64,000 nt of DNA from Mobula hypostoma (Eukaryota). Position 1 is the stretch's first letter. Every line of letters starts with the position of its first letter. The translations under genes and the position numbers were made by a program. Location of the stretch: positions 31,372,001-31,436,000 of the forward strand of contig NC_086101.1 in NCBI RefSeq assembly GCF_963921235.1, read 5' to 3'. Under the pieces are notes generated by a model. The model searched no databases and was not told the origin of the DNA. It was given only the letters and a program-made list of their open reading frames with translations. Positions 1 through 64,000 of the stretch are shown piece after piece.

Positions 1-1760
1 AGATCTCTGCCACACTGCTAGTGTCTTCTGCGATGAAGGCAGAGGCAAAGTACCCATTACGTTCATCTGCCATTTCTTTGTCCCCCATTACTGCCTGACC
101 AGCATCATTTTTCAGTGGTCCAATATCAACTCTCACTTCCCTTCTACTCTTTATACAACTGAAAAAATCTTTTGGTATCCCGCTTTATATTATTGGCTAG
201 TTTGCCCTCATATTTAATCTTTCCCCTTCTTATAGCTTTTTTAGTTGCCTTTTGTTGGATTTTAAAAGCTTCCCAATCATCCAACTTCCCATTCAATTTT
301 GTTACCTCATATGCCCTTTCCTTGGCTTTTATGCAGTCCTTAACCTCCCTTGTCAGCCACAATTGCCTAGCCCTGTTATTTCAGAACTTTTTCTGTGGAA
401 CATATCTATCCTGTGCCTTGTGAACTATTCCCAGTTCACAAGACACAGGATAGACTTCAGCCATCTCTGCTGTGCCGTCATCCCTGCCAGTATCCTCCTC
501 CAACCCACCTGGCAAGCTCCTTGCTCATGCCACTGTAATTCACTGTATTCTATTGCAATACTAATACCTGTGACTTTTGCTTCTTCCTCTCAAATTGCAG
601 TATGATTTCAATCAGATTATGCTCACTACCTCCTAAGGGTTTCTTTGCATTAAGCTCCCTAATAAGATCCTGGTTATTACACAACACCCAATCAAAGGTA
701 GCCTTTCCCCGAAAAGGCTCAAGCATAAGCTGCTCTAAAAAACCATCTCGCAGGCATTCAACAAATTCCCTCTACTGTGATTTGACACCAACATAATTTT
801 CCCAATCCCCTTGCATATTGAAGTCCCCCATTACAACTGTGTCATTACCCTTTTTACATGTCTTTTCTTGCTCCCTTTGCAATCTGAACCCCACATCTTG
901 GCTTCTATTTGGAGGCATAAATATGTTTCCCATTATGCTTTCTTTACCTTTGCAGTTTCTTAACTCCACCCACAAAGATTCAACATTCTCTGTCCCTCTT
1001 TCTAAAGATGTAATGTCATCTCTTACCAACAGAGCCACACCACCACCTATGCCCTCCCAATTGTCCTTTCAGTATAAAGTTAAACTCCCAACTATGGTCT
1101 TTTTCAGCCACAACTCAGTGATGACCAGAACATCATACTGACTAATCTTTAATTGGGCCATGAGTTTGTCCACCTAATTCTGAATGCTACACACATTTAA
1201 ATACGACACCTTCAGTCCTGCATTTTTCATCCATTTGAATTTTACCTCGGTGATACAATTTAACTCTTTGCTCTGTCTGCATTTGTACCCAATCATTAAC
1301 TTGTCCTTCCTTACATTCATGTTACATCCATCATCTACTTGTAAACTTGCTGGCTCATCACCAGCTCTATCATACTTGTTGCCTTATTAGTTTAAACCAC
1401 TACCAATGGCTCTAAACCTGCCTGGAAGAATGTTGATTCCCCCTTAGATTCAAGTGCAACCCATCCTTTTTGTACAAGTCCCACCTGCCCCAGAAGAGGT
1501 CCCAATTATCCAGAAATCTGAATCCCTGCCCCTCTGCTCCAATTCCTCAGCCACACATTTACCTGCCACCTCATTCTATTCCTATCCTCAAGATCGCCTG
1601 GCACAGACAGCAATCACAAGATTACTACCCTTGAGATCCTGCTTTTTAGCTTCCTTCCTAACTCCTTGTATTCTCTTTTCAGGATCTCCTTCCTTTTTCT
1701 TCCTATATCATTGGTACCAACATGTACCACAACTTCTGGCTGCTCACCCTCCCTTTTCAG
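1..1760 (-). mobile_element. CR1-type LINE remnant (ORF1 end / APE endonuclease region), runs off the window edge
   Basis: Broken ORFs with ESLWVELRNC...MGDFN (APE) and AFKIQQKATKKAIRR...KYEGKLANNIK; the same family recurs at 15.5, 27 and 58 kb. Confidence 0.85.
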
Positions 1761-2099
1761 GATATTGTGGACCATCTAATTACACCAATCCTACATTAAC
1801 CCCATTCTGCCCCTTATCTACACACTAGGAAACTTATGCTTTGTCTGTCCCACTGCAAACTGTGTACACAGGAGCAGGGTTTGTGTCTGTCCCATTATAC
1901 AGTGTGTACACAGGAACTAGGGTTGTGTTGGTCCCACTGTGCATTTAATGTCCCTACTGCTAGACTTGATGTCCTGACTGATGAAGGCTAGCATGCTAAA
2001 TACTTTCTTCACCTCCCTGTCTACCTGAGTGGCAAACTCCACCTTCCGTCTGTTCCATAAAACTCATCAGTTCCCTGTCATTCACTGTATGTCCTACCC

Positions 2100-2585
2100 C
2101 AGTTTGAACATCCAAATATATCACCTCATACTTATCGAAGTTGAAACCCATTTGTCATTCCTTAGCCCATCTCTCTAACAGTCTAACTGATCACTTTGCA
2201 ATTCATCATAATCTGCTTCACTATCAATGAGGGCCCTAATTTAGTATCACCAGCAAACTTGCTAATTGTGCCATGTACATTCATATCCAAATCATTTGAA
2301 TAAATAATGAATAATAGAGTTACCAACACTGACCCCTGGAGCACCTGAATAGTCACAGATGTCCAGCTGGAGAATCCACCCTCAATCATCAACCTCTGCT
2401 CCTATCATTCAGCAAATTCTGAATCCACCTCAGTAGCTCCCTCTGAATCCCATGCCATGTAACCTTCCAAATCAAACTGTCATATGGGACTTTTCAAAGT
2501 CCTTAATAAAACTCATATTGGTAACATCAACTGCCCTATCCTCATCCATCCACTTTCTTATCTCTTTGAAAAACTCCAAAGGATT
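2100..2585 (-). mobile_element. CR1 RT fragment
   Basis: ORF 2183-2392: WTSVTIQVLQGSVL...ISKFAGDTKLG. Confidence 0.75.
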
Positions 2586-2588
2586 CAT

Positions 2589-3934
2589 GACTTCATTAAC
2601 TTTGCCTCCAACTTTCACCCTGCCTTCAAGTTTACCTGGTCCATTTCTGACACCTCCTTCCCCTTTCTAGATCTTTCTGTCTCTATCTCTGGAGACAGCT
2701 TATCTACTGATGTCTACTATAAGCCTACAGACTCTCACAGCTATCTGGACTATTCCTCTTCTCACCCTGTCTCTTACAAAAATGCCATCCCCTTCTCGCA
2801 ATTCCTCCGTCTCCACCGCATCTGCTCTCAGGATGAGGCTTTTCATTCCAGGACAAGGGAGATGTCCCCCTTTTTTAAAGAAAGGGGCTTCCCTTCCTCC
2901 ACTATCAACTCTGCTCTCAAACGCATCTCCCCCATTTCACACACATCTGCTCTCACTCCATCCTCCCGCCACCCCACTAGGAATAGGGTTCCCCTCGTCC
3001 TCACCTACCACCCCACCAGTCTCCGGGTCCAACATATTATTCTCCGTAACTTCCGCCACCTCCAACGGGATCCCACCACTAAGCACATCTTTCCCTCCCC
3101 ACCCCCCTGCTTTCCGCAGGGATGGCTGCCTATGTGACTCCCTTGTCCATTCATCCCCCTCATCCCTCTCCACCGATCTCCCTCCTGGCACTTATCCTAG
3201 TAAGCGGAACAAGTGCTACACATGCCCTTACACTTCCTCCCTTACCACCATTCAGGGCCCCAGACAGTCCTTCCAGGTGAAGCGACACTTCACCTGTGAG
3301 TCGGCTGGGGTGATATACTGCATCCGGTGCTCCTGATGTGGCCTTCTATATATTGGCGAGACCCGACGCAGACTGGGAGACCGCTTCGCTGAACACCTAC
3401 GCTCTGTCCGCCAGAGAAAGCAGGATCTCCCGGTGGTCACACATTTTAATTCCATATCCCATTCCCATTCTGACATGTCTATCCACGGCCTCCTCTACTG
3501 TAAAGATGAAGCCACACTCAGGTTGGAGGAACAACACCTTATATTCCATCTGGGTAGCCTCCAACCTGATGGCATGAACATCGACTTCTCTAACTTCCGC
3601 TAATGCCCCACCTCCCCCTTGTACCCCATCCGTTATTTATTTATATACACACATTCTTTTTCTCTCTCTCCTTTTTCTCCCTCTGTCCCTCTCACTATAC
3701 CCCTTGCCCATCCTCTGGGCTTTTATCCCCCCCCTTTTCCTTCTCCCTGGGCCTCCTGTCTCATGATCTTCTCGTATCCCCTTTTTGCCTATCACCTGTC
3801 CAGCTCTTGTCTCCATCCCTCCCCCTCCTGTCTTCTCCTATCATTTTCGATCTCCCCCTCCCCCTCCCACTTTCAAATCTCTTACTAGCTCTTCTTTCAG
3901 TTAGTCCTGACGAAGGGTCTCGGCCGGAAACGTC
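2589..3934 (+). mobile_element. Penelope-like element, 5'-truncated (RT C-terminus, GIY-YIG endonuclease, 3' tail)
   Basis: [20 protein letters not shown]...IPFSQFLRL (PLE RT thumb) and GVIYCIRCS...[17 protein letters not shown] (GIY-YIG). Confidence 0.92.
3903..3934 (+). ncRNA. Minimal hammerhead ribozyme motif, truncated at the cleavage triplet
   Basis: AGTC CTGACGA AGGG TCTCGG CCG GAAA C GTC; the 3' strand of stem I is missing. Confidence 0.6.
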
Positions 3935-4437
3935 TTACAGACAGAGGCAGGAATTGAACTCCAATCACTGATCATTGGTACTGTGAAGTTTTGCACTAAC
4001 CACAAACTACTGTGTCATCCTAGTCTCTCCCTAGTCACCCTTATATTGTTAATATAATTGAGGATCATCTTGGGATTATCCTTAACTCTGCCTGACAAAT
4101 CCACCTCATACTTATACTATGGGCTCACTTTCAGAAACTCTTTATCTCATATTCCTAATATTTATTGCTTATTTATTTTTATTACTATTTTTCTTTCTGT
4201 ATTTGCACACTGGTTGAACACCCAAGTCGGAGCAGACTTTCATTGCTTCTATTATTGTTATTATTGTATTATGGACTTATTGAATACATCTGAAAAAAAT
4301 GAATCTCAGGGTTGTATATGGTGACGTATATGTCCTTTGATAATAAATTTACTTTGAACTTTGAACTTTTGCCCGCTTGATTTCGCTCTTAAGTTTGTTC
4401 TTAAACTTTATATATTTGCCAAGATATTCATATGTAG

Positions 4438-4726
4438 CCAACTGCTGGCAGTTAGTGTAATGCTGTTATAAGTGCCTGCTGTAAGATCGGGGTTCAATTC
4501 CTGTTGCTGCCTGTAAGGAGTTTGTACTTTCTTCCAATGACTGTGTGGGTTTCCTCTGGGTACTCTGAATTCCCCACATTCCAAACACGTGTGAGTTAGG
4601 ATTAGTAAGATGTGGGCATGCCATGTGGCAACACTTGCAGGCTGCCCAGCACAATCCTCACTGAGTTGACTTGACGCAGATGATGCATTTCACTGTATGC
4701 TTTGATGTACATGTGACAAATAAAGC
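4438..4726 (+). mobile_element. tRNA-derived SINE with LINE-like 3' tail
   Basis: A-box-like TGGCAGTTAGTG, B-box-like GGGTTCAATTCC, core CTGTGTGGGTTTCCTCTGGGTACTC, tail GTACATGTGACAAATAAAGCT. Antisense relatives at about 3935-4015 and 39050-39325. Confidence 0.75.
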
Positions 4727-4728
4727 TA

Positions 4729-5622
4729 GAGGTTGAGCACACCTTATCCAAAATGCATGGGGTCAGAAGTGTTTGCGATTGCGGATTTTTTTGGATTTTG
4801 AAATATTTGCATCCATATAATGAAATACCTTAGGGATGGGATCCGTCTCAACACAAAATTACATTTACATTACATTACATTTACAGTTTACATATATATA
4901 CATATATACACACACTGAAGGTAGCTTTATATAATATTTTAATAACTTTGGACACAAAACAATAATGTATACGTTGAACCATCATAAGTATAAGTATACA
5001 TATCAGTATGTTGGTTACCCAGGTGGACAGTCAGTGGTTTTGGCATCTCCATCATTCCCGACTCTGAATTACTGTGCTGCTGGTAATCAATCTTCGTCTT
5101 ACACTTGTTCATCACAGATATGAACTGATACAGACATTCATGTGTTAGACTTTCATCACCAATGAATCTTGGCGATCTCATCGATGAATTTTGCTGCTGC
5201 TTCATGATCAGCAGAAACTTTATCACCACAAAGTATTAAAACAATTAATGTAATCCCTTTTCTTAAATTTCTGCAACTAGCCTGTTGAATATTCACAATT
5301 GCTTTCAATTTTCAATTCATTGTGGTAGCTCTTTGCTTGCTTCATGATCAGCATACTGTTAAGCTGCATATGTTCACTCCAGCAACGATTCCACTCTTGC
5401 AATACATGATGGAGATCTTCATTTTTCATTTTATGGAATGTTTTTCATTACATATGTGAGGTCACTTCTCAGCACTGTCTGTGGTGCACATCACCTGGGA
5501 TCCTTCCCAGAGCCTCGTGGAATTTTCCATCTGTGATATCATATCAGCATTCAAAAAAATTTCAGATACTTTATCCTGAGGTTTTCAGATTCTGGAATTT
5601 CAGACATGGGGTACTTAACCTG
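4729..5622 (-). mobile_element. Tigger/pogo-type DNA transposon remnant
   Basis: Terminal inverted repeats (G/C)AGGTT(G/A)AG(C/T)AC..., with TA on the left, and a decayed CENP-B-type HTH coding region. Confidence 0.75.
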
Positions 5623-8600
5623 TTATATTTCTTTTCTTTCTTTTCTTTTCTCTAATGACAGCCTTGCTATCTCTTATCAGTCAGGGTTCTCTTGAACTTA
5701 GTATGCTTATCCCTTACTCTGTGTATCTGAGTGCAGTGGTTATGTTTGAGTGTATGAGTACATGCCTGTGTGTGTATATATGCGCTTGTGTTGGAGTGGG
5801 ACACAGAGAGATGACAGTCACCAGCCCCTCCCCATCTCCAGGTTGTGGTTCCCAGTCCCACAGCCCCGGCAGGCTCCACACAGCAAGGAAGGAGGGGGCA
5901 GGGCCACTGTCTTCCTGTTGCTGTGGGTCAGTGTGTTCCAAAGATAAAACATCTCATGGTCAGTGTTGGGGAGAGCAGGACAGTCCCACTGGCTCCTGCA
6001 CCAGTAGCTGCCCCAACCAATGTCACTGAAGCAGGTCCCCTGGTGATGATTACACTGCTGTTTATGGGGTCTTGCTGAGTGCAGAATTGCTCCACTTCAC
6101 AATCTCAACATCAGCTCTCACCCCTCTGGGGTGTACAACAGGGGGTGGGGGGTGTGAGTGTGAAGAGTGTGAAGGGGGTGTAGTAAGCACCTTGATTTTT
6201 AAACTGCCGCTGAACGGTGGTGGAGCAATGGGTCAGGTATATCTCCAACCTCACCTTCCTACGTCCCAGTAACCTGTCAACCCGGTAAACTGTCACCCCG
6301 GTAACCTGTCACTCTGGTAATTTTTCAGCCTGATACCTATTTATCATCTTGATAAACTCTTCACCTCTATAAACAATCCATCCACCACTGCCTTAAAAAT
6401 TCCTAAAGCCTCTGCTTCCACCATCCTTTGAAGGAGTGAGTTCCAGTGATTTTCAGATTGGCAGAATTTCAGATGGTGATGAGGAGACGTGCATGAGAAT
6501 CACAGAGTATCTGGTTGAGTGGTGTCACAGCAACAACCTTGTACTCGACATCATTAAGTAAAGAATTTATTGTGGACTTCAAGAATGTAGGACAAGGAAC
6601 ACACACCAGTCCTTATCAAGGGATCAGAAGTGGAAAGAGTGAACACATTCAACGTCTCTGAGGGTCTTTCAGAATAAGCTGCAGAAAGTTTTAAACTCAG
6701 TCTGCTCCATCATGAGCACTAGCTTCCCCAGGATCGAGAACACCAGCAAAAGGTGACTCCTCAGAAAGGCAGCATCCATCATTAAGGAGCCCCATCACCC
6801 AGTACGTGCTCTCTTCTCATTGCTACCATCAAGGAGGAGTTACAGGAGGGTGAAAACACACACTCACCATTTCAGGAACAGGTTCTTCCCCTCCACCATC
6901 CGATTTGTGAATGAACAATGAACCTATGATCACTTCTTCAGTATTTTCCCTCTATTTTTGCACTACATATTTAATTTATTTTTATATGTATTCACTTCTT
7001 ATTGTAACTTACAGTGTTTATTATTATGTATTGCCTTGTACTGCAGCCACAAAACAATTTTCATGACATATGCTGGAGATATTAAACCTGATTCAGATTC
7101 TGATTCTGACTACTTGACGGATCCCTCTCAGATCCATACAGCCAGTGCTCTCCACAGTTTATGAATGATCCAGTGATATGGTTGGATCATGCTGTGCACA
7201 GCGGCCCTCACTGTCCAGAGCTCAGGCCGCAGTCTCTGAGAGACACTCCCTGCTGAACGGAACTGTGGATAAAACATTGACTACAACAATTTCAGACAAC
7301 CAGCCATTCCAGTTTGTTCTGGGAGCAGCCGGTTGTGATGTAAAATCACCCACTATAGTTCAGGTTTCTTCTCCCTGCAGCCACTATCTGACATGGTGCC
7401 GATTACCAAACTTCTCCTTTATTTAAGATTTCCAGCATCTCCAGTGTTATCCCTCTCACAATTCCAGCTTTGTTATTTACCCCTCTCCCCTGCCCTCCTT
7501 CACATTGAGTATTTACCCTCACTCTGACACTGAAAGGCGTCCCTGCAGATCCAGGACCTGAGAAGCAATCCCTACCCAGCAACAGATGACAAACTGTAGT
7601 TGTTCCATTTCATTGGCTTGCTTCTCCATTAAGGTCCCGTGGTTTATAGATGTCAGTCAGTCTGTTTCTCTGCTGCTTGTAGTTGGGGATTTTACAGCCA
7701 GCCCCTCCCCCTCAGAGTCATATTGTCATGGAGTTATACATTACAGAAACAAGACTTAGGTCCAAATCGTCAATGCAGATGAAGATGCCCATCTAATCTA
7801 GTCCAATTTGCCCATATTTGCTCTATATTGCTCTCAATATTTTCTATTCATCTGGCTGTTCAAATGTCATTTAAATATTATTATTGTACTTGCCTCAGTC
7901 ACTGCCTGTGGCAGATTATTTCATAATTGCTCCTCTCTGTTTAGAGAAGTTGCTTTTCAGGTCCCTTATAAAACTTTTCTCTCTTAAGAGAGAGAAGAGT
8001 TAAACTTATGTTTACACTTATGTCCTCTAGTTTTTTTGTTTTCTTTCCCTTATCCTGGATAAAACTGTATGCATTCACCCTATCTATCCAAACAGGTTCA
8101 ATTTCCTGCTTGCCAGTATGTCAGAAGATCTGCCTGGGCCCAGCACATTGAACCAATCATGAAGAAGCTCCATTCATTTGGAATTTGAGGAGATTTATGT
8201 GTCAGCAGATTTCCATAGGTGTACAGTGGAGAGCATTCTGACTGGTTGCATCAGAACCTGACGTGGAGGAGCCATTGCCAAAGATTGTCAACTCAGCCAA
8301 CTCCATCATGGGGACAACCCTCCCCACCATTGAGGACATCTTCAAGAAGCACTGCTTCAAGATGGCAGAATCCATCATTATGCACCCTCATCAAAGGAGA
8401 AGTCTGGTAATGACAGCATAATGACATGTTCTCATTACCACCATCAGGGATGGTAGTACTGTATCTTGAGACCTACATACATCAATTCAAATATAGCATC
8501 TTCCCCTCTGTCATCAGAATTCTGAACATGTGAATGTGACACCTTCCCCTTCTTTGCACTCTTTATTTGTTTTGTAATTTATAGCAGTGTTCTGCCTTTC

Positions 8601-9680
8601 TACTGTAATACCTGCTACAAAACAAAATTTTTCACTTCATAAGACAGTGTTATTAAACCTGATTCCAATTCTGATTTGCCCCTTACGACTATAACATCAC
8701 CGCTCAAACTCCTTCCGTGCCCAGTCTGCTCAAACTCACCCTGTAACCCAGGCCTTCAAATTCCAACAATATTTTCATAAACCTGTTTGAAATTTTCCCT
8801 CCAATGAGGTTGCCAAAACTGTGCAAGTATGCCAGATGAAACCTCACCAGCACTTTTCAAAGTTCAAAGTAAATTTATTATCAAGAATACGTCTAAGTCA
8901 CCAAATACCACCGAGATTCATTTTCTTTCAGACATTCAGAAAGAACAAAGAATCAATGAAAACCTACACACAAAGACTGACAAGCAACCCTTGTGTAAAA
9001 GAAGACAAACTACACAAATACAGAAAAGACAAATAATAATAAATTATCAAGAAAGTAAGTAACAGGAAGAATACGAATTGTAGAATTCTTGAAAGTGAGT
9101 CCACAGTTTGTGTTCAATGATCATTTCAGTGTTGTGCTGAGTGAAGATGTCCACGCTGGTCCAGGAGCCTGATGGCTGAAGGATAATAACTTTTCCTGAA
9201 CAGGTGGTATGGGACTTGATGCTCCAGTACCTCCTTCCTGATCATAGCAGTGAGAAAAGATGTCCTGGATGCTGGGGATTCTTGATGATGGATGCTGGCT
9301 TCATGTGGCAGTGTTCTTTGTAAAAGTGCTCAGTGGTGGGGAAGACTTTCCTGTGATGGACGACACTGTGGCCAACATTTTTTGCAGACTTTTCTGTTTT
9401 TGGCCACTGGTGTTTGCTTACCAGGCCATGATGCAACCAGTCAAGATACTTTCCACTGTGCATCTATTGTAGTTTGTGAAAGTTTTAGATAGCATGCAGA
9501 ATCTGTGCAAACTCAAAGTCAGTTTGTACTTTGTACAACTGCAACAGAATGTCATAACACCAAAACCCAATGCCCTCTAGTCCCTAATCCAAACACCTCC
9601 CCAACCTCTCCCTTTCATTCCCTGAAACCATCTATAGCACAGCCTCCTCTTTCTTTCCCCCGGTCCCTCCACCTGGATAT
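4830..9680 (+). repeat. Segmental duplication, copy 1 (partner about 12410-15545)
   Basis: Colinear blocks 4830-6320/12410-13910, 7990-8560/13910-14400 and 8690-9680/14500-15545, including a shared Tigger-to-unique-flank junction. Confidence 0.85.
7554..7707 (+). promoter_or_regulatory. S-X-Y module A plus kappaB-like block
   Basis: GGACCTG (S, 7554), CCCAGCAACAGATG-AC (X1/X2, 7575), ATTGG (Y, 7612; 37 nt from X start), TTTATAGA at about 7643, GGGGATTTTAC at 7685. Confidence 0.8.
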
Positions 9681-10803
9681 CCCTGTTGTTTCTGCTCTTC
9701 CCTGCTCCTACTCCGATTCCTCACAGCTGAATCCAGTATCCAGTAAATTTAGGACTATTGATGTATGTAGAGATTTTCACATGCAAGTTTGCTGATGCAT
9801 GCGGTAAAAATGGCAGATGGCATACTTGCCTTCATCAGTCCAGGCACTGAATATAACAGCTAACCAGGCATTTTGTAGCTGCATAAAACTTTGTTTAGGC
9901 CACACATATTATGAGTAATCTGTGCAGTTCCAGTCACCCCATCACAGAAAAAATGTGGGGGTTTCAGAGAGGGTACAGAAAATGTTCACCTGGATGCTGG
10001 CTGGATTAGAGAACATTAGCCACATGGAGAGATCGGACAAACTCTGGAGCATCAGGGTCTGAGCACTGATCCAATGGAAGTATATGAGAGACATAATGAG
10101 AGTTTATGAGAGACATAACTAGAGTAGATAAAAGTCTATTTCCCAGTGTGGAAGTGTTAAATACTAGAAAGCACAGGCTTAATGTGTGAGGGGAGGATGT
10201 TTAAACAAGACTGCAGTGCAAGGTTTTTACACAGACAGTGGTTAGTGTCCTGAATATCGGTAGATAATTTTCTGGCAAGATGACAGTGCGACTGGTTGCA
10301 GCAGCTTCTGTCAGCTAACAAAAGGCACTATCGATCTACCTACACATATGTCTAATGATTGCAGGATCCTGCTTTATGTTAAGAACACAGTACTGTAGAT
10401 CTACACCATCAGCGAGTTGCTCACTGGCGGAGAGAATGAAAGAGTTGCACAACATGCTGCTGCCTAATTTGATGGCAGCTTACAGTCTAATAGTGAGTGG
10501 CTGTCATGGTTGCTTTTCTTGTGAGTGCAATTAACAATTAATTCTGCTCTCCTCAACTGATCAATGCGTTTTCTCCAGATGATATCAGATGCAATCTCTA
10601 AAGTATACAAGAGAGGCCTAGTGCTCTTCTTAATCTTTCAAAGTACCCAATTTTGATCACCTCTGTAGTCCCTCACCAGGACCTCTTGACCAGGAGTGAA
10701 ACATTGAACCTCCTTGTTTCAGGAGCTCTCAATTTGCTTAGATGTTTCAGGCCAAGATGTCTCTGCAGATCCGAAGTCAGTGTAAAACATCCCTGATCTC
10801 ACT

Positions 10804-10948
10804 GGAGCTTCAAAAACAAAATCTACCCAGCAACAGGTTACAAACTGTGACATTGCCATTTCATTGGCTTGTTTATGAACCTGTGGTTAGAGTGGCTGCG
10901 GTCTATTTCTCTGCTGCTTGTAGTTGGGGATTTTCCAGCCAACCCATC
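10804..10948 (+). promoter_or_regulatory. S-X-Y module B plus kappaB site
   Basis: GGAGCTT (10804), CCCAGCAACAGGTT (10826), ATTGG (10863; 37 nt), GGGGATTTTCC (10926). Confidence 0.75.
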
Positions 10949-11439
10949 CCCCAGTGTCCCATCTGAACTGAACTCCCTCTGGTTCCCATTTCCATCAGGT
11001 TTGACGACCTGAAGGTGCTGGGGATCTGATTTGGAGAGGTTGAGGCATTAACAAGTTTTCCTGGAGCAGATGGGAAAGGTCAAACAAATAGTTAAGTCAA
11101 TGGAAACGGCATCCACTGCCCTTAACTGGGAAGAACTTGTTTATCAATCGTGGTGTGCTCTCAGGGCTGCTGTACTTGGCGCTGATGTGGCCTGTTCCCC
11201 ACTGCTCTCCCTCGGTAATTAGTAGAACCATCTTTTGCTTCAACACAAAATGTGTCCAATGGGTCATGTAATATTTTGTAACTCCAATACATAAAAGTTA
11301 TAAAAAACACAGGGTGGGGGTTAATGTGTGTACGTTCATTTTTACTTTTAGAGATGCGTGCGCATATGATGTAGTGGCACAATAACGCATGCCATTCATG
11401 TACTTTTACATACAGTATAACCTGTGATAAATTATTTCA

Positions 11440-12415
11440 ACAAACAAAGATGTTAACTGTGGAGGATTTCTTACTCTTGTGGGATAACATCTTTGGCATG
11501 AGAGGCTTATAGCTGTGAAGCAATCACAGGTTCTCGGGCATTTTCCACAGTAGTTGTAAGAGTTGTGTCTGGGACTGTAGGAATGGTTCTCACACTCTGG
11601 TCACCTTTCCTCTCTTATAATTAACTCTGCTCTCCTCAACTGATCAATATGTCCTTCCAGATGATATCACATGCAATCTCCAAAATATACAAGAGAGGTC
11701 CTGTTCTCACTTTAATCTTTCCTAGTACCCAATTTTGATCACCTCTATAGCCTCTCACCAGGACTGTTTGACCAGGAGTGAAACATTGAAGCTCCTTGTT
11801 TGAGGAGCCTCAATTCACCTCAACTGTTTGCCCTGCATAATCCTTCTGAGATTGGGGGTTTGAGGAGATTCAAGCTGGTGAGCTGTTGGTTGTGGAGTGT
11901 GCTACATTGTAATGTGGAAGGAAGAAGTTGGAAAGCTTCTGGTTCAGTGTTAGTGTCGTGACTTCAGCCAAAATTCTTTAGACTCTGGACAAATCTCTCC
12001 ACAAAGCCATTTGCAGCTAGGTCCAGATGTAATATACCTCATTGTATCTATTTTCAGGAATGACTGAAACTGTTCTGTAACATACTGTGGTCTATTTTCA
12101 CTAAGTACTCCGGAACAGCAGACCCAGAGAAGAGGCTTCTTAACACATCAACAGTATGCAAGGCTGTAGTGGAGGATATTGTGAACACTTCTGGCTACTT
12201 TGTAGCTGCATTCACTACTACCAAGAAATCTGAGCCCATGAATTGTCTGGCAAAACCCACATGGATCCTCTGCTCGGGTAATGCAGGCCATTCCCAGGGA
12301 TGGAAAGAAGCTTCTCTTGGGCAGCTTTTGGACATGTTGGCATCCCAAACAGTGAATGGTAAACTGCTCAATCTGATGATCTATCCCAGACCTCCAGACA
12401 AAGCTTTGAGCCTGG
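11440..12415 (-). mobile_element. Gypsy/Ty3 integrase relic; its 3' part is also duplicated at about 10260-10745
   Basis: QAQSFVWRSGIDHQIEQFTIHCLGCQHVQKLP (integrase Zn-binding region) and a C-terminal WRKRIDQLRRAE-like motif. Confidence 0.75.
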
Positions 12416-13214
12416 GGATGGGATCGAACTCTAAACATGAAACCCATTTACACTGCATTTACAGCTTACACATACACGCTGAAGGTAGCTTTATATAATA
12501 TTTTTAATAATTTTGACCATGAAACAATAATGTATACATTGAACCATCAGAGAGCTGAGCTGTCACTACCTTCGCTACCCAGATGGATGGTCGGTGGTTG
12601 CTTGGCATCACCATCATCCCGACTCTGAATTTATGTGCTATCGGTAAGCACTCTTTGTCTTACACGTTTGTTCATCACACATACAGTATGGCCTAATGCA
12701 GCCAATCACATGTCAGATTTTCATCGCCAACAACCTTAGCAACCCCATCAATGAGTTTCTCTGCTGCTTCATGATCAGCAGATACTTTATCATTACAAAT
12801 CTTTAAAAAAAAATTAATGTTGCACCTTTTCTTAAATTTCTGCAACCAGCCTGCTGAACATTCACAATTTCTTTCAATTTTCAATTCATTGTAATGAACA
12901 AGCTCTTTGCTTGCTTCATGATCAGCATACTGTTAAGCTGCATGTGTTCACTCTGACACTGACGATTCCTCTCTTGCAATACACGACAGAGATCTTCATT
13001 TTTCACTTAATGGAGTGCTTTACTAATTTCCATTAACTTCTGTTCATTACATATGTGAGGTCACTTCTCAGCACTGTCTGTGGTGCACATCACCTGGGAT
13101 CCTTCCCAGAGCCTTGTGGAATTCTCCATTTGTGATATCATGTCAGCAGTGAAAGAAATTTAAGATTTCAGTGGTTTTCGGATTTTGGAATTTCAGATAC
13201 AATGGCTTAACCTG
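12410..13214 (-). mobile_element. Tigger-type remnant, duplicated copy of 4729-5622
   Basis: ORF 12693-12884 (SAGWLQKFKKRCNI...ADHEAAEK, CENP-B HTH); right TIR CTTAACCTG. Confidence 0.8.
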
Positions 13215-13742
13215 TTACATTTCTTTTCTTTTCCCTAATGACAGCCTTGATATCTCTTATCAGTCAGGGTCTCCTGAACTTAGTGTGTCTACCTCTTACC
13301 CTGTGTATCTGAGTGCAGTGGTTATGATTAAGTGTATGAATACGTGCATGTGTGTGTGTGTTTGTATTGGAGTGGGACACAGAGTGATGACAGTAACCAA
13401 CCCCCTCCCCATCTCCAGGTTGTTGTTCCCAGTCTCTCAGTCCAGTCTGGCTCCACACTGCAGGGATGCCGGGGCGGGGGGGGGGGCACTGCCTTCCTGT
13501 AGCTGTGGGACTATGTGTCCCACAGCTACGGGACATCCCACGGTCATCCAGAAACATCCCACGTTCATTGCTGGGGAGAGCAGGACAGTCCCACTGGTTC
13601 CTGGACCGGTGGCTGCCCCATCCAATGTCAGTGAAGTCAGTGCTCTGGTGGTGATCACACTGCTGTTCATGGGATCTTGCTGAGTGCAGAATTGCTCCAC
13701 TTCAGAATCCTGTCATCAGCTCTCATAACCACTGGGGTGGGG

Positions 13743-13746
<4 letters not shown>

Positions 13747-13788
<42 letters not shown>
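13747..13788 (+). repeat. (GT)21 microsatellite
   Basis: Read directly; copy 1 has only a degenerate GTGA/GTGT tract here. Confidence 0.95.
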
Positions 13789-13791
<3 letters not shown>

Positions 13792-15545
13792 GGGGGTGTA
13801 GGAAGCACCTTGATTGGTAAACTGCAGATCAATGGTGGTGGAGCAATGAGTCAGGTATATCTCTAACTTCACCTTCCTACACCCCAGTAACCTGTCACTC
13901 TGGTAACAGAAGAGATAAACATATGTTTAAACTTATGTCCTCCAGTTTTTTGTTTTCTTTCCCTTACCCTGGATAAAACTGTGTGCATTCACCCTATCTA
14001 TCTGAGCAGTTTCAAGTTCCTGCTTGTCAATATGTCAGAAGATCTGCCTGGGCCCAGCACATTGAACTAATCATGAAGAAGGCATGCCAGCTCTACTTCA
14101 TTAGGAATTTGAGGAGATTTGGTGTGTCAGCAAATTTCTACAGATGTACAGTGGAGAGCATTCTGACTGGTTACATCGGAACCTGACACTGCAAAAGGTC
14201 GTCAACTCAGCCAAATCCATCATGGGCACAACCTTCCCCACCTTTGAGGACATCTTCAAGAAGCACTGCTTCAAGATGGCAGAATCCATCGTCATGGATC
14301 CTCACATTCCAGAACATGCCCCCTTCTCATTACCACCATTAGACCCACATAGAATGATTCAAAAATAGCATCTTTTCCTCTATCAGATTTCTGAGTCCAT
14401 GAATGTTATGCCCTTCTCTTTATTGCACTATTTATTTTGTGATTCATAACGTGCCTTTGTACTGTAACTCCTGCTGCAAAACAGCACAAGGAAGAAATTC
14501 CCAGCCTGAACAATCTCACCCTGTAACCCAGGCCTTCAGATTTCAGTCACAAACAAGAGAAAACCTAAAGGTGCTGGAAATCCAAGCAACACACACAAAA
14601 TGCTGGAACCATCTATGGAAAAGAGTTGCTTCAAATTTCAATGGTATTTCCACTACTTTGTTCCTCTAATAAGGTTGCCAAAACCTGTACAAGTACTCCA
14701 GATGCAACCTCACCAGCACTTCTCAAAGTTCAAAGCTCTAAGCAAATGTATTACTAGAAATACGTCGATGTCACCTGATGTACCCTGAGATTCATTGTCT
14801 TTCAGGCTTTCACATAGAACAAAGCACAACAGAATCAATGAAAACCTATGCACAAAGACAGACAAGCAACTATTGTGTAAAACAAGACAAACTATGCAAA
14901 TACAGAAAAGACAAATAATAATAATAAATGAACAAGTAATTAAGTAATAGGAAGAATATGAATTGTAGAATCCTTGAAAGTGAGTCTATAGGTTGTGTTC
15001 GATGATCAGTTCAGTGTTGTGCTGAGTGAAGATGTCCATGCTGGTCCAGGAGCCTGATGGTTGAAGGATAATAACTTTTCCTGAACTGGTGGTATGGGAC
15101 TTGAGGCTCCAGTACCTCCTTCCTGATCACAGCAGTGAGAAGAGAGCATGTCCTGGATGCTGGGGGTTCTTGATGATGGATGTGGTTTTCTTGTGGCAGT
15201 GTTCTTAGTAAATGTGCTCAGTGGTGGAGAGGACATTTCCTGTGATGGACTGCACTGTGTCCAATGATTGTATAGGCTTTTCTGTTCTTGGCTTCTTGTG
15301 ATTGTTTGCTTAATAGGCCATGATGCAACCCCTCAGGATTCTTTCTACTGTGCATCTATAGTAGCTTGTCAAATTTTTAGATGGCATGACAAATCTGTGC
15401 AAGCTCACAGAATGTCTTAACACCTGTACTCAATGCCCTCTCCTCCCTAATCTAAGCACCTCCCAACCACTACCTTTCATTCCCTGAAGGCCTCCTAATT
15501 ATAGCACAGGCTCCTCTTTCTTCTCCCCTGGTCCCATCACCTTGA

Positions 15546-18500
15546 ACCCAAGGGTGACCCATATTCTTGAGGACAGGTTTGTTAGTTCTCTTGGGGAGGA
15601 TTTAAACTATTTGGCAGGGTGATGAGAACTAGGATGAAGGGACTCAGGATAGGAAAGATGGCAAAAAAAGATAGCATGCCCTCAAATTGTCAGGAAGAGC
15701 AAGCAGATGATGGGACAAAGTTGCAGCCAGTAGGATATGAGTCAGTGCATTCATGATGCAGAATCAGAAAGAGTAGCAAACACAGCACTCTAAGTGTTGT
15801 ATCTCAATGCATGGAGTATAAGAAATAAGGTGGATGATCTTGCTGTACTATTACAGATTGTCAGGTATGATGTTATGGCCATCACTGAATCGTGGCTAAA
15901 GGATGGTTGTAGTTGGGAGCTGAATGTCCAAGGCTACACATTGTATCAGAGGGATAGAAAGGTAGGCAGAGGGGGTGCCATGGCTCTGCTGGTAAGGAAT
16001 GGCATCAAATCAGTAGAAAGATGTGACATAGGATCGGAAGATGTTGAATCCTTGTGGATTGAGTTAAGAAACTGCAAGGGTAAAAGGACCCTAATGGCAG
16101 TTATATACAGGCCTTCCAGTAGTAGCTGGGATGTGGACCACAGATTACAATGGGAAATAGAAAAGGCGAGACAAAAGAGCAATGTTATGATAGTCATGGG
16201 AAATTTCAACATGCAGGTCGATTGGGAGAATCAGGTTGGTAATGGATCTCAAGAGAGTGAATTTGTTGAATGCTTACGAGATGGCTTTTTAGAGCAGTTT
16301 GTCATTGAGCCTACTAGAAGATCAGCTATACTGGATTGGGTGTCATGTAATGAACTGGAGGTGATTAGAGAGCTTGAGGTAAAAGAACCCTAAGGAAGCA
16401 GTGATCACAATGTGATTGAATTAGTCATAGTATAGTCATAGTCATACTTTATTGATCCCAGGGGAAAATCGGTTAAATTCACCTTGAAATTAGATAGGGA
16501 GAAAGTAAAGTCTGATGTAGCAGTATTTCAGTGGAGTAAAGGAAATTACAGTGGTATGAGAGAGGAGTTGGCCAAAATAAATTGGAAGGAGATGCTGGCA
16601 GGAATGACAGCAGAGCAGCAATGGTGTGAGTTTCTGGGAAAAATGAGAAAGGTGCAGGATAAATGTATTCCAAAATCAAAGGAAAACTGAAATGGCAAAA
16701 TAGTATAACTGTGGCTGACAAGGGAAGTCAAAGCGAATGTAAAAGCAAAAGAGAGGGCCTACAACAACGTAAAAATTAGCAGGAAGACAGAGGATTGGGA
16801 AGCTTTTAAAAACCTACAGACAGCAACTAAAAATTAGGAAGAAAAGATGAAATATGAAAGCAAGCTAACAAATAATATCAAAGTGGACAGTTAAAGCTTT
16901 TTCAAGTATGTAAAAAATAAAAGAGAGATCTGAGTGGATACAAGACCACTAGAAAATGAGGCCGGAGAAATAATAATGGGAGACATGGAGATGGCAGATG
17001 AACTAAATGAGTATTTCACATCAGTCTTCTCTGTGGAAGACACTAGCAGTGTGCGATATGTTGAAGGGTGTGAGCGAAGAGAAGTGAGTGCAGATACTAT
17101 TATAAGGTAGAAGCTGCTCAAAAAGCTTAAAGACCTAAGGGTATAAAAGTCACCCGGCCCAGATAAACTGCACCCTAGGGATCTGAAAGAGGTAGCGGTA
17201 GAGATTGTGGAGACATTAGTAATGATTGTGACGAGAATACACATAAAATTAAGATGTTTGCTGGCCTAGGTTAGCATCAGTGACATCAGCAAGTGATCTG
17301 CCACCTGCCCTCAGGGGAAGGAGAGATAAGGAACAATGAAGCAGCATCTGGAGATGTGTAATGAAGGGACGTGGGAGAGAGAGCTGTCTGGAGCGGCTCC
17401 CCCTTTGAACACTGAACTGTTTGAAGTGATGGACAGGCGATACCCCAGCAGGGGGATAAAAAGGGACCGGTTCGCTAAGGCAGGACACACGCCACCCGAG
17501 GTAACGAGACCCTGGAAGCGGTGCGCTTCTCACGAGTCGGTGAGAGGTACCAGACAACGGCCAGGGTGGAAAGGTACGATCAGCGGGAACCCGGTGTGTG
17601 TCCGCCCTTGCCTGGGTGCCGGGTTCACTGCAGAGGATCGACCGCATCTGGAGGAGGGGTCACAGTCGGTGACCTCAGCTGACATCACCAAGGACCCGCC
17701 CAAAAGCTGCTTGTGAGCCATCTCGCCGGTCTGTGAGTGAAGCCGTGTCTGAATGATCAGTTGTTCCTGTTCTATCTCTCTCTTCCCCCACGTTGTCCAT
17801 CGCCATGGCAACGATTACTGCGAACTGAACTACTAAACTGGACTGAACTTTGAGTCACTTTGAAATTTGGTCATTTACCCCTAGACAACGATAGAGCTTG
17901 ATTGATGCTGTTATCTTAATTCTGTGCACATGTGTGTTTATCATTGCTGAACTGTTGCATTTATTATCCTTTCGATTACTGTGTTGCTTATTTCTTTAAT
18001 AAAACTTTCTTCGTTCTAGTACTCCAGACTCCAACTGAGTGATCTATTTCTGCTGGTTTGGCAACCCAGTTACGGGGTACGTAACATGATCTTTTAAAAA
18101 TCATTGGATTCTGGCAGGGTGCCAGAGGACTGGAAAATTGCAAATGTCACATCACTGTTTAAGAAAGGAGGAAGGCAGCAGAAAGGAAATGATAGACCAG
18201 TTAGCCTGACCTCAGTGGTTGGGAAGATGTTGGACTCAATTGTTAAGCATGAGGTTATGGAGTACGTGGTGACACAGGACAACTTAGGACAAAGTCAGCA
18301 TGGTTTCCTTAAGGGAAAATCTTGGCTGAAGAACCTCTTAGAATTCTTTGAGGAGATTACAAGTAGGATAAGTAAAGTGAATGTAGTGGATGTTGTATAT
18401 TTGGACTTTCAGAAGGCCAAGCTAAGAGCCCATGGTATTACAGGAAAGTTACTGGCACGTTTAGAGCATTGACTGATTGGTAGGACGTTGAGAGTGGGAA

Positions 18501-19500
18501 TAAAAAGATCCATTTCTGGTTGGCTGCCAGTGACCAGTGGTGTTCTGCAGGGGTCGGTGTTGGGACTGCTTTTTATGCTGTATATCAATGATTTAAATGA
18601 TGGAATAGATGGCTTTGTTGCCAAGTTTGCAGATGATAAGAAGATTGGTGGAGGAGCAGGTAGTGTTGAGGAAACAGGCAGGATGAAGAAAGACAGATCA
18701 GCAGAATGGGGAAGGAAGTGGAAAATGAAATATAATGTTGGAAATTGCATAGTCATGCACTTTGGTAATAGAAATATATGTGCAGACTGTTTTCTAAACG
18801 GGAAGAATATCCAAAAATCTGAGATGCAAAGGGACTTGGGAGTCTTTGTGCAGAACACCCTAAAGGTTAACTTGCAGATAAAGTCGGTGGTGAGGAAGGC
18901 AAATGTAATGTTAGCATTCATTTCAAGAGGTCCAGAATAAAAGAGCAAGGATGTAATTCTAAGGCTTTATAAGGCACTGGTGAGGCCTCACCTTGAGTAT
19001 TGTGAACAGTTTTGGGCTCCTTATCTAAGAAAAGATGTGCTGGCATTGGAGAGGGTTCAGAGGAGGTTCACAAGGATGATTCCAGAAATTAAAGGTTTAT
19101 CATACGAGGAACGTTTGATAGCTCTGGGTCTATACTCGCTGGAATTTAGGAGGATTGGGGGGAGAGGGATCTCATTGAATCCTTTCAAATGTTGAAAGGC
19201 CTTGATAGAGTAAATGTGGAGAGGGTCTTTCCTCTGGTGGGGAGTCTAAGACCAGAGGACACAGCCTCAGAAAAGAGGGGCATCCTTTATGAATAGAGAT
19301 GAGAAGGAACTTCTTTAGCCAAAGAGTGGTGAATCTGTGAAATTCCTTGCCACAAGTAGCTGTGGAGACAAAGTCATGTGGTATATTGGATACAGGGAGA
19401 AGGCAGGAGATTGGGGCTGAGAGGGAAATGGGTCAGCCATGATGAAATGGTGGAGTAGGTTCGATAGGCCGCATGGTCTAGTTCTGCTCCTATATCTAAT
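15546..19500 (+). mobile_element. CR1-type LINE (APE and RT ORF2 with stops/frameshifts), interrupted by a solo LTR and an about 50-bp antisense LINE tail at about 16425-16475
   Basis: YLNAWSIRNKVDDL...AITESWL (APE); HGFLKGKS, YLDFQKA, GVLQGSVLG, KFADD (RT); 3' tail. Confidence 0.93.
17227..18086 (+). mobile_element. Solo LTR (860 bp)
   Basis: TGTGAC...GTAACA termini, 4-bp TSD TGAT, AATAAA near 17998, many CpGs retained; the CR1 reading resumes across it. Confidence 0.9.
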
Positions 19501-19737
19501 GATCAAATTGCACAATCCTAACCCCACCTTAGCAATAGGACATTATTGATCACCTCATGCACTACCAAGAAGTTGGCTCTGTAATGTTGCACAGAGTTTA
19601 TCTAGTGTAATTTGTCTAGTAGAGTTTGTCTAGTATAATTTATGCTCTGGACATTGTGAGTCCACATCCCTGTGATGTTGCTACAACCATTTCATTGTAG
19701 TTCACTGCACTTGTGCACATGTCAATAAACTTGATGG

Positions 19738-19890
19738 GAAGCCTCACACACAAACCCTATCTGGCAACAGGTGACAACTTGTAGCCACACCACTTAATTG
19801 GCATGTTTATCCCACGTTAACCCTGCAGTTCAAGAGGCTGCAATCTGTTTCTCTGCTGCTTGTAGTTGAGGATTTTACAGCCAGCCCCTC
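19738..19890 (+). promoter_or_regulatory. S-X-Y module C plus degenerate kappaB-like block
   Basis: GAAGCCT (19738), TCTGGCAACAGGTG-AC (19760), ATTGG (19797; 37 nt), GAGGATTTTAC. Confidence 0.7.
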
Positions 19891-21319
19891 TCAGTCCCAT
19901 ATGAACAGGAAACCTCTGCTTCCCAATCTTGAAAAACACACCAGCATCTCTGGAACAAAGTCCCATCCACTACACTCCCACTCTTCGGTTTCCTGAGACA
20001 TCCCCATTCCTAGGACAATCATTGACCCCTCTTTTCCTTCTCTCTCCCACTAGTATTCCCTGTCTCCTGCCCTCCCCCATCAGATCAATCCTACAACCCC
20101 ACACTCTGTCCTTTCCTCACAATTTAATGCAGTTGCATCTTTTACAGTAAGAGATATTTAGACAGGCACATGGACAGAGAGAATGGAGGGATATGGATCA
20201 TCTGCATGTAGATGGGGTTAGTAGGATTGGTTTCATGGTCAGAATTGACAAGATATGCACAACGCCCTGATTCTCTGGTGTACTATTCTCACCCATTCCC
20301 ACTCCTCCATCTTTTCCTCATTATTCAACTCCACACCAAGTCAACTATACCCTCCCCTCCATCATCCCCAAGACAAAAAGATTCTGGACTGAGTGGCAGC
20401 AATTGGGATTAGTACAAACAGTTCCTGGATAGTTGGCATGAATATGATGGGCTGAAGGGCCTGTTTCTATGCTATGCGACACTATGAACCTCTAACTGTG
20501 AATTCCTTCAAATAACCAGCCTTTCCAGTAGATGACCAGCTGTGATGAAAGATCACCCACTGTAACAAGTTCAGGTTTCCTCTCCCCACAGCCGCTACCT
20601 GCTATGCTGGGTATTACCCGCATTCTCCTTTAATTCCCATTTCCAACATCCTGCACTATTGTCCCTCTCATTGCCCCAATGTTGTTATTTACCCCTCTCC
20701 CCTGCTCTCTATCCCCTCATCTTTTTACCCCTCTTCCCAAAGCTGCATCCACAGCTGAGGGTGGGGAAAAATGAGAAGAGATGGTGAATTTCCTGACTAT
20801 CTGTCAGATCCCAAGAAGAAAACTTGTTGCATCACAGACTGATTGGGCAATTGCAACACCGCTGAATGGAAGAGGTTAGAGAAAGTAGAGGACACAGCCC
20901 TCCCAGCACTCACATCTACAGGAGGCATTGCCTCAAGAATGCAGCATCTGCCATCACCAATCCCTACTGTTTAGCCTGTGCCTTCTTGCCACGCTACCTT
21001 TGGATAGGAGACACAGAAGCCTGCAGTTTCACGCCACCAGGTCAGAAACAGCTACTTCCCTTCAACCATCAGGTTCTTGAACCTACCGCACAACCCTATT
21101 GCCATCTCAACAATGGAAGTCTATGGCCCACCTCTTTAACTATCAGGAAACTGTCTCTGGTATTTTTTTCCCCTCACTAATGTCTTGATTTGCACAGACT
21201 TTATGCTTCAGTGCCTGCTACAATTTATATATAATTTATGTTGTACCTGCATGGTTGTGATGCTTCTGCAGTTGTTTCGTTGGCCCTGTACTTCACTGCA
21301 CTTGACAATAAACTTCATC

Positions 21320-21470
21320 AAGGCTTCAAAAAGAAACCCTACCCCCCAACAGGTGACAAAACTAGCCACACCATATAATTGGCTTGTTATTGCATGTTAA
21401 TAACTGTGGTTTACAAGAATGCAGTCTGTTCTCTACCGCTTGTAGTTGGGGATTTTCTAGCCACACCCCC
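21320..21470 (+). promoter_or_regulatory. S-X-Y module D (degenerate X) plus kappaB-like block
   Basis: AAGGCTT (21320), CCCCCCAACAGGTG-AC (21342), ATTGG (21378; 36 nt), GGGGATTTTCT (21448). Confidence 0.6.
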
Positions 21471-23037
21471 CCTCCAGTGTTTCACACATAGACACTAGCA
21501 GTTCCTGGAATGAAGTCCCATCTATTCCAATCCTCCCATTCCCTGAAATAACCTCATCTGTCAGATTGGCACTGGTCCCTAATACTGCTTCCTTGTTCTC
21601 CCCTACTATCTAGTCTCTGACCCACACTCATAGTTCATTTACCTCACCCTCTATCCTCACACTTTAATTCAGTACACAGTAAACTGAAGAACCCTTAAGA
21701 ACCTTGGTGGACACTGGGGTCTTGGGCTGGAGGGGCTCAGCTCACTGACAGTGTGACCACACAAGCTGACAGAGTGGTAAAGGAGGTGGACAGTATACTT
21801 GCCTTCATTGGTCAGGGCAAGGATGCAGTTGCAGCTGTATAAAACTTTGTTCAGGCACCATTGGGAGCATTGTGTAAAGTTCCAGTCACTGCATCAGAGG
21901 AGTAATTACTGCTGGAACTGATTTATTATTATTGCACAGTTTGCTGATGTGTAGTGAATAGCTTGTCTTGTATACAGTTCATACAGATGAATTCATTGCA
22001 TGGAAGAGAGAATGTTTCAAAGTACATTTATTATCAAATTATGCATGTGGTATACAACCCCACGTTTCATCTTTCCACAGGGTTGGCCTCCAGTTCCAGC
22101 CCTGATGAAGGGTCTCAGCCTAAAATGAGAACTGTGCTCTTTTCCATAGATGCTGCTTGGTCTTCTGAGTTCCTTCAGCACTGTGTACTGCTTCATCTTT
22201 CCACAGACAGCCATGATACAATCCATTCAAGAAAACATCAAATACCCAAAAACAAATCATACAAACCACAGAAAAGCAAAAAAAAAATTATAAAACATGA
22301 AACCACATTGAAACAGTCCAAGGACACTAGTTTTATTTCAGATCAATCTGGTGATGTCTCATTGACTGCAGGCTGCAGAGCCCGCCCACCCCAACCAATC
22401 ACAAAAAACAATAAAAATAAAAGTAACCAGAAATCAAACACATTGTCCAATCTACAAACCATTTTTGATTAAACTTTTCCCAAAACCCAGGGCTCTGGTA
22501 GCATTAAGCAAGACCAGTCAAACACAGGTCCCTTCCTCCAGAAGCGGTGACTGGTCCCTCATTCACATGCAGACATCTTCCTCCAGGAGCAGCACATAAG
22601 AGACGGGCCAAATGCAGGCAGATGGCACTGGACACCATCTCACCTTCTGCTCTCATCTTCATTGATTTCAATCTTGTTTGATGATTTAATCAGTCAGGTC
22701 AGCAAGAAATGGAGTTGATCATGGGGCTCACACCCCATCTCCAGGCTTCTTGACCTTCAGGCCCCACACTACTTGAAACCTCAAACTCCCTCAGACAGCA
22801 AACCACCAGATCACTCAATTGCCTGAAAAACACCATCAATGTCCAGAGAGAGCATGGAAGAGGTCCAAAAGGATGTTGCCTGGTTGGAGATTTTTTTTTT
22901 TTTGCTGAGAAGTTGAACAAACTTGCTTTGGTTCCTCTTGTGTGAGAAACTGACAATATACCTGACAGACATCATATTACAAGAGGTGAAGATTGTATAG
23001 ACAGTTTCCGAGGATCGAACTGACAAATGCTACAGGG

Positions 23038-23533
23038 CTCTCAGGGGCCACTTTAAGCTACAGTAATGGAACTTGGTCTGCTGCTGTTGACCTTCAAAGT
23101 GGATGGTCTATGTGTTGTGCATTCATTGATGCTATTCTGCATGCCTGCTGTAATGTGTAGTTGAGTTAGTCATTTTCCCATCAGCTTGAACTGGTCTGGC
23201 CATTCTCCTCTGGCCTCCCTCATTAACGATGCATTTTCACCCACAAAACTGCCACAGGTTTTTTTTTTTAATTTTTGCACTATTCTCCATAAACTCAAAA
23301 TAGTTTGCATGAAAAATCTAAGATCAGTAGCTTGTGAAATGCTCAAGCTGCACTGTCCAGCACCAACAATCAACTCATGGTCAAGATTTAGATCACATTT
23401 CTTCCCCTTGCTGAAGTTTGGTCTCTTGACCATGCTCACATCATTAACACAAGTTAATGCCACATCATAGGATGACAGATATTTGTATTAACAAGCAGCT
23501 GCACAGGTTTACCCAATAAAGTGCCCACTGAGT
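23038..23533. mobile_element. Non-autonomous Tc1/mariner-like element
   Basis: Imperfect TIRs CTCAGGGGCCACTTTA / TAAAGTGCCCACTGAG. Confidence 0.55.
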
Positions 23534-23918
23534 AGAATGAGATACAATTCCACATTACAGCTGCATTTAAGATATACAATCCTCATTTTCCAGGGTGCAC
23601 ACCAGCTCCTGTGCCCACTGCTGGCACTGGAGGGTATTCAGAGTGGCAGTGGACAACGTGTGCTCCCTCTCTAGGACACTCAGACAAGGATGTACATCTC
23701 AGTGGGACTGCATACTTCCCAGACTGCTCCTGTGGAGCAAAGGGCTTTCTCCTACCCCTGGTGAAGTCCCAATATATCCCTCCCCACCCAACCACCAATT
23801 GGGATGTTCCATTCTGCCCTCCCTTCAGTTGAGGGCACCTTCCCCTTCTGTACTCAGATTATTAAAGCTCCCCATCACTGTAATCAGCAGAAAACCATAA
23901 TGAGTTCCCAATACTGAT

Positions 23919-23924
23919 TTTATT
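23919..23924 (-). terminator. Candidate polyadenylation signal (AATAAA) of the class II beta mRNA
   Basis: First minus-strand AATAAA I found after the stop (about 1.3 kb UTR). An ATTAAA at 24410-24415 is an alternative. Confidence 0.35.
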
Positions 23925-25196
23925 TTACATTTCCAACATCATTTGCCTTGATTTTCCACACTGATTTGCCTCTGCCCTGGAGGAGAGTGGCTCAGCTAGA
24001 GGAAAGGACAGTAGGGAAAGGAATCAATTGGACTCATTAGACAACCCACACCTAGTTTCCAGTTGCTTCTCCCCCAGTTTCTCCAGTCCCAGGACTGGCA
24101 TCATTTGGTGCCATCAGGAAGAACATTGAAGTCTGAGTCAATGGCTGTTCCTTCACTGAGGGAGATTGGGAGCCCATCCTTTCTACTTAACCACTCTACC
24201 CCAGGCAGGGAGGAGTTTGCAGAATGAGACAGATTAAACTTCACACTGGACCCCAAATACTTGGAGTGTTGTGGATGGCAGGTCCACTGCCCAGTGGGTA
24301 ACATTTACTGAGGAATTAAAATGCCATGTGGGTGAGAACATCTGGGAGAATCAGAGTGACAAATACTGGGGAACAATGACAGCAAGCAACAAGTAGGCAT
24401 CCCAAAGTGTTTAATCTAAACCATGCCATCAGTAGATACAAAGATCAATGTTTGCAATAAAATCATTTAAACTGTAGAGAACAGTAATATTTAAGATGCC
24501 AATTTACAGTTAGAGATTGAAGGGTGTTATAGCAAGACAGGAAGGATTATTACAGGACATTTGGGAATGATCCCCAAACCAGTGAGAAATAGATTGACTG
24601 CAGTATACAAGCTACAGTCACACTGGGTGTTCAGCAGGGTCGAGCTTTCAGTGAACCTTTATATTGTTGCGTAGAGGGAACTGCTTTCAAAGCCAACAGA
24701 GCAGCTTCCTACCCACTGGGCTGGAGTCCTGGGGCAGTCAGCAGGTTCAAACCACCATGGAGGATAGAAACTGCACTGTGCTTGAGACTGGGTTAACTGA
24801 TTTGTGGGCCCATCAGACCTGGAACAGAGGATGGAGAGATATCAGTGTCCAGACAAGAGCATGGGGACTGTCCTACCTTTACAAAGCTCCTCCTAATGTT
24901 ACATTGACCTCTGTACTGCACACAGGGTCCCTAGTGACAGTGCCATCTTTATACTCCCTGCCCCATCCCCACTGGTTACATGACATGTCCACTCTACAGG
25001 GAGCTCCACAGGCAGCATTTAGTGTTGCTGCCTCAAATCCAGTGGCAGGTTCAATCCTGACCTCCAGCACTCTGGAGTTTGCATTCTCCGTGACTATATT
25101 GGGGGGTGGGGGGTGGGGACAGACACACAACCACCCCCCCTCCCCCCTGAGCTCTACTTCCCTCCAAAATCCTAACATTGTGCAGGTCAGTGTGGG

Positions 25197-25207
25197 TTAA
25201 CTGGCTG
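25197..25207 (-). CDS. mhc2b: Probable terminal coding exon 6 (P-A-S-stop; alternative acceptors give PTAAS* or PS*)
   Basis: Pyrimidine tract then ...ctctaAGctacAGcAGccagtTAA, about 258 bp after exon 5. All three AGs keep the frame to the same TAA. Confidence 0.55.
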
Positions 25208-28200
25208 CTGTAGCTTAGAGAATTTTGGGAATGAGAGGAAGGTGATGGATGTGGGAGAGAGTGCATTACAGTGAAGTGAGGTCATGGAATTGCCATGGGC
25301 TGGCAGTAGCTCAATGGACTGAAAGGCCCCAGTGCTGTAAATATGACACATGAGAAGCTCCACTTGATCTTAGCACTTCCTTCAAACAAGCTTTATTCAC
25401 CAATAAGTACCACATTCCTTCCCACACTACTGGGGTCACTACAAATCTTCCCTTGGGATACTCACGTGGGCCGTGACTGCTGGAATCCAGAATAGCTGAA
25501 AGAGAAAGTAGATGTGGTCAGTGACAGGGTCAGGCCTAGTATAGCACTGGGCAGTTTCATCAAGAAACTTAATCTTACGGACTCCCAACTGCTGCAGAGT
25601 GTGATAGAATGGATTCAAATCCACTCCAATGCTCAATATGGCCAATCTAATCTTGGCACAAGTCATTTCACCTCCTATTAACCTTTGGCTTCTTGTAGCT
25701 TAACCTCCCAGCAATCACCACTTGAATATTTTTCAATTACTCCACCTCCAGTTCTGGAGAAAAGAATTCCCAGCATAACCACCCTGAAATTGTACTGATT
25801 GGGCCCAAGACCACAATATATAGGAGCAGAATTAGGCAATTTGTATCATTGAATCTGCCACCATCTAATTTTCCTCAGCCCCAATCTCCTGCCTTCTCTG
25901 CATATCCCTTCATGCCCTGACCAATCAAGAATCTGTCAAACTTTGCTTTAAATATGCATAAAGACTTGGCCTGCATAGCTGCCTATGGCAAAAAATTCTA
26001 CATATTCACTCTGGCTAAAGAAATTCCTCACCTGTTCTAGAAAGACACCCCTCTATTCTGAGACTGACCTCTGGTCTTAGACTCACCCACCAGAGGAAAC
26101 ATCCTCTCCATATCCACTTTCAAGGTCTTTCACCATTCCATAGGTTTCAATGAGGCAACCCCTCATTCTTCTCAGTGAAAGTCCCAAGTCATCAGACACT
26201 CCTCATATGACAAGCTATTCACTCCTGGATCATCATAATGAACCTCCTTTGAACTCTCTCCAATTTCAGCACACCTTTTGAGACAAGGGGCCAAAGTCTG
26301 CTCACAATAATCCAAGTGAGGCCTCAGTGCTTTACAAAGTCTTAACATAACATCCTTGCATTTATATTCTAGTCCTCTTGAAATGAATGCCAACATTGTA
26401 TTTTTCTTGTCAGACTCAACCTGCAAATTAACCTTTAGGGGATCCTGCACAAGGACCCAAGTCCCTTTGCACCTCAGTTTTTTGTATCTTCTCCATTTAG
26501 AAAATAATCAACCCTATCGTTTCTTCTACCAACGTGCATGACCATGCACTGCCCCACACTATTCCAGCCGCCATTTCTTTGTCCATCTAATCAGTTCTTC
26601 TAATCTGTCCAAGTCCTTCTGTAATCCCTTCAATCCCACTCTGCATCCTGCCAATCAGCCACTGCATTATCTACGCTAGAATCTTTCCTGTAATACCATG
26701 GGCTTGTAGTTTATTAAGCAGCCTCATGTATAGCACTTTGTCAAAGGACTTCAGAAAATCCAAGTACACAACAACTAATTCTCCCTTGTCTATCCTGCTT
26801 GTTATTTCTTCAAAAGAATTTCAGACTTGTCCGGGAAGATTTTCCATTCAGAAAACCATGCTGACTATGGACCATGTACCCTTGCCTCTGAGCATGCTGA
26901 AACCTCATTCTTCATCAACTCCAACATCTTCCCAACCACTGGGGTCAGACTAGTTTCCTTTCTCCTGCCTCTCCCTTCTCGGAGGAAAGTGACATTTGCA
27001 ATTTCCAGTTTCCCAGAACCACTCCAGAATCAAGTGATTCTTCAAAGATCATTACAAATGCCTCCACAAACTCTTCAGCCACCTCTTTCAGAACCTCTGG
27101 GGTGCATACCATCTGGTCTAGCTGACTTGCTCACCTACAGTCCTTAGTTTCCCCAAGAGCATTCTCTAGTTATGCTAACTTCACATACTTCAATACCCCT
27201 GACACCTGGAAATTCCATCATACTGCTAGCGACTTCCACAGTGAAGACGATGCAAAATACTTATTCAGTTTGTCCACTATTTTGCTGTTCCATTACTACC
27301 TCAAGCATCATTTCCCAGCAGTTCAATATCCAGCCTCACTTTTTACACTATGTAAATGAAGAAACTTGGTATCCTCCATTATTGGCTTGCTTACTTTCAT
27401 TTTCCATCTTTGCCTTCAGTGACCTTTGAAGTTGCCTTCTGTTGGTTAATAAAGGCTTCACAATCCTGACTTTCCACCAATTTTTGCTCTCATATACCCT
27501 CTGGCTTATGTTGACTAACTTCTATTGCTAACCACAGTTGTGCCATCTTTCCTTTAGAATACATCCTCTTTGGGGTGTACACCCTGTGCCTTCTGAATTG
27601 CTTCCAGAAATTCCAGTCATTACTGCTCTACCATCATCCCTGTCAGTGTTCTTTTCCAACCAATTCTGGCCAACTCCTCATGCATCTGCAATTCCCTTTA
27701 CTCCACTGTAATACTGATACATCTGACTTTAGCTTCTCAAATTTCAGAGTGAATTCAATTATATTATGAACACTTGACCAAAGGTTCTTTTACCTTAAGC
27801 TCCCTAATGATTTCTGGTTCATTGCACAACACAATCAAGAATAGCTGATGCTCTAGGGGGCTCAACCACGAGCTGCTCTAAAAAGCCATCTTGTAGGCAC
27901 TCCAGAAATTCCCCTCCTGTAATCCAGCACCAACCTGACTCCCCCCCCCCCCCAAATCTACCTGCATATTGAAGTCCCCCATGACTATTATAACATCGTC
28001 CTTTTGGCATGCATTTTCTATCTCTCATTGTAACTTGTAGGCTACATCCTTACTACTGGTTTGGGGTCTATATACAACTCCCATCAGGGCCTTTTTACAC
28101 TTGGTTCTTTAGCTCTATTCACAATGATTCAACACCTTCCTCCTCTATCCAGCCTCTGACCCACCCTCAGTTCATTCCCCTCACCCCGACCTCAATTTAA

Positions 28201-31200
28201 TTCAGTACACAGTAAACTGCAGAACCCTTGATAATCTTCCAGCCATGATTCAGTGATACCCAAATCATACCTGCCAATTTGCAAGTGTGCTGCAAGTTCA
28301 TCTACCCATAACATACACTGCACATATTCAGATACAACACATTGTCTTTTATTCACCATGTGATTTTGTCTGCCTTTTACATTGAAACTCATCTTGTTGA
28401 CTGCAATTTTACCCTTTCAGCCTCTCCTCAGTACACATTGTCTGTTTGTAAACCAGCTACCTCATCTTCAGCATTATCTGCTTTTCCTACAATATTTCTT
28501 GTATTGAAATAGGCAGCTCAGGACAGTAGTCACACCATGCTCAACCTTTTGATTACTGACTTAGAGCTCTTACCAACATCAGCCTTCACAGCCTCTCCAC
28601 CAACTGTTCTGGCACTCTGCTTCCCATCCCCTGCAACTCTAAACCCCAACATGCAGCACTAACACACCCTCTGACTAGGACGAGTCCCCAGCCAGTTCAA
28701 GTGCAAGCCTTCCCTTCTGTATAGGTCCCACCTTCCCCAAAATAGAGCCCAATGATCCAAAAATCATATGTCCTCTCTTCTACACCAACTCCTTACCATG
28801 TATTAAACTGTAATAGAAATATAGAAACAGAAAACCTACAGCACCTTACAGGGCCTTCAGCCCACAAAGCTGTGCTGAACATGTCCTTACCTTAACTACC
28901 TAGGGTTACCCATAGCCCTCTATTTTTCTAAGTTCCATATACCCATCCAGGAGTCTCTTAATAGACCCATCGTTTCTGCCTCCACCACTGTCACCAACAG
29001 CCCATTCCATGCACTCGCCACTCTGCATAAAAAAAAATTTACCCTGACATCTCCTCTGCCTTCTTCCAACCACATTAAAATTATGCCTTCTCGTGCTAGC
29101 CATTTCAGCCCTCAGAAAAAGCCTCTAACTATCCACATGATCAATGCCTCTCATTACAGTATCTTGTACGCCTCTCAGGTCACCTCTCATCCTCCGTTGC
29201 TCCAAGGAGAAAAGGCCAAGTTCACTCAACCCATTCTCATAAGGCATGCTTCCCAATCCAGACAACATCCTTGTAAATCTCCTCTGCACCCTTTCTACAG
29301 TTTCCACATTCTTCCTGTAGTGAGGTAACCAGAATTGAGCACAGAACTCCAAGTGGGGCCTGACCAGGGTCCTATATAGCTGCAACATTAGCAGCTTTGA
29401 GTGTCCTATGGACTGACCCTCCACACTGCCAAAATTCTTACCATTAATACCATATTCTGCCATCATATTTGACCTACCAAAATGAACCACCTCGTACTTA
29501 TCTGGGTTGAACTCCATCTGCCACTTCTCAGCCCAGTTTTGCATCCTATCAATGTCCTGCTGTAATCTGACAGCCCTCCGCATTATCAACAACACCCCCA
29601 ACCTTTGTCATCAGCAATTTTACTAACCCATCCCTCCACTTCCTCATCCAGGTCATTTATATTTTTTCAATATTTTTATTGTATTCTTGTATATAGAAAT
29701 CAAATCAGAGTTCAAGAGAATACATTATAAAACAAAAATACCAAATATAGTATATTAAATCACATTAATGAACTCCTTACTCGATATTCATATGGATAGT
29801 TTAGTTCATATTGGAATATAAACAATTTTAAGAAAAAGATCTACACCCACTACCAAAGCTGTTTGGGACAAAAAAATTTCAGATAATAAATGTACTACTA
29901 ACCACCTTCTGTACTTTAACAAGAAATCAAAGATTATGAAAATAATTTAAAAATGGGCCCACAGATTTTGAAAATCTTGGTTAGATTTAGAAATTGAACA
30001 ATGAATCTTTTCTAAATTTAGGCATGCCATAACATCCCATAACCACCAAGCATGATTAGGCGAAACAGCATCCTTCCATTTAAACAGAAGTGCCCTTCTA
30101 GGCACAAGAGAGATAAAAGCCAGAATGTGCAAATCAGAAGTCCTCAAAATGATATCTTTGCCTCCAACAATACCAAGTAGGGCAGTCAAAGGATTAGGCT
30201 TAAAATTTACTTTAATGAGTACAGAAAAAGTTTAAATTTTGCTTCCAATATTTTCCAAGACTTGGAAAAGTCTAAAACATATGAATAAGTGAAGCTTCTC
30301 CATTGTTACACCTATCACAGTAGGGAGATATATCTCTATAAAAACAAGATAATTTATCCTTGGTCATATAAGCCCTATGAACCACTTTAATTTGTAGGAG
30401 GGAATGACGAGCACATAGCAATGAAGTATTAACCAATTTAAAAATCTCATTCCAAGTTTCTTCAGAAATTGAGGTCTGTAAATCTTGTTCCCAAAGATTC
30501 TTAATCTTGTCAAAAGAATCATTTCTCAATCCCATCATAAATATTGGATATTGAACCATTATAGAATGGTTTCATATTAAGAATTTCATCTAATATGTTC
30601 TTATCAGATCTATTAGGAAATGTATATAATTGAGATCGCAGAAAATCTGATTTGTAAGTACTAAAAAAATGGGTTTTTGGTAAACTATATTTAATTGACA
30701 ATTGTTCAAACAAAGACAGACGTCCTCCCACAAACAGATCCTGAAAACATGTAATGCCCAATCCTTCCCAATGTTTAAAGACTACAGTCATAGAAGGCTT
30801 AAAAAAAAATTTAAGGACTAGAAAGGGAGAATCTCAATAAACCAGTGTTTTCTAAATTGTATCCAAATCCTCAAAGTATGTTTGACTACCACATTTTCAG
30901 TTATCTTGCTCAAGGATAAAGGAAGTGAAGGTCCCAATCAGGAGATAATAGAAAATTTATTAACCGAGTTAGCTTCTAAAGAAACCCACCTGGGACAGTC
31001 CTCATGATTAATATAGTATAACCAAAACGTGAGATTCTGTATATTAGCTGCCCAGTAATAGAAACAGAAAATAGGTTCAGGAATAGGCCATTCGGCCCTT
31101 CGAGCCTGCACTGCCATTCAGTATGATCATGGCTGATCATCCAACTCAGAACCCTGTACCAGCCTTCCCTCCATACCCCCTGATCCCTTTAGTCACAAGG

Positions 31201-34200
31201 GCCATATCTAACTCCCTCTTAAATATAGCCAATGAACTGGGCTCAACTGTTTCCTGTGGCAGAGAATTCCACAGATTCACCACTCTGTGTGAAGTTTTTC
31301 CTAATCTCCATCCTAAAAGGCTTCCCCTTTATCCTCAAACTGTGACCCCTCGTTCTGGACTTCCCCAACATCAGGAACAATCTTCCTGCATCTAGCCTGT
31401 CCAATCCCTTTAGGATTTTATACGTTTCAATCAGATCCCCCCTCAATCTTCTAAATTCCAATGAGTATACGCCTAGTTCATCCAGTCTTTCAACATATTA
31501 AAGTCCTGCCATCCCAGGAATCAATCTGGTGAACCTTCTTTGTACTCCCTCTATGGCAAGAATGTCTTTCCTCAGATTAGGGGACCAAAACTGCACACAA
31601 TACTCCAGGTGTGGTCTCACCAAGGCCTTGTACAACTGCAGTAGTACCTCCCTGCTCCTGTACTTGAATCCTCTTGCTATAAATGCCAGCATACCATTCA
31701 CCTTTTTCACCACCTGCTGTACCTGCATGCCCACTTTCAATGACTGGTGTATAATGACACCCAGGTCTCGTTGCATCTCCCCTTTTCCTAATCGGCCACC
31801 ATTCAGATAATAATCTGTTTTCCTATTTTTGCCACCAAAGTGGATAACTTCACATTTATCCACATTAAATTGCATCTGCCATGAATTTGCCCACTCACCT
31901 AACCTATCCAAGTCACCCTGCATCCTCTTAGCATCCTCCTCACAGCTAATACTGCTGCCCAACTTCGTGTCATCTGCAAACTTGGAGATGCTGCATTTAA
32001 TTCCCTCATCCAAGTTATTAATATATATTCTAAACAACTGGGGTCCCAGCACTGAGCCCTTGCAGTACCCCACTAGTCACTGCCTGCCATTCTGAAAAGG
32101 TCCCGTTTATTCCCACTCTTTGCTTCCTGTCTGCCAACCAATTCTCTATCCACATCAATACCTTACCCCCAATACAGTGTGCTTTAAGTTTGCACACTAA
32201 TCTCCTGTGTGGGACCTTCGCAAAAGCCTTTTGAAAATCCAAATATACCATATCCACTGGTTCTCCCCTATCCACTCTACTAGTTACATCCTCAAAAAAT
32301 TCTATGAGATTCGTCAGACATGATTTTCCTTTCACAAATCCATGCTGACTTTGTCTGATGATTTCACCGCTTTCCAAATGTGCTGTTATTACATCTTTGA
32401 TAACTGATTCTAGCAGTTTCCCCACCACCAATGTTAGGCTAACCAGTCTATAATTCCCCGGTTTCTCTCCCTCCTTTTTTAAAAAGTGGGGTTACATTAG
32501 CCACCCTCCAATCCTCAGGAACTAGTCCAGAATCTAACGAGTTTTGAAAAATTATCACTAATGCATCCACTATTTCTTGGGCTACTTCCTTAAGCACTCT
32601 GGGATGCAGACCATCTGGCCCTGGGGATTTATCTGCCTTTAATCCCTTCAATTTACCTAACACCACTTCCCTACTAACGTGCATTTCCCTCAGTTCCTCC
32701 ATCTCGCTGGACCCTCTGTCCCCTACTATTTCCGGAAGATTATTTATGTCCTCCTTGTGAAGACAGAACCAAAGTAATTATTCAATTGGTCTGCCATGTC
32801 CTTGCTCCCCATAATCAATTCACGTAATAAAACGTAAAATTTGGTAAGGCTAAACCTCCATTCTTTAACTTTCTGGAGATGGACTTTATTCAGTCGAGGA
32901 CATTTATTTTTCCCCCATATGTAGGAAGATAAAATAGTCCAGAGAGTCAAAAAAGGATTTAGGAATAAAAACTGGTAATGCCTGAAAGAGGTATATGAAT
33001 TTAGGTAAAACATTCATTTTAATAGAATTAATTTGGTAATGATAACAAAAAGGGTGACCAATTTGATAGTGTTCTTTTTATACAATTAATTTAAAGAAAT
33101 TTTTTTTACTTTAAGTGTTTATAGTTCTTAGTAATTGTTACACCCAAATAAGCGAATTGGTTTCTTACAATTTTAAAAGGATGGTTACTATCAGTTAATG
33201 GCAAATTATTCAAAAGGAAAAAGTTCACACTTGTGTAGGTTCAGTTTATATCCAGGAAATTGACTGAAGCAAGATAGTAAAGAAAGCACAGAAGGTAATG
33301 AAGTTTTGACATTATGCAGATTTATTGCTTTACATTTCTAAAGTGAAACTTTGCAGATAGTACCCTTCCGTAAAATACCAGTGATATCATTAGATTCTCA
33401 AAGCAATAGCTAAAGGTTCTAAAGCCAAGTCAAAGAGCAAAGGACTCACAGGGCAACCTTGTCTGGTTCCACGTTGAAGTTTAAATGGTTTAGAATTCTA
33501 AGAGTTAGTAAGAACCCAAGCAAAAGGAGATAAATACAGTAATTTAATCCATTGAATAAAGTTGGACCCAAAATTAAATTTTTCTAAAATTTTAAATAAT
33601 GCCATTCAAACCGATCAAAAGCCTCCTCAGCATCTAAGGATATCACACATTCTGATATCTCTTTACAAGATTTAATAATTGGTGAATATTAAAATGAGAA
33701 TATCGATTTTTAATAAAGCCAGTCCGATCATCAGAAATGACAGATGGTAAGATTTTCCATTCAACGGGCCAGAACTTTAGCTAAAATTTTAGCATTAACA
33801 TTAAGTAAAGAAATTGGTCTATATGAAGAACATTCAGTTGGATTCTTATTCTTCTGAAAGTGAAATAGAAGCTTCGTAAAAGGATTGCAGTAACCTACCT
33901 AACTTAAAAGAATCTGAAAGAACTGATCATAAATGGGGTATAAGCAAGGAAGAAAAAGCCTTATAAAATTCTCCAGAAAATCCGTCAGGACCTGGAGCTT
34001 TCCGAGTACAATGAACGTACAGCTTCGGCTATTTCTTCATCAGAAATACACTGATCCAACTGTTTTCTGTCATCAGAAAGCATAGGGATATTTATTTGGT
34101 TTAAAAAGTTATCCATTATAATATTATGTTTAAGATCAGAGCTATAAAGTTTAGAATAATCTCGAAAAGTATCATTTATTTCTAAATGATCAGTTGTCCT

Positions 34201-37200
34201 AGTACCGTTAAGTTTATAAATTTCTTTAATCTGCTGTTTAGCACTAATAGTTTTAATCTGGTTAGCCAATAATTTACTTTTATCCCCATGGATATAAAAA
34301 TTTATATTAAAAAAATCAAAGAGTAGGGGCCTCAGAACAGATCCCTGAGGCACAACACTAGTCAATGACCTCCATGCAGAATATGACCCATCTACAACCA
34401 CTCTTTGCCTTCTGTGGGCAAGCCAGTTCTGGATCCACAAAGCAAAGTCCCCTTAGATCCCATGCCTCCTTACTGTCTCAATAAGCCTTGCATGGGGTAT
34501 CTTATCAAATGCCTTGCTAAAATTCATATACACTACATCTACAGCTCTACCTTCAATGTGTTTAGTCACATCCTCAGAAAATTCAATGCAAACTTGACAA
34601 AACCTTGGTTATTCCTAATCATTATGCCTCTCCAAATGTTCATAAATCCTGCCTCTCAGGATCTTCTCCATCAGCTGACCAACCACTGAAGTAAGACTCA
34701 TCGATTTATAATTTCCTGGGCTATCTCTACTCCCTTTCTTCAATAAGGGAACAACATCCACAACCCTCCAATCCTCTGGAACCTCTCCCATCCCCATTAA
34801 TGATGTAAAGATCATTGCTAGAGGCTCAGCAATCTCCTCCCTTGCCTCCCACAGTAGCCTGGGGTACATCTCATCTGGTCCCAGTTACTTATCAAACCTG
34901 ATGCTTTCCTAAAGCTCCAGCACATCCTTTTCCTTAATATCTATATGCTCAAGCTTTTCAGTCTGCTGCAAGTCATCCATTCAATTGCCAAGATCCTTTT
35001 CTGTAGTGAGTACTGAAGCAAAGTATTCATTAAGTACCTCTGCTATCTCCTGTTCCATACACACTTTTCCACTGTCACACTTGATTGGTCCTATTCTCTC
35101 ACATCTTATCCTCTTGCTCTCCACATACTTGTAGAATGCCTTGGAGTTTTCCTTTATCGTGTTGGCCAAGGCCTTCTCATGGCCCCTTCTGGCTCTCCTA
35201 ATTTCATTCTTAAGCACCTTCCTGCTAGCCTTATAATCTTCTAGATCTCTATCATTACCTAGTTTTTTTGAACCTTTCATAAGCTCTTCTTGACTAGAAG
35301 TACAACAGCATTTGTACACCATGGTTCCTGTACCCTACCAATCTTTCCATCTCATTGGACTGTACCTATACAGAACCCTGAACACTTGCCACATTTCTTC
35401 CATGCATTTCCCTGAGAACATCTGTTTCCAATTTATGTTTCCAAGTTCCTGACTGATAGCCTCATATTTCCCCTTACTCCAATTAAACATTTCCCCAACT
35501 TGTCTGTTCCTATCCCTCTCCAGTGCCATGGTAAAGGAGATGGAATTGTGATCACCATCTCCAAAATGCTGTCCCACTGAGAGACCTGACACCCGACCAG
35601 GCTCATTTCCCAATACCAGATCAAGTACAGCCTCTCCTCTTGTATGCTTATCCACACATTGTGTCAACACACCCAACAAACTCCACCCCATCTAAACCCC
35701 TCATACTATGGAGGGTCTTCCTAGTTCTGACCTCACTAAGCAGGTGGCATGGGTAGCAATCCTGAAATCACAACCCTGGAGGTCCTGCCCTTTAACTTAG
35801 CACCTAACTCCCTATGCAGAACCTCAGTCATCCTCCCATTGTCATTGGTACCTACATGACCACGACTTCTCACTTAATGTTGAGGACTCAATCCATGATG
35901 TCCTAGACCCTGGCACCTGGGAGGCAACATACTATCTGGGAATCTCATTCTCACCCACACAGAACCTGTCTGGTCCCCTAACTAATGAATCCTCCATCAC
36001 CACAGCATTCTTCTCACCCTTTCCTTTGAGAAAAGGCCAGACTCAGTACCAGAGACCCAACAACTGACTTTCCTGTTAGTTCATCCCCTCCAACAGTATC
36101 AAGTGATATACCTGTTGAGGTAGATGGTCACGGAGCACTCTGCACTGGTTCCTTAACCCCTTTCCCCTTCTTGACTGGGACCCAGTTTCCTGCGTTTTGC
36201 ACCTTGGGTGTAACTACTTCTATGTCCCATCACCTTCAGCCTCCTGAATGATCCGGAGTTCGTCCAGTTCTGGGTCCAACTCCTTAACGTGGGATGTTAG
36301 GAGCTGCAGCTGGATGCACTTCTTGCAGTTGCAAGAGACACTGGAGGTCTCCCTGACTTCCCATATCCCACAAGAGGAGCATCTCACTATCCTGCCTGTC
36401 ATCCTTACTGTCCGAGCTGAGCAGTTATAAAGGGGGAAAACTTTAGCTTTTCTGTTTTCTGACTGAAGCCTCTCTTCATGAAAGCTTCGAAGAGCTGAAG
36501 CCTTGAGATCACCACTGACTATGTATTCTCAGACATACATGCTGTGCTTGCCCCCACCTTCCTTCAATTTACTCTCACTAACCAATCCCAAAAGACAATT
36601 GGTTGCTGGTCACAGGTCTTATGCTGCTGCGACCTGCTCCTGCCTTTTACCCTCTCCAAACTTGATATCTGGACCTACATCCATGCAGTATTGCTCTGAA
36701 AGAAATTCTTCTCCTGAAAGAGTAGATCCTGTTCATAAACTGTGCATTCCCTCAATTTTGTCCCAATATCACTTGATAGTAATGATATTCAGCTCTTCCT
36801 TTTCACACTTAACCCCTTCATCCCAGGGAAGAACTGAACATTCCCTACTTACTCCAATGTCAGCACATCCTGTCCAATGCTCCACTTTTATACTGCTCAA
36901 CTCTTGCAATAGGTACTGCACTAGATTTTGGAGATTAACACTTAGCTACTGAGAAAATTCAAGCAGGAATAGCCACTGCACCCTTGGCATTCAAAACCCA
37001 AGTTGAGTACGGTCACTCAAACACTCACCACTTATCTCTAGTCCATTTCTCAGTTTAGTGCTTCTGAAGCATTAAACATGCAACAGCTGGTAATATTTGA
37101 CCAGAAATTCTAGCTAAGAAAGGAATTTCCATTTCCTTTCTGGCCCATTGGAAGCACAATGTAGAGAATCTCAGCATCAACTGACCACGCCCCATGGTTG

Positions 37201-40200
37201 ATCTCTGCCTCACTACTGGAGCAAAGACCAGTTGTATTTACAGGGGGTGGAATACTCAGTCCTCAGCCAAGACATAATTGAATGGCTGCTGATTTGGGAA
37301 AAAGTCCTAGCCCATCCTGGACTTGCACCAGTCTGGGATGGAAACAGGAAGCTGGAGCCAATATCCAGATATTGATGGAGCAGAGACAGAGGGTCCAGAT
37401 TCACAACCCCCACTCTAAGCTTCACCCTGCCCCAGAGGATTGGGGGTGTGGGGAGGAAGAAAAAAAAATTCAGGGACAGACCCTCCAGCCCATCACATCC
37501 GTGCTGATCCTGGGAAAAGGCAGATAATTCACTAAAATAGTTCTACTATGTTTTGACAATTTATGACTTTGTAGAGTGGATGAATAAAAGGAATGCATGT
37601 TAGCCAGACCCTAAAGCAGAAGGTGTAGTGCCCACCTCAGACATAAGCTCACCTTTAGCATTCTTCAGCTTCATGATGACTGCTGCCAGCAGGATGAGCA
37701 GCCCAAGCACAAATCCCAATGCTCCCACGATGATCTTTGTTCTCTCTGATTCTGGCGTGATCTGCACTTCTGTCCAAGGGAAACAATTTGTTAGAGCAGG
37801 ATGGGGAGATGTCTGGGACCAAGACACCGCAACCAGCAAGATCTGACACTGGAGTAGTCCCCATCTGTAACAGGGAAATAACTCACAGCCACTGTCCACA
37901 TATACTACAGCTGGAGATATTTAATCAGAAAGTGGAGAAATTAACCCCTCCCCCACACACATCTTTTCTGGGGCCACCAGAAGCGCAATGCAGAAATCCT
38001 GTGGGATGTGGGAGTTTGCTGGTTCAGGGCAAACATTTGGTTGCTCCCAGGGTACTGTGTTCTGCTGGACACTGACTTGAGTGAAGGTTCTGCCCGAGGA
38101 GTGAAATCTATCAGGATCTTAGGGGTAGTGCAGTATAGGGTCTGTGCCTGGATAAGTGTTACACCAGGCCCTGTAGCCTGGGGAAGGGCTACATTTTACA
38201 CAACTTTCTGCACACAGAACATTGTACTTAGTTTAACTGTGCAGCACATTAACTGTCACATTAATCAGCATCTAACAACAATGAAAAGTCAGCAACTTAT
38301 TTCCTGGTGCTAGTGTACGGCCCCAAATGAGAAACATTGATGCTATTTGCTGAATGTTTCCAAATTATTTTTATATAATATAAAAGCGTCAGAGCAATAT
38401 AGCACAGATAGAGGCCCTTCAGCCCAGCATCCATTCCAACTATAGTGTCCACCCATTTTGTACCCATTTCCTGCATTCAGCCCCCATCCCAAGAACTGCT
38501 CTTCCATAGGCTTCTCAAGATATACCATTCTACCTGCCTCAGCCATTCCCTCTGGCAGCTTGTTACATATATTCACCACCCACTGCCCCAGGAAAAGCTG
38601 TGCCTTTAAGCATTGCCCTCACCCCAAATCTATACCCCTAGTTTCAGAACAACTTGGGGTAAAGATTGTTACCATCCATGTTACCCATATAAACTTCTAC
38701 AAGATCACTCATTCTCCTATGCTCAAAAGAGCCGAGATCACTCAGGCAATCCAGTACTGGCAATACTCACTTTTCTGCACCCTTGCTATTTAACCAAGGC
38801 TCTATAACTGGGCATGAAAACCACACAGTACTCCAGGTGCAGCCCCATCGATAACATACAATAGCAATTTAACATCCCAACTCATTAACACCTTGACTAT
38901 TGAAGGCCAGTGCCAATGCTTTATCACCTGGTCCACCCGTGATGCAGCATATAATGAAATGCATTTGAATAGAGCGATCTTGGCCTGCCATTAACCTCTC
39001 GTGCCCTACCACTCATAGAAGCCCTACACTGGCTTGATTTTCCCAAATGCAAAGATTAGCCTTGTCACATGTACATCAAAACACACAGCAACATGTTATG
39101 TCAAATCAAATCAGTGATGATTGTGCTAGGGCAGCTGCAAGTATCACCACACATCTGATGCCAACATAGCAAGGCTACAACTCACCATCCCAAACACTTA
39201 AAATGTAGGAAGAAACTAGAGCACCTGGAAGAAACCTATGTAGTCATGGGGAGTGTACAAACACCTTACAGACAATTGAATCCCATCTTACAGCTAGCAC
39301 TGTAACAGCTTTACCCTGACCCCTATGTTGTCCTCATTTCTGTATCAAATCTATTTACTGCTCTTCAGCAGACTTCCCTAACTAATAATCCTCCTGTAAT
39401 CTTATGGTAACCTTCACTGTCAACACCCAATTTCATACCATCCGCAAATTTACTGCTCAAACTTTGATTTGGATGAAATTTACAAGCTTCCAACACCCAC
39501 ACACTGGTTATCATGACAACTAATCAGTTTCAATTCTACAAAATTTACAACTACCCCCTCTACTTCTTACCGCCAAGTAAATTTTGAACCCACATAACTA
39601 GCCCTGGATTTAATGAGACCCAACCTTTCAGAAAAGCCCTGCATGCAGGACCTCGAAGGTCTTAAAGCCAACATGAACAAATCCATTATACTACCTTCCA
39701 ATTTTTGTTTACCTCTTCAAAAACAAATATATCAGCCATGACCTTCCATGAAAAAGCCATGCATACTCCAATCAGACTACCTACTCAAATGCTGGCAAGT
39801 CCCATCACTCAATTCCCTCCAATAACTTCCTCACTGAAGTCAGAGTGACCGGGCTGTAGTTCCCTAGCTTTGTCCTGCCAGCTTTCGTAAAGAAAACTTA
39901 AGCCATCTTCTAGCATTCAGGAATTTTGGTGGCTAAAAATATCACAAGGGCTTCTACAATTTAATCTCTAGCTTATCAAAGTCCAAAGATAGACTTCAGG
40001 TGCTAGGACTTATTCACCATGATGCACTGCAAGGCTTCAAATACCTCCTGGTAATGTGAATGTTGTCCAAAGCAGCTCCACTTCTCATTATCATGGAGTG
40101 GCTATGTTCTGTCAGTAATTTGTTGAAAATCATTTTCTGTAGCTCAAAACATATGCCAGCTGGCTGATCTCTAAAGGGACTTAATCACTCCCTAGCCACC

Positions 40201-43200
40201 CTTATTACCAAGGAACCCCTTTTCCTTCACTTCACTAGCCAGATCAATGTTATAACTACTCAATTTCCCTTGAGTATCCTTATTCAAAGGATTCACTCAT
40301 CTCCTACCTCCTAAACCCAATGTATCATTTCTATTTCTGACCACAGCCTCTCTTGACTAGGGTTCCTTCACACGAACACCTGGACACTTGATATATTGCT
40401 CTTAAAAGCCTCCCACTCACCATTCATTCTTTTGCCTTCAAACAGGCTCTCCTAATTGACCTCTAGATTCATTAGTTCCCCCACAATTAGCCATGCTTCA
40501 GTTTAGGACTCTAAACTGAACTTATCCCATCTTTGCCCAACACCATCCAACAGAATTAGCATCACTAAAGCCAAAGTGCTCCCTGACTGCCATTTCACTA
40601 CATCCAAGGTTGAGTATTGCATCTTCCTGAATATGGCCCTCTATATTGAAAAAGTTTCCTGGAGACATTTCACTAATTGATTCTGTCCAGGCCATTAACA
40701 CCAATTAGTTTAGTCAGTACTTAGATGTAATTTTTCCTAACACATCCTTAGGTTTCTTAAACATTTCAATTTCCATTTGCAATTTAAAGCTCCTTCACTT
40801 TGAACTTGTAAACCACTTGCTCAGTTGGGACCAAAACATTGACATGGTACAGAAAGCAAGGAATGGTACCGACCCTACAAATCACTACTGGTAAACACTT
40901 AGTCAGACAGTCACCTACCATTACCACTCACTTCCTGTCACAATTTCAATCCAACTTCTCCCTTCCTGTATCCCATAGGCATTTAACTTGAACATTCTAT
41001 GCAACAATTGTCAAAATCTGTGCAGGTGAAGGCATTGATGTCAATCTTGTTATCACAAGTGGGTCAGCACAGCAGTCCTCCAGTTCTTCAGAGTCACTCC
41101 TGTGACTAGAAGTGACACTTGTGTCAGAGGGAGCATTCATACCTCAGTTTTATAGGATAGGTTTTTTTTTTTGGTCAGGATTGCTGCTTCCATCTGTGTG
41201 TTATGTGGCAAGGGCCAATTCTCCAGATGCAATTACAATAATCAGGTTCCCAATTGGTTAAGTATCCATTGTGTAATGAAAGTCCAGTGTGGTCCAGAAT
41301 AGGAACAAAGTTCAAAGTAAAATTAAAGTACATTCACATCAACATATCAGGTTAATTTTCTTGCAGGCATTCAGTAATATGAAGATACAATGAAACAATG
41401 CTCAAAGACAACAAAAATGATAAATGTGCAAAAGACAAATTGTACAAATATATATGCAATAAGTAGAGAACAAGATGAAGAAGCCATTAAAGAGTCCATA
41501 GGATGTGAGAACAGTTCAGTGATTGGGAAAGAGAAATTATCCCCTCTGGTTCAAGAGCCTGATGGTTGAGGGGAAAATAATGTTCCCGAACCTGTTGGTG
41601 GGTCCAGAGGGTCCTGTACTTAATTCCTGACATCAACACAAAAACTGCTGGTGAACACAGCAGGCCAGGCAGCATCTATAGGAAGAGGTACAGTTGACAT
41701 TTTGGGCCGAGACCCTGGCTTGCTGCATTCACCAGCATTTTGCGTTGCTTCAATTTCCAGCATCTGTAGATTTCCTCCAAGATCAAAACTGCTTTTGAAA
41801 TGGTATTAGAAACATTGGAACAGAATTAGTTTTCTTATCCTGCATTAATACTGTAATAGTGTAGCAGTTAGTGCAAGGCATTCTGGAGTTCAAAGTTCAA
41901 TTTCAGTGCCGTAAAAAACAACAGGAATTCTGCAGATGCTGGAAATTCAAGCAACACACATCAAAGTTGCTGGTGAACGCAGCAGGCCAGGCAGCATCTC
42001 TAGGAAGAGGTGCAGTCAACGTTTCAGGCCGAGACCCTTCGTCAGGACTAACTGAAGAAAGAGTGAGTAAGGGGTTTGAAAGTTGGAGGGGGAGGGGGAG
42101 ATCCAAAATGATAGGAGAAGACAGGAGAGGGAGGGATGGAGCCAAGAGCTGGACAGGTGATTGGCAAAAGGGGATACAAGGATCATGGGACAGGAGGTCC
42201 GGGAAAAAAGACAAGGAGGCGGGGGGACGCACAGGATGGGCAAGAGGTATATTCAGAGGGACAGAGGGAGAAAAAGGAGAGTGAGAGAAAGAATGTGTGC
42301 ATAAAAATAAGTAACAGATGGGGTACGAGGGGGAGCTGGGGCCTTAGCAGAAGTTAGAGAAGTCGATGTTCATGCCATCAGGTTGGAGGCTACCCAGACG
42401 GAATATAAGGTGTTGTTCCTCCAACCTGAGTGTGGCTTCATCTTTACAGTAGAGGAGGCAGTGGATAGACATGTCAGAATGGGAATGGGATGTGGAATTA
42501 AAATGTGTGGCCACTGGGAGATCCTGCTTTCTCTGGCGGACAGAGCGTAGATGTTCAGCAAAGCGGTCTCCCAGTCTGCGTCGGGTCTCACCAATATATA
42601 AAAGGCCACATCGGGAGCACTGGATGCAGTATAATCACCCCAGCCGACTCACAGGTGAAGTGTTGCCTCACCTGGAAGGACTGTTTGGGGCCCTGAATGG
42701 TGGTAAGGGAGGAAGTGGAAGGGGATGTGTAGCACTTGTTCTGCTTACACAGATAAGTGCCCGGAGGGAGATCAGTGGGGAGGGATGGGGGGGACAAATG
42801 GACAAGGGAGTTGCGTAGGGAGCGATCCCTGTGGAATGCGGGGGGGGGGGGAAGAGGGAAAGATGTGTTTAGTGGTGGGATCTCATTGGAGGTGGTGGAA
42901 GTTACGGAGAATAATATGTTGGACCCAGAGGCTGGTGGGGTGGTAGGTGAGGACCAGGGGAACCCTATTCCTAGTGGGGTGGCGGGAGGATAGAGAGAGC
43001 AGATGTACGTGAAATAGGGGAGATGCGTTTAAGAGCAGAGTTGATAGTGGAGGAAGGGAAGCCCCTTTCTTTAAAAAAGGAAGACATCTCCCTCATCCTA
43101 GAATGAAAAGCCTCATCCTGAGAGCAGATGCGGTGGAGACGGAGGAATTGCGAGAAGGGGATGGCGTTTTTGCAAGAGACAGGGTGAGAAGAGGAATAGT

Positions 43201-46200
43201 CCAGATAGCTGTGAGAGTCAGTAGGCTTATAGTAGACATCAGTGGATAAGCTGTCTCCAGAGTCAGAGACAGAAAGATCTAGAAAGGGGAGGGAGGTGTC
43301 AGAAATGGACCAGGTAAACTTGAGGGCAGGGTGAAAGTTGGAGGCAAAGTTAATAAAGTCAACGAGTTCTGCATGCGTGCAGGAAGCAGCGCCAATGCAG
43401 TCATCGATGTAGTGAAGGAAAAGTGGGGGACAGATACCAGAATAGGCACGGAACATAGATTGTTCCACAAACCCAACAAAAAGGCAGGCATAGCTAGGAC
43501 CCATACGGGTGCCCATAGCTACACCTTTAGTTTGGAGGAAGTGGGAGGAGCCAAAGGAGAAATTATTAAGATTAAGGACTAATTCCGCTAGACAGAGCAG
43601 AGTGGTGATAGAGGGGAACTGATTAGGTCTGGAATCCAAAAAGCGTAGAGCTTTGAGACCTTCCTGATGGGGGATGGAAGTATATAGGGACCGGACATCC
43701 ATGGTGAAAATAAAGCGGTGGGGGCCAGGGAACTTAAAATCATCGAAAAGTTTAAGAGCGTGAGAAGTGTCACGGACATAGGTAGGAAGAGATTGGATAA
43801 GGGGGGATAAAACTGTGTCGAGGTATGCAGAAACGAGTTCAGTGGGGCAGGAGCAAGCTGAGACAATAGGTCTGCCAGGACAGGCAGGTTTGTGGATCTT
43901 GGGTAGGAGGTAGAAACAGGAAGTGCGGGGTGTGGGAACTATAAGGTTGGTAGCAGTGGATGGGAGATCCCGAGCGGATAAAGTCGGTGATGGTGTGGGA
44001 GACAGTGGCCTGGTGCTCCTTAGTGGGGTCACGATTGAGGGGTAAATAAGAGGAGGTATCCGCGAGTTGTCGCTGTGCCTCGGCAAGGTAGAGGTCAGTA
44101 CACCAGACTACAACAGCACCCCCCTTATCGGCGGGTTTAATAATAATCAGTGCCGTAAGTAGTTTGTACACAGTCTGCTTGGAATAAGTGGGTTATCACC
44201 AAGTATTCCAGCTTTCTCCCACAGCCCAAAGATATACCAAGTAGGTCAAGTGCTCATTGTAAATTGAGCCATGATTAGGTTAGGGTTAATCAGGTTTGTT
44301 GGGGGGGGGGTGGTCACTGGGGCAGTGTGGTTTGAAGAGTTGGAAGGGCCTACTCCACACTGTATCACTAAAATATATATTATTTATGGCAAAGTATGTC
44401 GGAACTATTGGAAAAGGCTAGGGGGAGATAAACTGGAATAAAGAGTGGAGGAGAAAGTAAATATTGTTATTTCCATAGTTGCAAACTTGGCTCTAATGGA
44501 AAGATGCAAACAACAGGAATTCTGCAGATGCTGGAAATTCAAGCTTACATCAAAGTTGCTGGTGAACGCAGCAGGCCAGGCAGCATCTATAGGAAGAGGC
44601 GCAGTCGACGTTTCAGGCCGAGACTCTGCTGCCTGGCCTGCTGCGTTCACCAGAAACTTTGATGTAAGCTCTAATGGAAAGATATTGTGCACATTTACAT
44701 TAGGGCAAAGGGAAGATGTGTTTGAATTCATAGCAGGCCTAGTGAATGACATTGTCCAAAAAGATATTTGGAAAGTTCCTTTGGAAGAGATGTACTTTTT
44801 ACTAAAAACAGACAAGGCACAAAGACAATGAAGAAATTAGTAAACAAGCAAAGACAAAGACTGCACAGAGCACTGGCTCCAGCTGTTCTGCACTTACCCC
44901 AGTCCATGGTCATGGGCTCCGTCAGGCTGCTGTGCTCCACGTGACAGGTGTATTTATCCCCAGACACTGGGTCATACTGCAGGAGTTCCTCCACCTGGTA
45001 TGTCCAATCACCATCTGACAACAGGACTGTATTGATGGCTCCAGCAGGGACTGGGGCTCCGTTCTTCAGCCACTTGACTTCAATCTCCGGAGGGTAAAAC
45101 CCAGTGACATGACAGGTGAGCAGGGCCAGCTGCCCTGACTGGGAGGGCGAGACTTTAGGTCGGATGGTGATCTCGGGTTCAACTGGAGAGATAAAGTTAA
45201 ACATGTGGAATAGGGCAACCTCAGACCACCTGTGTGGTCACCACTTACCAAAAACCTCTACTATCACCCAGCTGCAGAATGCTGATTAAGATACTGATTC
45301 TGGAGATTAATCCAGAGAAGGTGGAGATTCCAAATGACTAATTATAGGGGCAGCACATCTCAGGCTTTGCCACAACTGCACAGTATTTATCCACTGTCAT
45401 AGAAGCAGCTCATTATGAAGCAGCCAACAACCCAATGGTTTCCTGATTTACAAAACTCCTGCACTGAGCCCACAATCCCCACTGTGCCTAAAACTTGTCT
45501 AACAGTAGCCCAATGTTGTGGCAGTCAGAGGCAGAAACCAACTGTTCAGAAGACTAGCATCAGATGCTATTACTGAATGTCCAGAGGATTCCCCATCCAT
45601 TCTTCAGCGAGGTAGAGTGTTTTAGAATGGGGATACTGACAGCTAGCAACCAAAGGCAATTTTCTTTCATGAAATAGTAAATCCCTAAATTTCATGAACA
45701 GGTGAAATTTAATCCCAACATGTACAAGAGTCAAAAGGTAGGACATTAACTAGTAGATTACACATAACCAGAACCTGCAGAACACAATACTTCAACAGGT
45801 ATATTAATAACTGATGAAAACGTGAATGGTGGGTCAGTGAGTTTGCAGATGACCCAATGTTTAGTGGAGTTAGAGACAGTGCAAGGTCCATCAAAGGATA
45901 CAGGAAATAGAGCAGTTATAGATATGGACAGAAATAGCAGAGGAATTTAATCTGAGGTGAGATGCTGTACTTTGAGATGCTCAAGGGGATGTATGCTATA
46001 AATGGTAGGCCCCTTAACAGCATTGACAGAGGGATCTTGAGGTTCAAGTCCATTGCTTCTTGAAAGTAGAACACACACCCCGCACCACCCCCCACCCCCC
46101 GGTGGAATGCAGCAGGCCAGGCAGCATCTATAGGAAGTACAGTCAACATTTTTGGGTTGAGACTAACAGAAAAAAAGAGATAGTTAAGAGATTTGAAAGT

Positions 46201-49200
46201 GGGAGGGGGAGACCCGAGATGATAGAAGACTGGGGTGGGGGGGGGGGGTGGAGGATGAAACTAAGAGCTGGGAACTTGATTGGCAAAAGGGAGAAGGGGG
46301 AGTATCATAAGACAGAAGGCCTTGGAAGAAAGCAAGGGGGAGGGGAGCACCAGAGGAAGATAGAGAACAGGCAAGGAGTTATTGAGAGAGGGAACAAGAG
46401 GAAAAATAAGAGATGAGGTAAGGGGAGGGTGGTATTAACGGAAGTTAGATATCAATGTTCATGCCATCAGGTTGGAGGCTATCCAGACGGGATACAAGTA
46501 AGGTTTCAAAGCACTCCACTTCTTTTTGGATTCCAGTCCCAACCAGTTCCCCACTACCACCACTCTGCTGTCTAGCAGAATTAGTCCTTACTCTTAACAA
46601 TTTCTCCTTTGGCTCCTCCCACTTCCTCCAGACTAAAGGTGTAGCTATGGGCACCTGTATGGCTCCCAGCTATGCCTGCCTTTTTGTTGGCTTTGTGGAA
46701 CAGTCCATGTTCCGTGCCTATTCTGGTATCTGTCCCCCACTTTTCCTTCACTACATCGACAACTGCATTGGTGCTGCTTCCTGCACGCATGCTGAGCTCG
46801 TTGACTTCATTAACTTTGCCTCCAACTTTCACCCTGCCCTCAAGTTTACCTGGTCCATTTCCAACACCTCCCTCCCCTTTCTGGATCCTTCTGTCTCCAT
46901 CTCTGGAGACAGCTTATCGACTGATGTCTACTATAAGCCGACGGACTCACAGCTACCTGGATTGTTCCTCTTCCCACCCAGTCTCTTGCAAAAATGCCGT
47001 CCCCTTCTCGCAATTCCTCCATCTCTGCTGCATCTGCTCTTAGGATGAGGCTTTTCATTCCAGGATGAAGGAGATTTCTTTATTTATTTATAAAAACAAA
47101 GAGGCTTCCCTTTCTCCACCATCAACTCTGCTCTCAAATGCATCTCTCCCATTTCACGTACATCTGCTCTCACTCCATCCTCCCGCCACCCCCACCAGAA
47201 ATAGGGTTCCCCTAGTCCTCTCCTACCACTCCACTAGCCTCTGTATCCAACATACAATTTTGTGACTTCCGCCACCTCCAATGGGATCCCACCACCAAGC
47301 ACATCTTTCCCTCCCCCCCCACCTCTACTTTCCACAGGGATCGCTCCCTACGCGACTCCCTTGTCCATTCGTCCCCCCATCCCTTCCCACCGATCTCCCT
47401 CCCGGCACTTATCCTTGTAAGCAGAACAAGTGCTACACATGCCCTTACACTTCCTCCCTCACCCCCATTCAGGGCCCCAGACAGTCCTTCCAGGTGAGGC
47501 GACACTTCACCTGTGAGTCGGCTGGGGTGATATACTGTGTCCGGTGCTCCCGATGTGGCCTTCTATATATTGGCGAGACCCAACGCAGAATGGGAGATCG
47601 TTTTGCTGAACACCTACGCTCTGTCTGCCAGAGAAAGCAGGATCTCCCAGTGGCCACACATTAATTCCACATCCCATTCTGATATGTCTAGCCACAGCCT
47701 CCTCCACTGTCAAGATGAAGCCACACTCAGGTTGGAGGAACACCTTATATCCCCGTCTGCGTAGCCTCCAACCTGATGATATGAATATTGACCTCTCAAA
47801 CTTCTGCTAATGCCCCGCCTCCCCTTCACACCCCATCCCTTAGTTAATATTTTTCATATACATTTTTCTCCTCCTATCCCTCACTAGAACTCCTTGCCTG
47901 CTCTCCACCCTCTGATCTCCTCTTACCGCCCCCCCACCCCACCGTTTTCTTTCTCCCCAGGCTTCCAGTCCCATGATCCTCCCCCCTTCTCCATCCCGGT
48001 ATCCTTTTGCCAATCAAATTTCCAGCTCTTCCCCTATCATTTCAGATCTCCCCCTCCCCCTTCCCCTTTCAAATCTCTTACCATCTCTTCTTTCAGTTAG
48101 TTCTGACTAAGGGTCCCAGCCCGAAACATCTACTGTACCTCTTCCTATAGATGCTGCCTGGCCTGCTGCGTTCCTCCAGCATTTTGTGTGTGCTGCCGGA
48201 ATACAAGGTGTGGTTCCTCCAACCTGAGTGGCTTCATCTCGACAGTAGGGGCGCCATGGATTGATATATCGGAATGGGAATGGGACGTGGAATTAAAATG
48301 TGTGACCACTGGGAGATCCTGCTTCCTCTGGTGGACAGAGCGTAGGTGTTCAGCAAAATGGTCTCCCAGTCTGCACCGGGTCTCACCAATATATAGAAGG
48401 CCACACCGGACACAGTATATCACACCAACAGACTCACAGGTGAAGTGTTGCCTCCCCTTCTTACCCAATCCCTTATTTATTTTTCCTCTTTCCCTCTCAC
48501 AATAACTGTTGCCTATTCCCCATCTTCCTCTGGTGCTCCCCTCCCCCTTTTTCTTCCAAGGCCTTCCATCCTATGATACTCCCCTTCTCCCTTTTGCCAA
48601 TCAACTTCCCAGCTCTTAGCTTCATCCCTCCCCCTCTTGTCTTCTATCATTCTGGGTCTCCCCCTCCCAAATCTCTTACGATCTCTTTTCTGTTAGTCCT
48701 GACAAAGTGTCTTGACCCGAAAGGTTGACTGTATTTCTTCCTATAGATGCTGCCTGGCCTGCTGCGTTCCACTGTATTTTGTGTGTGTTGCTTGAATTTC
48801 CAGCATCTGCAGATTTTCTTGTTTGAGCAAGGCATGTGGATGCTTTTATTGAATGGTGCACTGGGTAACAGCAAGTCATGGTGTGATTGTATAAAATTTA
48901 GGTTAGAGTGCACTTGGAGTACTGTCACCCCATTACAGGAAAGTTGTGGGGGCACTAGAGAGTGTGAAGAGGCCCATTAGGATGCCATTTACATCAGTGA
49001 GGGCAAGGGGATTGGACAAACCGATTTCTTTCCCTCCCATCCCACCCAGAGAAATCAAGGGGAGACCTGATAGATGCACAGGACAGTTTTAAAATTATAA
49101 GCAGAGGGGCAGTTGCCTGGAACTTACTATCAAGAGAACGTTAGAAGCAGGTACAGCTGTAACTTCAATGTGAATATAAAAGGAATGACAGATGGTACTT

Positions 49201-50955
49201 GTGTACAGGCAGAAGAGATTTAGTTTACTTTTCAACACGCTGGAGGAACTCAGGTCAGGCAGCATCCGTGGAAACGATCAGTCAACGTTTCAGGTTGGAA
49301 CCCTTTGTCAGGACTGAAGAGGGGTATACTGTCTAGGTAGTCTCCAGCCCCTTGGTATGAACATAATTCTTCAACTTCTGGTAATCCCCTTCCCTTATTT
49401 CACTCTGCCCCCTCCCCCAGCTGCCTATCACCTCCCTCATGGTTCTGCCTCTTTCTACTACCCATTGTTTTCCCCTATTCCTTCTTCACCTTTCCTGCCC
49501 ATCCCCTCCCTGCTTCCCCTCCCCCACCCCTTTATCTTTCCCCTTACTGGTTTTTCACCTGGAACCTCCCAGCCTTCTCCTTCCCACCCCCCCCACCTTC
49601 TTTATAGGGCCTCTGCCCCTTCCCTCTTCAGTCCTGACGAAGGGTTCCGGCCCGAAACGTTCACTGATCGTTTCCACGGATGCTGCCCAACCTGCTGAGT
49701 TCCTCCAGCGTGTTGTGAGTATTGCTTTGACCCCAGCATCTGCAGAGCATTGCATTTAGTTTACTTCTGGCGTTTGGTTTGTTGCAGTTATGAGGTCAAA
49801 AAGGTTTGTTTCTGTTCCAAAACTGGGAAAAGAAACTGTATGATGCATTTTTGACTGACATGACTAGATCATAAAAGGGAACTGTTACCACTGGATCATG
49901 AATAAAGGGAGGAATGAATTGGGAAGCTACTAACTAATTGACTCCACAGTCAAGAAATGGCCACGTGGTGGGGGGGGGGGGCGTGTGGTGGGGAGAAGAC
50001 AAAGGACAATACACTTGGGGAGGTACAAAGCCAGGGAATGAAACAGAAGGCTTTTCATCCCCTGTGCCAACTATCATTCAATTAAACAATGGCTTTTTTT
50101 CTACCTCTGCACCAATTTCATATTTAATCCCTTTAAATAGCAATCCATTCTAGGAATTCAGAACAACCAGCAATCCTTCTGGGCAGAGAATGCCACCATT
50201 CTGGGAAATAACCTAGTGAACATCTGTTGCACTACCCATTACAGGTATATCCTGCTTTAAACTGACACACCAAATGTATCAGGCATCTCATTTGGTGTTA
50301 GTAGAAATGTGGACTTGGTCAGCATTGAAACAGTGGGCCAAAGGCTTGTCTGTGCTCTGTAACCAACCCATAGAACCTCCAGTCTCTGCAGTTGGCTCAC
50401 GATTCAGGCCTCCAAATCTGGAATGCCAGGCCACCCACTAGTTTGTTTGTTTTTTTTTTTAAAATCAGGGTTGGAACCCAGAGCCTGGTAGATTAAACCC
50501 GGGGGGGGGGGGGGGGACCAGAAAGGAGGAGATGAGGGGCTATGGTTCAGTGTTAACAGTTGCCATTAGGGCTGCAGTGTACATACCGTATCTCCCACCC
50601 AGGATGGCCTAGATACTGGGGACCTCCTCAGCATTGGAACAGTTCCAGGGAGCCACCATTTGCTTCCTCACACCACAATACCACTTACCTCTCCGGGGCA
50701 GCACCCATTTTTCAACAATGGGGATGTTGTTCTCACACACACGGATCCCGCCCTGGTATGTCGCTTCCGCTTCATCCTTGTTCAACCTGTCCACAATCCC
50801 CTGCATCCATGGCTTTGCTGCCACGAACTTCTTCTGGCCAAAGTCATAGTAGAAAGTCAGCTCTCTGTTGTAGTAATCCTGAAAGATGAAGGTCCATCCT
50901 CCGGTGGCACTGCTGTTAAACAGACAGCCCTGCCTGTGGCAAACAGAGTTGGCCC
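25197..50955 (-). CDS. mhc2b: MHC class II beta chain gene (exons 2-6 in window; leader exon not securely located)
   Basis: Five spliced segments join in frame through GT-AG phase-1 junctions: beta1 ([16 protein letters not shown]...CENNIPIV), C1-set Ig beta2 ([17 protein letters not shown]...GDWTYQ...[10 protein letters not shown]), TM ([14 protein letters not shown]) and a short cytoplasmic tail. This is the classical class II beta architecture. The symbol is family-level only. Confidence 0.97.
25466..25495 (-). CDS. mhc2b: MHC class II beta exon 5 (cytoplasmic tail, [10 protein letters not shown]), 30 bp
   Basis: Strong acceptor tactttctctttcAG and donor CCAC|gtgagt; phase 1-1, in frame with exon 4. 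It resembles my recollection of shark class II beta tails (AILxSxHGP), not verified by search. Confidence 0.8.
25790..28800 (-). mobile_element. Degraded CR1 LINE in intron 4
   Basis: [12 protein letters not shown]...RPHLDYCEQ and [18 protein letters not shown] fragments. Confidence 0.8.
29655..34308 (-). mobile_element. L1-clade LINE ORF2 remnant (AT-rich), itself split by a younger CR1
   Basis: [27 protein letters not shown]...CDRC...LIHMF (L1 ORF2 C-terminal Cys region); candidate TSD ATTTATATT at 29655-29663 and 34300-34308. Confidence 0.8.
31061..32823 (-). mobile_element. Younger 5'-truncated CR1 nested in the L1
   Basis: RT ORF pieces 32448-32702, 32030-32431 and 31498-32073 ([20 protein letters not shown]); short TSD GTAATA. 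Confidence 0.9.
37653..37769 (-). CDS. mhc2b: MHC class II beta exon 4 (connecting peptide, TM, start of tail), 117 bp
   Basis: Acceptor tttcccttggacAG, donor AAAG|gtgagc. [39 protein letters not shown] carries the class II beta GxxGxxxG TM pattern. Confidence 0.96.
41633..41778. mobile_element. Fold-back mini-element made of Penelope-like 3' tail sequence
   Basis: Antisense tail to ...GGGCCGAGACC, then a switch to sense tail CTGGCTTGCTGCATTCACCAGC; no TSD seen. Confidence 0.75.
41915..44146 (-). mobile_element. Penelope-like element, 2.2 kb, 5'-truncated, young, in intron 3
   Basis: 371-aa ORF 42971-44086 with [19 protein letters not shown] and YIDD; GIY-YIG downstream; 12-bp TSD TCAGTGCCGTAA (41903-41914, 44147-44158). 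Confidence 0.95.
42014..42049 (-). ncRNA. Minimal type I hammerhead ribozyme motif
   Basis: Minus strand AGTC CTGACGA AGG GTCTCGG CCT GAAA C GTT GACT: stem I AGTC/GACT, intact core, palindromic ACGT stem III. Confidence 0.7.
44506..44667. mobile_element. Fold-back Penelope-tail mini-element (162 bp) with 16-bp TSD
   Basis: TSD GCTCTAATGGAAAGAT at 44490-44505 and 44668-44683; inverted arms of about 44 bp. Confidence 0.9.
44898..45182 (-). CDS. mhc2b: MHC class II beta exon 3 (beta2 Ig C1 domain), 285 bp
   Basis: Acceptor tttatctctccAG, donor TGGG|gtaagt. Motifs [17 protein letters not shown] and YTCHVEH. Confidence 0.98.
46090..48195 (+). mobile_element. Penelope-like element with an inverted 3'-end copy at its 5' side (46090-46500 antisense; 46500-48195 sense RT, GIY-YIG, tail)
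   Basis: [37 protein letters not shown]; strand switch near 46500. Confidence 0.9.
48196..48815. mobile_element. Second Penelope-like fragment, also with an internal inversion (antisense GIY-YIG, then sense tail)
   Basis: Minus [28 protein letters not shown]; sense tail to ...TTTCCAGCATCTGCAG. Confidence 0.8.
49230..49755. mobile_element. Penelope-tail element of a different subfamily with about 90-bp inverted arms
   Basis: 49233-49320 is the reverse complement of about 49627-49715. Confidence 0.8.
49629..49666 (+). ncRNA. Minimal hammerhead ribozyme motif
   Basis: CAGTC CTGACGA AGGG TTCCGG CCC GAAA C GTT CACTG. Confidence 0.65.
50689..50955 (-). CDS. mhc2b: MHC class II beta exon 2 (beta1 peptide-binding domain), 267 bp
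   Basis: Acceptor gtctttcttccAG, donor AGAG|gtaagt. Both canonical Cys, an N-glycosylation sequon (NSS) after the first canonical Cys, and the conserved Asn82 equivalent are present. Confidence 0.97.
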
Positions 50956-51548
50956 CTGGAAGAAAGACAGTTATTCCTACACCAGACACCACTTCCCTGG
51001 TTCAGAGGAGCCACTCTCCCGGGGGATGGCAGGTCATCTCTTCCCACCCCACACTGACCTGTGCAACCTGCACCTCCCGAGTGGTCCCCGACACTCCCAC
51101 CCCATAACCCAAGGGCCTGAGCCAACTGGGGGGGGGGGGGGGGGAGAGAAGCAGGAGGGGCAGTTGTCACTGTTCCAGCTGTTTCCACAGTGGGGGCAAG
51201 GGTTGTGGGAACTAATTCAGGGAGTGCCTGTCAAGATCCTGGGCAGAGATAATACTAGGGGGTCAGCCGTTTGCAAAGGCAGGGAAGGGAGGGACGTGGA
51301 GGTTTTGGGGAAAGGCACAATTTGAAAATTACATACAAGCACTGCTGCATGAAAGCAGTTTCCATCAGCCAAGATCCCCACCATCCAGGCCATGCTCCCT
51401 TCTTGCTGCTACCATCAGGGTGGTGGTACTGGAGCCTTAGATCCCACATTAGACCCTTGAACCAGAGGGTCTGACTTCACTCACTCAAACAGAACTCATC
51501 CCACAATCTATGGACTCACTTTCAAGTAGTTATCAACATGCTCTGATA

Positions 51549-53054
51549 CAGGTGTCCCCCGCTTTTTGAACGTTTGCTTTACGAAACCTCACTGTTACGA
51601 AAGACCTACATTAGTACCCTGTTTTCGCTAACAGGTGTTTTCACTGTTATGAAAAAAATCTAGAGCGCGATAAAAGGTAGCGCGCGCCCCGAGCAGCCAC
51701 TCTCCCCCAGATTCGGAGCAGCATTGCTTTAACACATGCCTGTGAGCAGCCGTTTGCAAGAGGAGTTCTGAGGTATTGGAAAAGCTTGAAAGAGCTCATA
51801 AGGGTGTTACACTTAGTGTAAAATTAGACACAATAAAGCATTTTGATCCTGGTGAACAGAGTAAGGACAACGCGAGTTTGGCTTGTGGAAGCTGACGAAG
51901 ATGTTGCTGAAGAGGTTTTGGCATCGCATGACCAAGAACTGATAGATGAAGAGCTGAGGCAATTGGAAGAGGAAAGGATAACAATCGAAACCGAATGAGT
52001 AATGATAAAGTACAACTTTAATTTTCAAAGGGTACATCGGTTTAGGGGATACAGCATTTGCAGGATGGTTTGAGTGCTTACAAAGAACTGTATGATAGAA
52101 AAATACGCGAGGCTCAGCAGTCAAGCAAGCCTTCCACATCAGCCACAGCAGACGATGAACTTTGACATCGAGGCAGGTAGTCACAGGAGAAGATGAGCTG
52201 CCTGCTCTAATGGAAACAGACGACGAGATGACACCCCAGTGTCCCACCACCCCAACACCCAGGCCACGTACAGATACCGATTCGTGGAGAATGAAGAAGT
52301 TGGGAGACACACAGCTCACCTTTAAGAAAAAAGCCAAAATAAACATGCTAATTAATTAGGTGCCACCCAACACATAAATGTCAGCCCAGATCAAAGGCTA
52401 TGCAATGGGCAATCGGCACTGATCTGGGCCGACAATTACGTGTCGGGCGGCACGTAATTAATTAGCATGTTTATTTTGGCTTTTTTCTTAAAGATGTGCT
52501 GTGTGCCTTCCAGCTACCGCTGGACCCCTGCGTGCTTCGTGGTAATGTATCGCTCGGTGGCTTGGAGAGTGGGGGCCACTGCACCACCCAAACTCCGACA
52601 AGTCTAACACACCAGTGTGCTCCGTGCTTTCCCAATTCCAGTAAGTGATACTACACTGTACATACATTATTTCTACTTTATATAGGCTGTGTATTTTTAT
52701 GTGTTATTTGGTATGATTTGGCAGCTTCATAGTTTAAAGGTTACTGGAGAGAGTGCTTTTGCCAACGGCGCTTGCGTGAGATTTGTGCTTCGGAGAACAG
52801 TGCCAGCGATGATTGTGGAAAAGTATTTCTACTTTATATAGGCTGTGTATTTATCATCATTCCTGCTTTTACTATGTTACTGTTATTTTAGGTTTTGTGT
52901 TATTTGGCATGATTTGGTAGGTTATTTTTGGGTCTGCGAATGCTCAAAATTTTCCCATGTAAATAAATGGTAATTGCTTCTTCACTTTACGACATTTCGG
53001 CTTACGATCCGTTTCATAGGAACATTCTACCTTCGGATGGCGGGGGAAATCCTG
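51549..53054. mobile_element. pogo/Tigger-like DNA transposon derivative (1.5 kb) in intron 1
   Basis: TIRs CAGGTGTCCCCCGC / GCGGGGGAAATCCTG, TA on both sides, internal long palindrome. Confidence 0.8.
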
Positions 53055-56000
53055 TATTTAATGCTTATTTTTGTAGTTCCACAGTTTGTCTTTTGCACAT
53101 TGGTTGTTTGTTCATCTTTGTGGTTTTCATTGATTCTATTGCGTTTCTTTGCATATACTCTGAATGCCTGATATAACCTCAGGGTAGCACATCATATAGT
53201 ATATGTACTTTAATAATAAAGTTACTTGAACATCTGAGGGAGACTGAACAGTATTAGTGCACAGGTAAAGGAGTTTGATGGCAGTTGGGATGTGTAGTGA
53301 AACTGGGCCTAGATTTAATTGGAGGGACTGCAAGCTAAGATAAGCAGAGGAAGTGACTGGGTAAGATGGTATGGAATGCTCAGAGACAACAATGAGCATG
53401 AGGCAGAGCAAATGGTGGTCTGGAAGAATTTTTTCCTAACAGAACCTTGCTCAGTTTGGTACGATGGGATTTTTAGTATTAAGTGGGTTGAGATCTGTAT
53501 GTGGGATTGATGTATTAAATACTACTGACATTGTGAGCAGCATCTCCCCTAGCCCTCAGTCAAGTTCTGGCAGGTACATCAGATCTGTGCTGGAATCTAC
53601 AAGGATCACTGGTTGAATCTTTTACAGCCATTAAGCTCCACTTGCACTCTGCTGCTGGGTGCCTGCAGTTCAATGAAGCTTGTTTTACAGAGCCATGGTC
53701 ATTTGTTGTGGAAATAAATCATTGCCTAAGTGTTGGCTTTTACCTCAGTGCTGGAATGAGGCAGATTGGGCCCCTGGTTTAAACAGCAGGGCTCAATACA
53801 AGGCATGTTCCTTGCAGGGCAAATGGGAACTGTCAGCATTGGTTGAACCCTGTAATATTTACAGTGGAGGTGCAAAATTTTGAACATAATGGCCAATTCA
53901 CATCTCACTGTCAGAGACACAGCAGGAAGACAACTGCATCTGCATTTGATGTTGCCTTCCATGTATACATCAGTTGTGTAAACCACCAAATCCAAAAACA
54001 GTAAATACCACAACTAGCCCAGGATGGCCTCCTCTGTGCAAAGTAGTCCAACAGCAAGGAGGAAATGGAGTACAGCAGGACAAATACTCCAGTGGGACAG
54101 GAGGATCTGGTTCAGGTAAACCAGAAACAGGTTGTCAATCTAAAATACTGAAGCTATTCTTCAGTAGGGAGATTTTTCAGTCCAGGTACATTCCCACAGA
54201 GGATGGTAGAGCAACCAATGCAAAAATTACAAATGTTAAAATCCACAGGGCAGATAGCATCTGTGGAGAGAAACCACCTTAGGTCATCACAATGTCCCTT
54301 GCCAGCCCTGATCAAAGGTCACACACAGACAACCAAATTGTGGTTGTCAGAAGTCAGTCACTTTAGTACCAAGATATCCTGCAGGAGTCCCTCAGGACAG
54401 GACCCTGGGACCAGCCAGCTACAGCCACTTCATCAGTAACCTTCCTTCCATTGTAAGGTCAGGAATATAGGGGATGTTCAATGACAATGTCACAAGGTTT
54501 AATTCTGAATACAATTCCTCACCAAATGAAGCAGGGTTCACCTATAGGCAGGAAAATCTGGACAATATTCAACGGACTGATGAAGCAGGTAAACACTCCT
54601 GGCACAACTGCCAGGCATGGTCTCCAATGCAAGTTTAACCTCCTCTTGATAGTTAGTGATGTTACTGTCATCTCCAGCCCCTGCCCCACCACCATAACAT
54701 TCCGGGAAATAGCATTGATCACCTACCCACTCAAATACTATGGCTAAAGAGCAGCTCCAAGACTGGGTATCCAGTAGTGAGTGACTTCTCCTGATGCCCC
54801 AACATGCACACACTAAGGAATTCCCACCTTAACAGCCCTACGCCCCTCACCAGTTCAAGGCACTGACTCATCACCATACCCAAGGCAATTAGGGATGCAC
54901 ATTACTCACGACAGGCACTTCCAGATGCCAAATAACATCGCCAAGTATATTTATGCAATACTTGGCATCCCCAAATAAAAGGGCAAATTAGAAACAATGT
55001 GATATCAAGTTGATAATACAAGTTTGAACTGGGCTGAACACAGGTGAAAGAAACAAGGATGGTAGTTTGCCTCCCAGTGGCCAGGGTTCATGATATTTCA
55101 GAGCATGTCCACAATATCGTGAAATGAGAGGGCAAGCAGCCAGAGGTCATGGTACATATTGGTACCAACAACAAAGGTAGAGAAAGGGTAGAGGCCTTGA
55201 AAGCAGATTTCAGGGAGTTGCTACAGGACAGGGAAATGGGGCAACAGCTGAGATCAAGTATAAAGTAATCCAGTCCAGATGGTGTGTCCTTCACTGAGGA
55301 AGGTGGAGCAGAAAATTGCAAAGATACCTGCCAGCCTTTCCATAAGAAAAAATGGAAAGCACTGGAGAAAAGCAAATAATGTAATCTTTTGGAAAAAGGA
55401 TATAGGGACAAATGCAGCAGCCATTCAATTAAACTTAAGCAGCACTTCAAGATCAAACCAGACCAGGCTGATCAATACTTTAAGTCAGCAAGATCATGCC
55501 TGACCAAATATTGTCCTTTATGATTCTCCAATCTCAAGACACATCTGCCTGTGCTTCAAAATATATTTTATCAGGCTGCAATTTCCCCTTGCAAGCTACT
55601 TTTGAACCAACTGTACAACCTGGTGTTTATGCTTCATCTTGGGGCATTTAGCGAATTGAAGTCCTGGGGGTACGGTTGCAGTGGCCATTGCTGGAGCAGA
55701 CTTGGGGTCAGATTGAGGCAGTGGGGCTAAGGCCCAAGATAAAGGATTGAGCTGAAGTTTGGCCAATTTAAGAGCCTGTCCAGATTGAACAGGTCAGGGT
55801 ATTGGACCCAGGGATGGGGGATGGGCCAGTGTTCAGCTCACTGCTCCATGAGATTTGTTTGCTTCTGAAGCTGTGGCCTACAGCCATCAGGCTTTACACC
55901 AGTGAACTGGCTTCGTGGCTGTGGATTCACTTTAAGGAGCTCTGGTTCATGCTCTGAGTATTACTTGTTTACTTTTATTGTTTGCAGAATTTTTCTGCAC

Positions 56001-56399
56001 GTTGGGTCTTTGACAGTCTTCATTCTATTGGCTTTTAAATTATTCTATTGTGTTTGTTTTGTGGCTGCCTACAAGATGACAAATCTCAAGGATGTATACA
56101 GTAGAATATACATGCAATAATAAATGTACCTTGAACATCTGTTAGGTCTACCCACTGCCTCCAATAGTACAGCAAACAATCCAATTTTGCTTCTTATAGC
56201 TAATACTCTAATCCAGGCAACATCCAGTTGTACCTTTTGCTCAGCTTCTCCAAGGCCTCCACATCCTTGTAATGCAGTGACTAGAGTTGCCCGCCATACT
56301 CCAAATGTGGCTCTAGTAAACTTATTCAACACCAATAGTCAAAGCCAAACATGCCACACACCTCTTTACCACCCTGGACATACCATTTTCTGATTACCA

Positions 56400-58870
56400 C
56401 TACCAGGAAAGAGGTACCACAAGACATAGAAGCAGAATTAGGCCACTCAGTCTATGAAGTCCAGTCCACTATTTTATCATGGCAGATCCCACTCAACCTC
56501 ATACACCCACCTTCTCACCACATCCTCCGATGCCCTGACCGATCAGGAAACTATCAATTTCCACTTTAAATACATGTATGGATCTTGCATCCACCATAGT
56601 CTGCGGCAGAGCATTCCACATATTTACTACTCTGGCTAAAAAAAATCCTCCATACCCCTGTTCTAAAGGGTCATCCCTCAATTTTGAGGCTGTGCCCTCT
56701 AGTTCTGGAGAACTAGAGAAAATATCCTCTCCACATCCACTTTAGTCCTTTAAACCTTCAGTAGGCTTCAATGAGATCTCCCCATATTCTAAATTCTAGC
56801 AAGTACAGGCCCAAAGCTGCCAAATGCACCTCTGATATTAACCCCTTCATTCCCAGAATCATCCCCATAAACCAACTCTGGACTCTCTCCAATGAGAGCA
56901 CATCCTTTGAGATATGGGGCCCAAAACTGTTAACAATACTCTTAGTGCAGTCCGACTAGTGTCTTATAAAGCCTCAGCATTATCTCACTGCTTTTACATT
57001 CCATTCCCCTTGAAATAAATGCCAACATTGCATTTGCCTTCTTTACCACAGACTTAACCTGTAAATTAACCTTCTGGGAGTCTTGCACAAGGACTCTCAA
57101 GTCCCTCAGCACCTGATGTTTGAACCTTCTCCCCATTTAGATAATAGTCTGCACTGTATTTTTTACCAAAATGCATCATCATACATTTCCCAAACCTATT
57201 CCATCTGACACTTTTGCCCATTTTTCCCAATTTGTCCAAGTCCTGTTGCAATCATGTTTCCTCAGCACTACCTACTCCTCCACCTATCTTTGTATCATCC
57301 ACAAACTTTTCCACAAGGCCATCAATTCCATTACTCAAATGGTTGACAAACAATGCAAAAAGTAGCAGTCCCAATATTGACCTCCGAGGAACACCACTAC
57401 AATGTGAAAAGCAGAGGTCAAAATACTGACCCTTGAGGAACACCACTAGTCACTGGCAGCCAACCAGAAAAGGTCCCCTTTATTCCCACTCACTGCCTCC
57501 TGCCCATCAGCCATTCTACTATCCATGCCATTATCTTTCCTGAAACACCATAGGATTTTATCTTGTTAAGCAGTCTCATGTGTGTCACCTTATCAAACAC
57601 CTTCTGAAAGTCCAATCAAATGACATCCACTGCCTCTCCTTTGTCCACCCTGCTTGTTACTTCCTTGAACTCTAACAGATTTGTCAGGCAAGATTTCCCT
57701 TCACAGAAACCATGCTGACTGACTTTTATCATTAATCTCCAAGAACATCAAAACCTCATCCTTAATAGACTCCAATACTTTCCCAACCACTGAGGTTAGG
57801 CTAACTAGCCTTTAATTTCCTTTATTTTGTCTTCCTTACTTAAAGAGTGGAGTGAAATTTGCAATTTTCCTGCCCTCTAGGGCCATGCCAGGATCAAGTG
57901 ATTCTTGAAAGATCATGACAATTTCATCTGTTATCCCTTCAGCAACCTCTCAGGACTCTGGGATATAGTCCATCTGGCCCAGGTGACTTATCCACCAAGA
58001 CCTTGAGTTTGCCTCGCACCTTTTCGTTTGAAATAGCAATGACACTCATGAACCTCTGGCACACTGCTAGTGTCGTCCAGTGAAGACAGATGCAAAGTAC
58101 CCATTGAGTTCATTTGCTATTTCTTTGTTCCCCATTACTACCTCACCGGCATCATTTTCTGGTGGTCCAATGTGAACTCACCTCCCTTTTACTCTATACA
58201 AAAAAAATTTTTGGTGTCCTGCTTTATATTATTGATTAGTCTGCCTTCATTTCATCTTTTCCCCTGTAGCATTTTTAGTTGCCTTTTGTTGGAATTTAAA
58301 TTTTCCAATCATCCAACTTCCCATGCACTTGCTACTTTATATGCTCTTTCCTTGGCTTTTATTCAATCCTTAACTTCCCTTGTCAGCCACAGTTGGCTAG
58401 TTCTGCCATTTGAGCTTTTTGCTCTGTGGGACATGTCTATCCAGTGCCTTGTGAACCATTCCTAGAAACTTCAGCCATCTGTTCTGCCATCATCCCTGCT
58501 AGTATCATCCTCCAATCAGCTTGGGCAAGCTCCTTTCACCTGCCTCTAATTCCCTCTGTTCCATTGTGATACAGATTTATGAATCATGCTTCTCTCAAGT
58601 TGTAGTACAAATTCAATCATTATGATCCCTGCCTCCCAAGGATTCCTTTACACTAAGCTCCCTAATAAGATCTGGGTTATTACACAACACCCAATCTAAG
58701 AGAGCCTTTCCCTGAGTAGGCTCAAGCATAAGCTGCTCTAAAAAGTCATCTCGTAGGCATTCAACAATTTCCCCTCTTGCAATCCGATGCCAACCTGATT
58801 TTCCCAATCCCTTACAATTGTGTCATTAACCTTATTACATACCTTTTCCAGCTCCCTTTGCAATCTCAAC
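56400..58870 (-). mobile_element. CR1 LINE remnant
   Basis: [24 protein letters not shown] and ECLRDDFLEQLMLEP fragments plus 3' tail. Confidence 0.85.
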
Positions 58871-59699
58871 CCCACATCTTGGCTATTTGGAGGCAATACA
58901 GGAACATCAAACCCAAACTCAATATTGAATTGATTGAAACCTATTGAAATATTTTAGGAACGATGTCTACATTCTGCCTTCAAATTCAACCTCCCAAAGT
59001 GCATCTCTTCACAATTCTCCAAGTTGGGCTCCATCTGCCACAGCAGCCCAGCTCTGCACCACTTCAATGTCCTGCTGTAATTAACAACAAACCTCTACAC
59101 TATCCACAACTCCAACCTTTATGTCATCTGCAAATCTATTAAACCACCCTTCCACTTCATCAGAGAGTGGTGAATCTGTGGAATTCTCTGCCACAGCAAA
59201 CTGTTGAGGCCAGTTCATTAGCTATGTTTAAAAGGAAGTTAGATATGGCCCTTGTGGCTACAGGGGTCACGGGGTATGGAGGGAAGGCTGGGTTCTGAGT
59301 TGGATGATCAGCCATGATCATAATAAATGGCGGTGCAGGCTCGAAGGGCCGAATGGCCTACTCCTGCACCTATTTTCTATGTTTCTATGTTTCTATCATC
59401 CAAGTCATTTATACACATTTAAAAAAAAATCCACAAAGCAGGAGTCCTAGAACAGATCCTGCGGAACACCACTGGTCACCTACCTCGAGGCAGAATATGC
59501 TCCATTCTTTGCCTTTCATGGGCAAGCCAATTCTGTATTGACAGCCAACTTTCCCTGTATCCCACATACCTGTGTTTCTGAATGAAGTAACAGCTTACTA
59601 AAATCCATACAAGCCACATTCACTGTTCCACCAAAAATCTGCTTCAATTAGGCTCTTGAGGTTTATCCTACCACTCAAAGCCACGCTGACTGTCCCTAA

Positions 59700-60853
59700 T
59701 AGATTATGCTTCTCTAAATGCCTGCAAATCCTGTCTAAGAATCTTAGACATGATTTACAAGCACTTATAGAAATGCTTTGAGTCAGTGGACTCTGAGCAA
59801 GGATTTATCTTATAGCCTGAATGAATATGCTACAATTGTCACCAACTTCAAAATCTGTGTTGAAGAGTGTGTGCCTAGGAGAACATACTGTACATTACTG
59901 AATCAAACATTGGATGAATCAGGAGATTCATAGTCTGCTGGAGGCTAGATCTGTGACATTCAAGTCTGGTGACCCAGGACTATACAATACAGGTATGACT
60001 TAGAGGGCCATCTCGAGATGAAAGGAACAATTCCAAACTAGGTTGGAGGCAGAATTTAAAGCACATCAACTCTGGTAGGGTTTTCAATCATTACTTCCTA
60101 CAAAGTGAAATCTAATATGAATGGCAGTAATGCTTAATGCATGCAGCTTAATGTCAAACAGACGAAGGAGCTGGTGGTGGACCTGAGGAGAGCTAAGGTA
60201 CCGGCGACCCCCGTTTCCATCCAGGGGTCAGTGTGGATGTGGAGGGTTACAAATACCTGGGGATACGAATTGACAATAAACTGGACTGGTCAAAGAACAC
60301 AGACTGTCTACAAGAAGGGTCAGAGCTGTCTCTATTTCCTGATGAGACTGAGGTCCTTTAACATCTGTTGGACGATGCTGAGGATGTTCTACGAGTCTGT
60401 GGTGGCCAGTGCAATCATGTTTGCTGTTGTGTGCTGGGGCAGCAGGCTGAGGGTAGCAGACACCAACAGAGTCAACAAACTCATTCGTAAGGCCAGTGAT
60501 GTTGTGGGGATGGAACTGGACTCTCACAGTGGTGTCTGAAAAGAGGATGTTGTCCAAGTTGCATGCCATCTTGGACAACGTCTCCCATCCACTACATAAC
60601 GGACTGGTTGGGCACAAGAGTACATTCAGCCAGAGACTCATTCCACCGAGATGCAACACAGAGCGTCATAGGAAGTCATTCCTGCCTGTGTCCATCGAAC
60701 TTTACAACTCCTCCCTTGGAGGGTCAGACACCCTGAGCCAATAGGCTAGTCCTGGACTTATTTCCTGGCATAATTTACATATTACTATTTAATTATGGTG
60801 CAACTGTAACAAAAACCAATTTCCCTCGGGATCAATGAAGTATGACTATGACT
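59700..60853 (+). mobile_element. L2/Rex-Babar-like LINE 3' portion
   Basis: QLNVKQTKELVVDLRR...LYFLMRLRSFN; tail GGGATCAATGAAGTATGACTATGACT, the same tail as the small insert at about 16425-16475. Confidence 0.75.
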
Positions 60854-63350
60854 TCACTCCCAGAAGAGATCAAAGCCTTTTATGCACACTTTGAAAGGGA
60901 GAATAAAATTACAGCTGATGATCCCTACAGCACATCTTGGAGGTGTGAGGGGATCCTGGAGTACCCCTATTAACTGTTTGGAGAGAGACATTCATCATTG
61001 ATTGTTTGGAAAGGAGAGAGAGAGAGACAGTTATTTACCACCAATATGTTGCTTTTGGAAAAGAGACAAACAAAGATTGACAGTTGGACTGTCACTTTAA
61101 GGCATTGGAAGTAACTTTGGATTTTTACTGAGTTGGGAGTTGGAGACAGCACCGAGCAGCTGAAAGGTTGCTGTGGTGACTGAAGGCGGTGGACACTCAA
61201 TGTTATGATTTTCAGCAGGTTGTTGATATTACTTCCAAGGACAGGTTGCCTGCTTGTGCACTCCTTTACAGACAAAGGAGGGAGGGACTCAGTGACAGGT
61301 GATGCTCAGCACAGAAATAAATGGGAGGTCAGATGATACAGACCTCAGGACACATGATCTGGACACTGAATGAGCATTGCTGTGCCTGCAGAGAAAGTGG
61401 GTTTTGGAGGATCGATCAGGTGGATCGATTCCAAATTGCTATTCCATCAGTGAAGAAGGGGTTGACTGGTGGGGAGTTGTCTATGTGTCCACCCTCACCT
61501 GGGTGATAGCTCCACCACAGAAGACCGGACCCCCTGGTTAAAGTCACAGTCGGTGATTTGTAAAGGATTTCGGAGGACGACGAGAAGATCGACGGCATCA
61601 GCTCACCTGAAGACTCAAATCTCCCTCTCTCCCTCTCTCCCTCTCTCCCTCTCTCCCTCTCTCCATCCATCACTACTCAACTCAATACCACAAACTGAAC
61701 TTCACTCAACTTCGTAAGACTATCTTTTTACCCCTAGACTTAAAGCTTGGTTTTCACAGATATATTCCACACTATATATAATCATTGCTAATCTGTTTGA
61801 TTTATCTACATTTATATTACTGTATTGCATAGTTACTAATAAATATTATTAGTTTATAACAATACGAGACTCCAAAGTATTTTCCATTTCTGCTGGTTCT
61901 TTATCTCTGTCACAGGGTACGTGACAGAGGATGATGTCAGAATGTCTTTCAAGAGGGTGAAACCCTGCAAAGCAACAGGCCTTATTGGTGTGCCTGTTAG
62001 GGCTCTGAAAACTTAGGTCAACCATCTGGCAAGTATGTTCAAAGACAGTTTCAATCTCATTCCCATCCACTTCGAAAGGGCAACCATCTTACTAGTGCCC
62101 AAGAGCAGGGTGAGCTGCCTTAATCACTATCATCCAGTAGCCTCACATCTACAATGAAGTGCTTTGAGAGGTTGGTTATGGCTAGAATCAACTCCTGCCC
62201 AAGGATGTGGGCCCACTGCAACTTGCATGAAGCCACAATAGGTCTACAGTGGCTGTGATCTCACTGGCTCTTCACACAACCTTGGATCAATACAATACTT
62301 GCATCAGGTTGTTGTTATTGACTACAGCTCAGTGTTTAACACAAGCATTCCTATAGTTCTAATCAAAAAGCTCCAAAACCTGGGTCTCTACCTCCTTCTG
62401 CAGCTGGATCCTTGACTTCCTCAAAAGACCAGTTTATGCATCTCAGAAATAACATCTCCACCTCTTTGATAATCAATACTGGCAGACAAGGATGTGTGCT
62501 TAACCAACTGCTCTTCTCTATGACCCATGTCTGTGTGGCTAAGCACAGCTCAAATACCATCTACAAATTTGCTGATGATAGCTATTGTTAGCAGAATTCC
62601 AGATGGTAATAAGCACAAAGACAGATTAGCTAGTTGAGTGATGCTGCAGCAACAATCTTGCAAGGGAAAAGAATTGATTGCAAACCTTAGCAAGGGCAAG
62701 ACAAGAGAACATGCCATTTTCAGAGGGATCAGAAGTGGAAAGATTGAGCAATTTCAAATTCTTGGGTATCAACATATGAGGAGCTAGCCTGGGCCCAACA
62801 TATTGATGTAGTTACAAGGAAGGCAAAACAGCAGCTATGTCATTAGGAGTTGAGGAGAATTGGCATGTCACAAAAGACACTCAAGTTTCTACAGATGTAC
62901 CGTGGAGAGCATTCTAACTGGTTGCATCACAATCAGATTCGGGGGTGGGCAGGGGAAGACAGACTGCACGTGATCAAAATAAGCTGCAGAAAGTTATAAA
63001 CTCAGTCAGCTCCATCAGGACCTAAACCTCCCCAGCATCCAGCACATCAAGGAGCAATGTTTCAAAAAGGCACCATCAACCAGAGCATGGCCTGTTCTCA
63101 TTGCTACCACCAGGGTGGTGCTACAGGAGCCTGAAGGCACATACAACCTTTCAGGAATAGCATCTTCACCGCCATCAGACTTCTGAATGGACATTGAACC
63201 CATGAACACTACCCCACTATTTTCCTCTAAACTAGTTATTTAATTTCACTTATTTAATATACACTTACTGTAATTTTTAAATTATGTATTGCATTGTACT
63301 ACTACTGCATAACAAATTCGTGACATACTTGAATGATATTGATCCAGATT
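60854..63350 (+). mobile_element. Old L2-like LINE remnant that hosts the second solo LTR
   Basis: Decayed RT-type sequence (…TGAAGTGCTTTGAGAGGTTGGT…, AAATTTGCTGATGA) continuing across the LTR; similar L2-like debris at about 6440-7110, 8090-8680, 9080-9520, 14000-14480, 15000-15400 and 20820-21310. Confidence 0.65.
60944..61926 (+). mobile_element. Solo LTR (983 bp), related to the 17227-18086 LTR
   Basis: TGTGAG...GTGACA termini, 4-bp TSD GAGG, AATAAA near 61838, shared 3' end TTTCTGCTGGTT...GGGTACGT(A/G)ACA. Confidence 0.9.
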
Positions 63351-63417
63351 CTGATCCATTAGGCCTCACCAATGTCTTGTAGAACTTCAGCCTAAAATCC
63401 CATCTCCTGTACTCAAA

Positions 63418-63559
63418 TAAAAATTGCTGGTGAACACAGCAGGCCAGACAGGGTCTCGGCCCAAAACGTCGACTGTACCTCTTCCTATAGATGCTGCCTG
63501 GCCTGCTGCGTTCACCAGCAATTTATGTGTTGCCTGAAATTCCAGCATCTGCAGATTTC
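63418..63559. mobile_element. Fold-back Penelope-tail mini-element with about 14-bp TSD
   Basis: CTCCTGTACTCAAA at 63404-63417 and 63560-63573; antisense arm, then GGGTCTCGGCCC… sense tail. Confidence 0.85.
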
Positions 63560-64000
63560 CTCCTGTACTCAAAACTTATTTCATGAAGGTCAACATGCCA
63601 AAAGCATTCTTTACAACTCCGTGTACATGTGACATCACTTTCAATGAATTACAGATCTCTATTCCCGAATCATTTTGTTCTACCACTCAGTACTCTGCCA
63701 TTCATTGTAATCCTATTGTGGTTGGTCCTACTGAAGTGCAACACCTCACACTCACCTGCATTAAATTCCATGCGCCATTTTTCCAGTCCATTTGCCAACC
63801 TGATCCACATCCTACTGAAAGCCATGATAGTCTTCCTCCCTGTCCACTGGACTCCATGCAGTTAAGCACACTGTCATCCAAATCAGTGATATACATGACA
63901 AACAATAACAGACCCACCACCAATCCCTATGACAGGCCTCCAGTCAGAAAGGCAACCATTTCCTACCACTCTGGCTTCTCCCACCCTACCTAATCAAATT

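Follow-up and report, generated by a model that had tools for sequence, protein, structure and literature searches.

Four S-X-Y-type modules 3' of a class II beta gene in Mobula hypostoma: candidate distal enhancers with counterparts in whale shark and skate

Four S-X-Y-type modules (M1 to M4) lie 3.3-17 kb past the stop codon of an MHC class II beta gene in the window, the whole 64,000-nucleotide stretch of Mobula hypostoma DNA analysed here. At the level of sequence, the description of these modules as S-X-X2-Y-type, orphan, inverted to the beta gene and locally multiplied holds. They are, on balance, probably ancient distal S-X-Y-type enhancers that were locally amplified, and they are presented here as candidates. 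The new observation is an element beside class II beta genes in the whale shark and the skate, which was found with a profile of the four Mobula units.

The class II beta gene (P0001, 273 aa) provides the coding context of the modules:
24793 to 51000, minus strand: class II beta gene
about 50956-50690, minus strand: beta-1 exon
45182-44898, minus strand: beta-2 exon
about 37770-37650, minus strand: TM exon
25511-25464, minus strand: cytoplasmic exon
about 24816-24793, minus strand: last coding exon with the stop codon

The leader exon of this gene, together with its promoter, lies approximately 2.7 kb past the end of the window, and the range of the gene is 41,899 bp in GCA_963921235.1 (a 42-kb gene). 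All four modules are on the plus strand and the gene is on the minus strand, so the inverted orientation described in the initial annotation is correct. M4 is closest to the gene, about 3.3 kb from the stop codon. The modules are organized as follows:
7540 to 7715, plus strand: module M1, with an S-like heptamer at 7554-7560, X1 at 7575-7585, X2 TGAC at 7587-7590, Y ATTGG at 7612-7616 and a conserved block at 7660-7700
10790 to 10955, plus strand: module M2, with an S-like heptamer at 10804-10810, X1 at 10826-10836, TTAC in place of TGAC at 10838-10841, Y at 10863-10867 and the block at 10901-10941, including GGGATTTTCC at 10927
19725 to 19895, plus strand: module M3, with an S-like heptamer at 19738-19744, X1 (TCTGGCAACAG) at 19760-19770, X2 TGAC at 19772-19775, Y at 19797-19801 and the block at 19843-19883
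21305 to 21478, plus strand: module M4, with an S-like heptamer at 21320-21326, X1 (CCCCCCAACAG) at 21342-21352, X2 TGAC at 21354-21357, Y at 21378-21382 (X-to-Y distance of 36 nt) and the block at 21424-21463, with a 1-nt deletion

Re-reading of the sequence confirmed the layout that had been proposed earlier. X1 starts at 7575, 10826, 19760 and 21342, ATTGG follows the X1 start by 37, 37, 37 and 36 nt (M1 to M4), TGAC follows X1 in M1, M3 and M4 with TTAC in M2, and the S-like heptamers GGACCTG, GGAGCTT, GAAGCCT and AAGGCTT precede X1 by 21-22 nt. The RFX half-site RGYAAC, in a CCYAGCAAC-like context, reads AGCAAC in M1 and M2, GGCAAC in M3 and the whale shark copy, and GGTAAC in the skate copy. 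Variation in X1 therefore stays within the RFX consensus outside M4, where the half-site is degraded to CCCAAC and fails RGYAAC. The TGAC half-site of X2 is present in M1, M3, M4, whale shark and skate, and the full TGACGTCA or TGCGTCA site occurs in none of the copies. The Y box, an inverted CCAAT (ATTGG), is present in all four Mobula copies.

A conserved block of 41-47 nt begins 33-43 nt after Y. Its deep core, GTTGGGGATTTT(C/A)C, resembles a kappaB/NFAT site. The NF-kappaB consensus GGGRNWYYCC is matched exactly in M2, the sole Mobula copy to do so, and in the whale shark (GGGATTTTCC), with one mismatch in M1 and M4 and two in M3. Coding function of the block was considered and rejected, since M3 carries a stop codon and M4 a frameshift.

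The four modules are genuine paralogues. A 27-nt probe taken from the block matched exactly these four sites, with none expected, and an nhmmer profile of the four units found only these four in the 64 kb, with E values of 1e-48 to 1e-51. Homology between the copies is limited to about 140-190 bp per copy and stops roughly 15 nt beyond the block. As an origin of the array, a tandem duplication of 7.6 kb (4.9-9.7 kb versus 12.5-15.5 kb) was considered; the shared parts are high-copy TE sequence, and so they give no evidence for a segmental duplication carrying the modules.

Conservation is unevenly distributed within the unit. The earlier statement that the boxes are kept while the spacers have drifted holds for the X core, the Y box and the 41-nt block, of which 33 of 41 columns are invariant versus 10 of 42 in the preceding spacer (Fisher p 2e-7). 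It does not hold for the S heptamer, with 2 of 7 invariant columns versus 7 of 14 in the adjacent spacer, and the contrast inside S to Y only is weak (boxes 20/34, spacers 12/31, p 0.14). The most conserved part of the element is thus the block after Y rather than the S-X-Y boxes, which suggests that the main function of the element may lie outside the enhanceosome.

Copies of the element were found in two other elasmobranchs. In the whale shark (L001), the four-unit profile matched 37866-37688 on the minus strand (nhmmer, E 4.5e-12), 7.6 kb downstream of a plus-strand beta gene and inverted to it. The S-X-Y half and the block half each match this site alone (E 2e-4 and 3e-4, respectively), in both cases as the best or second-best match in 283 kb. 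In the skate (L003), the match at 29520-29473 on the minus strand (E 8e-6) covers the S-X1-X2 part only and is located 9.8 kb downstream of a beta gene on the plus strand, again inverted to the gene; GGGGATTTCC lies 5' of S. The Y box is altered to AATGG in the whale shark copy and is absent from the skate copy, where TE sequence follows X2; therefore, only the Mobula copies retain the complete S-X-Y layout. Other matches between the whale shark locus and 1-26 kb of the Mobula window were only TE copies and one beta-gene coding exon. No module copy was found within 10 kb at the second whale shark beta locus or at the Stegostoma locus. Homology to beta promoters was also considered, and the whale shark and Stegostoma beta promoters gave no match to the profile. 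Comparison with orthologous shark and batoid loci, which had been proposed as a check, found the element at an equivalent place and in the same orientation in whale shark and skate. Position and orientation beside the class II beta gene are conserved in three elasmobranch orders.

These results bear on a choice that was left undecided at first, between a regulatory array and the promoter remains of deleted class II genes. The shark and skate position and orientation, the retention of boxes while spacers decayed, and the single-copy depth described below favour a maintained regulatory element. It is improbable that the units are decaying, now functionless promoters left behind by duplicated class II genes that later disappeared through deletion or TE insertion. 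They are laid out like a proximal class II promoter, and the region is rich in LINE and SINE insertions able to erase exons; M4 has a degraded X1 and a 1-nt block deletion, M2 has lost TGAC, and divergence from close relatives is not below that of the flanks. However, the composite remains recognisable, with its order and orientation, in Mobula, whale shark and skate although the surrounding non-coding similarity is gone, which would not be expected of neutral relics. The spacers are near random (pairwise identity 0.45-0.56), yet the block is 82-96% identical between copies. Exons of dead genes should be as detectable as promoters, and none were found; the real whale shark beta promoters, moreover, are not homologous to the unit.

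The comparison with close relatives was based on organisms B and I. In organism I, a 204-nt contig across M1 (7554-7757) has 8 differences and an orthologous contig across M2 (10806-11048) has 15. Module versus flank divergence was 4-10% versus 5-7% in organism I and 2.3% versus 2.3-5% in organism B, a comparison with little power as a measure of constraint at 2-6% divergence and with only part of the differences itemised. The near equality of module and flank divergence counts against the modules being maintained enhancers, as do the missing TGAC of M2, the degraded RFX half-site of M4 and the poorly kept S box.

Copy number was assessed from the DNA contigs of the species itself. With contigs mapped at 80% and 88% likeness, the modules show single-copy depth, whereas the TE flanks reach 10^3-10^5; copies below about 80% identity would be missed by this comparison. 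The module bins have the lowest depths within the 5 kb mapped. The M1 bin has a depth of 11.5 versus 8.05 for its own contig, and the M4 depth of 3.7 equals that of its own contig alone. At 88% likeness, M3 is covered by just its own contig and that of M2, a known paralogue. An abundant repeat was ruled out by single-copy depth against the depth of the flanking TEs, and the concern that the modules might belong to a dispersed genome-wide family is answered by depth for an abundant or young family. A composite repeat is present twice, and one of its copies is interrupted by a 1.67-kb stretch (6323-7990 versus 13906/13908) that contains M1. M3 lies just beyond the 3' end of a LINE copy (RT ORFs 18098-18937; microsatellite 19597-19641).

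An old low-copy interspersed repeat, either an exapted or a fossil mobile element, would account for a short unit of about 170 bp with sharp homology limits and for the situation of M1 within an interrupting stretch. The S-X-Y appearance would then be coincidental or captured, without a specific tie to class II. This is hardly likely in view of the single-copy depth, and the borders of the M1 insertion showed neither terminal repeats nor target duplications. The profile search found no fifth copy in the remaining 50 kb of the window, and two further class II loci also lacked it. Each of the three independent occurrences lies downstream of a beta gene in inverted orientation, and a human X box match together with the exact X-to-Y distance is improbable by chance.

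The sequence after the modules was searched for genes. Ten plus-strand ORFs downstream of the modules contained no Pfam family, a tblastn search with 54 class II beta chains matched only the single minus-strand gene and no pseudo-exon, and a C1-set motif scan detected only the beta-2 exon of that gene. The earlier statement that no leader exon or class II ORF follows any module was therefore upheld, the exclusion of class II alpha exons being based on the C1-set scan and Pfam only. Within about 150 nt after Y, the range expected of a proximal promoter, no conserved ATG or leader was present. A structured RNA was rejected, with a folding energy of -5 kcal/mol, zero covariation and no Rfam family after the modules.

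In class II promoters, transcription usually starts about 33-43 nt after Y. The block begins at this distance and would thus occupy the place of the transcription start or 5' UTR if the units were real promoters. In that case, non-coding or unannotated plus-strand transcripts would converge on the beta gene, may run antisense through it, and could exert a regulatory effect via transcription. The S-to-Y polarity of all copies in the three species is toward the 3' end of the beta gene, as such transcripts would require, and Masternak and colleagues are said to have described extragenic transcription at mammalian class II control regions in 2003. This explanation is nevertheless unlikely. No conserved sequence, ORF or splice-compatible exon follows the block, and no conserved RNA structure was found. 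Two RNA runs, both holding the beta-2 exon, contained no contig over the modules or their unique flanks; these are contigs of unstated tissue and constitute weak evidence.

In the reading of the modules as distal enhancers, the unit would be a composite cis-regulatory element of about 170 bp, with an S-X1-X2-Y platform followed by the conserved block. If the mammalian system is taken as a model, the RFX5/RFXAP/RFXANK complex would be expected on the X1 half-site RGYAAC, CREB/ATF on the TGAC half-CRE and NF-Y on ATTGG, and the resulting enhanceosome would bring in CIITA or an NLRC5-like co-activator. In this way the unit would influence the nearby class II gene or genes from afar and in either orientation, as human distal S'-Y' enhancers do. 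The element is presumably old, with whale shark and skate each carrying one inverted copy downstream of a beta gene, and the Mobula lineage may have multiplied it to four. We infer the binding factors, the enhancer activity and the target gene in this scheme.

A more specific proposal is possible but tentative. A composite distal enhancer of S-X-Y and kappaB/NFAT-like type may date from before the shark-ray split and have stayed 3' of class II beta genes ever since, with arrays in devil rays that flank the alpha/beta pair and point inward. By our own estimate, this split took place about 250-300 million years ago. If the proposal is true, the element would be the oldest known MHC class II locus-control element, and long-range enhanceosome control would be as old as the class II system.

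Mammalian class II expression relies on one stereotyped DNA platform, present at promoters and a few distal enhancers. To our knowledge, the age of this distal control layer has not been studied, and for cartilaginous fish a literature search found no paper that deals with S-X-Y modules or class II control regions. The element of about 170 bp beside beta genes of ray, skate and shark is a testable candidate for an ancestral class II control element. Copies with and without Y, TGAC and the kappaB-like match form a natural variant series for dissecting the needs of the enhanceosome. In addition, the element can serve as a marker when the class II regions of elasmobranch genomes are annotated.

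Several known systems resemble the units in part. Their S-to-X distance is about 2 nt shorter than what we take to be that of the DRA promoter. The X-to-ATTGG distance of HLA-DRA is presumably 37 nt, as obtained from fragments in PMC4806502 and PMC4501648 joined by five nucleotides that we assume. X1 of M1 agrees with the HLA-DRA X probe CCTAGCAACAGATGCGTCA (PMC4806502) at 13 of the probe's first 14 positions, and the HLA-DRA Y primer reads CTGATTGGCC (PMC4501648). Like the HLA-DRA proximal promoter, the units have an X1 close to CCTAGCAACAGATG that is directly followed by a half-CRE, an inverted CCAAT 37 nt from the X1 start, and an S-like sequence about two helical turns upstream. Unlike a proximal class II promoter, they have no leader exon or transcript, their X2 is only a half-site, and they lack homology to the actual beta promoters of the whale shark.

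Class I promoters, in which enhancer A (kappaB) and SXY are read by NLRC5 (PMC4374748), likewise join a Rel/kappaB-like GGGGATT to SXY. In class I promoters, kappaB and ISRE are 5' of S, whereas the Mobula and whale shark block is 3' of Y and the skate motif is 5' of S. The choice between CIITA and NLRC5 depends on the S box, which is too poorly conserved in these units for a call. The XL9-type X-box-like (XL) sequences (Gomez 2005; Majumder 2008, PMC2292219) are also intergenic X-type sites in the class II cluster, for which an architectural or regulatory role has been proposed. XL9 differs in being a CTCF-bound insulator without the full S-Y layout (PMC2292219).

Spacing between X and Y is tightly constrained in S-X-Y modules (PMC4374748, PMC1802633), and the human MHC-II locus and the Ii gene contain gene-less distal S-Y enhancers that are bound by RFX and CIITA and are orientation-independent (PMC1802633). 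The set listed in PMC1802633, which cites Masternak 2003 and Krawczyk 2004, comprises DRAe upstream of HLA-DRA, modules #2, #4, #6 and #8, and the Ii S'-Y'. In contrast to these, the elasmobranch units, as candidate enhancers, are mutually paralogous, carry an extra and better-conserved block of 41-47 nt after Y, lie 3' of a beta gene instead of upstream of an alpha gene, and have a Y box that was dispensable over evolution (lost in shark and skate). They share with the human distal enhancers a gene-less S-X-X2-Y organization kilobases from any promoter in the class II region, an occurrence of several per locus with some inverted to the gene, and a box order and X-to-Y distance as in the proximal promoter.

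The initial annotation described four orphan S-X-Y modules, and this observation was borne out by a regex pass over the window, a block probe and an nhmmer profile. The regex pass recovered the modules, termed M1-M4, with X1 starts at 7575, 10826, 19760 and 21342, X1-to-ATTGG distances of 37, 37, 37 and 36 nt, TGAC (X2) following X1 in three of the four, and S-like heptamers 21-22 nt 5' of X1. Each unit continues past the Y box (ATTGG) through a spacer into a conserved 41-nt block. A 27-nt block probe matched four sites in the window, where none is expected, and a profile of the four units gave four matches in the 64 kb (E 1e-48 to 1e-51; next E 0.8). In both searches these were M1-M4, which, judged by their sequence, are paralogues, so that chance motif matches are excluded. 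Sensitive self-BLAST confined the homology among the copies to about 140-190 bp each, and the shared sequence has the following limits.

Self-BLAST limits of the sequence shared among the modules (plus strand)
7566-7711, plus: M1
10806-10988, plus: M2
19714-19925, plus: M3
21297-21480, plus: M4

The nearby class II beta gene ranges over 41.9 kb (about 42 kb), and its introns, which are filled with transposons, measure 5-13 kb or more. Its beta-2 exon is 100% identical to the NCBI Mobula hypostoma class II beta-like protein P0001. No Pfam MHC_II_beta (PF00969) entry was found for the beta-1 domain of P0001 in the precomputed list, despite clear shark and ray orthologues.

Exons of the P0001 gene
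about 50956-50690, minus: exon
45182-44898, minus: beta-2 exon
about 37770-37650, minus: exon
about 25511-25464, minus: exon
about 24816-24793, minus: last exon, carrying the stop codon

The leader exon must lie outside the window, about 2.7 kb beyond its end, together with the promoter. The exon map and module coordinates place M4 3.3 kb and M1 17 kb past the beta stop codon, on the opposite strand. The modules are therefore inverted relative to the beta gene, as had been proposed, and their S-to-Y polarity aims at its 3' end.

The remaining DNA of the module stretch is mostly LINE and SINE debris. A plus-strand LINE copy (15794-19641) with pieces of endonuclease and RT ORFs stops about 80 nt short of M3 and terminates in a 14-nt microsatellite (19597-19641). 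M1 lies within a 1.67-kb stretch (6323-7990) that contains a LINE 3' fragment and splits a composite high-copy repeat of which there are two copies; the split copy covers 4903-6322 and 7991-9677, and the other occupies 12467-15545, with the corresponding junction at 13906-13908. Inspection of the borders of this stretch revealed neither a target duplication nor a terminal repeat.

Copy number was estimated from the depth of the species' own DNA contigs when aligned to 7000-12000 at 80% likeness, where one contig gives a depth of about 8. The module bins had the lowest depth in this interval (11.5 and 40.5), and the transposon pieces beside them reached 10^3 to 10^5. At 88% likeness on 19600-21600, the depth of M3 came from its own contig and a cross-mapping M2 contig and nothing more, and that of M4 from its own contig alone. 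The initial annotation had named a genome-wide dispersed repeat family as one outcome that would count against it; a young or abundant family is ruled out by depth at 80% and 88% likeness, a test that reaches copies of at least about 80% identity. That the modules are an old low-copy repeat is improbable.

The principal new result is the deep conservation of the unit, which was traced by sequence comparison with four other class II beta loci (two from whale shark, one from skate and one from Stegostoma). In the whale shark locus L001, where the beta gene occupies 10001-30080 on the plus strand, the unit profile matched 37866-37688 on the minus strand (E 4.5e-12), covering profile positions 13-174. 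Separate profiles of the S-X-Y half and the block half matched this site independently (E 2e-4 and 3e-4; 283 kb searched). In the locus L003 of the skate Rhinoraja longicauda (beta gene 10001-19706, plus strand), the S-X1-X2 part matched 29520-29473 on the minus strand (E 8e-6); transposon-like sequence follows X2, and the remainder of the unit is missing. No copy was found within 10 kb of the second whale shark beta locus or the divergent Stegostoma beta locus. These matches place the unit a few kb 3' of a beta gene, inverted, in three orders. The only other matches between Mobula 1-26 kb and the whale shark locus were transposon copies and a single coding exon of the beta gene, so the unit stands out against the non-coding DNA around it.

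The L001 beta promoter (9500-10000) carries an X1-X2 sequence, GGGCAACAGATGACG, about 410 bp upstream of the ATG. Between this sequence and a run of ATTGG boxes lies a SINE-like insertion, and the run terminates in a Y box and TATAAA immediately upstream of the ATG. This promoter gave no significant match to the unit profile (best E 2.6). L003 contains beta-2 exons at 2169 (minus) and 12736 (plus), about 10 kb apart, and their opposite strands indicate a head-to-head pair of beta genes. A 160-kb NCBI gene model at this locus looks chimeric.

Conservation within the unit was assessed by counting the alignment columns that are identical in all four Mobula modules.

Invariant columns among M1-M4, by segment
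S heptamer: 2/7
S-X spacer: 7/14
X1: 8/14
X2: 5/7
X2-Y spacer: 5/17
Y: 6/8
Y-block spacer: 10/42
block: 33/41

The proposal that boxes were kept while spacers drifted holds for the block (Fisher p 2e-7 against the Y-block spacer), the X core and Y; it is weak inside S..Y (boxes versus spacers, p 0.14), where S retains only two columns. Pairwise identity of the spacers (0.45-0.56) is near the level of unrelated sequence after alignment, so the copies are old and the retained parts were retained in each. X1 variants fall within the RFX half-site consensus RGYAAC (AGCAAC, GGCAAC, GGTAAC), with the exception of M4, and the whale shark Y box is AATGG. The deepest block core common to Mobula and whale shark is GTTGGGGATTTT(C/A)C, which agrees exactly with GGGRNWYYCC in M2 and whale shark and has one or two mismatches to it in M1, M3 and M4. 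The kappaB-like motif follows Y on the 3' side in Mobula and whale shark; the skate copy instead has a consensus kappaB-type site, GGGGATTTCC, at 29549-29540 (minus), some 20 nt upstream of its S-like box.

The Mobula copies are 63-73% identical to each other and 53-57% identical to the whale shark copy, which points to multiplication after the shark-ray split or to sequence exchange among copies. Two close relatives have orthologues: contigs of organism I match all four modules, and a contig of organism B covers M3 (about 98%); modules and flanks diverge similarly in both, a comparison without power either way. An organism B contig joins DNA left of M3 (to 19690) with the beginning of M4 (21297) through 34 nt of other sequence, and other contigs of this organism cross the DNA between those points. 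The joining contig could be an M3/M4 recombinant, a deletion allele or an extra paralogue.

The absence of a leader exon or class II ORF after the modules was also upheld. Inter-copy homology stops about 15 nt past the block, with no conserved ATG or leader. Searching the window with 54 class II beta chains (tblastn) matched one minus-strand gene alone, a C1-set motif scan found only its beta-2 exon, and ten plus-strand ORFs 3' of the modules contained no Pfam family. The initial annotation had left two readings, an enhancer array or promoter remains of deleted genes. Dead promoter relics have little likelihood, and a maintained distal regulatory element is somewhat favoured over its rivals. 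Orphan promoters of non-coding transcripts, a reading that overlaps with enhancer function, are a rather unlikely alternative. Rfam gave no match to the modules, folding revealed no conserved RNA structure, and two RNA sets yielded no contig from the modules and their unique flanks, though both contain the beta-2 exon. This last absence is weak evidence because the contigs come from unknown tissue.

Within the literature library searched, no paper describing such elements from cartilaginous fish was found. The Mobula units share X1, Y and the distance between them with S-Y modules, with X2 present as a half-site only and S fitting weakly, and are thus built like S-Y modules. The X-to-Y distance of HLA-DRA, which we take to be 37 nt, is pieced together from two printed fragments with five nucleotides supplied between them. 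X1 of M1 agrees with HLA-DRA at 13 of the 14 leading nucleotides of a printed X probe (PMC4806502), and the HLA-DRA Y primer contains CTGATTGGCC (PMC4501648). Spacing is a critical determinant of S-Y modules, and the S box discriminates between CIITA and NLRC5 (PMC4374748). Human examples are the gene-less distal S-Y enhancers of the class II locus and of the Ii gene, which are bound by RFX and CIITA and are active in both orientations (PMC1802633). By analogy, the Mobula units most likely function like such distal S-Y modules.
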